A DNA stretch of 63,624 bases, filler included, from Octopus bimaculoides (GCF_001194135.2; 8 parts of 8 records of this genome joined end to end with filler, not necessarily neighbours in it), one strand, 5' to 3'. Shown: positions 1 to 63,624, counted from the first letter of the whole stretch. The notes: generated by a model from the sequence alone, not told the origin. Numbers and translations are program-made.

Positions 1-391
1 TTTAGTGTCCAGTTAAGGATGTTGTAGCTGTAGCTTATAACTGGGACAGCTAAAGTGTTGATACCCATTATCTTGTTTTTAGCATTGAGCTCTGTTTTTA
101 TTATTGATCTAACTCGTCTATAGTACTCTTTCTTTATTTTTTCTTTCATTTGTGGATGTTGTATCCTATCTAGTTCATTGACTCCTAAATACTTGTATGG
201 TTGGCTTTCGTCTAGTTCTCTTATTTTATTGGTTTTATCTAGTGTTATATTGCTACTTTTAACTAATTTTCCTCTTTTCAGGGTTGCATTGGCACATTTT
301 TCTAATCCGAATTTCATATCTATTTCCTTGGTAAAGCCGTGTACTGTCTGTAGTTGTGTTTCTAGCTCTTTGTCGCTTTTAGCATATAATG

Positions 392-392
<1 letters not shown>
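1..392 (-). mobile_element. R4/Dong-like non-LTR retrotransposon, RT C-terminal fragment (5'-truncated, runs off window)
   Basis: Open minus frame without a start codon, absent from the ORF track: LYAKSDKELETQLQTVHGFTKEIDMKFGLEKC...QPYKYLGVNE...KTELNAKNKIMGINTLAVPVISYSYNILNWTL. FGLEKC, YKYLG and LNAKNKI..INTLAVP are typical of R4/Dong RTs just after YxDD. Confidence 0.8.

Positions 393-400
<8 letters not shown>

Positions 401-450
<50 letters not shown>
401..450. repeat. (TTA)n microsatellite; also the 3' tail of the adjacent minus-strand SINE
   Basis: Perfect ttattatta run between the Dong fragment and the SINE end. Confidence 0.95.
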
Positions 451-451
<1 letters not shown>

Positions 452-682
452 GCGCCTTTTTAAAGCCTAGCCAGGCTCATGTGCCCAGTTTCCCGGCGTA
501 AGTGTTCCCACCAGCTGGACGGGACGGCAGTCCATCGCATCGTTACTCAAGAAACGAAAAGAAAGAGTGAGAGAAAGTTGGGGCGAAAGAATACAACACG
601 GGTCGCCATCGGAGTCTCGTGGAGCTTTTAGGTGCTTTCGCTCAATAAACACATACAACGCCCGGTTTGGGAATCGAAACCT
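452..682 (-). mobile_element. tRNA-derived SINE, 5'-truncated (head type A, tail type X)
   Basis: Minus strand GGTTTCGATTCCC (B box-like), then ...ttgagcgaaagcacctaaaagctccacgag, shared with 47205-47595. Tail gagtaacg...ctggctaggctttaaaaaggcgcat(AAT)n is shared with 18864-19111. Confidence 0.8.
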
Positions 683-1552
683 GTTTCAATATTCTTTAAC
701 AACATGAAATTTTGGACAAAGACATCCACGAGGTAAATGTATATGAAAAACCAGCTAACCAATCATCCTTCACTATTGAAATGCTTTCAAAAGTATAAGC
801 ATATGCATGTGAAGCTTATCCATAGTTGATACATCTCGCTCAAGATCGTTAATGCATACGACAGTGAATGGTATTTAGTTATGCTTAAATCACCCATCCT
901 ACCTTGCTTTATTCATACACACTATCTTTCTCCCCCACCACCAACATTATTTTCCCCCTCTCTTCCCTCCATCTTCTCTTCAAATGCCAATCCCACTATT
1001 AATTCTGTTTTAAGCTAACTACTACATTATCTACTACTGACCTGCCCAATTCCTATTTCCTCTCATTCCCCTATAATTTATTTCATCTGATTTCATTTAA
1101 TTTTATTTCTGTTTTATTTTTTCTTCCTCTTTTTTCATCCTTCCTTTTAATACTAAATCCTCCCTACATTTATATATCCCTCACATATTGCGCCCTCCAT
1201 ACATTCTGATTGAATCCACTTTGCGTCAATATGTACCTCCTTGCGACAAAGTAGCCTTTACTCTAATCAAGATTTCCTTGGCCTGGAGAGTAGCCGGCTG
1301 TATACACCTCGCTTGGATTTTACCACTTCTGAGGCTCAGCTCGATATGAAACATATTGTTGTGTCGACGCCCCCAAGCGAAGAAGTAGGATCGCCCAAGA
1401 CATATAAATAGAGGTAGTCTGACCGTGGTGAGGTTTGAGTGGGTGTTCAGTAGCAGACGAGGGGTAGTCGAGTACCAGTTGAGTAGAAATAATCCGAAGG
1501 TGCTAGATAGCAGTAGCTTGAGACATAACACATATGTAGCCGTTCCATAACT

Positions 1553-1599
<47 letters not shown>

Positions 1600-3907
1600 T
1601 TATTTATTTATTTATTTATGGGTTTCAGCCAAGTGGCTGCGGCCATGCTGGAGCACCACCGTGATCTTCCGTCCCCACGCCTATATATATATATACACAC
1701 ATATATTTTTATATAAGTATGTGTGTGTATGTCTATCTATCTATCTATCTATATATCTATCTATCTATCTATCCATATATATATATATATATATGAGGAG
1801 GCATGGTCAAAACCAGTTTTGTGCAACATCACTTTTGCAGGCCGCTTAGCAAACACTGAACAATCATACGACGTCTTCGAAGTGAGAGTTCATCATATAA
1901 ATTATATATATTGAATTTATATTTATACAGTAGTTGAGGGAGCAAATGCTTCCATTTTGTAATATTTGTGAAACATGTGGTATATTCAAGTATTTGAATA
2001 CTTCTGCAGTTTCTCTTAAACATACACTTTTTGCCTAAATGATACACTATAACACAAAATTAAAAATAATGTCACTGAGGGAATTATTCAAGCACTATTC
2101 TTGAAGACGGCGATTTTGTCACTTATGTATCAGTGCAAAATTTCAAATGAACTCGTTTTCTCTCAGCTCGTAACATTCTGGCTATGAACTCATGTTAAAT
2201 GACTGTCACCAAAATAAGAATAATCTAGTAATTCCCTGCAGAATGTATTATAGTTATGGCAGTGGCGTTTGCAAGCCTGTGATTTACGTTTGAAAGTCAT
2301 ATTAAATTTATTTAGAGTTCTTCCTAATTCGCAATTATTTCTTTAAGCCTCTTCATGAGCTAACTCTAACTATAATCAAATTTTCAGAAACCCCAAAGCA
2401 ATAGTAAACTGACATTAGAACAATGAACATTTACAATTTAAATATAAAATTCTCTACAACTTTTCGCTTTAATTAATGAATTAAGATATTACTTTATTTA
2501 AATTTAAATTATAATATTTTTCACTCCATATCATTCTATCATCTCATGTATTTAATTTTTTGTTTCAGTCACTGAACTATATCATTTGATAATTTAGGGA
2601 ATATGATCTTTTTAAATTAGTTTCATACGTATTCTAGATATAGTCTATTTCAATTTCAAAATTCATTCAAGTTTATATAGAATTTCTATTCGAAGCTTCT
2701 TTTATGCCCATTGACTATTAAGTCAATAACTGACGTCTTCATATTCACTTTTCTAATCATCATTATGATCATTCCGTTTCTCAAATACGCCCTCGCTCAT
2801 AATTTTATGAATAATTTTTGTTAGTTCGGTGAACAATGATCCGACCCCGCTCTATGAATAGTTCCATATATTCTTTATTATCTTTTATGTTACAACACTC
2901 CCAGATACTCTCTATTGTCGTGCATGCAAACCACGTTGATTCGCACCTTTCCTAAAAAGTCATATTTATTTTTAGCCACATACGCATTACTGAGACAGGC
3001 ATGGGAATACTCCCACCACAAATATATACATGCATACATACATATATGCATGTATATACATATATACATACATATATACATATATATATATATGTATATA
3101 TGCATGTATATACATGTATATNNNNNNNNNNNNNNNNNNNNNNNNNNNNNNNNNNNNNNNNNNNNNNNNNNNNNNNNNNNNNNNNNNNNNNNNNNNNNNN
3201 NNNNNNNNNNNNNNNNNNNNNNNNNNNNNNNNNNNNNNNNNNNNNNNNNNNNNNNNNNNNNNNNNNNNNNNNNNNNNNNNNNNNNNNNNNNNNNNNNNNN
3301 NNNNNNNNNNNNNNNNNNNNNNNTATATGTACACTCACACATATAGGTACATATGTATATACAAACGCATACCTTAGATTGTGTCGAGCGAATATGCAAG
3401 GAATGTTGAATACATACTGTAGAGCAGTGCTACTTAAAATGGTGGTCCGTGCACCAGTGCCGGTTCGCGGGCCATCACCTGTCTCTATGCGGTGAATTTC
3501 CAGAAAAGAAACAAACATTATAAAATGCTTATGAAATGCTTATAAAATGCAAATCTAATTTGTTATTTGTTTACAAAATAAACATAAGATTAGAAAAAAT
3601 TGTCAACTCTTATTACATTCATGATATATATTGTTTCCGGTATAAATTAATATTGCTAAGAAATATTACCGGTCCCTGGCATATTGTAGAAAAAAAAAAT
3701 GCCCGTACGCCACAACGAATAGTTGGAGAAGCACGGCTGTAGAGGTTATCTTTTTTTTAAGAGTTTGTAGTGTTTCGATTTTCATGACGCATCATCATCT
3801 GGCGAGTACACACATGCACACTCACATACACACACACACTTGTATATACATAAATATATATACATTTATATATATTTATATACAGAGAGAAATATAGCAA
3901 TATAGAT

Positions 3908-3983
<76 letters not shown>

Positions 3984-4017
3984 TAGATAGATAGATAGAT
4001 AGATAGATAGATGGATG

Positions 4018-4049
<32 letters not shown>

Positions 4050-4464
4050 CGTTTCTTTTATTAGCCACACAGGGCTCAACGAAGATGGGAATGGGACAAA
4101 TACAATGTAGNNNNNNNNNNNNNNNNNNNNNNNNNNNNNNNNNNNNNNNNNNNNNNNNNNNNNNNNNNNNNNNNNNNNNNNNNNNNNNNNNNNNNNNNNN
4201 NNNNNNNNNNNNNNNNNNNNNNNNNNNNNNNNNNNNNNNNNNNNNNNNNNNNNNNNNNNNNNNNNNNNNNNNNNNNNNNNNNNNNNNNNNNNNNNNNNNN
4301 NNNNNNNNNNNNNNNNNNNNNNNNNNNNNNNNNNNNNNNNNNNNNNNNNNNNNNNNNNNNNNNNNATGCTCAAGATGGCTCCGTCGTTCACACGTGCCAT
4401 CCTTGCTATATTCACCCATCTTTTTTTGAAGCATTCACTAGACAAGACTTCCCTTTCTACTCTC
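4050..4464 (-). mobile_element. Tx1/L1-clade LINE 3' end inside a (GATA)n array (N gap inside)
   Basis: 4366-4464 minus reads RKMRVEREVLSSECFKKRWVNIARMARVNDGAILS (Tx1-type ORF2 C-terminus). The terminus ccctgtgtggctaataaa..gaaac is shared with 31926. (ATAG)n lies on both sides. Confidence 0.7.
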
Positions 4465-4472
4465 ATCTTCCT

Positions 4473-4553
<81 letters not shown>

Positions 4554-5488
4554 CAGATAAATAGACACAAATAGATATACGTATGTATTTGTTTAAATCC
4601 TCTATAGTTATAAAATTGAAAAGTGAAGTTTAAAAGCGGACGGAATTTGTATTTAAATTACCTGAAGATAAATGCTGCTGTTCAAACAAAATATTATTTT
4701 ATGTAGCAGAAAGTATTATCGTCAAACGAAACAAATTCTAAACACCATAATTTCAATTATACCTATATAATTGAGTAATAAAATTTGCACATATGCATAT
4801 ATCCAACAGGTAATTTCTATTTCTTTAAAATAATATACTTATATGACGCCAGACAGAGAAGTATTATAGTAATATGACCAATATTATTTTAAAGTGGTCT
4901 GGGAAATTTACTAATCATTATTCGAAGAAGTCTGAGAAATTACAACTAAAAGTATTTACACAATAATTTGTTTTTTAGTAACTTACATTGATATATAAAT
5001 TTGTAAAAGTTACTTATTTTAAAACATATAAATGATTGATAATCTCTAATTGTGTAATTTTCTTATAAAATGTAAAATTACTGGACGCGACGTTATTTCA
5101 ATTGTCACAAGTTTACAGACATATGTCAAAAACTGATACTTCTGATCAAAAATATCACTTAATGAATTCGTTATTATCTACACTAACAGACAATACAAAA
5201 ACGACTTTTGAATTCTTGTATAATACTTTCATTTATTTCTTTTGTAAAGGCATTACTTTAAAACACATTTTTTCTTACGTTACGAATGCGATACTACCTC
5301 TCTCAACTTTTTATACTTGTATACACACACACACACACATACAAACACACACACAAACTCACATACTCACACACACACACACACACATGCATATATACAT
5401 ACAAATATGCATATATATACATACAAGTATGCATATATACATACACATTATATATATATGTATGTGTGTGTGTGCATTTGTGAGTGTG

Positions 5489-5544
<56 letters not shown>

Positions 5545-5782
5545 NNNNNNNNNNNNNNNNNNNNNNNNNNNNNNNNNNNNNNNNNNNNNNNNNNNNNNNN
5601 NNNNNNNNNNNNNNNNNNNNNNNNNNNNNNNNNNNNNNNNNNNNNNNNNNNNNNNNNNNNNNNNNNNNNNNNNNNNNNNNNNNNNNNNNNNNNNNNNNNN
5701 NNNNNNNNNNNNNNNNNNNNNNNNNNNNNNNNNNNNNNNNNNNNNNNNNNNNNNNNNNNNNNNNNNNNNNNNNNNNNNNNNN

Positions 5783-5836
<54 letters not shown>

Positions 5837-6134
5837 GTAAGATACCGTTGCAAATAACAACGGAACATTTTGCCGGCAACGAATATTTTTGATTAAACAT
5901 TAAACTCTACTCCGCAGTGAATGCAACGAATATTTAAGTTTGTAAAAAAACTTGTAGTTGAAATATTCAATACACTTCAAAAATCGAAATTACAAGAAAT
6001 TTTTGGGAACATGTATTTATGACGAAATTCCTGACGGTCAAGCCTTTAATAATTGCTTACTTTTAGTAACTGTTATACACCTAATTAATAAGCATCATTC
6101 TCCATTATAGTATATATATATATATGCGTACTTA

Positions 6135-7453
6135 TAGGAAGTGGGACTGAAGTTATATAGGCTGACTATGAAAGAATCACATTGTACAGCTGCGAAACAT
6201 TACAGTCATTAATGCGAACGCTTTTTATTAATAACTCTATTGTGTATGTCCAGGGAAACTGACAATTGTTCAAAGAAGTCTTGCAAAGTAATTAGTAGAG
6301 ACGTCTAAAAATAGACGCAATTTGTCATCGCGGGATTATCAAGTGCTCGCAGAAAAACGATTTTGTCCTCATTGACATTCATGTTTCCACATTAGTGTAT
6401 GATGATTCCAGTTTTATCAACAGTGCAAAAGTGGGCATCTGAATTTGGTGGGGGACGGGAAAGTCTTGAAAACGACCCAAAGTTTGGACTTCCTGCTAAT
6501 GCTACCACTGTGGAAAACATTGATGTCATTCACCACATGCTGACGGTTGACAGGTGATTGACAATAAATGACATTCCTATTACTTTTGGCGTATTCCGTG
6601 AGAGAGGTGAAAATGTTCTGCGCAATGAACCTAGCATGGCGAATATTTCTGCTCAGGGATTACCACTTCCGATACCTGATCAAATGTGCACCAGGCTGAT
6701 CACATCACGGAAAAATTTGACAATGAGTGAGGCAGATTCATTTAGATTCCTTGAACGTTTTCTGAGCTAGAATAAGTGTTGGCTCATCCCATCGAGACAG
6801 AGTCAAAGACGAATAGATGCTGTAAAAACACTCCTCCTCACCGGCTCCAAAGTGTTTCATATGTGAGGATGTGTTGATGGCTTTAGTTTTGGGAAGATGC
6901 AAAAGGCAGTGTATTTACTGATATGAAAAGGTCCATACTATCAATAAAGTGTAGTATGTCAATTTCCTGTGCCAGTTACAAAATGCTATCATGACCAAAC
7001 GCACTGTAACACTGACGAATGGGGTCTTGTGCCATCTGGACAATCATTCTAAATGAATCTGCCTCACACATTGTCAAATTTTTCCGTGATGTAATCAGCC
7101 TGGCGCACATTTGATCAGGTATCGGAAGTGGTAATCCCTAAGCAGAAATATTCGCCATGCATCTTTGAAGTGGGTTAATTACCCTCCCTCTTCTCCTGAT
7201 TTAGTCATAACTAACTAATTTGTTGGCCAGCACAAGAAAACACTTGGCTTGTAACCAATATCACTGTGATAACGTCATATTTGCTGTGATGGCTTTTGAC
7301 CGACAGGATGAAAGGATATGTACCAACAGGATCCATGCACTGCAAAACCAATGGAGGAATTAGTGGATCGGGGGATTATGTTCAAAAGTAAACATCATTT
7401 AGCCACCATGAGCGAATGGTGTCGGACAATCTACTTTCCAGTAGGTCTTCGTA
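6135..7453 (+). mobile_element. Degenerate near full-length mariner DNA transposon (~1.3 kb)
   Basis: Broken frames read STVQKWASEF..LENDPKFGLPANATTVENIDVIHHMLTVDR*LTIN...RERGENVLRNE...PDQMCTRLITSRKNLT...FLERFLS*NKCW. C-terminal HALQ..GDYV-like sequence near 7340-7390. Degenerate TIR-like ends near 6135 and 7431-7453 next to TA. Confidence 0.85.
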
Positions 7454-7589
7454 TATACACACACACACATGTATATATATATATATATATATAGGTTAAA
7501 AAAAAAGACAAAAACAATAACAAAAAACAACAACGTGAGGACGTGATACGGATAGTGTTACTAGACGTTCGGGAAAGGAAAGAGAGAGA

Positions 7590-7624
7590 GTATGACATTT
7601 CGAGCGGAGCTCTTCGTCGGAAAC
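7590..7624 (-). ncRNA. Minimal type I hammerhead ribozyme motif, degenerate, in a Penelope-type repeat (~7530-7700)
   Basis: Minus strand gttt-CCGACGA-a-GAGC tcc GCTC-GAAA-t-GTC/atac. U4 is replaced by C, stem II is a perfect 4 bp, and stem I pairs at 3 of 4 positions. Confidence 0.55.
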
Positions 7625-7860
7625 AAGGAAAGTTCAAAGAAGGGGAAAACGGAGGAAGAAAAAATCAGCACCGATGTCCACGAGGTTACATTGTGGAAGG
7701 ACCGGAAGACGAAATGGTGGAGGAAAAGCTCCTTCTAAGACAGGAGAGTGAAAAAGTTCCTTCTAAGACAGGAGAGTGTGTGTATGTGTATATGTATGTG
7801 TGTGTACGTGTGTGTGTATATGCGTGCGGTTTGCTTTGTGGATCGCACGTGGGTTATTTC

Positions 7861-7892
<32 letters not shown>

Positions 7893-8494
7893 ATATTCGT
7901 AGTATGTGTCACTGTTTGATGTGTGTGTATGTGAGTTATGTGTGGGTTCATTTGCATGTGTGTACATGTATGTGAACATGTGTGTGTGTGTGTGTGTAAG
8001 TGTCTGTTTGTGTGAGTGTGTGTGTGAGTGAGTGTGTGTGTAAGAGTTGTGTAAGTTCATTTGCATGTTTGTGTAAGTGAGTTGGTTTTTACATGTGTGT
8101 GTATGTTCCTTGTGTGTGTGCGTGTGTATGTGCGTGTGATGTGTGTGCGTGTGTGTATGTTTGTGCGTGTGTGTATGTGTCTTCTGTGTGTGTGCGTGTG
8201 TATGTTTGCATGTGGATGTGCTTGCGTGTGTTTGTGTGGGGTTGTAGGTGTTGGGTACGTGTCTGTGTGTATGTATGTCTGTATGTGTGTGTGTGTGTAT
8301 TTGTGGGTGCGCGTGTGTGTATGTGTATGTTTTTGTGCGTGCCTGCGTATGTGTGTGTATGTATGTGTATGTTGTGTATATGTGCGTTGCTGCGTACATG
8401 TGTGTTCATATATATATACACATATACATAGATAGATAGATAGATAAATATAAAGGCAGATAGATAGTTAGATAGCTAGATAGACACACGCACG

Positions 8495-8544
<50 letters not shown>

Positions 8545-9229
8545 AGAACGTGTGCCCTGNNNNNNNNNNCACACACATATATATATATATATAAGAACGT
8601 GTGCCCTGAATCAATGTGGGCGTGCCTTTGCACATCAGAGTTATATCTCTCTGCAGGGTATCTATACAGAGTGATAAACAAGTCATGTAATTACAAAACT
8701 AAGGAACAGAATTCATAAGGATATATTTCATAGTGGGTTTAATGAAAAGAAAATGTTCATAGCTAAAAAGTCTAGCACACGGAAGTTTAATAATTAATTA
8801 AAAAATTATAGTAAAAACATCTAGAAAGTCATCGCTGTGGAAAATATAAAAAAAAGAAAACAAATTGAACTCGACAGAATATTACAATAATTGAAATAGA
8901 TCTTGAAAGACCAATTTTTTACCTGCAGAGACTGTTTATCAAGCAATATTTTTCTTTGCGTATATTTGGGTTTTCGTAACTAAAGTTGTGTTTGTTTAGC
9001 TTGTAGTATTGCTGAGACAATGTTTGTATTTTCGCTTCGCAAGCTTTTAAGACGCTAAATTCATAACAATATGCAATGTAAATTAATATCAGGAAGCTCT
9101 ACATCTTACTTCGATTGTTAGGTAAGATTTAATATGAATCGTTAATTACTAATTAACCTTTAAGTAAAAAGATAACATTCACAACACTGGTAAATGTAAA
9201 TAAAATCCATTGTAATTTTCGGCAAATTA

Positions 9230-9450
9230 AATCATTTCTTCAGCATCTGAGATTTTCACTGCAATGTTAGGGTCATCTGTTGCTGTTTGGTAATTGTTCT
9301 TTCAATTTCCACCCACTTTTGCTTTGAATATCTTAAACAGTTGTATGTCAGGGCCAGTAGAAGAAGGCAAGGAGACAGAAAATGCACAATAAATACATAT
9401 GCAAAATGTTCTGTCGATGGTAGCAATCTCTAAAACGTCTTCAGTTGTGC
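9230..9450 (-). mobile_element. Possible decayed DNA-transposase remnant
   Basis: Frameshifted minus frames VLEIA...STGPDIQLFKIFKAK / VEIERT / NYQTATDDPNIAVKISDAEEMI resemble transposase-derived GPDI.LFK.F...W..I segments; the family is not assignable by eye. Confidence 0.25.
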
Positions 9451-9541
9451 TGAAATTTTGCATGTTGTGCTTATTCACTAAATTATATAAAATTAGAGGG
9501 CCTCTTCAAGTTTTTGAAATGGTAAGCTATTTTGCATCACC

Positions 9542-9620
<79 letters not shown>

Positions 9621-10069
9621 GCTTGCGTATATGTATATACATATTTATATGTATTTTACTATTTCGCGTAGGCACAGATATACTAGTAACCTTGTGTAGA
9701 ACTCAATATACATACGGTTCAGAATAATGTGTTAGTCGCGTACACAGCGATAATAAGAAATTGTATTTATATTTTCAAGACACGTCTTAAGTGTATTATT
9801 GTATATACGCACACGCATGTTATCGAATGCTAATTATCATATAAATAATATGAATAAATTAGATGTATATTTATAAATCCATTTCAGTTTCTGAATAATT
9901 TTGGACGAGAAAAGGTATGAGCCTGTAGAAAGTCGTCTGACAAGCTGCAGTCAAATCTATGCGTTTTCTACGTCCTCTATTCACTGACAGTTTGTAATGA
10001 TAAGGTACTCAAGAACTTCCCATATAAAAGCAACCGTCATTACACTTTCATTCTGTTTCCCAAAGCGTG

Positions 10070-10380
10070 ACCAACGGATACTATAAGTGTTGTTCAACCT
10101 TAATTCTCCTGCCGGTTGATTGTTTGGAGAATCTGCCTTGTGATCCCTTCCTGCTTTATTTTAACATTCTGATTACATACGTTACATTCCCTGAGCACCA
10201 ATTACGTATCTTGTGGGGGATGGCTACTTTTGGTATCACTTTCAGGAAGCCCATTTCGGCCGCTTGTATTCGCCATGATACACTTTCCGTCATTACCATA
10301 GATGAGCTCAGGCACAACAGCGAAACTCAAGATAGTTAATTGAACTTTTATATTACCCTTTCTTCTTAGGAGGATAAAAT
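10070..10380 (-). mobile_element. RTE-clade LINE fragment (post-RT region)
   Basis: Broken minus frames IKVQLTIL..VVPELIYG / WRIQAAEMGFLKVI..KIRN match the RTE P.L.YG.E.W...RIQAAEMGFL pattern. Confidence 0.6.
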
Positions 10381-12076
10381 GCTGAAGCTGGTACATTGCT
10401 ATGCATCCAGTTCATGTCAAAATTTGTAGCTATATTTTTACGACAGACATAAACAATCGAAAGAACAGATATAATCTAGTTATATATAAATATTTATAAC
10501 CATTTCTGAAATGACAAGAATACCAAGACTGGAACGTCTGTATATATAGTTTTGTTGGGTCACAACTGGCCTAGGTTTAACCGTCAACTACAGTAACAGA
10601 AATTTATCATCGTAACACCTACCAAGACATATGAATAATCGCGTTTTCCATCCACCTGAATGTTATGAAGTTGATTTCTAAATGTAAAAGCTACATAAAT
10701 AATGTCGATATAACTAACACTATACTGAGAGAAACAATATTGAAATATAAAAAAAAAAACCTTGTCCCTAACATATTCAGGCCATATGATTTAAGGGTTG
10801 CTACAGAATATTTTTTCTAGAAACAAACATGATTGCATTGATGTATTGAAACTTGCAGTTGCAAAATATTAAGTCGAGATATATGAATGTTCCTTTACAT
10901 GAACAATTATTGTACTACGCTTCAACGAGATATATTGCATTATGAAGATTTCAGGGAATACAAAACATCTGTTTTTACTCTTTTTAACGTACAAAGATAA
11001 GTTTCTGATAAGCGACTTTCTGCATTCATATATTCTGTACTGCAAACATGAGGTGATTTTGTATGAAAATGTGAAATAATTTTCATATTTTAACATCTGC
11101 TAATAAACTGGAAGCAACGAATCTGATTAATTCTGAAGGTCCCTATTATCGCTTGACAGAATTCTCATATTTGAAGTGGCTGAAGAAAATAATTTTGCTC
11201 ATTAAGATTTAGGTTGAATAATTTACCAAAAGTGGTGAAGAGATTTCATTCATAACATATTAATTATATTGTAGCGTGTATCTTAAAAATATATCATTCG
11301 ATGATATTCATCATATATTTATAGAATATTTCAAAAATTATGATAACACTTTCTGTATGGCATTTAGTATTTCAATATAGAACAATAAATAGCTATACAT
11401 ATAACTGCACTAGATTTTCACCCAGCAAGCATCACACAATATCCTATCTAAGCTTTCTATTTTGTGCAATATGAAACATCCAATAATTCGTATAGATTTT
11501 CTGATCTCATCTTCTCGTTTTCATTACCTCAACACTTAAACGCTTTTGAATGACTAGAGCAGTTGCAGATATTCCACACCTAAATCAGAAATATCTGGCT
11601 GGCTATATTACCATCTGTTGCATGTGGAATAATTAGATTCGCTACGCAGGATTTGTTGTAAGAGATTTGATTCATAATGAAGTGTCCGAGCTGTCCGAAA
11701 GTCGATATGTATAGATTTCTTACTCATATAATCTGGCTGTCGATTACATTGCAGCTGAAAGAGCAACGGCAGTAAAATTATATAGCATTGTGATTGCAAC
11801 GTATTTTCCATCTATTTTCACCGCTTCTGCGCAAGTAATTTTTCTTCTTTAATCTTATTCGCTTTGAACCTCTTCTGTCAAACTGTCACTTTCTTTCCCT
11901 CTACATCTCCACTCACCAATGACTCTCAATTTCTCGCTCTTTTTTATGTATAATTCTATCAATCAGCGAGAGTATTAATCATAGGCTTATAGTTTATATC
12001 AAGTGTATAAAATACTTACACATACAAACAAAATGAAATGCAACACCTAAGAAGTACACAACACTAAACATTTTAC

Positions 12077-12133
<57 letters not shown>

Positions 12134-13496
12134 TATATGTACATACATATATGTACATACATATACATACACATATATATGTATACACACATATATACAT
12201 ATATATGTACATACATATATACAGAGAGAGAGAGAGTGAGGAGGGGGAGAAAAAGAGAATGAGAGTGAGAGTGAGAGAGAGAGAGAGCATGAGAGAGATA
12301 TGTGTACAAGCATTATGTGCATTGTGCTTGTCTGTCTGTATATGTGTTCGCTGTAATTGTACGATTATTGAGAGAAGAAAATTCAGCTAATGAGATAGGG
12401 AAAAGGGATGATTAAGGAGCAAAGAAATTTACTTTTTAAATTCCCTACACACTAAGCCATCGTTTGTGATACGGAATTACATAGTAGGACACTTCTAGGA
12501 ATCTAAAATTATTGAAGTGATCGTAGATGTCCACCCTTGTGATAGCTCTTACGACAGTAAGTCATCTTCTCTTGAATCAGATTAAATAGGCTAGAAATCA
12601 AGGAAAATATAGGGGTCGATCTCAAGTTATTACCTATATTATTTAACCAAAATAAGTAAGATAAATCACATTACATTTGCTGCACTCATTATACTGTAAT
12701 GCAGGGGTGGTTCATGCTAATATTAAAGCTACGTGTGCATTCAAGACAGCTGCTGTTATGCGCAGAGAGGCTTTGGCCAATGAGCAAGCTACATCATACA
12801 CATTGCCCGGTGAGAAACTTTATACTAGAATATACATGATTAAACATACTTGAAGCATTCAATGTGAATGTGAATATCATGAGAACTCACTCGCCCCTTC
12901 TCTCAACAATTTCGGAGTTCTAGTAAAAAGGCGAAGCGTTAAGTTATCCTGACTTGGTGATTATTAAAAAAAAAGGTTATAAATTTTAAACTTTGTAGAA
13001 ACATATAAATATATATATATAATTACGTTGGTTAACAATTATGTATTTAATTATTGAACATATACATGATGAAATACATTATAATTTCAATCATCTTGCT
13101 TTAAAATCAGTCATATTTTGAAAGACTTATCTCGCATACCGTACCGGTTTGAAAAAGAGTATGCATGGATTTAGTAGTGATGTAGCTGCCAACAAATGTG
13201 ACTACATCGACACGTCTTCATTGACGTGATTATTCATTTCGTTTCTAGTAAGATTATTTTGTTATTGTTGGTGTTTGGGCCCAGCTCATCTCTTAGCAAG
13301 AAGACTTGCATTGAAACGCCAAGTATTCCCCCTTTCTTCATCAAGGCTTGCATTGTTTAGTGGAATGATAGAAGTTGAACTCATTATAACATGCCGAGGT
13401 ATTTAGTTGATGTGATATAAATGCTATTTTTTCTGGGATATAAACAAATGGAGAGAGGGAGAGAAAAAGAGGAAAGAAGAGATATATTCATTTCCT

Positions 13497-13657
13497 CCTC
13501 TAGGCACAAGGCCGGAAATTTTGGGGAAGGGTGCCAGTCGATTAGATCAACTCCAGTACGCAACGGGTACTTAATTTATCGAACCCGAAAGGATAAAAGG
13601 CAAAGTTGACCTCGGCGGAATTTGGCGTGCTAACGTTTCTGCCAGCTCGCCGCCTTA
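13497..13657 (-). mobile_element. tRNA-derived SINE with Nin/Deu-type central domain, internally deleted
   Basis: Minus strand aaggcggcgagctggcagaaacgttagcacgcc|aaattccgccgaggtcaactttgccttttatcctttcgggttcgataaattaagtacc; the same core occurs at 35890-36035. Confidence 0.65.
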
Positions 13658-14550
13658 AAAGAAGGGAGATATTACAAAAGAAGTATCAGCTAATAGCTCA
13701 ACGAGCGCTTGGAATTTCGTGCTGGTTTGTAAGTCGTTTTGTGTGAATAAGCATTCTTGATACAGATAAATGATAGTCTACCTACCTTATATCGAGTTTG
13801 TTCAAGATAGGTGGCTTATCAAGTGTGGAATAGCTTTTGAAATGAATGATATTCCTCACTCGTGCAGTGAATTTGGGGAATATATAAGATTTTCTTCACA
13901 CACATTCCCATTCTCTATCTCTCTCCTTCGTCGTCTGCGTCTGTGTACGTATAATATACGTATGCATGTCATGTAAGTACAAATGGGCATTATGGAGTAA
14001 ATGTTAAGTGGTTCACTTGGAAATTGCAAAGTCCAAGGTGAGATTTCAATGCATAACTTATTAATGAAACGACAGTTTCTACAGTCTCTTGCCGACCGAT
14101 AGATTTTGAGTAAAACTGGGTAGCGGTAGAGAAATCTGTTGAAATGATTGCAAATGATATCCAAATGTACAGCCTTGGTATCCGCTCTGCCATGCTGATT
14201 ACCTGAATGCCCACTTAATCAGTATGGCAAAGTATACATAAATACCATAAGCATACGTATATATTTACAAACATACTCGCTCACCAGACTTAAACACACG
14301 CGTATGTTCTGCTAGATAAACAAGCGTATACTCAAAAAGTTTATACGCAAATGCAAGGTACTCACGCGCACAAACACCGTTTCCAACAGTGGTAGCAATC
14401 TTGGACTTCATGTAACCTCAGCCTGAACGAGCCAGGTTTCTCTTAGACGCCTGCGAAACATTAAGTCGCATGGGGCCAAATGAAACTGTTTTATATAATA
14501 TAGGTATAATATAATATCGTATGAATATATTTTTGTATATGTATACGTGC

Positions 14551-14599
<49 letters not shown>

Positions 14600-14699
14600 N
14601 NNNNNNNNNNNNNNNNNNNNNNNNNNNNNNNNNNNNNNNNNNNTTAATTAATTAANNNNNNNNNNNNNNNNNNNNNNNNNNNNNNNNNNNNNNNNNNNN
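14600..14699. other. Scaffold-join linker N44-TTAATTAATTAA-N44 (assembly artefact); the 12-mer also occurs at 21008, 31659, 38521, 41795, 57267, 60309
   Basis: The same palindromic 12-mer with TAA in all six frames sits at the centre of seven gaps. Confidence 0.95.
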
Positions 14700-15492
14700 T
14701 TCGACGTGCTTCGGGCAGGACGCATCGTTAAAACGGCTCGTCCCATGGATCGCAGATTAAATTTGTATACGCAAATTAAATCTAGCCATGGAGGAATGCA
14801 GTGGCGGACAAAAAACAAGACAGGAAAACAAACAGAAAAGGCTTTACGGCCAGACGAGAAAAATTATGTGTGTATGAACGCGATGAGGCACGGAACCGAG
14901 AGAGACAAAGTGGTGGCGTGCGTTACTTGGCGAAAGCCAAGGAAGGAAAGGATTATTGACCGGAAGCATGTGACCATGCCGGTGTAAAGGGAAGAGAGAG
15001 AGTGGTAGAGGGAGAAAGAGAGGGAGGAAGTAGAAGAATAGGTGAGCTGAGAAAAGGGTATTTTACTTTGATATTTGTAAAACATCCACATGCCGAATAA
15101 ATGGACTTATCTTTCTATATATCATATAATTACGCAATTAAATCTATATATTATTTGCTATTATTTACCGATATATATGAATTTCAGCAACTTCTTAATA
15201 TCAAAATAGCATATTTAAAATTTCTCAATGCTTCAAAATACGGGTTAAAACACACATACAAGCACTCACACAAACACACATACATATACATACACACTGA
15301 CTGATTCAGACACATGTATACGTCTTTGTCTGTCTGTGAGCTGAGCAGCAGGAGAATTAGGAGAAATGGATCTCAAGACCTGTGTATATGAATTTTTTAA
15401 TCAGTACGACGTTAAAAATGTTTATCAAATGCAGATGTTCCCGACCATAGTGTTATGAACGTGACTCGGCTCCTAACTCTGTGTGTATATAC

Positions 15493-15559
<67 letters not shown>

Positions 15560-16544
15560 NNNNNNNNNNNNNNNNNNNNNNNNNNNNNNNNNNNNNNNNN
15601 NNNNNNNNNNNNNNNNNNNNNNNNNNNNNNNNNNNNNNNNNNNNNNNNNNNNNNNNNNNNNNNNNNNNNNNNNNNNNNNNNNNNNNNNNNNNNNNNNNNN
15701 NNNNNNNNNNNNNNNNNNNNNNNNNNNNNNNNNNNNNNNNNNNNNNNNNNNNNNNNNNNNNNNNNNNNNNNNNNNNNNNNNNNNNNNNNNNNNNNNNNNN
15801 NNNNNNNNNNNNNNNNNNNNNNNNNNNNNNNNNNNNNNNNNNNNNNNNNNNNNNNNNNNNNNNNNNNNNNNNNNNNNNNNNNNNNNNNNNNNNNNNNNNN
15901 NNNNNNNNNNNNNNNNNNNNNNNNNNNNNNNNNNNNNNNNNNNNNNNNNNNNNNNNNNNNNNNNNNNNNNNNNNNNNNNNNNNNNNNNNNNNNNNNNNNN
16001 NNNNNNNNNNNNNNNNNNNNNNNNNNNNNNNNNNNNNNNNNNNNNNNNNNNNNNNNNNNNNNNNNNNNNNNNNNNNNNNNNNNNNNNNNNNNNNNNNNNN
16101 NNNNNNNNNNNNNNNNNNNNNNNNNNNNNNNNNNNNNNNNNNNNNNNNNNNNNNNNNNNNNNNNNNNNNNNNNNNNNNNNNNNNNNNNNNNNNNNNNNNN
16201 NNNNNNNNNNNNNNNNNNNNNNNNNNNNNNNNNNNNNNNNNNNNNNNNNNNNNNNNNNNNNNNNNNNNNNNNNNNNNNNNNNNNNNNNNNNNNNNNNNNN
16301 NNNNNNNNNNNNNNNTAAGTGTATGTGTGTGAAAGTGTGTGTGTGTGTGTGTGTATATGTATGTAGTAGGGAAGAAAAAGGCTCTCGTTTGGAGTTTTAT
16401 TGTGTGCAAATATGTGTGATCGGTTGTGTGTATATGTTTGCTTGTGTCTACGTAGCTCATAAAAGTAGGTAAATAATATCGAAGCAATAACCAGAACAAT
16501 ATTGACCTTGCTAGCTCCATTCCAACAGCCAGATTTTAATACAT

Positions 16545-16583
<39 letters not shown>

Positions 16584-17133
16584 TTTTGTTTCCATTCGCT
16601 GTCAAGAAACCATTTAACATGACTCCGGCAAAGGTTGTATTATAAAATATATCCTTGATTCAATTATCATCCGCTCATTGTCTGTACCATCACTTCCACA
16701 ACCGCTACCTCCACCACTGCCAACACGTCGATCATCAGCACTACCAACATGTCGATCACCAGCACTACCACAATCGCAAAACTCATAATATAATGCCATA
16801 ACGACAAACGGGAGGAACATCGTCAATCAATAAATAAAGAAAGAAAACAACCCCCCGCCTCACTCTCCGTGAAAATCTCAAAAAATGAAAATATTATGCA
16901 GTGGAGAGACATTCTATGATATTCATTAGGATTTATCTTAAGTACGAATAAAAACTATTTTCCCTCCGTGAAATAAGAAAGGGAAAACGACCTTTGAAAC
17001 GCTTTGGATTATATAGTTAAACCGGAAATTGAACTTCGACACTTACTGAAGTTATGATGCGATTTAGTTTCTCACTATATATATATATACACACACACAT
17101 ACATACATACGTACATACATACATACATACAAA

Positions 17134-17174
<41 letters not shown>

Positions 17175-18863
17175 TGTATGTGTGTAGGCGCTATTTATAT
17201 TTTCAAATTTTCACCCTTTCCGATAGCAATATATAGAATCTCTTCTTTGAAGAGGTGGTATATGAACATAATAGTTTCGTATCTACATTACGTTAATTTC
17301 ATTTTATGACAGAATCCACTTCTTTTTTATTAATGTTGTTGTTTTTTGAAGCGGTGAAATGGCAAAACTCTAGATTGCACGATAAAATGCCTTGCAATAC
17401 TTGGTTACATCCTTTTACTTTCTGAGTTCAATATTCTCTGAGGTTGTTCATGCCTTTCTTTATTCGGGATGGGAGTGGGGAATCCATGAGATAAATACCT
17501 GTCAAGTACTGAATTAACTATGTCGATTATAGACTTCTCAAAATTATCGCTTTTTGACCAAGTTAGAATTGGTTATTATTGTTATTATTCTGAGAGTGCA
17601 TTAGCATAGACTGTTTAAAGCAGTAAACTATATAGCTATAAATTAACTATGTCAATTATAGCCTGTTTAATACAGCAAATTGCAAGGTTATATGCTTATG
17701 TTTCATTACGTTCTGTGTTTAAATAAATCTATCTTGCATTTTGTCATTCTATTTTTTGAGAAAAAAAAAATATATAATAAACACTAATCAAGAATTAGAA
17801 TCGAGAAACCGACTTTCGTCCTTGCCTACAATTGGAATCATTATTGTTATTAATCTATAGAGAAATAAAAGCTGAGTCTGTTGTTAACACAAATGATTAA
17901 TTAAAAATATTATTTTCTTTCACTTTTAAAGAGTAGAGAATAGAAAGAGAACTCTTCCGATCTTGATGGTAAAATAACTGAAAATACCAGTTCGTCACTT
18001 TGCATGAGAATGCGAATTAAAATAGATTAGAATTAGGACAAGGATATAACATTTAAAACACAACGGTAAGAATTGAATTTCTACTTTCAACAACTAAGAT
18101 AACTTTGCATACATAAGTGAACAAAAATGTTCATAGATAGTTCAGTGTTTTATAAAGTTTGTTGGATAAAGGAAAAGAAAATGTCTGCTTCGGTAGAATA
18201 ATTTATTTTGAATAGACAAACACCTGTTTGCAGATACGTGGCTATCGTGAAAAGGAAAAATAGTCATGTAAACGTACACTGACGTAAAGTAACACATAAG
18301 GATTATTTTGCAGCTAGAACAACGCTATCGTTTAGCTGGAAGAAAGAGTTTTATGTACAACAGCTTAATAAGGCTGCGGTGGGAAAGTTACTGTTGACCG
18401 CTACAAAAACGATTCAGGAAGGCATCCAGACTAGCGACGCACAGCAAAATTTCTAGCTGTTAAACATGTGCTCGTAAGCTCTATAAGAAGCTTATGATCT
18501 TCCTGAGGATTTACGGGTGACTGGAATAGTGACTCTCAACTCGAGTTGTAGCGTCTCTCTGACGCAAATGGGTGCTGTGGGCTTAGAAGGGGATAGCAAA
18601 TGTAAAGGGGTGTTATGCGCGCTGGGTGTTTAGAGTGACTCGTTTTTGTTCGAATTTCTTAGAAATAAAATATTTAAACTAAGTATTTGCTTTTTTTTTA
18701 AATATTTTGAAAAGGAAAATCTTTGTCGGGCTTATGAGTAGGTCATTATTTTAACAGTCAGTAAAAATATGATCAATGATGTCCCAAGATTCGGTGTTGC
18801 TAATTTATTGTTTTTAGATCTCAATCAATAAATATAACATTTTGATTAAAATGAATAAATAAA

Positions 18864-19111
18864 TGCGCCCTTTAAAATCCGAGCCAGGATCATGGGCCCG
18901 GTTTCCCGGTTTCATTGGCATATGTGTTCCCCAGGTGGACGGGACGCCAGCTCATTGTAGCGTTACTCATTTTTGCTAGCTGAGTGAGTTAGAACAACGG
19001 GAAACGAAGTGCTCTGCTCAAAAACACAACGCGCTGCCCGGTCCAGAATCCGAAACCACAATCTTACGATAATGGAGCTGACACGCTAACCACTAGGCCA
19101 CGCGCCTCCAC
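18864..19111 (-). mobile_element. Full-length tRNA-derived SINE (head type B, tail type X)
   Basis: Minus strand GGAGGCGCGTGGCCTAGTGGTTAG (A box)...GGTTTCGGATTC (B box-like)...ttgagcagagcactt...cactcagctagc, then the tail ending ttttaaagggcgcat(TTAT)n. Confidence 0.85.
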
Positions 19112-20278
19112 TAACATTTTCCATGACGATCAATAATTAAAATTAAAGCAAAACAGATTTGTTTTCTTTATTCCTTCAACATTTATTTTCATCTCTTTTA
19201 TCGAAATACTTTCTATGTGTAATATATACTTTCATTAAGTCGCCGAAGATAGCTGCCAAGACTCCCCCGAACAAGTCTTGCATGAAAAGATAAAGCATGA
19301 TGGGCAGACCACCCAGCCCCGGGGAATTCTCCCTTGTGCAATCAGCCATCGTTTATGTATTTCATCAGCTATTATCGGCCTTTCGTAAAACTACGCATAC
19401 CTTTCTGAAACACCCGGATAGTTATAACTTATCTTATCGTAATTACGTTGAACTAATCAGCCGTGAGCCCGTGTTGATGGAAGATAATGAAAACCGATGT
19501 AGATCGGCGTTGTTGTATTTATAGTTTATACAAGACAGTTTCAATTCTCATTTTTAGGTAATTTTTGTGGTGCCACTGAAACATTTGTATAAGGCACAAG
19601 TATCCGTCGGTCTCATTCCCAGGCTTTACAACTGTCAGTAACGAGGCCACACACTCATAGCGGAAGTACAAAGAATGAGAACGATTCTTCTCAACAATGT
19701 ACGAATACTTATACGCAACATTATATACAATAGGCTACGCATACATTGTCTAACCCCCTGCACCAATTAGATGCTCCATCACTTCCTATCGTCACGGAAT
19801 ATAGAAAATAACAGCGGTGCAAACGAGCGGGAGCGAACGATAGAGAGGGATGGGACAGATTGGTTGTCGAATGCACCCCTTCCTTAAAACATTGACAAAA
19901 ATAAGTTTTTCATTCAGTTCCCATCTACGACTCTTTAGTTAAACATCTTGCTTTAATCAATAAGATGGAAGTTAACTGTGAATTAATGTATATAAGGCGA
20001 AGGCTGTTATATACAGTTAGGTTACAGCGATTTACAAGTGTCTATTTCGTTTGTTCGTCCCTTTCTCTGGTAGAGATTATATGGCAATGAGATTTGATTC
20101 GGAAGTTCTGTCGACATACTGTACCTAACAGAATTTTCAAGGTTCTACAATCAACGCGACAGTAACTTCTATGTCTATAACCACTTATTTCGCTCTAAGG
20201 CTAAGAACCCAAGTCACCTAGGAAAAGGAATATCATATGACTTTCTTATTCGAGTGTGTGCGAGAGCTCGAATGCATC

Positions 20279-20320
<42 letters not shown>

Positions 20321-20495
20321 TGAAAGGTATTTGTGTCAAGAAGACCCAAAAGGTATCGGATAAACGCTAAGTAAGTGCTATGGATAGACTGAGGAGTCCA
20401 ACGTGGGTCATGTATTAGCATGCATATATATAAATTGAGAGAATGGGATAAAAAAAACAAGGCAGTAAACAAATTTCATAATATTTATCCATAAA

Positions 20496-20545
20496 CGTCT
20501 TACAGCTGTTTCCGGGTTATTTTATATATCCTTTCATCAGAGACG
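20496..20545 (-). ncRNA. Minimal type I hammerhead ribozyme (Penelope-type)
   Basis: Minus strand CGTCT-CTGATGA-aaggatatataaaataacccg-GAAAC-AGCT-GTA/AGACG. Intact core, perfect 5-bp stem I, palindromic helix III (ACAGCTGT), imperfect stem II. Predicted cut between 20501 and 20500. Confidence 0.75.
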
Positions 20546-21298
20546 GTGCGAGAAAATATTTGAGTATTAATTATTATAGAGAGGTGAAATACAGAGGGAA
20601 GTAAGAAAATGAATATAGAAGTGAGACACATAAGGATATTGTATTTGCAGTTCCATTATTCAAGTAAAATGTTGTATATTAGTGGTGAAAAATCGTTTTT
20701 GGTGAAGACATTTTCTAGTACCTGTGTGTGTGAGTTCCAACGGTAGTTATATTTGGTCATTCCAAGCATAGAGCCTTGTAAACAGTGTTCATCGATTGAG
20801 ATATGTTCTTTTTTTGTGTCTGTGAATTAAAATGTGTTGGTAGTGTTAATGGATAGACAGAGGTAGGACAGATGTGTATGATTAGAAAGAGGAGATGGGT
20901 CAAATATATATATATATATATATATAATTTATATAAGGGCATTACTATATAGTAATGCTTCACNNNNNNNNNNNNNNNNNNNNNNNNNNNNNNNNNNNNN
21001 NNNNNNNTTAATTAATTAANNNNNNNNNNNNNNNNNNNNNNNNNNNNNNNNNNNNNNNNNNNNTGTGTGTGCGTGTGTGTGTAATTGTATTATCTATTTA
21101 TCTATCTATTCCATTTTTGTACATATTTTTGATAAGGTTTTTCAAAAACCGAAACATGGAAAACAAAACCAAAACATTCTTCTTTTTAAAGAAAATAAAA
21201 GTGTACCTAATTTTAAAAGTGTAGTATTTTCGTTCTTCTTTTTGATAAATATCTACTTACTCGTGTGTTACTTCTACACATTGTTTAAATATATATAT

Positions 21299-21490
21299 AT
21301 ACGAAGGCTGCTGAAAAGGCACTGGTTTGGGGTATAAGAAAACTCAGGAGGATCAGTTAATTATGATATTATTACGCATATATTGCCCTCTCAGACTCAC
21401 GCACCTTTTTCTAGTGGTCCTTCATTTTTTTTAGCCCTGTAAAAGAACTCGGCATGTTGGGCCTCTGACCAGGCACTTTGCGATACCTTG
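21299..21490 (-). mobile_element. Mariner-derived MITE, degenerate; same family as 32238-32447
   Basis: TIR-like tacgaaggctgctgaaaag next to (TA)n. Internal minus-strand ccgagttcttttacagggctaaaaaaatgaaggacc matches ccgagatctattacagggcctagaaaactgaaggacc at ~32306-32340. Confidence 0.55.
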
Positions 21491-22919
21491 AAAGCCAAAT
21501 TCCGTCATAAAATTTGCTGAAGCCCCAAGGATCTACTGAAACCCAGCTTTTAAAGTCTACTCACCAGTTATCATACACTCTGGGATCGAAACTTTTATCT
21601 ACAGATAGCAAAGCCAAATTAGTTGAGATCCCAAGGATAGACACAATAAACAATAACTATTTCATATTGTTTATTTTCCTTGCTGTCTTATAACTGCAGT
21701 ACTATGCATTAACGTGTTTATTGAGGAGCTTCAGTCAAGCGTATCTGAAACGAAACGTGTTATTAGTATTGTTGTTAAGGTATTTGCTTCGCAACTGTTG
21801 GATATCGTGTTTGATCTTTCTGCACACTACATTCGACATTAAAATTCTAGCATGGCTTTGTGTCGCCCACAGCGTTGTCAATGAAATCTCTTTAGATATT
21901 AATTGTGTGAATGACAAAGACAAATATACATGTAGTAGACTTATTCTTTTATACATTTGTATTTCTTTACAGCTCCACCCTGTTAGCAATGTCCGTCTTT
22001 CTTGTCATTTTCTTTTTGTGTTTTGTTTTTGGTCAGTGAGGCAATTATATCTTTGCTCCTTTACTCGCGTGATTGCTAAGATGCTGAAACGATCTGCTGC
22101 TGCCGTTGCTTCTGTTACCATAGTTTCATTACGAAGGTTAAGTCTAGTCATATTCCCATACAATATAATGTCTATTGCATGCAGAATTGTATTTAAAAAT
22201 CTTGCTCATCTCATGTCAGTTATGCCCTGTAGTGTAACAAAAATCATTTTCTTGTCAGTTGATATCTAAAGAAGTCGGGGATCTAAAACGACGACTATAA
22301 TTACAAACCAGTAAAGAAAATTACAAATTCAAAAATCAAAAAGCATAAAAATTATAAATAATGCGAATTAAATCTCTTTCAGTGATATGAAATCAATTCT
22401 GCGTTTATCTAGACGGAGTTCAAAACTGAAACTTTATAAATGAAACAAAGCATCGTTATCACATAGAAGAGTGTAGTTGTGTGTCCAATCCTTGAAGTGA
22501 TGTATATTGGATCTCGAAAACATTAATTATGACCTGACTTTTAGAGTATTCGATCAGAAAGTATCAGAGGTGACATGCAGTTGACTGATGTGAAATGTGT
22601 CACGGCACTCCAGCATCTTCCAATGCAGTAACATTAATTGACATAAGACACTGAAGTAAAATAATTGACGCTGAAACGAAACAGTATGATCACGTACTCA
22701 GTGGAACCGCAGCTGATTTGACTTCATATCATACGCTGCTATTCAAATATTGTTGAATTTATTTGCTAAAGCAATCCGGCTGCAATGCGTAGGGTTTCAG
22801 AGTTAGTAAAACAAAGTATAAAAATGGAAACAACTCATTAGACGATGCAAAATTGCCTGGTCGACTAAATGTATGCAACGGGAGTCTTCGAACAGAGCTG
22901 ACAAACGACTATGATAAAT

Positions 22920-23045
22920 GTAGTAGTAGTAGTAGTAGTAATAGTAGTAGTAGTAGTAGTACTAGTAGTAGTAGTAGTAGTAGTAGCAGCAGCAGCAGCA
23001 GCAGTAGCAGCAGTAGTAGTAGGAGGAGGAGGAGGAGGAGGGGCG
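22920..23045. repeat. Compound (TAG)n-(CAG)n-(GGA)n microsatellite
   Basis: Directly visible; source of the poly-S/poly-V ORF-track entries. Confidence 0.95.
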
Positions 23046-23676
23046 AGGAGGCTCAGTAAGAATTACAAGTCGATTCGTGTATTTTTATTCTTCCAGCGTT
23101 CTCAACCAAAATTACATCTCAGACAATGTCGTGTATTGGTTTCAACTTGATACCAAACAACATTACTCTGGACGAGACTGCAAGTAATTAAGTGATGAAT
23201 GGAGCTATTCATCTTTCCGGCAAAAGGCTCGTCGTCTAAACGTGGAACCAAACGAAATGAAGTCGACTGGAGAGAATGCTTCGTCGCTTGAATAATATAT
23301 GATAAGAATGAGTATTTGGGCCTACGATTGCGAAATGAATTCACTGAAAATGGCTGGAAGGACTTCATACAAATAACCAAACGTAACTATGTTGAGTGTA
23401 ACCTTACATTCAATAGAGGAGGACACGCTATAAGAAAGAGCGGTGGATGGATTATCATAGAGTATCAAAGATTAGAGTAGATTTTGTTGAGTGTAGCACT
23501 AATATATAAAATAGGAGTAACATGCTGGAAGTTTGATTATGAGAGAGTAGAGAGTTCTTGGTAGTGAGTTCTAAATATTATCTAGAAACACAATTAGTTG
23601 GGTGACTATGTTGTAGTTTAGTAAAGGCGATGACTGATTGATAGAAGGTAGTATTTGACTGTACGTGGTATTTTAC

Positions 23677-23718
<42 letters not shown>

Positions 23719-24644
23719 NNNNNNNNNNNNNNNNNNNNNNNNNNNNNNNNNNNNNNNNNNNNNNNNNNNNNNNNNNNNNNNNNNNNNNNNNNNNNNNNNN
23801 NNNNNNNNNNNNNNNNNNNNNNNNNNNNNNNNNNNNNNNNNNNNNNNNNNNNNNNNNNNNNNNNNNNNNNNNNNNNNNNNNNNNNNNNNNNNNNNNNNNN
23901 NNNNNNNNNNNNNNNNNNNNNNNNNNNNNNNNNNNNNNNNNNNNNNNNNNNNNNNNNNNNNNNNNNNNNNNNNNNNNNNNNNNNNNNNNNNNNNNNNNNN
24001 NNNNNNNNNNNNNNNNNNNNNNNNNNNNNNNNNNNNNNNNNNNNNNNNNNNNNNNNNNNNNNNNNNNNNNNNNNNNNNNNNNNNNNNNNNNNNNNNNNNN
24101 NNNNNNNNNNNNNNNNNNNNNNNNNNNNNNNNNNNNNNNNNNNNNNNNNNNNNNNNNNNNNNNNNNNNNNNNNNNNNNNNNNNNNNNNNNNNNNNNNNNN
24201 NNACTCGGGGTTTCGAAGGTAAGGACAATACGCGACTTCGTTGGAACGGTTCTTCCCGCAAAGCAAATTAAACAAAATTTGGAATTTTTTGCGGAGGGTG
24301 AAAGTGTCAACAAGAACAGGACAGTGAGAACAAGACAGTAAAATCAGAACAAGAAAGTAAAAACAATACAGTGGAAACAAACGGTAAGGGCCGTTCGACT
24401 AATACAATAGAAACATTATTACTTTGAACGCTAGTTGGACGTGAATGTGAGACAGAAAATTCACGTCTTCTGTGTAGGAAGGCAGCGAATAGAAAGAAAG
24501 AATCACTTTCGTGACTGTCAGCGATGAGAGGGTCAAGAAGGAAGAGTGAAAGAGAGAGAGAGAGAGAGANNNNNNNNNNNNNNNNNNNNNNNNNNNNNNN
24601 NNNNNNNNNNNNNNNNNNNNNNNNNNNNNNNNNNNNNNNNNNNN

Positions 24645-24684
<40 letters not shown>

Positions 24685-25737
24685 GTGAAAGGAAGAGAAG
24701 AATAAGGAAAGGGTGGGAGAGAAAAACAGAAAGGATGAAGAACAAGAGAAGGAGAGAGATAGGCAAGGAATTGATAGTAATAGTAGTAGAGTGCGCATAG
24801 TAAATTATTAAGATAAAACTTACTTGGAAAAGGATTCGTGGCGTTCGGTCGCATTTCATAAACATAAGGACATGTTTTAAGATGTCTTATAATTCAACTC
24901 TTCTGTCTGACTGGGATTTTATATATCGCTTTGGAAATTATAAACTTGAGAGTAGCGTGTTAGAAAAAATGAGATTTAAATTTAATAAGTAATCAAACAT
25001 GACAAATTATTTTACGTGTTACATTATTGTCTAGAATTGTATTTAGACAAGAGATAATATTTTAACTGCTGTCAAACACGTCAGTGATGACCGTTTCCGT
25101 GGTTTGCAGACATGTTATTTTTTGATGTCAGAATTATTCAGATGAATTAAAAATTATTAGACATGGTTGCAATATATTGCAATTAATGTTAGTGTTTTAA
25201 TATAGCAATATGTGCAACGTTCTCTGAATTGTTAAAAGCTCATCCAGCATAAGACCTGTCAAGGACAGGTGTCAGTGTTCCTGTATGATATAACAATAGG
25301 TTCTTTCCACAAAATATCTTTTGTTTGTGCTCTTTTCCATCATTAATATAATATCATATCCGTCACTAAGCTGCCAGTAAAAACTATTTGCTCATCATAT
25401 ATGTGCCTTCTTTTAATAATTGTGAAAGTCTCCAATAGTAGTTACTGACAAAACAACAGTATATCTATCTATCTATCTATCTATCTATCCATCTATGAAT
25501 GTATGCATGTATGTAAGTGTATGTATGTAAATATACATATATACATACATGCATACATATATATNNNNNNNNNNNNNNNNNNNNNNNNNNNNNNNNNNNN
25601 NNNNNNNNNNNNNNNNNNNNNNNNNNNNNNNNNNNNNNNNNNNNNNNNNNNNNNNNNNNNNNNNNNNNNNNNNNTATATATATATATATATATATATATT
25701 CACAGAGAGAGAGAGAGAGAGAGAGAATATGTACATG

Positions 25738-26292
25738 GTAGAAAAATTAGAGAAATTTTCTGCCAGTGGCTAGCATGCATAAAAGAGTCAATAGACAACA
25801 TATTTTTCATATAAAATCAGTGTACATTTATACACATAAAGAGGTGAGCCTAACAGGCCACCTTACATGCTACACAGAGCAGTCAAAGACCAAACCACGG
25901 TTACGAGTAATTTCATACGAGATAAAAAAATTAAAAAAACATTTTCAATAGTTACCACATGTACCTAGGTTTCGAGCATCAATAAACATATAAAATAAGT
26001 TGCTATCCGTCTTCTCATTAGCACAGGTGCTACAAATATATATTTATGGATCATTGAAGATCTGTATACATTATAACTTTTCAAATCCATCGCGCAAGCG
26101 CAGTTATAGTCGGCAGCAAATAAAAATATATGTGCCGGCATTCTTCAAAATTAGGAAATTATATTAAAAAAATATTCAAAGCGTAGAAAAGTTAGAGAAA
26201 TTTTCTGCCAGTGGCTAGCATGCATAAAAGAGTCAATAGGTAACATACTTTTCATATAAAATTACTGGACCTTTATACACAAAAGAGATGAG
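25738..26292 (-). repeat. ~110-bp direct repeats (25738-25848 and 26183-26292; period 445 bp) enclosing a hammerhead motif
   Basis: gtagaaaa(a/g)ttagagaaattttctgccagtggctagcatgcataaaagagtcaatag... occurs twice, the second half diverged. Confidence 0.85.
25958..26025 (-). ncRNA. Type I hammerhead ribozyme motif with G5->A core change
   Basis: Minus strand tgtg-CTAATGA-GA...(long loop)...TC-GAAAC-CTAG-GTA/catg; palindromic helix III ACCTAGGT. Confidence 0.6.
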
Positions 26293-26705
26293 AACAGGGA
26301 AGGCAAACGAGGGGTGAACGGATATGACGTAGTATTAATAAAGGAAAAAGCAACAATATATATATTATCAATCGTTCTATGTTTCGCTGTCTCTTAACGA
26401 ATTTCTTTCTCGACAACAACCAAGAATCATCCACTCAGTAGAATGATACCTTTTTTTAAGCATGTGTTGCATTGATCTTTGATGAAAGATATACTAAAAT
26501 TCGCACACGCACTCAATAACAGCAATGCACACAAAAACAGCCCCCAAAATAACTACAGTAACCCCTCGCCATATTGTAGTTCACCTATCACGGATCATCT
26601 GTCGCAGTTTATTATTTCAGCTTAGGTCGCTTTATCGGTGGTGCTGTTTTCCATTTATAGTAAAATGAATATACAAATTATAAAAATAACAAAAAATTAT
26701 ACATT

Positions 26706-26789
26706 ACAGTCCTGTTCCTACTTCGCAGATTTTCACCAATTGCGGGGTGTTTTGGAACGTAACCCCCGCGATACTCGAAGGATTACTGG
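26706..26789 (-). mobile_element. pogo/Tigger-like MITE terminal fragment
   Basis: Minus strand cagtaatccttcgagtatcgcgggggttacgttccaaaacaccccgcaattggtgaaaatctgcgaagtag resembles Tigger/MER2-type termini. Confidence 0.55.
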
Positions 26790-27034
26790 ATCAATATTGT
26801 AATATAGTGGAAGTCGTTTTATTTCAGCTGTGTTGCGTCACGTTGCCTCTGTGTTAAAAGACATACAGAAAGACACATGCAAACACGACCAAAAAGGAAC
26901 AACTACTTAAATTGTTACATAACGAACTCTTTTCTGATTTCTCTGAAGCTGTGCTGTGTTCAATTGTCCAACTTGCACTGAAAATTCCTGCGTTTTTAAT
27001 CAAAACTTGTTAGGTACTATGTTGGCAGCAGTAC

Positions 27035-27084
<50 letters not shown>

Positions 27085-27086
<2 letters not shown>

Positions 27087-27666
27087 TTATAAACAAAATT
27101 AAGGGATCAGCAACAGGTTGCTTCACCGCATACCGAAGTTCAGAAATAGCAGCTAAAAATGCTGAAGCTCCAACAAGATAGCAGTTACCCGCAACTCACA
27201 TAGGCAAAACGAGAAGAAAAAATAACGAACTAAACTAGTCATAGTTAATCATAAACATGTTTCTGGTTTAGAAGGAAAAACTCTTCATTACCTCGTCGGT
27301 ATGATATTCTTGTTGTAAATTCGACGGTATTGGCAAATGTGCATTCATGATCTAGCGCTATCATGGTAATCGACACATTTTGAAAGTATCTCCAAATCTA
27401 CATCGGCGAGCCAGCCCATCATCTTCCCTCAAGAATTACCATGTGCGTCGCAGGGGGTATCGCAGAAAATCTGTGGTTTACTATCCGGGAGTGAATAATT
27501 ATTACAATTAAAAGGGTAAAGGATTATCAATTTATTAATTTATTAATAAATTAATAATTAATAATTTTTACCAAGCCCTTCGGTATGTAAGCACCATTAT
27601 CGGTGTGGAACTTATTTAAAAGTTCTTATACATTTATAAACAAAATCAAGGGATCAGCAACAGGTT
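27085..27666. repeat. ~580-bp segment bounded by 35-bp direct repeats (27085-27119 and 27632-27666, 1 mismatch)
   Basis: atttataaacaaaat(t/c)aagggatcagcaacaggtt occurs twice; internal 10-bp inverted pair cataccgaag / cttcggtatg. Confidence 0.7.
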
Positions 27667-29345
27667 CCCACACGCTAACTCCCTCTCACAATATTATTTC
27701 TCGCTCAAAACAACCTTTCCCCATACCCATTTTTAAAATACATTGTGATATATTTTGATTCTTCTCTTTTTTTTCCCTCCCTGACAGACAGACGGAGCTC
27801 CGCTTCTCCTTTATTATATAAGATTATCAATGTAGTCTGTCAAACTCTTAGTACGGTAGAGGGTCGTTCTGAATGCTTTTTTTTCCTTAACATTACATCA
27901 TAACTGATAGGTTCTTGATGGTTCGTCTTCTGTAGAATTACTTTCTACCAATCTAGACATATCAGCGTGCTGAATATATTTTTACTGCTTTAATAATTTC
28001 AAGGGGGCTCTTGGAGGAATCGCCTCCATCATGAACGTACTTGACTTAATGTCTTTTATTATTATATTTCTTTCATCTACATTCTTCATTCATCTTGGTC
28101 TGAGATTGTTGGACGACGTATCTGTAAGGACTAAGATTAAACCTCTCCCAAGGTTTAATGAAATGAAATATATGGTAATTATTATTCAGAAATTACTAGT
28201 GCTGAAATGGCGGATATGGTGGTGTTCTACCTTAAATACATGTCTGTATTTAGTTAAGACAGGCAGCAATGTGTTCAGATTTTCCTGGATTCACTTTATT
28301 TCGCTTTCTTCAGCTTTTAATTTTATATCACATTTGAATTCTAACAGGGAACTATATAACAGAGCGAACACTTTGAAATGACACAGTGATTATACACAAC
28401 ACGTTCCCAGTTACCGAAATGGTTCCTTCTATCATACGGAGCGGAATACACTTTTATAACGAAATATGGATATTATATATGAGAGTTCTCGAAATTACGA
28501 GCAAAACATATAAGCGATGCTTCATAAAAGATAAAGGAGCTATTTTGGAAATACGTTGTAGAGCGACTCTGATGTTTTATGCATTAATTCACTTGACATA
28601 TTATAAAGTGTGACATATGAAGATTGAAAGATGACAGGATGATGTTTAACGCTTTATATTATGCTGCTTTGAACACAAGATTTTAAAGAGAAAGACATCA
28701 ACGTTTACTTAATTATAAAAAACGTTGACATTTTCAACATAAATATTTACATATCAGCTTTGTAATCCCAACGAATCCTTTTCCATGGAATTATTATCAT
28801 CAATTGCGCGATTTAAAAAAAAAAATGCTTATACGTATTTATGTGATATATTTTATATTTTTACTCACTTCTTTCTGAAAACCCGTTATTCCATACAAAC
28901 AGGTATTCTTTCCTTTAACCCTGATAGTTATTTGCATGTATGACATTTTTCTTTCCGTATAAATCAGAAACAAAGAGCAGGCAATAGAAGTAATAACATT
29001 CATGATGTTACAAAGAGTGAAATAGCTATTTTCCATACACTATATCACCATAAACCTAAAACAAATCAAGCGAATGCATCAGGCAGCCAATGACCAAACA
29101 TAGTCTTCGCAATCCATAAGTCACGAAAGACAAAACAAATTAAAACAAGAATGTGCATGACTGTCTGAAAAACTTGAAAATGGTGTCAGGTAAATCACTT
29201 CTAATAAATCTATGTCTATGATAAATGAAGAACGTCGCAATTTCTCCGATGCGGCACCACATGTAGCCATACTAACACTCGTTTCCGCATAAGTATATGT
29301 GTGACTGCAATGTGTATGTACGCATAGAAATGCATATACCTCTAC

Positions 29346-29409
<64 letters not shown>

Positions 29410-29859
29410 ATAAAGAGGGAGAGGGAGTGATGTATAGATAGATAGAGATGAATAGATAGCGAGAGTGATCTAGCTAGCTATATAGATAGATATTTATGAA
29501 TTTGTGTATATATTCAGCCAGTGGATCATTTGAAGTCATGCGTATATGCATACAGACATATGTACTTGCATGCACACACAAACAAGCATACCAACTCATA
29601 GATACACGCACGCACACTTTTACACACACACACGTGTACATATATATATCTATGTATGCACACACATGTGTATACACACACGCGCACATATTTCGTTTGT
29701 TTTGATTTGTACTCGTGATTATGGACTTTCATACGTCGGGTTTGGTTGATGGAATGTAAATTTATGGCTTTGTTAGACCATAAGTTCATGTATATCAAGT
29801 ATTGTCTAGGGCTGGTGTGATGTTCGTATATTTGTGTAATGTGGCAACTCAAACAGATA

Positions 29860-31290
29860 TCTATGGGTCCATGTGTTTTATATGCATTAAGTTCATAGAA
29901 TACATGTAATAAATGTTCGGAGAAGAAAACCTATCCAGGTTGGAGGGTGGCGTAATGGGTGGGAGTTCCTGTTTGAAATTTCTCAGTGTGAAATGCTGCT
30001 TTTTCATGCAGGAAGAGAATTCATCTCTAATATTTACAATATTAGCTATATTAGCTTTTGATGTGAACATGTTTAATTTTTCAGAGAGGTAATGTTCACA
30101 TTTGCTACCCCGTTAGCTATATTTGTTATCTTTAGCAATAATGTTCCTGTTTATTTGTGGGTTGCTAACTCTACTCTTTTGCAGCGTCCATACCATACTG
30201 GGTGGAGAAGTGGTTGTTTTTTTTTATTTTTGTCTCTGAATGAAGCCAAATGCTGGGTATATTTTTGTTTGAAGTAGCTTCGCGTTATCCCGATATATGA
30301 TTGTATTATTCCATTTCAATATTTGGTACTGGCTTTGTACACCAATTCATTTTCTAGACGACCGTTGTTTAGAGGACAGCTGACCGAATACCTACAGTTA
30401 CATCTTCTTTCAGGGATATTGTGTTTGATTATAATTGACCCTATATTGGGGAGACTATTATAGCTTACTTCAAACGATTTTCTATTGAAGATTTTATGTT
30501 GTTTGTGTGAGTGTTATTGGTTATTTATTATTTTAGGAACTTTCTAGGGGTTACATTCATATTATAAGGCGTTTGTACCATAAGCATTTTCTCTGCCTGC
30601 GTCTTCTTGGTCTATTTTTATTTAATTCAATATAAGTTATGCTAGCCTTAAAGTTGTATCTCTTAAAAACCGGCATTATAATATGGGGTGGCTTTTTAAA
30701 AAGTGACTCTTTCAGTGGATAAGCTGGAAACGTATCTGGTAGTGTTATTAATTTATTGTGTTATGATTGATACTGGGTGGTTGGAGGTTATGTCGATATA
30801 TGAAGTTTCCTCCTGTGCTTTATAGTAAGGTTTAGATATGCCTTATAAAGGTTCATGTTTATAATTAAGAAATGTTAAGGTTAGTGTTAATTGTAGTTCT
30901 TACATTTAGTCGTTTAAATAGTTTACATAATTTTACTTTATCTTAGCCATATTGTGTACATTTTCTTTTTCTTTTATAAGGACATCTAGAATATGGCGGC
31001 CAACTAGAGTCGCTATATTTGTACCACCATAACTGTCCACCGCGACATCGAATACTTCACCTGCATTTTTTTTACCAAATAAGAATTCTTATGAAAAAGT
31101 ACTTCCATGCATTACTTATTATATCTATGTCGGTATTAGTTATGGCAACATATGTCTCACCAAATGCATGTCCCTTCTGGAGCAGATTTATTTGCGACTG
31201 AAGGATAAAACCTTCCGCAGTCGAATTAGATAAACTTGCATTTGGATTAATGTTCAATTTTCGTAAACCATTCAATTGTTGCGCTGTTGC
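29860..31290 (-). mobile_element. Penelope-like element remnant (RT to GIY-YIG C-terminus)
   Basis: Broken minus frames WFTKIEH*SKCKFI*FD..FYPS / LLQKGHAFGETYVAITNTDIDIISNA, and C-terminal LSEKLNMFTSK..IVNIRDEFSSCMKKQHFTLRNF; same type as 60545-63541. Confidence 0.75.
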
Positions 31291-31714
31291 ATTTCCATTG
31301 ACTAAGAAATGAGGAGGCTTTGATGAGTTGTATCATGTTGTGTAATATGGATTTACTAGTGATACTAAGAGAGTGTAAGTGTATTTATGAATGTGCATTT
31401 GTTTGCGTGTTTGTATGTGTGTGTGTGTGTGCGAGCTCTCATACATGTGTATGTACTCATACACAAACTCATAAGTACACGATTATATCAAAACTGTAAG
31501 ATGTTTGACGCCAAAATATGTGATAAACATTTCAGACGAGCTACAAGTACCGGCAAATACGAAATATTAAGTGCACTTAATAGTTCGTATATATATATAT
31601 ATATATATATATATNNNNNNNNNNNNNNNNNNNNNNNNNNNNNNNNNNNNNNNNNNNNTTAATTAATTAANNNNNNNNNNNNNNNNNNNNNNNNNNNNNN
31701 NNNNNNNNNNNNNN

Positions 31715-31756
<42 letters not shown>

Positions 31757-31858
31757 ATATATATATATATATAAAGAGAGAGATAGAGAAATACAGACAA
31801 ACATATATACATATATTTGTAGCTAAAACTATAAATGCATAGTTATGTAGTTACGTAT

Positions 31859-31925
<67 letters not shown>

Positions 31926-32178
31926 TGTTTCTTTATTAGCCACACAGGGCTGAACACAGAGGGGACAAGTTACAAAGTAGAGCTTTTCTTTTTGGGGAGG
32001 AGAAGGAAGGAAAAAAAAGAAGGGTAGATTTTTTATCAAAAGGGATCGTAAAAAAAAACGATCAATAGGGGTCGTGTATCACAGAAATGTCATGATGTAA
32101 AGTGTAAATGGGGAAACAGATTAGGTTTATCCGTGGGAAGAAAAGCCTACGGAAAAGACCACGGTAACCTTGGCCAAT
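31926..32178 (-). mobile_element. Probable Tx1-family 3' UTR inside a (GATA)n array
   Basis: Ends gccctgtgtggctaataaagaaacat-(ATCT)n like the copy at 4050; (ATAG)n arrays at 31856-31925 and 32179-32236. Confidence 0.55.
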
Positions 32179-32179
32179 A

Positions 32180-32237
<58 letters not shown>

Positions 32238-32447
32238 GTGGTGGTGCTGAAAAGTTCCTGGTTTTCGGGATCTCACGAAAGGCCTGCTTGCAAGCCCAAC
32301 CTTCCGAGATCTATTACAGGGCCTAGAAAACTGAAGGACCGCTACAATAAGTGTATGAATTTGGGACGTGAATATGTTGGATAAAATCATAATTAACTGG
32401 TCTTCCTGTATTTTCTTTTACCCAAAGCCAGGAATTTTTCAGCTGTA
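32238..32447 (+). mobile_element. Mariner-derived MITE (~210 bp)
   Basis: TIR cores gctgaaaagttcctggtttt (32246-32265) and aaagccaggaatttttcagc (32424-32443) match 18/20. The interior keeps a transposase C-terminus-like LKDRYNKCMNLGREYVG*. Confidence 0.7.
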
Positions 32448-32521
32448 TATAAGTATGTGTATACACATGCACACACATACATACATACATGCATGCATAC
32501 ATAATGTGTGTGTGTGTGTGT

Positions 32522-32598
<77 letters not shown>

Positions 32599-33049
32599 AA
32601 AATAATAATGATAAAACGAAAATGTGTTACTCGTTTTACATTGCACTTAATTCCGAAGTATATTGTTACAATCAAATCATTTCAAAATGAGTTATCACAT
32701 ATTCCAAAGTAGCATATTATATCGAAAATGCATTGCTAGAGCCAAATCATTTCGCGATTGCCTATTCCAAAGTTTATTGTTACATTGAAATCATTTTCAC
32801 ACACGTTATTAAGCGTTCCAAAGCACATGATTACAAAAACTTCATATACATACGTGCATTTATATAAATATATACATACACATACAAATAAACATATGCA
32901 CACAAGCATATGCACATACACACACGAAACATTTTTAAATCCAGGTTTTGGGTTTTGTCACGATAACCAAGAACAAACACTACCTTGTCAAAATTTATAT
33001 GGTCACTGAAAGAAAAACTAAAAGCAGTATCTATTATTCTTTTGTTATT

Positions 33050-33430
33050 TTATTTGTTTCAATCATTTGACTGCGACCATGCTGGAGCACCGCCTTTAGT
33101 CGAGCAAATCAACCCCAGGACTTATTCTTTGTAAGCCTAGTACTTATTCTATCGGTCTCTCTTGCCGAACCGCTAATTGACGGAGACGTAAACACACCAG
33201 CATCGGTTGTCAAGCGATGTTGGGGGGACAAACACACACACACACACACACACACNNNNNNNNNNCACTTGCCCAAGGTGCCACGCATATGGTGGGCTTT
33301 TTTTCAGTTTCCGTCTACCAAATCTAGTCACAAGGCTTTGGTCGGCCCAAGGCTATAGTTGAAGACACTTGCCCAAGGTGCCACGCATATGGTGGGCTTT
33401 TTTTCAGTTTCCGTCTACCAAATCCACTCA
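33050..33430 (-). mobile_element. Abundant tRNA-derived SINE with internal (CA)n (OK-like family), carrying a 100-bp tandem duplication
   Basis: gccatgctggagcaccgcc...cggttgtcaagcgatg...ttcagtttccgtctaccaaatc...cacttgcccaaggtgccacgca; other copies at 52540, 53930, 56600, 56940. The family name is from memory. Confidence 0.8.
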
Positions 33431-33439
33431 CAAAGCTTT

Positions 33440-33530
33440 CAAGATTTCTTGCCAGTAGAGAAAGAGCCGGTTTCTAACCTAGATCCAAGGCTCTTTCATT
33501 GGAATTTTAACATCAACAACAGGATATTTT
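33440..33530 (-). mobile_element. Short repeat (probable LINE 3' end) next to (TATG)n; second copy at ~51555-51645
   Basis: gatttct(t/a)gcca(g/a)tagagaaagagccggtttctaacctagatc occurs twice, each followed by (TATG)n. Confidence 0.55.
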
Positions 33531-33609
33531 GTTTGTATGCATGTATGTATGTATGAAAGTTTGTATGTATTTACAAAGACACACACACATATATACATAC
33601 ATACATACA

Positions 33610-33643
<34 letters not shown>

Positions 33644-33815
33644 GACACCTACATACATACATACGTTCTTATTTGCGAATGCAACCAAAGACAACTGAAT
33701 CAATATCTAAATGAAATCTTTAGAGTCTACAAATTATCCATCTTAACTTCTCCATTATTTTCTCTGCTCCTTCTTGTCAGTACCATTATTAGCCATTATT
33801 ATTATTCTCATCATC

Positions 33816-34290
<475 letters not shown>

Positions 34291-35889
34291 CTTTAAGTAG
34301 ACAGTATTAACTTTTATTCCTCTTTTTCTACTCACTAATCTCTCACACACACACACACACACACATTCACACGTACGGGCTTACAAACTCACGCACACAC
34401 ATTCATATACACATTCGCACGCACACACACATTCACACACAAATACACATACAAATACACACGCACATATATACATACACACACACACATACATACACAC
34501 ACACACTTATATACATACACACACACACNNNNNNNNNNNNNNNNNNNNNNNNNNNNNNNNNNNNNNNNNNNNNNNNNNNNNNNNNNNNNNNNNNNNNNNN
34601 NNNNNNNNNNNNNNNNNNNNNNNNNNNNNNNNNNNNNNNNNNNNNNNNNNNNNNNNNNNNNNNNNNNNNNNNNNNNNNNNNNNNNNNNNNNNNNNNNNNN
34701 NNNNNNNNNNNNNNNNNNNNNNNNNNNNNNNNNNNNNNNNNNNNNNNNNNNNNNNNNNNNNNNNNNNNNNNNNNNNNNNNNNNNNNNNNNNNNNNNNNNN
34801 NNNNNNNNNNNNNNNNNNNNNNNNNNNNNNNNNNNNNNNNNNNNNNNNNNNNNNNNNNNNNNNNNNNNNNNNNNNNNNNNNNNNNNNNNNNNNNNNNNNN
34901 NNNNNNNNNNNNNNNNNNNNNNNNNNNNNNNNNNNNNNNNNNNNNNNNNNNNNNNNNNNNNNNNNNNNNNNNNNNNNNNNNNNNNNNNNNNNNNNNNNNN
35001 NNNNNNNNNNNNNNNNNNNNNNNNNNNNNNNNNNNNNNNNNNNNNNNNNNNNNNNNNNNNNNNNNNNNNNNNNNNNNNNNNNNNNNNNNNNNNNNNNNNN
35101 NNNNNNNNNNNNNNNNNNNNNNNNNNNNNNNNNNNNNNNNNNNNNNNNNNNNNNNNNNNNNNNNNNNNNNNNNNNNNNNNNNNNNNNNNNNNNNNNNNNN
35201 NNNNNNNNNNNNNNNNNNNNNNNNNNNNNNNNNNNNNNNNNNNNNNNNNNNNNNNNNNNNNNNNNNNNNNNNNNNNNNNNNNNNNNNNNNNNNNNNNNNN
35301 NNNNNNNNNNNNNNNNNNNNNNNNNNNNNNNNNNNNNNNNNNNNNNNNNNNNNNNNNNNNNNNNNNNNNNNNNNNNNNNNNNNNNNNNNNNNNNNNNNNN
35401 NNNNNNNNNNNNNNNNNNNNNNNNNNNNNNNNNNNNNNNNNNNNNNNNNNNNNNNGCCAGCGATGATATCACGATGAAGCCGGTCGTACTGTTGCCGTCG
35501 TTGTTGCTGTTGCTATCGGCGTTGATAGTAGTGATGGCCACTATGTGATTGTCGTGATAACCTAATACAAGGATGTGGTGTGTGTGTGGGGGGGGGGGTG
35601 ATGCCTTTAAACCATTTGATATCATCCTTCAAATACCGAGATAAACACTTAAGCTTTATCTCACCATAATATCATCGTTACCGCTTGTTATATATTGTAA
35701 GTGATATCCTCATTGCAATAGTCTGTGTTGGACGGTTCCAATATACGAAGTGTAAGGGGTGAGAAGGTGTGATATTACTATTATTCCTGTTGTTGAACAA
35801 TATGGATTTACAAAGCTTTAGGAATGATCATCTGGTTAACGTTTTCAGATATTATAAGTTCTGTCTGTGAGATAATATATAACCTTTTT

Positions 35890-36035
35890 CTACTAAAGGA
35901 CACAAGGCCTGAAATTTGGTGGGAGGAAACTAGTCAATTAAATTGACCCCCGACATTCAACTGGTACTTAATTTATCGACCTCCGAAAATTATAAAAGGC
36001 AAAGTCGACCTCGGTGGAATTTGAACTCAAAACGT
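35890..36035 (-). mobile_element. Nin/Deu-domain SINE, 5'-truncated
   Basis: Minus strand gagttcaaattccaccgaggtcgactttgccttttataattttcggaggtcgataaattaagtaccag. Confidence 0.65.
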
Positions 36036-36232
36036 AAAGACGAACATGTTCTGTTGACAACGATAGCTGTATCATGATTTACAATGATCGATTCCTGTAG
36101 CTTCTTTAGTGGCTGACCACATCTGCATGACTCAAGCATTTCCTCCTACCAAATTACATACATAAAATCAATAATCCTTCATTTTCTAATGGTTCATTCG
36201 TTCTAAGCTCTCTCCTAATCTTTCTCGCGTTT

Positions 36233-36290
<58 letters not shown>

Positions 36291-37591
36291 NNNNNNNNNN
36301 NNNNNNNNNNNNNNNNNNNNNNNNNNNNNNNNNNNNNNNNNNNNNNNNNNNNNNNNNNNNNNNNNNNNNNNNNNNNNNNNNNNNNNNNNNNNNNNNNNNN
36401 NNNNNNNNNNNNNNNNNNNNNNNNNNNNNNNNNNNNNNNNNNNNNNNNNNNNNNNNNNNNNNNNNNNNNNNNNNNNNNNNNNNNNNNNNNNNNNNNNNNN
36501 NNNNNNNNNNNNNNNNNNNNNNNNNNNNNNNNNNNNNNNNNNNNNNNNNNNNNNNNNNNNNNNNNNNNNNNNNNNNNNNNNNNNNNNNNNNNNNNNNNNN
36601 NNNNNNNNNNNNNNNNNNNNNNNNNNNNNNNNNNNNNNNNNNNNNNNNNNNNNNNNNNNNNNNNNNNNNNNNNNNNNNNNNNNNNNNNNNNNNNNNNNNN
36701 NNNNNNNNNNNNNNNNNNNNNNNNNNNNNNNNNNNNNNNNNNNNNNNNNNNNNNNNNNNNNNNNNNNNNNNNNNNNNNNNNNNNNNNNNNNNNNNNNNNN
36801 NNNNNNNNNNNNNNNNNNNNNNNNNNNNNNNNNNNNNNNNNNNNNNNNNNNNNNNNNNNNNNNNNNNNNNNNNNNNNNNNNNNNNNNATATATATATATA
36901 TATATATATATATACGTACGTACATACATACATACATACATACATACATACATACATACATACATACATACATTTATTCATATGTGGGAAGATTATCAGG
37001 AAAGCCATTTCTGCTCATTTTTTCAAATATGTTTGTATGTATGTATGTATGTATGTATGTATGTACGTAAGCGTATTGCGAATAGTAACTGCAGAGCATA
37101 CTCGTAGATAAGCATCATGTTCCAGCAATTTTATTGAATGTATTAGTTTGTTCCAACCACTTTATTGAGATAAGTTTCAAGTAAATTCAATTCCGGGCAG
37201 CATGCCGTGTGTATTTCACTTTCAAATTTCTGCGAAGCGTTCAAAATGGAAGAACATCACATAGAAAGCATTCTCTTCGGAGTCCGAGTAAACGAAATTA
37301 AAACCAACGTGACGAAAGCGGAGAAGCTGGGAAGTTACGTGTAGCTGTTAACGTGATGACAAATTCCTGTGACATAAGGACATGAATTATGGAAGGACTG
37401 ATAACTCAAGTTTCTGTCGTGGCTGTAAGAAAAAAAAATGGAAATTGGGAAACAGCGACAAATTAAGTAAAGCAGAGATTGTGTAAAAGTGTTCTGCTGG
37501 TCGAACTGAAGACAGAAATATATAAAGAGACATTACGGATCTTTCGTAAGGAACACAACGCAATGAACCGGAAAACAGGAAAGGAAAACTA

Positions 37592-37880
37592 CGGTTCTGT
37601 ATTTAAGAGATGTAGAATTATGTACCTTATTTACATTATTTACATTTGACGGATATTTGTCCTTATCTTGTTTGTTATTAACACAACGTTTCGGCTGATG
37701 TACTCTCCAGCCTTCATCAGGTGTCTTGGAGAAAATTCGAACCTGGGTTCTCATTCCTAAGGTATTTTTCGATGTAATTACTATTATTATTATTATTATT
37801 ATTCAGGTTACAGCCAGGAATCGAACTCGGAATCTTAGGGTTTGTAGCCCGCGCTCTTAACCACTACGCCATATACCCAT
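37592..37880 (-). mobile_element. tRNA-headed SINE containing a hammerhead ribozyme
   Basis: Head has A box TGGCGTAGTGG (37871-37861) and B box GAGTTCGATTCC (37828-37817), followed by an (AAT)n linker, the ribozyme and an AT-rich tail (aatgtaaat) x2. Confidence 0.8.
37680..37725 (-). ncRNA. Minimal type I hammerhead ribozyme, intact core
   Basis: Minus strand GACAC-CTGATGA-a-GGCTG gagagtacat CAGCC-GAAAC-GTT/GTGTT. Stem I is 4 WC pairs plus G-U, stem II is a perfect 5 bp, helix III is the AACGTT palindrome. Predicted cut between 37685 and 37684. Confidence 0.8.
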
Positions 37881-38601
37881 GGAAATTTAAAGTTTAGAAT
37901 TTAGCATCCAAATTACATTTTGGATATGTTCCATGTAGTATTCCGGTAAAATCACTTTCACCTCTTATGGCTCCCTGTCGTTATCCAGGATAGATGCACA
38001 TTCATCGCTAGATCTACGTTAGGAATTTCTTGGTGCACATTGAGAACATTCATACATACATACATACATACATGCTTATATACCTACATTTATGCACGCA
38101 TGCATACATGTACTTTTGTAAGCAGGTATACATATAAATATGCATGTATATATACGAACATACATACACAAATATCTACACACCGTCTCACTCTCTCCCT
38201 CACACTCACGCATACAACCACTAAATTACATTCTATTAAACGTAAAGAATCCTACAAAACGTAAATATATTTCATTATTTCCTATATAATTTAACTAGCA
38301 ACGCCGAATGCTATAAATAGATGTGTGTGTGTTTGTGTGTGTGTTTGTGTGTATGAGTGTATAGTGTGCATATGGCTCTGTATGAAAATTTATTCTTCTG
38401 AGTACGCATTACACACACTCACACATACACACACACACACATATATACACATCAGCTTACCATTCCTACAAATATANNNNNNNNNNNNNNNNNNNNNNNN
38501 NNNNNNNNNNNNNNNNNNNNTTAATTAATTAANNNNNNNNNNNNNNNNNNNNNNNNNNNNNNNNNNNNNNNNNNNNTCAAAGACATACACCACATCTACA
38601 G

Positions 38602-38641
<40 letters not shown>

Positions 38642-38971
38642 ACGCACATGTACAAAGACGCACACATACATATACGTGCGTTTTTACATAGTCATCCGCA
38701 CACTGTTCCACCACATACACACACACACTCACGCATACACACACAAACATACTGAATCATGCACAAACACAACCATATGCACACAAGCATGCACACACAC
38801 ACACACACACATGTATACATTTACGCACACGCACGCACATACACATACATGCATACATACACACGCATATATATATATGTATACTCACACACACATATAT
38901 ATATACACACTGTGTGCACACACATACACACACACTTACATACACACACACGTACATATATATATATGTAC

Positions 38972-39009
<38 letters not shown>

Positions 39010-39515
39010 TATATATATATTATATATACGCACACAGACCCATATATACACACGCACACATATTTAAACACACCTACATATATACATGTATATTTGTGTG
39101 TAATGTAATGTGTGTGTGTGTNNNNNNNNNNNNNNNNNNNNNNNNNNNNNNNNNNNNNNNNNNNNNNNNNNNNNNNNNNNNNNNNNNNNNNNNNNNNNNN
39201 NNNNNNNNNNNNNNNNNNNNNNNNNNNNNNNNNNNNNNNNNNNNNNNNNNNNNNNNNNNNNNNNNNNNNAGAATGACAGCCATTTACTAATGGTGTCACT
39301 CTCTTCTGTAAGTAAAACCAGATTTATTGTGGAACCCAAAAAGTGGACTCCAAGGGGACGCCATGATGAATCTAATGTCGAGGTGCAAGAGGTTGTCAGG
39401 CTCTGCACAAGGATTAGACAATGTCTTCATTTTTCAAGCCGATCACACGGAGAAAAGTGTTCGCCGCCATTTTGGAAAACACAGCCTCGTTTAGTTCACG
39501 GGGGTTCTCGTAAAT

Positions 39516-39551
<36 letters not shown>

Positions 39552-39554
39552 TGA

Positions 39555-39839
39555 GGGCGCGTGGCTTTGTGGTTAGGATATTCAGCTCATGGTCATAAGG
39601 TCGTGAGTTCGGTACCTGGCGGTGCGGTGTGTCCTTATTTCACGTTACTCCAGTCCACTCAGCTAGCTAAAGGGCCGTATTTGTCAGATTCTGTGTCAAG
39701 CTGAAACTCCCTGAGAACTACGTTAAGGGGTACACACGTGTCTGTGGAGTACTCAGCCACTTGCACGTTAATTCCGCGAGCAAGGTGTTCCGTTGATCGG
39801 ATCAACTGGACCACTCATCGTCGCAACCGACGCAGATCC
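39555..39839 (+). mobile_element. tRNA-derived SINE (head type B, tail type Y)
   Basis: gagggcgcgtggctttgtggttagg...gtgagttcggtacc...ccactcagctagc, then the tail aaagggcc...ctcagccacttgcacgttaatt...gttccgttgatcggatcaac shared with 47205-47595. Confidence 0.8.
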
Positions 39840-40214
39840 TTGTATGTATGGATGAGGCCAAGTCAGTTCCAAGGGCCTGCCAACCACACTGGTAGATGCA
39901 TGCGTTCAGAGAGCGCTTCGAAGGGATTTGATGCATTTACGCGTTTCTGTTTACAGCCAGAAATTTTCTCCATGGCAACATGCATTGAATGGCTGGTTTG
40001 CGGGTTTCGAATATGCCCCAACGTTTGTGTGTGTGTGTGTGTGTGTGTGCGTGCGCGCGCGAATGTGTGTGTAGGTGTGTGGGAATGTGTCTATGTTTAT
40101 GTGTATGAGTACTAGTGTGTGACTGTGTGTGTGTGTGTGCCTGTTTGAGTGTATCTCTGTGTGTTGGAGTTTCCTTCTCTTGACATCGTCTGAGAGTCGT
40201 AATCAAACGTCCCC

Positions 40215-40415
40215 GTTACACAAGCGGTGTCCTTCGTTGCCGATTTTCCATGGAAACATACCCGGACATGGGGAAAATATGGCCTTACATGGCAACAGGT
40301 TGGAGCTGGCGAAAGGGAGCATATCCAGACATGGCAAATTTGCCGCAATGAATTCCGTCCGACCCTCGCCAGCGTGGAAAAGTAGACGTCAAAATGTTGT
40401 TGATGATGATGATGA
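40215..40415 (+). mobile_element. SINE 3' portion with RTE-like tail ending in (GAT)n
   Basis: ...ccgtccgaccctcgccagcgtggaaaagtagacgtcaaaatg..(gat)n resembles the RTE-type end at 56117-56232 (ccaacccatgctagcatggaaagcggacgttaaacg). Confidence 0.55.
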
Positions 40416-40862
40416 TAATGTTGATATGTATGAATACATACGTATGTATGTATGTGTATGTATGTATGTATGTGTCTATGTATGTACGTATGTATGTACG
40501 CATGTATGTACCTATGAATGATTGTATATGTGTGTGTGTCTATGTATGTATGTATTATGTATATATGTATGTGTGTGTGTATGTATGTGTGTATGTATAT
40601 TTGTACGTATGTATGTATATGTATGTGCGCATGTACGTATGTATGTATGTGCGTATGTATGCAAGTGCGTATGTATGTACGTAGGTATCTATGTATGTAT
40701 GATTGTATGTATATGTGTGTGTATGATTGTATAAGACAGATGTTTAGGTTAGTGGCTAGCAAAATAAAAAAGATGATAGATGGATAGATAGAGGGATAGA
40801 TAGAGGGATAGATAGGCAGGCAGGCCGACAGAAAGATAGATAGGGAGAGAGAAAGGACAAAA

Positions 40863-40935
<73 letters not shown>

Positions 40936-41312
40936 TAGAGAGAGAGATAGAGAGAGTGGGGGAGCATGATTGCGTGTGATACCGTTTCCTTTAATGATAA
41001 TGGGATAGCAAACAGCGATTAGAATGTTTGCTGTAAAAGGATAGATTTTCAAACGTACCGAGATTCTCGACATTCAATTGTCTGATTATGATGATGGTGA
41101 TGGAGGCGGCGGTGGTGGTAGTGTTGGTGTTGGATGTGGTGGTGGATGGGGTGGAAACGGTGGTGTTAGTGGTGGTGCGCATACCTTTACTAATGTCTCT
41201 CACACTCATTGTACACACACACACACACACACACCACGCAGATATATTTGTGTTTATGTAAGTGCTATATATGTGCATATATATGTGTATGTATGTATGT
41301 ATGTATGTGTAT

Positions 41313-41343
<31 letters not shown>

Positions 41344-41386
41344 CAAGTGTATATATATATATATATATATATATATNNNNNNNNNN

Positions 41387-41437
<51 letters not shown>

Positions 41438-41561
41438 TATATAAATATATTCAAGTATAAAAATATATATACAGATATTGATATAAATGCATATACAAAT
41501 CAATTTGTGTATGTATGCATACACATATATGTCTATATATCAGTATATGTATGCATGTGTG

Positions 41562-41603
<42 letters not shown>

Positions 41604-41850
41604 TATATTATTAATACATTGCGGAACTTTCAATATATTTGATAATACCAGTTGATATTCGGATTTTTATAAAAATATCCCTTACGAGGAAATTACATTT
41701 TCAATATTTGAAATATATATATATTGAGAGAGAGAGAGAGAGAGAGAGAGNNNNNNNNNNNNNNNNNNNNNNNNNNNNNNNNNNNNNNNNNNNNTTAATT
41801 AATTAANNNNNNNNNNNNNNNNNNNNNNNNNNNNNNNNNNNNNNNNNNNN

Positions 41851-41881
<31 letters not shown>

Positions 41882-41885
<4 letters not shown>

Positions 41886-42165
41886 CCTGCCACAAAAATT
41901 AAGAAGTCTGCATAAGCTGGACGTAGATGTCTTCAAAAAGGAACTAGACAACCTCCTCTTCACCATACCGGATGAACCCGACACGAGGTACAGATGAGGG
42001 CAACGGAATCAAACTTCCTTATACACCAAATTGGCCAAGAGCTGGGACAAAGGCACATACAGGAGTGGTGATGTGAAATACCCCAGACTGAGGAAATCAG
42101 AAATACTACGGTGGTGCTCCAGCTTGACCGCAACCGCATGGCTGAAACGAGTAAAAGAGTAATAC
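41882..42165 (+). mobile_element. CR1-like LINE 3' end
   Basis: DLPQKLRSLHKLDVDVFKKELDNLLFTIPDEPD / QMRATESNFLIHQ, then a 3' UTR ending ggtggtgctccagcttgaccgc..ggctgaaacgagtaaaagag. Confidence 0.6.
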
Positions 42166-42799
42166 ATACATGTCTATACATGATGGGTGTGTGCGTGCGT
42201 GTTTGGTTATGTACGTGTGTGTGTGTGTGCGTGCGTATGTGTGTGTGCTTGTGTACGTTTATATATATGTACATATGTATATACATACACATATACGTAT
42301 ATAGACAATTTACATTATTATTTACTTACATCCCTGAGATGATACTGAAGTCTCAGACAAATCTGCCCTTTTAATCCAGTAGTGACGTCCTATAGACGTC
42401 ATAAAACATATACTATTAAAGCAAATCAGGATAATCAGCAGAAGAATCAACAAACTTATAACTACAACGTACTCCACGTTATCTACAATACAAGATAAGC
42501 AAATATAAATTTCATTAAAATATTATGCATGCATTTCAATATCATTATACATTTCACACGATGCAAGCCAAGGTTGGGAACGCTTTAGGAAATCTACCTC
42601 ATACAAAACAGTATTCCTATCGCTCTCGAATCACAAGCTACTGTACTGAACAACGGAAGACTCAATGGATAATGTACTCCTGTTCATATTCCATTGATTG
42701 TAGGTTTGCTCCGATTAGAACTGATATGAGAGGGGAGGTAAGCATGATAATAATAATTATTAGTTTCAATATATTAACATCGAACCATCATTATCATTA

Positions 42800-43860
42800 G
42801 CAGCAATATCCTCACACTCAGTTATAAGCCCAGCAGTATTCCCATCAGAAACATTTCTATCACAGCAAACAACTTCTTTTCTCGACTCTACCTACCACAT
42901 TCGGAAACATTTCTAACAAAGAAATGTAACCCCAAACCCATCTGTACATACCAGAATAGACACTACAATAGCTCCTATTTAATAAGTGTTGGGTTGGTGC
43001 TTACGCGGAATCCATCGTCCCCAAAATTCATCCTTCTAATTATGTATTCAATAAAGTTTTTCGATTCCTGTAGGCCACACTATACGTGTCTTGCTCTTTT
43101 TTCTCACATCTCTGCAGGTGTATATATGTAGTGCACTTTAAACTCCTCAAATGAGCGAAAAAATACGACCTGATGTCCTGCAACCACAACTTATGCTAAG
43201 TAGTAGTCACGAAAGCAAAATATACCTTCATGTACTGTTCTTTCACGACACAAATTTCAGTTTTTTTCTTTGATCCATCCCAAAGAGGATCTTGGAACCT
43301 CCTACAGAATACTCATATCGGCTTCTTCTCAACCAAAATAACTCTGTAATAGCTTGTTAATAATGTTATCAGGGTGGCTCCTCAATTTTCAGTCCGTGTA
43401 AATAAAACGAAACATCTTTCGACGTCACTGTTTTGTCTCAAGTCTATGCACTTCACTAAACTGGTTGCACATACAGTTCCAAAGTACAAAATCTTGCAAA
43501 CGATGACCTGCCTGATCCAGTAAAATAATTGAATTCATTTCGAGTATCTAAAAAGCAAGATGCAGTCGTTCATGATATCCTTTATGACATCCTCAAATCT
43601 ACTCCTTTTAGTGACAGCCCACAGGTTAAACGAAATGTCCTGGAGATTGTATAACCAACATCCAACACATGGATATACACAGAAGGAAACTTAGAAGCAT
43701 GGAAAGATCTAAAAAATTCTGGGGTCGAAGGCCTGGTTCAAATACATGCAACCGAGCTCAAAGGCCAGATAATGGTGTTAAATCGAGTAGTGTCGTACAC
43801 CCGCCTGAACCTCTCAAATATGCGATCCTTCTGCGATTACCAGAAGGGACTGTAAATGGA
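42800..43860 (+). mobile_element. Heavily decayed LINE with RNase H-like region (I/Ingi-type?)
   Basis: Stop-poor plus frame ...PTSNTWIYTEGNLEAWKDLKNSG... resembles the WIYTDGS RNase H motif; the rest is not confidently alignable by eye. Confidence 0.35.
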
Positions 43861-44219
43861 TATGCAATTGGAAATATACAATACTTTGAATTCTATTATC
43901 AATTAAAAATACTTTCAAAATATATATTACTTACCACCCAGTGCACCCGTTGTAGCTACAAAAGACAGAAGGGAGTGATATTAACAATCCACTCTTCATA
44001 TAGTTTCATGAAATCGTAAGCAAAATTATTACAGTAACGTTTTTTTTTTTAAATAAGGAATATTTAACAAACAATCACAGTTGAAAATATATATGAGATA
44101 GATACAAATAAAAATATAAACAAAATGATGGGATTTAAGAAAATTTTGATAATCATTCAACGTGTTATTTAAGTTCATTTATCGAAAATATAAAGATACA
44201 AACACACGCACACGCGTGC

Positions 44220-45045
44220 CCTGTGTTTGAGTTGCGTAGGCCTAGTTCTCATCCAGAGACTGCTTGTACACAAATCCAGAGGCAGAGAAGGTGGGTTAAG
44301 GAGGTAAACCGAACGATAATTGAATGCTGGATTAAGAGGGAACTCAGAAGAAGGGGATTCCGCCAACGAATGAAAACAAAATGGAATGGGATAGGACTCT
44401 TCGAAACAAGTGAGCAACGGTTAGTCGACCAGGCAAGAGCAATAAGAGCAAAAGGGTGGTTAACAGACAAAGAAATAGGGGAGATAAAAAGGAAAGTAAA
44501 AGATAGAAATAATACTTCAACAGATACCGTTCCCAGTGAGAACAGAAAAATGAAAGGCGGCAGTGAAGACAGAGCAAATTGTAAATGTAAATACACTCTC
44601 AGCAAATGAACCTGAAGTAATAGGAAGTGTTCTATCACAAGAATACGATGATGACCAGCAAGAAATAGTGAGGATGCTGTGCCGATGTATTAGAGAAGAC
44701 CAGGATCAAGCACCCACCTCTGCAACCTGAGGTACATTGATCGATACAAGCTCAAAGTTGAAACCGAAAAGATAGATCCGGCTTTTGGGCTATTCCAGGC
44801 GAGAAATATAACTGAAACTAACAAGATTATTTGGGCTGCAGCTACGGTTGCTGCAGATAGAGTTGAATACAAAAGGAGAGAACAAACAGAACATAAAGAA
44901 CCATACTGGCGTAGACGAATTTGTGAGAAACAAAGTTAAAAAAACATTAAGGACAAGTTGATAGATTGAGAAGAGGCGAACTGCATAATGAAAACAGAAA
45001 AATAATGCTGGAAAGAACATGTAGAATAAGATGTAGAGATTGAAT
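44220..45045 (+). mobile_element. R4/Dong-like LINE, N-terminal ORF fragment
   Basis: [15 protein letters not shown]...[11 protein letters not shown]...[28 protein letters not shown], later EPYWRRRI and RGELHNENRKIMLER, typical of R4/Dong ORF N-termini. Confidence 0.75.
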
Positions 45046-45338
45046 GTTAAACATTTCTTTAGGTTTTCGTATATGCTTTCCTATTTGCCAATAATGAATC
45101 TATAATGAAAAATAGTCAAATGTATTGCTCTGCAAGGTGTTCATTTCGGCAGTTTTTTCACTTCCTTCGGATTTTGCCCTTCAGTGTATCTAGTTGCCTG
45201 AGTTTACAGTAACGTTTAAGATTATTATATAGGAATGTCAATGCCAGGGAAAATAGCATTATATGAAACATTATTATGTTATATGAGTGAAAGAGGGCGT
45301 ATTGGGAAATTATACATATTAAATGTGATCAGACTTAC

Positions 45339-45641
45339 GCTCAGGTGTTGCTACTTTAAATACTTTTCTTCTCTTTAAGTAACTGTCACAATAGATTTCC
45401 ATTTTAGATACCCGATGGGAAATCCTGAGGAGTAAAGTTGAACTCTCCGGGTTACATGTTATATTGATTGCATAAAATTTTAACTGATTGGTAGCATATG
45501 ATCCGGTACAGTTGGCTGTAAAGTTGTCTCCTTTCCACTCAAAAAGTGAGTCTCCCTTGTCTAAAGGGCACATGAACTTTGCTGTTCTATCTCCTTGAAT
45601 ATATATAGTACCAACCTCACTAGTAGTTAATTTTCTTGTGT
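45339..45641 (-). CDS. Exon 4 of Ig-like protein gene (domain 3), phase 1-1, 303 nt
   Basis: Acceptor tttcttttaattacag|ac, donor gagc|gtaagt. Reads (D)TRKLTTSEVGTIYIQGDRTAKFMCPLDKGDSLFEWKGDNFTANCTGSYATNQLKFYAINITCNPESSTLLLRISHRVSKMEIYCDSYLKRRKVFKVATPE; N-glyc sequons NFT, NCT, NIT. Confidence 0.8.
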
Positions 45642-45944
45642 CTGTAATTAAAAGAAATTCATGTAAAAGGAGGACAGGTTGTTCTGGAACTTGAAAGCAA
45701 ATGATGTCAATCACTCCATTTCCTGGTTTCTCTTTACTTTATGACACAGGTGATAGTAGATGTAGCTTATAATCTTCAAAGGTGTTCGAAATTTTAGGTG
45801 CAAATTAGGTCTAATTAATCTACATAATGAGCTAATAATCAGATGAAGGCATCAGACCAACCGAAATTTATTAAAATACAGTTTATCCAACACAACTTTC
45901 TATCTCTTTTCTATATAAATATTTACACACATTGTTGTTTTTCG

Positions 45945-46500
45945 GGATGGTCATGCACTACCCGAAATTCATCGGCGTGTTTTCCAACATGTCCATTGAA
46001 GTCCCCTGTCATGATGAGAATATCACCGTCTTTCATCGTCGAGTAATACTCAGAAGGGATTCGTAGAGGTGATCCTTCTGGGTATCTGCGAGGCCAGCGT
46101 GCAGAGCATATGCAGAGATAAATGACACAGTTACCTCAGACAAGGCTATTCTTAGCTTAATTATCCTATCACATACCCTGACTACCTTAATCATTTTATC
46201 CATCCATTTCTTTGCTAGTAGAATACCTACGCTACTTAGGCATTCATTGTTGCCAAGCCAGAAAACCTTGCATCTTCGCCCTTTGCCCATAAGCAGTCTA
46301 GTTGAGGCTCCCCTCCATCGTGTCTCTTAGACACAACATTCATTTACATTCTCCGCTCAAGCATCTCAGATATCTCTACAGACATACCTTTCATACTTCC
46401 AACATTGACTGTGACAGCTCTGAGCTTGTAGAACTGGGAAGAAACATTGGAGGAATGCTTTAAGCTTCTGGAAAGAAAAATATATTTGGAGCCGCATACC
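45945..46500 (-). mobile_element. RTE-clade LINE apurinic endonuclease fragment, in intron 3 of the Ig gene
   Basis: TVNVGSMKG..VEISEMLERR.V..CCV*ETRWRG...KVFWLGN...VGILLAKKW..RVCDRIIKLRI...ISAYA...GDFNGHVG. Confidence 0.85.
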
Positions 46501-46739
46501 TAGAGACCCTTGAGCTTAGAGAAATAATGTTACAATTTCAGTTTCAATTTCCCTTATACCCATGTTTGAATTTTTGTATGTATATATGTATGGATGTATA
46601 CATACATGCATGCATGCATGTATGTATGTATGTATGTATGTATGCATGCATGTATATAAAGGAAAGAGAGAGAGCAGTGAAAGGTAATGAGAGGGGAACA
46701 AAAGTACGGCTATCGGAAATAATTTCAATAAGTACATAC

Positions 46740-47054
46740 CTCTTGTTCGAATGCTATATTCACTTCCATGAAAACTAGTTATGCATATAATACTAAAGTT
46801 GCCATCTGCAAGAAGGATAGGAACAAACGATAAAACAGACATCTTTTTCGAGTAATCGCAACTAAAATGTGCACGGCCTGAAAAACGAGAGCTGTTGCCA
46901 CCAACTGCATGACAATCTTTATACTTCATTAAGAGTTCTCCATCTTCGTGAAACCAGACCACATGACGACTGGCACCAATTTTACAATTCAAAGTGAATT
47001 TTTTTTGCATTCTAGGTTTTGTTCCACCAGCTGGTTCTAGGTTACCTGAATCAT
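46740..47054 (-). CDS. Exon 3 of Ig-like protein gene (domain 2, V-set-like), phase 1-1, 315 nt
   Basis: Acceptor tgtatattcgcag|at, donor agag|gtatgt. Reads (N)DSGNLEPAGGTKPRMQKKFTLNCKIGASRHVVWFHEDGELLMKYKDCHAVGGNSSRFSGRAHFSCDYSKKMSVLSFVPILLADGNFSIICITSFHGSEYSIRTR; RFSGR and S.L...D motifs are V-set-like. Confidence 0.85.
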
Positions 47055-47204
47055 CTGCGAATATACAATGAATATACAATATGAATTCAAGCTCCTTAAT
47101 GTATCATTCTACAAAACATAAAAAATATAGAGTTCAACAGAAGACAAAACGATAAGGAGTTTATAAAGTCATATATGACAGAGAAATAATTTCATGTAAT
47201 TTCA

Positions 47205-47595
47205 TTGTTGCTGTTGGCACTCCGTCGGTTACGACGACGAGGGTTCCTGTTGATCCGATCAACGGAACAGCCCGCTCGTGAAATTAACGTGCAAGTGGCT
47301 GAGCACTCCACAGACACGTGTACCCTTAACGAATTTGTCGGGGAGATTCAGCGTGACACAGAGTGTGACAAGGCTGGCCCTTTGAAATACAGGTACAACA
47401 GAAACAGAAAGAAAGAGTGAGAGAAAGCTGTGGTGAAGGAGTACAGCAGGGTTTGCCACCACCCCCTGCCGGAGCCTCGTGGAACTTTGGGTGCTTTCGC
47501 TCAATAAACACTCACAACGCCCGGTCTGGGAAGCGAAACCGTGATCCTATGACGGCGAGTCCGCTGCCCTAACCACTGGGCCATTGCGCCTCCAC
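47205..47595 (-). mobile_element. Full-length tRNA-derived SINE (head type A, tail type Y; OR1/OR2-like), in intron 2
   Basis: Minus strand GGAGGCGCAATGGCCCAGTGGTTAGG...GGTTTCGCTTCCC...ttgagcgaaagcacc...aaagggccagcc...gtaaccgacggagtgc(caa)n. The family name is from memory. Confidence 0.85.
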
Positions 47596-48062
47596 ATACA
47601 TACATTAGCAACAATCTGCCAAATAGGTTTGCGTTCGAACGAAGAATGAAGGTGTGCTATTGTTTCTTTCCCTCAAATTGACCAATAAATTACATTTTCT
47701 ATTTTTAATTGCTATTACTTCATAAGTAGTTCATATTCTTGTTAGCTTACTGGATATGATGTGAACAGAGGAAACAATTGAAGCAGTAAATACGAATTAT
47801 GAAACTAAGCGAGGATTTTTAAGTGAATCCAGAATATTCAAATTTTAACAAACGTTTCGTTAATTTACAGAATATTCAACACTTCATTACATTTGATCTG
47901 TTTCAATGATGTCAATTAGCAGAGCAGTGTTTCGCTGACATTCTCAAGCAATAGCACATTGCTTCCCGGAAATTATGTTACCACTGATAACTTATAACCC
48001 TTTACGTTCAAATTACTCGTCACCTGTGACATTTCTTGTTTATAAATGAAGTGTGCACTTAC

Positions 48063-48362
48063 TGAAGAGTGGCATAAGTGTCAATCTGATATTAAGACAT
48101 GCATTAGTGTGACAAATGAAAGAAAGTGGTTTGATTTTGAGGAGTGTCACTTTCATTGAAGCAGTATTGCTTGTGCAGTTAATATCTTCGATCTTGTATC
48201 CATCGAGGTCGACTGGGTGGACCGATTCACAAGTAGCTATCGGACCTTTTTCAACCCATTGCTCCAAGAAATCGCCTTCATGAAAAGTGCACATGACATG
48301 TACATTGCCATTCACATGGGAAAAATAAGTCCTGCCCGGAGAAGTAAACAAATAGGACTTCT
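48063..48362 (-). CDS. Exon 2 of Ig-like protein gene (domain 1), phase 1-1, 300 nt
   Basis: Acceptor ctttttatttctttttcag|ag, donor ttca|gtaagt. Reads KSYLFTSPGRTYFSHVNGNVHVMCTFHEGDFLEQWVEKGPIATCESVHPVDLDGYKIEDINCTSNTASMKVTLLKIKPLSFICHTNACLNIRLTLMPLF. Confidence 0.8.
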
Positions 48363-49299
48363 CTGAAAAAGAAATAAAAAGAACATAACCAAACTAACCA
48401 TAACAGAAAGAAGGAGTATAGTTTACACAAACACAAAGGTAATATTTGCCAAGCTTTCCCTCTAGTCTTAGCATAAATAAAATGAATAGTCCTCAACTGA
48501 GATTCGAAACGAGATCGCCAATTTGCCAAATGTTTCTAGTTTATAATGAATCAATACCAATAAGTGATTGGAATGTATTCAATGGGTCTCGTGCAATGAA
48601 ATAATAAGACCAACTCCAGAATATAAAGTCAATCTATATATTAATACGCTGAGGCCGAAATGCGTTACGCTGTCGCGTGATTAGTTGAAGGGAAAGACAG
48701 AGAGCGATAGAGAGAGACAGAGAGAGAACGAGAAAGAGAGAGAGACAGAAAAAGAATGAAAGGGAAGAGTGATTAAGAAAAGAAGGAGAGAGAAAAAAGG
48801 AGAGAAAGAGAGAAGTGTCAACGACGTGAGGTAAGGGAAACGTAATGTTTATTACGTGGTTAAAAAGTTAGTTGAAGTGAGTGGCATAGAGAAAAAGAGT
48901 TAGAAATGCATTGTTTAGCAGAGGAATGATTTTCTTGAGGTGCGGTTAAAAAAAGACAAATAGAGAGAGAGAGAGAGAGATGAGGAGAGCCAGCCAATTA
49001 TTAAACTGTTATGTGTTTAGTGGAAGTGAGNNNNNNNNNNNNNNNNNNNNNNNNNNNNNNNNNNNNNNNNNNNNNNNNNNNNNNNNNNNNNNNNNNNNNN
49101 NNNNNNNNNNNNNNNNNNNNNNNNNNNNNNNNNNNNNNNNNNNNNNNNNNNNNNNNNNNNNNNNNNNNNNNNNNNNNNNNNNNNNNNNNNNNNNNNNNNN
49201 NNNNNNNNNNNNNNNNNNNNNNNNNNNNNNNNNNNNNNNNNNNNNNNNNNNNNNNNNNNNNNNNNNNNNNNNNNNNNNNNNNNNNNNNNNNNNNNNNNN

Positions 49300-49373
<74 letters not shown>

Positions 49374-49452
49374 CCATAAGAGCATCACAGCAAACCACAG
49401 CAGCACATACCTAAGGCACACAGAGCTGCGCTCGGTAGTGAAGTGAAAGCAC
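49374..49452 (+). mobile_element. Short repeat directly after (AAT)n, possibly an R4/Dong 3' UTR fragment
   Basis: ccataagagcatcacagcaaaccacagcagcacatacctaaggcacacagagctgcgctcggtagtgaagtgaaagcac. The assignment rests on recollection of octopus repeats, not on anything in this window. Confidence 0.35.
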
Positions 49453-50041
49453 ATGATTTCTCTTGATATAAAAGATGGGCTGCACCAGATATTCTGCTCA
49501 ATATCAGAGATTTGTTTGTAAGTTATTCGACCATAACCAGTTGAGCATATGTACATCTCTGATCGCGAGCAGTAGTGAAAGGGCATCATAGCCACATATT
49601 GAGAATAATTCTGTGGAGTTTGAATAATTCACCTCTAGAACTTCCCATATCCTACGTAAAATACTGTCTATGTAATCTCAAATTTTAAAACAAACATAAA
49701 TTTCTTATGGTTTCTTAAACATTCTCTTGAACAACACTATGTACAAAACCAAATATATGGCACCCTAGGCATAACATCAGTATGAACTTCTAACTTGTTG
49801 TCTCTTGAAGTCTCTGGGTGAGACTTGGATCCAACTTGTACAAATGCAAAGCAAGAGATTTCAAATTGGATCAAGCCTCAACCTCCTTGAGCTTTCAGTA
49901 GATAAAGATGATGTCTCTGCCTTTGGGTGGTGCGCCTTATTGCAAGCCAGCAGCTTACAGTGTTTTGAACTGTCTTCCTTCTTTCTTTTTTCTTTTCTTT
50001 GTCTTTCTGCTCTTCTGTGTCTTCCTTCGAACTGTCTTTTT

Positions 50042-50223
50042 TTTTTTTACTTTGTTTGGACTTCTGTTGTTTGTTTTTTGAATTGTTTCCTGAACTTTTT
50101 CTTCAAAGCATGGCAAAGAAATTGAACACTGCGTTGGAGTGGGAAATTATCCCACCGAAGCAAAGGCTAAATTTTTTAGCAATTCAAAAAACAAACAACA
50201 GAAGTCCAAACAAAGTAAAAAAA
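50042..50223. repeat. Perfect 44-bp inverted repeat (50042-50085 / 50180-50223) with a 94-bp spacer
   Basis: tttttttactttgtttggacttctgttgtttgttttttgaattg and its exact reverse complement. Confidence 0.95.
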
Positions 50224-50229
50224 CGGTGG

Positions 50230-50800
50230 TGTTGAGGACTTATTCTAAGTCACTCGACACCATCGCTGTCTTTCCTAAGACAGATATAGAAAAAGAGTTG
50301 AAAATCAATTAGCTGTTTTTTCCGGAAAGCTTTCAATCCGAGAACCATGGATAATTTTCAGAAATCCCTGGTTTGGCATGCCACTGAGAGGACGTAGTTG
50401 GTCCGAGATAACTTCTACAGGCATGTTTGTGCCGGCAGATTGGTTTGCTCGAGATGGGCTACGGAGATGTCTGTTCAGTGCACGAGCATTGTTGACTTGT
50501 GGAGTAATGTCAAACAGCTGCTGTTATGTGTAGGATGGAACCGGTTATCAACTGAATCTATCTTGAAGACTGTGCCGTCGCCTTCCTCTGGCAGAGAAGA
50601 ACAGTCAGTTTTACTTTATTTGGTGGCTATGACGAAATAGATAATGTGGTGATTACGGCTAAAAGTGCTGAAGACAAACACTTTCCCTTTCTGCCGAAAC
50701 CTTATGCACAAATCTCATTAAGTGCAGAACTAAGCGGAATGAAGTAACGAAGTCATACAAAAGAAGAGGCTTCTCAGTTGTCTCCAGTAAAGTAGGAAAG
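50230..50800 (+). mobile_element. Tx1/L1-clade LINE ORF2 C-terminal fragment, decayed
   Basis: MDNFQKSLVWH...LVRDNFYRH...SVQCTSIVDLWSNVKQLL...RLSTESILKTVPSPS...VLLYLVAMTK*IMW..RLKVL. Confidence 0.7.
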
Positions 50801-51211
50801 GGAAGTAACTCAAAAATTCAGATTGGAAAAATATGGAAATATTTGCTCCTCGACAACCCCATTTCAATGATCAATTTAATTAATCGACTAAATACATTGT
50901 GTCTATAAAAAGATATATTATGTTTTCATTGCCACATCTCTTTCATTTCTCGAGGTAACGCAATTTGCTCGATTTAAAACTTAATTTAATTTTAACGATG
51001 CGAAGGTATGTACCGTTTTTTTATTGAATTCACGCTCGTACATTAAAACAGTGTAAAAGACGACGTTACACTGTTGGAACTATTACATTATAGTTCGACC
51101 AAACTTGATCCTAAACAACAGATAAAAGTAAAGCAACGAAAACATGGCTATTATATTCAGATATAATGATATAAAATTCAAACGTACGGAAGAATAATGA
51201 TTGCTACTTAC

Positions 51212-51263
51212 TGATGAGACGGAATGTAATTATCAACAAGAGCAGCCGATTCATTGAGAGCAT
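51212..51263 (-). CDS. Putative exon 1 (signal peptide) of the Ig-like protein gene
   Basis: ATG at 51263 gives MLSMNRLLLLIITFRLI plus 1 nt, then a perfect donor A|GTAAGT. Phase 1 matches the exon 2 acceptor. It lies in non-repeat sequence; the cleavage site is not textbook. Confidence 0.5.
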
Positions 51264-51706
51264 CTGTGACACTGCTACACCCACAGCAGGGAAAACTACC
51301 AAAAAATTATACAGTTGTATTAGTTCTACTCAGAGGGAACTCGGCGAGCAAGATTTTGATTACATGGATTTTAAATGTTTCGACCCACATATACACAAGC
51401 ATTTGTTCGTGTATACATGTGAGTCTGGATACGTATTTCATGTAAATAAAATCGTAGATGAAAACAATCAAACATTAACACCTATTTAGTCCACCCTCCT
51501 AATGACCTTAAGCATGTGTATGCACGCATGTATGTATGTGATTATTCAGTTTTATTTCGAGATTTCTAGCCAATAGAGAAAGAGCCGGTTTCTAACCTAG
51601 ATCTAAAGCTCCTTTTTTGAAATTTCAACATCAACAGGGTATTTTTGTATGTATGCATGTATGTATGTATGTATGTATGTATGTATGTATGTATGTATGT
51701 ATGTAT

Positions 51707-52140
51707 GTCAGTGTCCTGCATATCACAGGCCTTTAATGAGGACTTGACACAATCCTTAAATCGCAGCCTTGGTTTCTGCCGGAGTCTCCTTCCATTCACA
51801 AGTTCTCCATATAGCATCTGCTTATGCAGGACACTGACTGGGAGAACAATGTCTGTCATCGCCACAGATGGAGGAAGCAGGTTAAGGAGGGGATCGACAC
51901 TTTTGAGAGAGCACGTATACAGCATGAAGAACTTAAGCGTGCTGCACGAAAGTGCACGGCTCGTATAGTGAATGGGGAAAGCTTGGTCTGCAATGTTTGC
52001 AGTCGTGTATGCTTGTCAATAGCAGGGCTTAGCCACCAACGGAGCCGCAAATGCAAAATATAAGTTAGTCATAGAGTGCACAATCTTCCTGAAGGTCGGC
52101 AATGGTCTTCTTCGGTCACGAGTGGACGGCCATCATCATC
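51707..52140 (+). mobile_element. RTE-clade LINE 3' end with an inverted 5' segment, inserted in (TATG)n
   Basis: Minus 51823-51707 reads KQMLYGELVNGRRLRQKPRLRFKDCVKSSLKACDMQDTD. Plus from 51824 continues MQDTDWENNVCHRHRWRKQVKEG...CNVCSRVC (zinc-finger-like) to a (CAT)n tail at ~52132-52140. Confidence 0.85.
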
Positions 52141-52539
52141 ATGTATGTTTGTATGTTTATATGTATGTATGCATATATGAATGTATGTATGTATGTATGT
52201 ATGCAGATATATCATTGGAGCCATTGGAATAATTTCTACAATGAAGAGTCTGAGACTTAAAATTTCAGGCGTGCGAGCCGAAATTGTAGCTTTAATAATG
52301 TTTTGTATCAATGCTATACTGTACTGCTAACTATGATATTTATAGACATTTAATCGTCCTTGTATGTAATACCTTGTTTCCATACCTTATGAAGAGAAGA
52401 AGAGAGTCCAGTATCTGTATTTCTCGAAAGATTGTGTGTTTTTGCTTTCATCTTTAGACAGAATCACTGTTATAATTTAATTGATTTAAGAAGACAAGTT
52501 TGATCAATGTATATATATATATGTGTGTGCATATGTTTG

Positions 52540-52745
52540 TGTGTCTATGTTTGTCCCCACGACATCGCTTGACAACTGATAGTTATGTGTTTATGTCCTC
52601 GTAACTTAGCTGTTCGGCAAAAGAGACCGATAGAATAAGTACTAGGCTTCCAAAGAATAAGTCCCGGGGTCGATTTGCTCGACGAAAGGCGGTGCTCCAG
52701 CATGGCCGCAGTCAAAATGACTGAAACATGTAAAAGAGAAAGAGA
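52540..52745 (+). mobile_element. OK-like SINE, 3' half
   Basis: catcgcttgacaac...gatagaataagtactaggctt...ggcggtgctccagcatggccgcagtcaaaatgactgaaac. Confidence 0.8.
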
Positions 52746-52978
52746 GAGATACACTGAGTATACAGTAAGGAAGAACCAAATTTTATTGTGTTTGCAACGA
52801 GTAACCTGCATATTAAAAGTTGATTAAATGTGATAAAAGATTATTCCGGATCAAATTCTGTTCTTTGGGTTTGCGAGAAATGAAAGGTAACAGAAAAGGA
52901 TTTTCGCAACTGAAAGCGAAAATGAAGGGAATCTTAACTGGGGGCATAATTCCCCATGATAGGAGGGATGCCCTTTTG

Positions 52979-53016
<38 letters not shown>

Positions 53017-53202
53017 NNNNNNNNNNNNNNNNNNNNNNNNNNNNNNNNNNNNNNNNNNNNNNNNNNNNNNNNNNNNNNNNNNNNNNNNNNNNNNNNNNNN
53101 NNNNNNNNNNNNNNNNNNNNNNNNNNNNNNNNNNNNNNNNNNNNNNNNNNNNNNNNNNNNNNNNNNNNNNNNNNNNNNNNNNCCCTCTCTCTCTCTCTCT
53201 CT

Positions 53203-53246
<44 letters not shown>

Positions 53247-53929
53247 GAGTCTCTTTCTCCTCTCTCTTCTAGGATATATCCAACTCATTGTGTGGTAATA
53301 ACTAGCGCAGTATTAGTAAAATATAGAAATAATAAGACTGACATTTGAAAACAAAACAGCAACAGTGACAACTGCAACATTTCTAGATGTGGCGCCATAT
53401 CAGTTTAATTAGGTTTTGTACTGTGTTTATTCCTATCCGTATTATTGTCTCCATTTTTGTACAGTTTAAAATAAGCAGAAGTGTCTGTGTGTATTGAGTG
53501 ACATTTCAACTTTGTGTCTAAACGTTTGTTAATTAATTAAAGCTGTTTGTTGTAATAAAATAAAGTTCAACTTACCCCAGTCCCTACGGTTAATTTAAAA
53601 TCATATATATCTAGGCATTGTAACAGGATAACAAACAAATTATAGACGCTTTGTTTGGAAAGAAACGTTTATTAAAACCTTTTCTTTTGTGGAGAAATAA
53701 GAGAACATGTTAGCGTGAGCTAGATGTCGTGTTATCACAACTCGTTAGTTACATGTGTCTATTTGGCATTCATTGTGTAACCAACGGAGATAGACACGTT
53801 CATCTCTTCTATATGCCGCATAATTAATACAAAAAATAGATATATAATTATTTTTAAATGGAGACAGACCTTAATAAATTATAATTATCTTAAACTTTTG
53901 TGCATTCTTTTATTCTTTTATTCTTTTAT

Positions 53930-54334
53930 TCTTTTACTAGTTTCAGTCATTTCACTGCGGCCATGCTGCAGTATCGGCTTTAGTCGAACAATTCTACCCC
54001 ACGGTCTCTTTTATCGAACCACTATTTTACGGTTACGTAAACGCACCAACATCGGTTGTCAAGCGATGGTGGGGGACATACGCAGACACACATACATACA
54101 CACACGCACACACGCACACATACACACACACACACATACACACACACACACACATATACACATTCATATAGGACGGGTTTCTTTCAATTTCCCTCTACTA
54201 AATTCACTCACAAATCTTTGGTCGGACCGCGGCTATAGTAGAAGGTATTTGCCCAAGGTACCACGCAATGGGACTGAACTTGGAACAATTTGGTTGGGAA
54301 GCAAGCTTTTTACTACACAGCCACGCCTGCGCCT
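53930..54334 (-). mobile_element. OK-like SINE, full length with tRNA-like head
   Basis: Minus strand ggcgcaggcgtggctgtgtagtaa...aagttcagtccc...ggtaccttgggcaaat..., internal (GT)n, tail gcagcatggccgcagtgaaatgactgaaac. Confidence 0.8.
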
Positions 54335-55009
54335 AAAATAAGCGTTCCCATGCCGGGAATCGAACTGAAAAAAAAAAAGGCCGTGAACGTTTCTAGATAG
54401 AGGGCTTATTAGAAGATATAATTCATCTTAAAAACATCTCAATTTATTTTGAAAATTAATATAATTATAGATTATAGATAATTATAGATATTTTGTATCT
54501 TTAATGCACAGTTAATGCAGACGCGCGCGCACGCGGACGTACTTACACAGACTCAAGCAAACAAACAAACACAATATCTCTCTCTCACACACACACCCAC
54601 AGACACACAGACACAATGTACATATATAGTTTGTAGACAGCGATTAGTGATAATCGAAATTTTGTCTACAGCGACTGATTCAAACACCATTTTTGTTCTG
54701 AATTGCTAACAAGTTATGATAATTATTATATTCAACGCATCTATTCAGTCTCTACTGTAGGTATTATAAGTAATTATTCATAACTGCATACGTGCGTGAA
54801 CACACACACATGAAACACATACACACATACGCACATACAAAAGCATATACACACACACACATATGCATGTACACACATGTGTGTGCTTTCTATATAGGAG
54901 TGTAAGTGTGTCTGCATTTATGCTTGTGTGTGTGTGTCCGTGCGCATGTGTCTGTATGTAATATTGGAAAAAATATGAGTATGTTCTAATTTCATCTCGG
55001 TGTTAAATT

Positions 55010-55775
55010 ACAGCAAGGGTGAGCCTACCGGGAGTTTAGAACTCCTGAGGGCATCGCTCTCAGGGGTTAGGTCCACGCAAGCCCACCTACCATAAGGAGC
55101 GACCATCAGAGGGGATTTGGAAAGTTAACCAGACAAGTCTTCAATAATAATGATCTTAACAACGAAAATTATGGTTTATAATGCTGTTGCCATTTCAACC
55201 TTGCTATGTGGCTGCGAAACCTGGACTCTATATCGTCGCGATATTCAGAAATTAGAACGCTTTCACCAACAACAAATTCCTGGAAAGAGTCAACAGTCAA
55301 AATATCGAATCGCTGATCATGAAGCATTGTCCTTGGTGGTCAGGACATGTAGCAAGAATGGGAGAATCAAGGTTCCAACGACAAGTCTTATTCAATGGGC
55401 TCTCTTCAGGAAAAAAAAGACCCCACAGGATTGCCCTCTTCAAAGACACAAGGAACAACTGAAAACAATACTGAAAACCATTGAAATTGAACCTAAATCA
55501 TTTGAAACACAAGCTGAGACTGTACCAAGTGTCGGTGTTCCATCACCAGCGAAAAAAAAAAACACCTTTGAAGCCTCCAGAAGAGAAAAGGAAGAAATCA
55601 AACAACAGGAGAGAAAGGCTAAAAAATATCAACCTCGTCCTCCACCAACATTGCCAAGCAGTCAATGCCATCGACTCTTTTGTGCAAAAATTGGTCTACA
55701 GAGTCTCATTAACGGCATCACCATAAAAGGAGCCTTCAACAAAGAGAAAAGGAAATACTCAGGGACTAGATAAAG
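55010..55775 (+). mobile_element. RTE-clade LINE remnant with internal deletions
   Basis: LTTKIMVYNAVAISTLLCGCETWTLYRRDIQKLERFHQ...KEQLKTILKTIEIEPKSFETQAE...CHRLFCAKIGLQS. Confidence 0.8.
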
Positions 55776-56116
55776 CCAACGAAATTACAACAATTTTCCA
55801 CCGGCTCCGTTCTGTTAAGCAATCAACACCATAAACTTCACATATTTCTTTGTGAGCCTCAGCAGCTTTCTTGCCTTTACGGAAATAAAAAAGCAAAACG
55901 TGGCGAAAATGTCCGTTTTTGCACTCCATGTTAAAATTGACACTGAACTAACAGCTCTAAACAAAATGACGCGTAATTTGCTTCTAAAGTAAAATAAAAG
56001 TAACGGCTATCAAATATCAAAAGGAAAAAAATCATAACATTGACAAAGGTCATTCAAAAGAATCGTAACTCTATATATTTGCGAAAAACCAAATTACTTT
56101 CTTGCCAACCCAATAT

Positions 56117-56232
56117 CATCATCATCATCATCATCATCGTGGTCGTTTAACGTCCGCTTTCCATGCTAGCATGGGTTGGACGATTTAACTGAGGACTGGT
56201 GAAACCAGATGGCTACACCAGGCTAAGAGGCT
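56117..56232 (-). mobile_element. RTE-type 3' end with (GAT)n tail; partial second copy at 63583-63624
   Basis: catcatcatc..gtttaacgtccgctttccatgctag is nearly identical at both sites. Confidence 0.7.
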
Positions 56233-56599
56233 CCATTATACAAAACTATATCCACTTTCAAGACACCGGAAAAAATCACTTTCAACTGTATATCGAAATG
56301 TCACCAACAGTTCTCTATTTTAGTGACAACAGATTGTATATTGTAGGTATGCAAGTACGTCAGCACGTTCGTCCGATTTGACGTTTTGCAATAACAATAA
56401 AACAGTTTTATTTTGTACATGCCTACATACACGTATGTACGTACATACACTGGGGTCAATTCATTCGACTAAAAAAAGTTCTACAAGGTGGTGCCCCAGC
56501 ATGGCCATATTCTAATGACTGAAATAGGTAAAAGATAAAAGATACATACATTCATAGATAATTACATGCCTATATATGTATTATATATATGCATATGCT

Positions 56600-57125
56600 T
56601 GTGCTCCACTGAACTAGGGGGACGTAAACACGCCAAAATCGGTTGTCAAGCGATGGTGGTGGTGGTGGGGACAAAAACAGACACAAATAACACATACAGA
56701 CATATATATATATATATANNNNNNNNNNNNNNNNNNNNNNNNNNNATATATACAAATATATATACGACGGGCTTCTTTCAGTTTCCACCTACCAAATCCT
56801 CTCGCAAGGCTTTGGTCGGCTCGAGGCTATAGTAGAAGACACTTCCCAAGTAGAAGACACTTCCCAAGTAGAAGACACTTCCCAAGTAGAAGACACTTCC
56901 CATGTGGTTGGGAAGCAAGCTTCTCAACACACTTATTTTTTGTAATCCTAGTATTTATTCTATCGGAATCTGTTGCCAAACCGCTAAGTTACGGGGACGT
57001 AAACGCATTACCATCGGTTGTCAAGCGATGGTGGTGAGACAAGCACACAAACACACACACACACACATATACGACAGGCTTCTTTTAGTTTCCGTCTCCC
57101 AAATCCTCTCACAAAGCTTTGGTGA
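56600..57125 (-). mobile_element. Two adjacent OK-like SINE copies (~56600-56925 and ~56940-57125)
   Basis: The block ggggacgtaaac...cggttgtcaagcgatgg...acgacgggcttctttcagtttcc occurs twice. Confidence 0.75.
56831..56902. repeat. Perfect 18-bp tandem repeat x4 (agtagaagacacttccca)
   Basis: Four identical units inside the SINE. Confidence 0.95.
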
Positions 57126-57129
57126 TAGA

Positions 57130-57221
<92 letters not shown>

Positions 57222-57322
57222 TNNNNNNNNNNNNNNNNNNNNNNNNNNNNNNNNNNNNNNNNNNNNTTAATTAATTAANNNNNNNNNNNNNNNNNNNNNN
57301 NNNNNNNNNNNNNNNNNNNNNN

Positions 57323-60264
57323 AAACAGACAAAATAATAATGGTCCCGTCTTACCTCGGAAAGCGGGTAACCAAAATAAAAGTAAAAGACATTCCCCCTG
57401 AAATACAACCGTCGTGGGTGGTCTCTGCAATTTTGCATGGACATAAACAAAAAATGAACATTATAGATATCACCGTTTTCGAAGAAGACAATTGGCTCGG
57501 GAAAAGCATTGAGCCTTTGGCGCAAATCGAACCCTCCATAATCGAAGCCATTACGGACAGCATTGAGCTGGCTAATGGCACCAATTTGCACGTAGTCGTG
57601 GAGGGCCGACGTCTCCGATGTTTCTTGTGCTGAGGCAAAAACCATTTTAGGGCTTCTTGTCCAAGCACGGCCAAACATCAACCACCACAGGAACAAGAGC
57701 AGCAACGACAACCACAACAACGACAACCACAACAACAACCACAACAACAACAGCATGAACAGCGAGAGCAACAACAACAATCGCCAAATACCACCAAGCC
57801 TGGACTTCTACCAACACCAAAGACAGACAAAGAGCATCAAAATACACCAACAACAAACCATTCGAAAAGAACAGCATCACCACAACCGCTGCCACCATCA
57901 ACAACACCGTCAAAAAAGACAACGGACACTTTGCCTGCAATAACAAAGAATAAACAAACAGCAAAGAACAATAAAGAAAATACACACAACCACACACCCC
58001 CAACCAAAAATGAACCCAACAATCCCCAAACAGCACCAGATAAATCTGCAGCAACAACAGACACACAACTGGAGTCCCTAAACATTCCTCCACCACCTTC
58101 CGATAACCCCGATTCAGCTGATATCTCCTTGGCTGAGAAAAGTGACAGCAAAACGGAGGGGTTTGTGAGGGCAAATGGAGGAAGAAGAAAAAGAATTACA
58201 AAAAGCATAGGATCCCCTCCAAAAAAAGCCGGGAGATAATATTCATGGACCCAGAAGGAAGAGTCGTGGTTTTGGACGTGAACGGCAGAAATGGGTGTGC
58301 TTTTCGTTTGATAGCGGTCTATGCACCGTCCTTAACGAGTAGGTCGGATTTCTTCCGTCGTCTAGAAGTGTTTCTGGGAACGTCTCGACCTTTACTGTTA
58401 GTAGGGATTGGAACGCAATCTTAGACACGCACATAGACTACGTGGGCTTAGATAGCTCTAGAAGGAGGTGCAAAAGCCTCAAAGACCTGATCAGACGTTT
58501 CCAACTGTCTGATAGGTACTGACTGGACAACCCGAATGTGCCAATGTGGACTTGGACTAACCGCAGCGGGTCGTGCAGATCGTATCTAGATAGGATATTC
58601 TGTAGAACTGTAGATAGGGATAGCGTTAGTTGTCCACAGTTCAAAATAGTCAGCTACTCGGATCACAAATTTGTGTCGTGTACACTTGACTTAGATAGGT
58701 TCCATAGACAGGGTCCCGGTTACTGGAAACTGAACGCGTCGTTCCCGACGCGAAAGGTTTACAGGGACCGGATTAGCACGTTAGTTAAGAGATGGTGGTT
58801 TTCCCTGAAACGGGCAATTAAGACAGAATCGATAAGATATAGCAAAGCACTAGCGTTAGACCGGAATAGAGTAGAGGGAGAGCTAGTCAGGAAATTAGAC
58901 GAGGCACTTAGGAGTGGCATCGCGACTAACGTGTTAACGGCGAGATTGGCCCTCAACCCACATCTCAATGTCAAGCACGAAGGTTGCGTTGTCAGAGCTA
59001 GGATGCGTGCTCTTAGGAACGAGGGACTCGAAGCGACTAGGGAAGCTCGGGCGGCAGAAGCACAACGCGGCAACCGGGTCACTATCCGGTCTCTGACCGA
59101 TCGACGGGGGCAGAATTTACTTGAGCCAGAGAAGATGTGCGAGGCCTTTCAGCAGCACTTTTCCCGACTGTTCGGGGCAGCTGATGGTGAGGACGAACGT
59201 TAGGTGGACTTCAGTGCCTACCTGCACGCCCTGCCACGGCTGTCGGCGGGCGAGGCACAGTGTTGCGAAAGACCCATCACGGCTGCGGACGTACGGGACG
59301 CGATGGTGGGCTGTGCAAGAGACAGGTCGTCTGGTTTGGATGGTCTGCCCTACAAATTTTATTGTCATATGCCGGACTTGTTTGGGGACGTTTTGGCAAG
59401 TGTGTACTGCAACTGGCAGCAAAACGGGAGCATTCCCGGTTTTGTGAGCCGAGGTGCGGTAACACTGCTAAAGAAAGACCCAAACAAGGGGGACGTCTTA
59501 GATAACTTCAGGCCCATCACTCTGCTTAACGCAGATTTGAAAATTTTGGCCAAGGTGCTAGCCGATAGGTTGGCGCTTGTCATCGGCAAACTGGTCGACA
59601 CGGCACAGACGTGCGGCGTGCCGGGCAGAAGCATCCATGACAACCTCTACCTAATACGCTACATCATGGACAGGGTAGTTAAGGAACCCGGCATGGGTGG
59701 GGCGTTGATCAATTTAGATCAAAGTAAGGCATTCGATAGGGTAGACCATCGCGACTTAGCGGCTGTTCTCAGAGCAGCTGGTTTCGGTCCAGTCTTCCGC
59801 GGTTGGATCGCTGCAATGTACAGCGTCATCCGATCTGTGGTGAGGGTGAACGGCCACCTGTCAAAACTCTTTGACATAACGCGTTCGGTTAGACAGGGCT
59901 GTCCACTGTCGTCACTTCTGTACGTGCTCACTCTCGAGCCACTACTGCGGAAGCTGGCGACTTTGAGGGGCATCCCGCGAGAACTGGGTTGTGGGCGGAG
60001 CGTGTCTGCGTACGCGGACGACGTCACCGTCATAGTGTCGAGCGAACAGCATATCGAGCTGGTCGGCGAGACACTACGTGAATACGAAGCGGTGACGGGA
60101 GCAAAAATTAACCCGGAGAAGTCGGTGGGTTTGCGTCTCGGCACCTGGAGAGACAAGCCCATGCCGTCGTCCACCGTCGTGGGACGCTGGACCGACGTAC
60201 CGGTTAAGTTGCTCGGGGTCTGGTTCGGGCCGGACCTCCAAATGGAGAAGAACTAGGACGAGAT
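57323..60264 (+). mobile_element. Tx1/L1-clade LINE, ORF1 (zinc knuckle) and ORF2 (APE + RT), inactivated, cut by gaps at both ends
   Basis: ORF1 VVEGRRLRCFLC*GKNHFRASCP. APE DPEGRVVVLD..LIAVYAP..LVG/DWNA..SYLDRIF..SDHK. RT NFRPITLLNADLKILAK, LDQSKAFDRV, VRQGCPLS, SAYADDV. Stops at 59201-59203 and 60254-60256, and a frameshift near 58405. Confidence 0.95.
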
Positions 60265-60364
60265 NNNNNNNNNNNNNNNNNNNNNNNNNNNNNNNNNNNN
60301 NNNNNNNNTTAATTAATTAANNNNNNNNNNNNNNNNNNNNNNNNNNNNNNNNNNNNNNNNNNNN

Positions 60365-60395
<31 letters not shown>

Positions 60396-60544
60396 CTATG
60401 TATATATATATATACATGTATAGGGATACATTTGTGCAGATATATATATGCATGTATGTATGCCTGTATATATGTGAGAGTATAGTTTCACTGTAGTAGT
60501 CTCAGTATGAAAATGAAACCATTAAAGTGAAAGTATCTTTCACT

Positions 60545-63541
60545 TTATTCCTGAGGGAATAAAATGATGTAAAACAATGTAATCATCTCATCAGGGAAAA
60601 AAGAAAAACAAAACACATCAAGAAGCTATTTTAACCGAATGAGATTACCATGTATATGATGAATGGAATGCTGGCAGGTTACTTTAAAAAACTGTTAATA
60701 GATTTAAGGTCAAAGGCAATTTAGAGAAAATTCAGAGTGGAGAAATATAGTGCAATAGATGAGTGGAAATAATGAGTGCAATAGATGAGTGGAAATAAAG
60801 CTTAAAGGCATGTAAATAGATATACATAGTGGAAATGAAATGTAAGAAGACAGTCAAAAGTTAAATTTTATAGATTGGTAGAAACTACTTATAGGAGCTA
60901 GAGGTATGTTTTTACCGATGTTTGCAATGATAAACGCGTTCTTTAAAGGTGCTTGCAAGAAAATTCTCCGAGAACAAAATGAGATACTGTTATTTGGTAC
61001 AGAGCAGACAAAATGATTTACCTTTATCATATGGAAAAGATCTACATAGTATATTCCATTCCAGACCAAATTGCTTATTATGTTCTTTTAAGAGACCAAA
61101 TTAATTTACTAAGCCCAGTATTGTTGTGTTTATTGATATATCTAAGTGCAGAGTAATGGTTAGATATTCTTTTGGACAAGTGAAATGAAGAACTACTTAT
61201 GTAAAAAAAAGACATTAGAACCGGAAGTAATTTTACATTGATAAACAGAGTTTCTAGTCTAAGAATTACTGCTTAGGAAACGCATGTGATTCGAATTTAT
61301 ATCAGAAATACTAATATTGTTATTATTGTTCAAAGAATGGTTAGTGTTAATAATATCGATGTTATTATTTTCATTAAGTGGATTTGTATTTAACAACCTA
61401 TTGTTATGCAAAGAGTTGATTTGTGAAAGGTTTTTGGTGTTTGAAAACCCTATCCTAATTCTGATAATTGATAATGGAATAGCATCTTGAATTTTGGGGG
61501 AAATTCTTATCTATAGCTTCACAAAACTGGTAAGGGAGGTTGGATTTGATCAACCAAACAGTTTTACTAGGACACACCTTATTATTAGGGTAATTATCTG
61601 TAAAGGTCCTAGATTTACCTTCACAACAAAAAAAAAAAGTTCTTCAAGAGCGATTATCTCCCTTACACTGCAAAACTACATTTTTCGATTTAGTGTTGTT
61701 ATTCAAACTAAAATTTATATTTTTATTACAGTTATGACGTGTTTTCATGTCCTGATTAATAGTGGTAGAATTAATGTCAGAAGGGTTAATATAGGTAATT
61801 TTTACCATATAACTCTGCCTTACTTTAAGTAAGGCAGAGTTATGAAATTCGGCTTTATTGTTGAAGATATCAACATTGGTAGATAATCTAGAAAGTTTAA
61901 GTGAAATATTTCTAACTAAATTCCTTGTAATAGCCTTTGAATGACTGCTGAAAGAGCTAATATATTTTAAATTAGTTGAGGGTTTATGGTATAGAAAATA
62001 TGAATCATTATATAAGTTAAGGGTAATACCCAAAAAGTTAACTTTAGTTATATCATCATCAAAAACAATGCTTAAGCCCATGTTTCGGAAAAATTTAACC
62101 AACCTGTTTTTAACTCTTTGTAATTTTTAGTTAGAAACACTTTGAAGGTAGAGTAGACAATCGTCATAATATAGACCTCCATTGATGTTTGGGAATTGGT
62201 CAGCCATCTGTGCTGAGTCAGAACTTCCCATTGTAACATCGAAACTGTCAGGTGTATCTTTACGGAACCACAGCTTGTTTTCAAATTTAATGATTGATTT
62301 TCTGGTGGCTAACACCACATTAATCTCATCCCTGGTGAGACTTGCTTTGTTGTCTGCAAACCAGAGTGCCTTGTTAAGTACAATTGATTTAATAGAAGAC
62401 TAGTAACTTGAAATGTTGAACTGGATAAACTTAGTACACTTCTTGTTATTAAACCAGTCGACCACTCGGAACAAATTAGACCATAAATTAAGCTCTAATT
62501 TTTTACCTAAAGTAAGAATATATTTATCTAGAATATTTTTGCTAAGTACCCTGATATCAGAGCTAGAATGACAAATAAGTCATAAGGTTGGGTTATTAAA
62601 AAAATTTGGTTTGTGATCTTTTAAAATAAAACGAGGTTGTTTGGGATCACGAGGTTCAGTATTCATCTCTAAGTCATATTTCCCCATAGTTTTCTTAGCC
62701 TCAAGGTTGGCTTTTCTGATAGCACTTTTACCAGTAATCCTATAATTCTTTTGTATTTCTTTTCTAAGCGATTCTATGTAGTAATCCTTGATAAGTATGG
62801 ATAAGTTTCCTGTTTTATCCGATTGAACCAGTATCACATCACTGTTATGAATTTCTTTGATGATATTGTGAAGATACCTCAGATGTTTATTTCTTAAGGG
62901 TGAACAATGAAATTTCACATTCCTCACAAGAGACCAGAGATCGTCCTCAAAATGTTTTAATCTTGGGTTAGGTGGATGATTATTTTTAGATTTAAACAAT
63001 TTCTTGAATTCAGAAGTTAGATCGTTAGAAGGTTGTTTAATGTCTTCATTGTCGAAGAAGAAACCAAGCCATCTTTGTTTAAGGAAAAATTTCCTTCAAG
63101 GAATGGGTATATCCTGAAGAGATGCGTTTATATCAAATAACTCCATATGTGGTAACTATTTCATTTGCAGGTTATATGGAAACCTGGTTGAAGTGTACAT
63201 AAATGTATGTGTATTTTTTCAATGCGTAAAAATAACATGGAAAAAATAAATAAATAGATACCAGGGTAACAAAAATTCATATGTGTCAAGGACGTTACAG
63301 CCTGCTTATAAAGGTAGAAGTTCCAGGGTTTAGTGAAATGCTTTTGTATCACGTAGACAAATTAAGAAATGGAGTTAAACACAGACGTTGTTCAAATCTT
63401 TATACTTCCGACATATGTTTTGAAGAAAACATTGGTATTATTCCTGAGGGAATAAAATGATGTAAAACAAGGTAATCATCTCGTTAGGGAAAAAAGAGAA
63501 GCAGAACACATAAATGAGCCATTTTAACCGATTGTGATTCC
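60545..63541 (-). mobile_element. Near full-length, decayed Penelope-like element with ~105-bp terminal direct repeats (pseudo-LTRs)
   Basis: Minus frames from ~63150: DIPIP, SDKTGN, LKDHKPNF, KFIQFNI, FDVTMGSSDSAQ, GLYYDD, VNFLGITLNL, then GIY-YIG-like STFKERVYH near 60940. Direct repeats at 60545-60649 and 63438-63541. The motifs recall Naiad/Chlamys-type PLEs (tentative). Confidence 0.85.
63405..63492 (-). ncRNA. Type I hammerhead motif with extended stem II in the 5' pseudo-LTR (two core substitutions)
   Basis: Minus strand tttcc-CTAACGA-G...(~58 nt, includes TTATTCC ctca GGAATAA hairpin)...C-AAAAC-ATAT-GTC/GGAAG. The other repeat copy keeps CTGATGA at 60594-60588. Confidence 0.55.
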
Positions 63542-63624
63542 CTTCATCATATACGGGGTAATCACACTGGAAAAATACACATACATCATCATCATCATCG
63601 TTTAACGTCCGCTTTCCATGCTAG

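What the first reader, a model, noticed from the sequence alone, without database searches (positions are those of the whole stretch)
45339..51263. Multi-exon gene for a secreted or surface protein with three highly diverged Ig-like domains
Seen: three 300-315-nt open exons, each with strong AG/GT sites in phase 1, splice in frame. An upstream 52-nt ATG exon (MLSMNRLLLLIITFRLI) has a perfect phase-1 GTAAGT donor. Together they give ~323 codons with six N-glycosylation sequons. Known: one-domain-per-exon phase 1-1 structure is the hallmark of IgSF receptors. Inference: I cannot match it to Dscam, NCAM, hemolin or other conserved IgSF proteins, so it may belong to a fast-evolving lineage-specific recognition family (immune, adhesion or allorecognition), analogous to gastropod FREP/VIgL IgSF domains. 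No lectin, fibrinogen, TM or kinase exon was identified in the window.
Basis: partly seen in the sequence, partly recalled or inferred. Interest (0 to 1): 0.8.

Follow-up and report, generated by a model that had tools for sequence, protein, structure and literature searches.

The report
Octopus three-Ig-domain membrane receptor gene
This is a real, already annotated but unstudied octopus gene for a cell-surface protein with three antibody-like domains; its family is seen only in octopus and cuttlefish-type cephalopods and its protein sequence changes unusually fast, as recognition molecules often do.

Summary
The exons are real. On the minus strand, a 52-nt signal exon and three phase-1 exons of 300, 315 and 303 nt splice in frame. 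They match NCBI model XP_014780451.1 (Octopus bimaculoides LOC106876422, "uncharacterized"; UniProt "Ig-like domain-containing protein") at 100% identity.

The product is therefore a 381-aa type I membrane protein, not a secreted one. The assembly gap lies inside intron 1 and touches no coding sequence.

P0001 itself matches no Pfam family. A 16-sequence alignment gave an AlphaFold model with pLDDT 81.5. Foldseek matched it to multi-Ig proteins, with over 1500 hits at E<=0.001. A family profile of domain 2 hit solved V-type Ig domains, best E 3e-5. Domains 1 and 3 are a derived subtype.

Relatives were found only in coleoid cephalopods: a three-gene tandem cluster in Octopus, cuttlefish transcripts, and larger receptors with tyrosine-motif tails.

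Against O. sinensis, dN/dS is 1.57. Non-synonymous divergence (13.6%) exceeds intron divergence (8.5%, p=1e-4), yet reading frames, cysteines and splice sites are kept.

Verdict: a fast-evolving, lineage-specific IgSF surface receptor of untested function. It is a new member of a known kind.

The parts
51212..51263 (-). Exon 1: ATG plus a hydrophobic N-terminal peptide (MLSMNRLLLLIITFRLI, probable signal peptide), 52 nt, phase-1 GTAAGT donor.
   Evidence: Identical to residues 1-17 of XP_014780451.1. AF2 gives a helix at 3-16 followed by a low-confidence linker at 17-24. No signal-peptide predictor was available.
48363..51211 (-). Intron 1, containing the assembly gap 49031-49299. The gap is flanked by an (ATT)n microsatellite and CT-rich low-complexity sequence. 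The intron also holds a 44-nt perfect inverted repeat.
   Evidence: The gap is intronic, and the same gap is present in GCA_001194135.2.
48063..48362 (-). Exon 2: Ig-like domain 1 (residues 18-117), phase 1-1. Cysteines C42, C62, C80, C101, C106; W53.
   Evidence: AF2 pLDDT about 91 with eight strands. hhalign to domain 3 gives 97.9% and to domain 2 gives 89.5%. PDB profile hits are only weak Ig matches, E 0.2-0.65.
46740..47054 (-). Exon 3: Ig-like domain 2 (residues 118-222), V-type, phase 1-1. Cysteines C141, C165, C183, C208; W151; DGNFSIIC motif.
   Evidence: The family profile hit 141 solved Ig chains (CD226 D2 E 3.3e-5, TCR V-alpha 1.2e-4). AF2 pLDDT is above 90 with nine strands including C''. 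Splice sites are conserved in O. sinensis.
45339..45641 (-). Exon 4: Ig-like domain 3 (residues 223-323), of the same subtype as domain 1, phase 1-1. Cysteines C247, C267, C285, C307; W258.
   Evidence: AF2 pLDDT about 80. Splice sites conserved. dN/dS about 3.1 against O. sinensis.
43935..43955 (-). Exon 5: a 21-nt mini-exon (PTTGALG, stalk), phase 1-1. It may be alternatively spliced, because skipping it stays in frame.
   Evidence: A unique pattern match with AG and GT flanks, 0 expected by chance. It is part of XP_014780451.1. It is open with intact splice sites in O. sinensis, although that species' model skips it.
42330..42482 (-). Exon 6: transmembrane helix (about residues 335-358) plus a cytoplasmic tail of about 20 aa (GRHYWIKRADLSETSVSSQG). 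The GTAAGT donor follows the first base of the stop codon; read-through ends at 42322.
   Evidence: AF2 helix 332-358. Hydropathy peak 333-351. N353 and C356 are invariant among the three close family members. The rest of the stop codon is at L001 21295-21296, outside the piece.

Best explanation
The feature is Octopus bimaculoides gene LOC106876422. It has six coding exons within the piece, and the stop codon is completed just beyond the piece's edge. It encodes a 381-aa N-glycosylated type I membrane protein.

The parts, in order, are a signal peptide, three Ig-like domains each encoded by one phase-1 exon, a short stalk, one transmembrane helix, and a cytoplasmic tail of about 20 residues with no recognisable signalling motif. 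Domain 2 is a V-type Ig domain. Domains 1 and 3 are a derived subtype. All three carry an extra cysteine pair between the C' region and strand D, in addition to the canonical B-F pair.

The gene is the last member of a three-gene tandem cluster. The cluster belongs to a family found here only in coleoid cephalopods. Larger members of the family add canonical Ig domains and long tails full of YxN and YxxM motifs.

Inferred mechanism: the protein displays a rapidly diversifying ectodomain at the cell surface and binds a fast-changing partner. That partner could be a pathogen, or another self or non-self surface molecule. Because the protein cannot signal alone, it would work through an associated partner or as a counter-receptor, possibly for the long-tailed relatives. 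The conserved juxtamembrane cysteine may be palmitoylated.

Shown here: gene structure, topology, predicted fold, family distribution and evolutionary rate. Inferred only: ligand, tissue, and whether the role is immune or something else.
For: Gene model. The match to XP_014780451.1 / A0A0L8GJQ3 is 100%. Splice sites are conserved in O. sinensis. The 35%-identical paralogue has the same exon plan.

Fold. AF2 with a 16-sequence alignment gave pLDDT 81.5, three all-beta domains and a TM helix. Foldseek returned 1524 PDB matches at E<=0.001, and the top ones are all multi-Ig proteins. The domain-2 profile hit solved V-type Ig domains. hhalign links d1 to d3 at E 6e-13 and d1 to d2 at E 2e-6, with all four cysteines aligned.

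Family. The deep HMM search returned Octopus and cuttlefish-type relatives, with no other molluscs. Relatives recovered as 1.4-1.6 kb intronless transcript contigs show that the family is expressed.

Selection.
- dN 0.149, dS 0.095, omega 1.57.
- Exon divergence 13.2% against intron divergence 8.5%, p=6e-5.
- Non-synonymous sites against intron, p=1e-4. Synonymous sites against intron, p=0.89.
- One in-frame indel in the exons against 27 gap openings in the introns.
- Neutral simulation: P(no stop codon)=0.026, P(all 13 Cys/Trp kept)=0.011.
- The neighbouring paralogue pair is equally divergent, at 71% identity.

Tail. P0001 has no ITIM, ITAM, YxN or YxxM motif, while the long relatives carry 3-10 of each.
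Against: - No transcript evidence for this gene was available. The exact-sequence look-up found only the genome contig, and no transcript-derived near-identical protein appeared in the protein searches.
- P0001 itself reaches no Pfam Ig threshold. Its relatives are sub-threshold on the homologous domains.
- The first AF2 run, with 3 sequences, failed at pLDDT 34. The good model therefore depends on a shallow 16-row alignment.
- The direct dN-versus-dS contrast is not significant on its own (p=0.11). It rests on one species pair and about 760 nt.
- Nothing here shows a ligand, a tissue or an immune role.
- Continuity between exon 1 and exon 2 across the gap rests on scaffolding only.
Confidence: 0.65

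Rival explanations
1. The gene is a neutrally drifting, functionless or decaying model. On this reading, omega near or above 1 simply reflects loss of constraint.
For: Overall omega is 1.57 and is not significantly different from 1 against synonymous sites. Domain 2 has omega 1.02. No transcript of this gene was recovered. No curated Pfam domain is reached.
Against: Reading frames are intact in O. bimaculoides and O. sinensis, and in the partial O. vulgaris model. All 13 Cys/Trp are kept, and splice sites are kept. The only exon indel is in frame, against 27 gap openings in the introns. In neutral simulation P(no stop)=0.026 and P(Cys/Trp kept)=0.011. Non-synonymous divergence exceeds intron divergence (p=1e-4), which neutrality does not predict. 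Structural residues are conserved across paralogues at 35% identity and across cuttlefish relatives.
Confidence: 0.07
2. The protein is a homophilic or heterophilic neural or epithelial adhesion molecule of the three-Ig type, working like nectin/Necl or IgLON proteins, with no role in immunity.
For: The top Foldseek hits include OPCML, IgLON5, NEGR1 and Necl-4, which are all three-Ig adhesion molecules, and PTP-delta Ig1-3. The best sequence-level PDB match of domain 2 is CD226 domain 2; CD226 is known to bind nectin-like ligands. The extra cysteine pair is aligned in that match.
Against: These matches are generic Ig similarity at 9-16% identity. There is no orthology. IgLONs are GPI-anchored and slowly evolving. 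Here the anchor is a TM helix, and the ectodomain evolves faster than the introns. Wiring molecules are, from general knowledge, usually under strong purifying selection.
Confidence: 0.13
3. The protein is a reproductive (gamete or mating) recognition protein, whose rapid evolution reflects sexual conflict rather than pathogens.
For: It shows the same signature as many gamete-recognition proteins: omega above 1, lineage restriction and tandem paralogues.
Against: No expression data were available. The family includes large receptors with many SH2-docking tyrosine motifs, which fits signalling receptors better than gamete coats. Nothing here discriminates directly.
Confidence: 0.1

Closest known systems
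Octopus paralogues and coleoid relatives (O. bimaculoides LOC106876419; O. sinensis LOC118763527 and LOC118763565; Acanthosepion pharaonis CAE1176312.1; the long forms LOC106874545, LOC115212114 and LOC115212116), all annotated 'uncharacterized'
   Same: True homologues, with E from 1e-205 to 1e-5. They share the d1-d2 module, the conserved inter-domain linker P-[LM]-[YF]-N-x-x-G-N-L, the four-cysteine pattern and a juxtamembrane cysteine. The short forms share the whole architecture and exon plan.
   Different: Identity is 35% or less outside the orthologues. In the cuttlefish and long forms the third domain is a canonical C2-set Ig domain rather than a d1-type copy. The long forms add 3-8 Pfam-recognised Ig domains and tails of 290-430 aa with repeated YxN and YxxM motifs.
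Vertebrate nectin/Necl (CADM) and CD226/PVR-type IgSF receptors
   Same: Type I membrane proteins with two or three Ig domains and a V-type ligand-binding domain. CD226 D2 is the best solved sequence match to domain 2, and a C'-D cysteine pair aligns there. Necl-4 is among the top fold matches.
   Different: The per-domain match is weak (i-Evalue 0.09) and there is no orthology. Domains 1 and 3 are a derived subtype. The cytoplasmic tail has no recognisable motif.
IgLON family (OPCML, NEGR1, IgLON5)
   Same: Three tandem Ig domains, and among the top Foldseek matches across all three domains.
   Different: From general knowledge, IgLONs are GPI-anchored, conserved neural adhesion molecules. 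This protein has a TM helix and a tail, and it evolves with omega of at least 1.
Gastropod FREPs and VIgL domains
   Same: Molluscan, lineage-specific, diversified IgSF domains that are hard to match to canonical Ig profiles.
   Different: From general knowledge, FREPs are secreted lectins with a C-terminal fibrinogen domain. No fibrinogen domain is present here, and the C-terminus is a membrane anchor. The deep search detected no sequence relationship.
Clustered, fast-evolving immune-type IgSF receptor families with short-tail and long-tail members (vertebrate KIR/LILR/SIRP, teleost NITRs)
   Same: Tandem clusters, rapid ectodomain evolution, and coexistence of short-tailed forms with tyrosine-motif long-tailed forms.
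   Different: The short and long ectodomains are only about 24% identical, not near-identical pairs. There is no charged TM residue. The long tails carry YxN and YxxM motifs, with only occasional ITIM-pattern matches and no ITAM. The resemblance is analogy only.

Membership tests
Immunoglobulin superfamily (Ig-like domain) | A beta-sandwich of about 100 residues with Ig strand topology | tested here: met
   AF2 model with pLDDT 81.5 shows 8-9 strands per domain. Foldseek gave probability 1.0 to multi-Ig proteins, with 1524 hits at E<=0.001. This is a predicted structure, not a solved one.
Immunoglobulin superfamily (Ig-like domain) | B-strand and F-strand cysteine pair, with a Trp about 10 residues after the first Cys | tested here: met
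   C42/W53/C101, C141/W151/C208 and C247/W258/C307. These positions are conserved across the family, except that the B-strand Cys of domain 1 is lost in the P0004 paralogue.
Immunoglobulin superfamily (Ig-like domain) | Match to a curated Ig profile at its gathering threshold | tested here: not met
   P0001 matched 0 Pfam families at E<=10. The orthologue and paralogue are sub-threshold: Ig_3 25.6 and 14.4 bits against a cut-off of 30, and C2-set_2 14.4 against 21.
Immunoglobulin superfamily (Ig-like domain) | Significant profile similarity to solved Ig domains | tested here: met
   Met for domain 2, which hit 141 PDB Ig chains with best E 3.3e-5. Domains 1 and 3 are linked only transitively, through hhalign. 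Their direct PDB hits are not significant.
Immunoglobulin superfamily (Ig-like domain) | One domain per exon with phase 1-1 boundaries | tested here: met
   Exons of 300, 315 and 303 nt, all phase 1. The same plan is seen in the paralogues.
Type I single-pass membrane receptor | N-terminal signal peptide | tested here: inconclusive
   A hydrophobic stretch LLLLIITF follows M-L-S-M-N-R, and AF2 gives a helix at 3-16. No signal-peptide predictor was available, and the cleavage site is atypical.
Type I single-pass membrane receptor | A single C-terminal TM helix followed by a positively charged cytoplasmic flank | tested here: met
   Hydropathy peak at 333-351 with score 3.1. AF2 helix at 332-358. 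The helix is followed by GRHYWIKR.
Gastropod FREP | C-terminal fibrinogen-related domain; secreted | tested here: not met
   No fibrinogen hit in Pfam. The C-terminus is a TM anchor.
IgLON | GPI anchor and conserved orthologues across bilaterians | tested here: not met
   The protein has a TM helix plus a tail. Relatives are found only in cephalopods.
ITIM/ITAM immune receptors or adaptor-paired activating receptors | An ITIM or ITAM in the tail, or a charged residue in the TM helix | tested here: not met
   The motif scan of the P0001 tail found none. The TM helix has only polar N353. The long-tailed relatives have mostly YxN and YxxM motifs.

The most novel reading that the evidence does not exclude
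The gene is one arm of a coleoid-cephalopod-specific immune-type or allorecognition receptor system. In this system, short-tailed members under positive selection (this three-gene cluster) act with or against long-tailed relatives that carry up to about 20 SH2-docking tyrosine motifs. It would be an independently evolved counterpart of vertebrate clustered paired Ig receptors, built on a new four-cysteine Ig-domain subtype.
Probability: 0.2. Interest if true: 0.7.

Novelty: new member of a known kind. Interest (0 to 1): 0.4.

Why it matters
Few receptor families specific to cephalopod immunity or cell-surface recognition have been characterised. This locus gives a concrete candidate, with several features that can be followed up:
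- a coleoid-restricted Ig-superfamily family with an unusual four-cysteine domain module;
- a tandem cluster whose ectodomain changes faster than the neighbouring introns while its structural residues are kept;
- larger relatives whose tails are arrays of SH2-docking motifs.

That makes it testable whether cephalopods evolved their own diversified Ig-type receptors. The finding is not surprising in kind. It is an IgSF membrane protein, and the gene model is already in NCBI and UniProt as an uncharacterised protein.

Tried and rejected
- Pfam on the spliced protein: no family at E<=10.
- Full-length profile against PDB sequences: nothing. Only per-domain profiles worked.
- AF2 with a 3-sequence alignment: pLDDT 34, unusable.
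It added only one cuttlefish-type sequence.
- Filling the gap from the chromosome-level assembly: that assembly holds the same contigs and the same N runs.
- Transcript evidence by exact-protein look-up: only the genome contig was found.
- Paralogue exons elsewhere in the piece: none. The upstream 6 kb is interspersed repeats.
- A control gene for the divergence rate: the neighbouring AMP-binding gene of O. sinensis is not covered by the O. bimaculoides flank in hand, so introns served as the neutral reference.
- Literature searches for the gene and accession identifiers and for the SRA runs: no papers. Two topical searches found nothing on this family.
- tRNA scan of the SINE-like intron element: none found.
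- Pfam on retroelement-like ORF fragments: nothing significant.
- Rejected: a secreted protein (a TM exon is present), FREP membership (no fibrinogen domain), and a pseudogene (frames, cysteines and splice sites are kept).

Full report
**1. Observation**

| Exon | Coordinates | Length | Sites |
|---|---|---|---|
| 1 | 51263-51212 | 52 nt | ATG start, GTAAGT donor |
| 2 | 48362-48063 | 300 nt | pyrimidine tract + AG, GTAAGT |
| 3 | 47054-46740 | 315 nt | pyrimidine tract + AG, GTATGT |
| 4 | 45641-45339 | 303 nt | pyrimidine tract + AG, GTAAGT |

All exons are phase 1. Together they make 970 nt, or 323 codons plus 1 nt.

Long open frames are not rare in this piece. It holds 19 stop-free stretches of at least 95 codons, so the proof has to come from elsewhere:
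- The spliced product is 100% identical over its full length to XP_014780451.1. That model is Octopus bimaculoides LOC106876422, named "uncharacterized protein" by NCBI and "Ig-like domain-containing protein" (A0A0L8GJQ3) by UniProt.
- The window is therefore O. bimaculoides chromosome CM046605.1 at about 103.55 Mb.

**2.

The NCBI protein is 381 aa, not 323. Its remaining residues map inside the piece:
- A 21-nt phase-1 mini-exon at 43955-43935 encodes PTTGALG. The pattern match is unique, has AG and GT flanks, and none is expected by chance.
- A 153-nt exon at 42482-42330 encodes DNVEYVVVISLLILLLIILICFNSICFMTSIGRHYWIKRADLSETSVSSQG.

This last exon holds a hydrophobic helix. AF2 places it at 332-358 and the hydropathy peak is at 333-351. 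A positively charged flank follows it. The product is therefore a type I membrane protein, not a secreted one.

The model's stop codon is split as T|GA. The last two bases lie beyond the N run that ends the piece (L001 21295-21296). Read-through would add only CK before a stop at 42322.

There are seven N-x-S/T sequons. One of them spans the exon 2/3 junction.

**3. The assembly gap**

The gap 49031-49299 sits inside intron 1, between an (ATT)n microsatellite and CT-rich sequence. No exon or reading frame crosses it.

The chromosome-scale assembly carries the same contigs and the same gaps, so it gives no independent confirmation of continuity.

Indirect support for joining exon 1 to exon 2:
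- The phase-1 donor matches the phase-1 acceptor.
- The O. sinensis paralogue, whose locus has no gaps, joins its signal exon directly to the domain-1 exon at the same ...I|KKSY... position.

One caveat remains. Paralogue LOC106876419 has an extra 57-nt exon between its signal and domain-1 exons. A small exon hidden in the gap therefore cannot be excluded.

**4. Are the domains Ig-like?**

Direct tests on the protein failed:
- No Pfam family at E<=10.
- No PDB sequence hit for the full-length profile.
- AF2 with a three-sequence alignment gave pLDDT 34.

A profile search of 1.84 billion representative proteins found 13 more relatives. With these, three lines of evidence converge.

(a) AF2 on a 16-sequence alignment gave mean pLDDT 81.5. 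It predicts three all-beta domains, at about 91, 92 and 80 pLDDT, with 8-9 strands each. Foldseek against the PDB returned 1524 matches at E<=0.001. The top matches all align over about 320-360 columns to multi-Ig proteins: PTP-delta Ig1-3, OPCML, IgLON5, NEGR1, NCAM2, Necl-4, contactins, titin and antibody fragments.

(b) A 14-sequence profile of domain 2 hit 141 solved Ig chains. The best were CD226 (3.3e-5), TCR V-alpha (1.2e-4), the PD-L1 C2 domain and VH domains. This fits the nine-strand, V-like prediction.

(c) hhalign links the domains to each other:

| Pair | Probability | E-value |
|---|---|---|
| d1 - d3 | 97.9% | 5.9e-13 |
| d1 - d2 | 89.5% | 2e-6 |
| d2 - d3 | 46% | 2e-4 |

In the d1-d2 alignment all four cysteines align.

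Domains 1 and 3 on their own give only non-significant PDB hits. They are a derived subtype.

Each domain has the canonical B-F cysteine pair and the C-strand Trp. Each also has a second conserved pair, after strand C' and at the end of strand D (C62/C80, C165/C183, C267/C285).

The Ig assignment is well supported, but it rests on prediction and profiles. It does not rest on a curated-threshold match.

**5. Family and genomic context**

Orthologues are O. sinensis LOC118763565 at 72% identity and part of O. vulgaris CAI9723261.

Two paralogues share the full architecture of signal peptide, three domains, TM helix and short tail:
- LOC118763527 of O. sinensis, 35% identical.
- LOC106876419 of O. 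bimaculoides, 28% identical.

Cluster layout:
- In O. sinensis the 35% paralogue lies about 57 kb upstream on the same strand.
- In O. bimaculoides a 396-aa gene lies between our gene and LOC106876419. Its signal exon matches that paralogue. LOC106876419 is about 50 kb from our gene and on the opposite strand.
- This is a conserved three-gene cluster.

More distant members share only the d1-d2 module and its conserved linker. They are O. bimaculoides LOC106874545, LOC128247863 and LOC128247864, O. vulgaris LOC115212114 and O. sinensis LOC115212116. They continue with Pfam-recognised Ig_3, I-set and C2-set_2 domains, a TM helix, and tails of 290-430 aa. Those tails carry 3-10 copies each of YxN and YxxM motifs.

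Four relatives are 1.3-1.6 kb intronless contigs from sequencing-run assemblies, so they are mRNAs. One of them clusters at over 90% identity with a cuttlefish protein, Acanthosepion pharaonis CAE1176312.1.

The only non-cephalopod hit was a lamprey obscurin-like protein. It matched through nine generic Ig repeats.

As far as HMMER can see, the family is restricted to coleoid cephalopods. The species behind two of the run accessions are unknown.

**6. Evolutionary rate**

Codon alignments of the domain-2, domain-3 and TM exons were made against O. sinensis (L003). Nei-Gojobori estimates:

| Region | omega |
|---|---|
| Domain 2 | 1.02 |
| Domain 3 | 3.06 |
| TM and tail | 3.1 |
| All three | 1.57 (dN 0.149, dS 0.095) |

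The dN-versus-dS contrast alone is not significant (p=0.11).

The surrounding 5.3 kb aligns almost continuously, so it gives a local neutral reference:
- Introns: 8.5% mismatches (377/4439).
- Exons: 13.2% mismatches (104/789), p=5.7e-5 against introns.
- Non-synonymous sites: 13.6%, p=1e-4 against introns.
- Synonymous sites: equal to introns, p=0.89.

Several features are kept despite this fast change:
- The exons carry one gap opening, and it is in frame. The introns carry 27.
- All AG/GT sites of exons 3-6 are conserved, including the mini-exon that the O. sinensis model skips.
- In 20,000 neutral simulations, only 2.6% of sequences kept the frame free of stops, and only 1.1% kept all 13 Cys/Trp.

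Amino-acid change that is faster than neutral, on a preserved scaffold, is the signature of diversifying selection rather than decay. The neighbouring paralogue pair, LOC106876419 and its O. vulgaris orthologue, is equally divergent at 71% identity.

Caveats: the estimate uses one species pair, about 760 nt, and counting methods only.

**7. Mechanism**

Shown here:
- A glycosylated three-Ig ectodomain on a single-pass anchor.
- A tail of about 20 residues with no ITIM, ITAM, YxN or YxxM motif.
- A conserved N353 and a juxtamembrane C356.

Inferred:
- The protein is a cell-surface recognition molecule whose binding surface is being driven to change.
- It signals, if at all, through an associated protein, or it serves as a counter-receptor.
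- The long-tailed relatives, with their arrays of SH2-docking motifs, are the obvious candidate partners or signalling counterparts.
- The juxtamembrane cysteine is conserved across the whole family and is a plausible palmitoylation site. This last point rests on general knowledge and was not tested.

I rank an immune or non-self recognition role as most likely. Neural adhesion and reproductive recognition remain open. No expression or binding data were available.

**8. Comparison and novelty**

The gene works like other small clustered IgSF surface receptors: nectin/Necl and CD226-type receptors, IgLONs, and the fast-evolving immune receptor clusters of vertebrates. It is a member of none of them. 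The membership table gives the failed criteria.

The FREP/VIgL comparison is analogy only, because there is no fibrinogen domain and no detectable homology.

The gene model is already public as an uncharacterised protein. No paper mentioning it or its relatives was found.

It is best filed as a new, unstudied member of a known kind. What adds interest is the cephalopod-restricted family, the unusual domain subtype and the selection signal.

Noticed in passing
window 50042-50085 and 50180-50223: A perfect 44-nt inverted repeat with a 94-nt spacer inside intron 1. It could be a MITE-like element or a hairpin.
   Followed up: partly
window 47283-47605 (intron 2); also L001 20629-20903 and several places in L003: A repeat of about 300 nt begins with a tRNA-like sequence (GGCGCAATGGCCCAGTGGTTAGGGC...) and occurs in several copies at 88-91% identity. 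It looks like a tRNA-derived SINE. ARAGORN calls no tRNA there.
   Followed up: partly
window 52507-52746, 53917-54335, 56615-57123: The upstream 6 kb is made of interspersed repeats, each with 3-4 copies in the O. sinensis locus. No other gene or paralogue exon is there.
   Followed up: partly
window 55150-55773 (+), 44223-44609 (+), about 45950-46400 (-): ORF fragments that look retroelement-derived by eye, such as '...CGCETWTL...' and '...MTGDFNGHVG...'. Pfam gave no significant match.
   Followed up: partly
window 49300-49372, around 53017-53182, 41851-41880, about 46600-46680: Both gaps checked (49031-49299, 53017-53182) abut a microsatellite or low-complexity run, which probably caused the assembly breaks. 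These are (ATT)n and CT-rich sequence at 49031-49299 and (GA)n at 53017-53182. The lower end of the piece abuts (TA)n, and intron 3 holds (CATA)n.
   Followed up: no
P0002 (O. vulgaris CAI9723261.1); P0003 (O. sinensis XP_036359034.1); L003 24928-25025: The public models of the orthologues look faulty. The O. vulgaris protein fuses the upstream paralogue's domains to this gene's domains 1-2. The O. sinensis model lacks the signal and domain-1 exons and skips the conserved 21-nt mini-exon.
   Followed up: partly
P0008 (709 aa) and P0012 (1220 aa): The long-tailed relatives have cytoplasmic tails built of tandem repeats of about 30-35 residues, each carrying YxN and YxxM-type tyrosine motifs. 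They look like scaffold-like signalling tails.
   Followed up: partly
P0018 (XP_014777803.1, O. bimaculoides LOC106874545), C-terminal about 230 residues: After the Ig domains the model runs into sequence that does not resemble the TM and tail of its relatives. It looks like a fused unrelated (possibly transposon-derived) ORF, so the gene model is likely chimeric.
   Followed up: no
L006 1514-1576 (-) and 10001 (+): In O. bimaculoides the middle paralogue and LOC106876419 are arranged head to head, with about 8.4 kb between their first coding exons. They may share a regulatory region.
   Followed up: no
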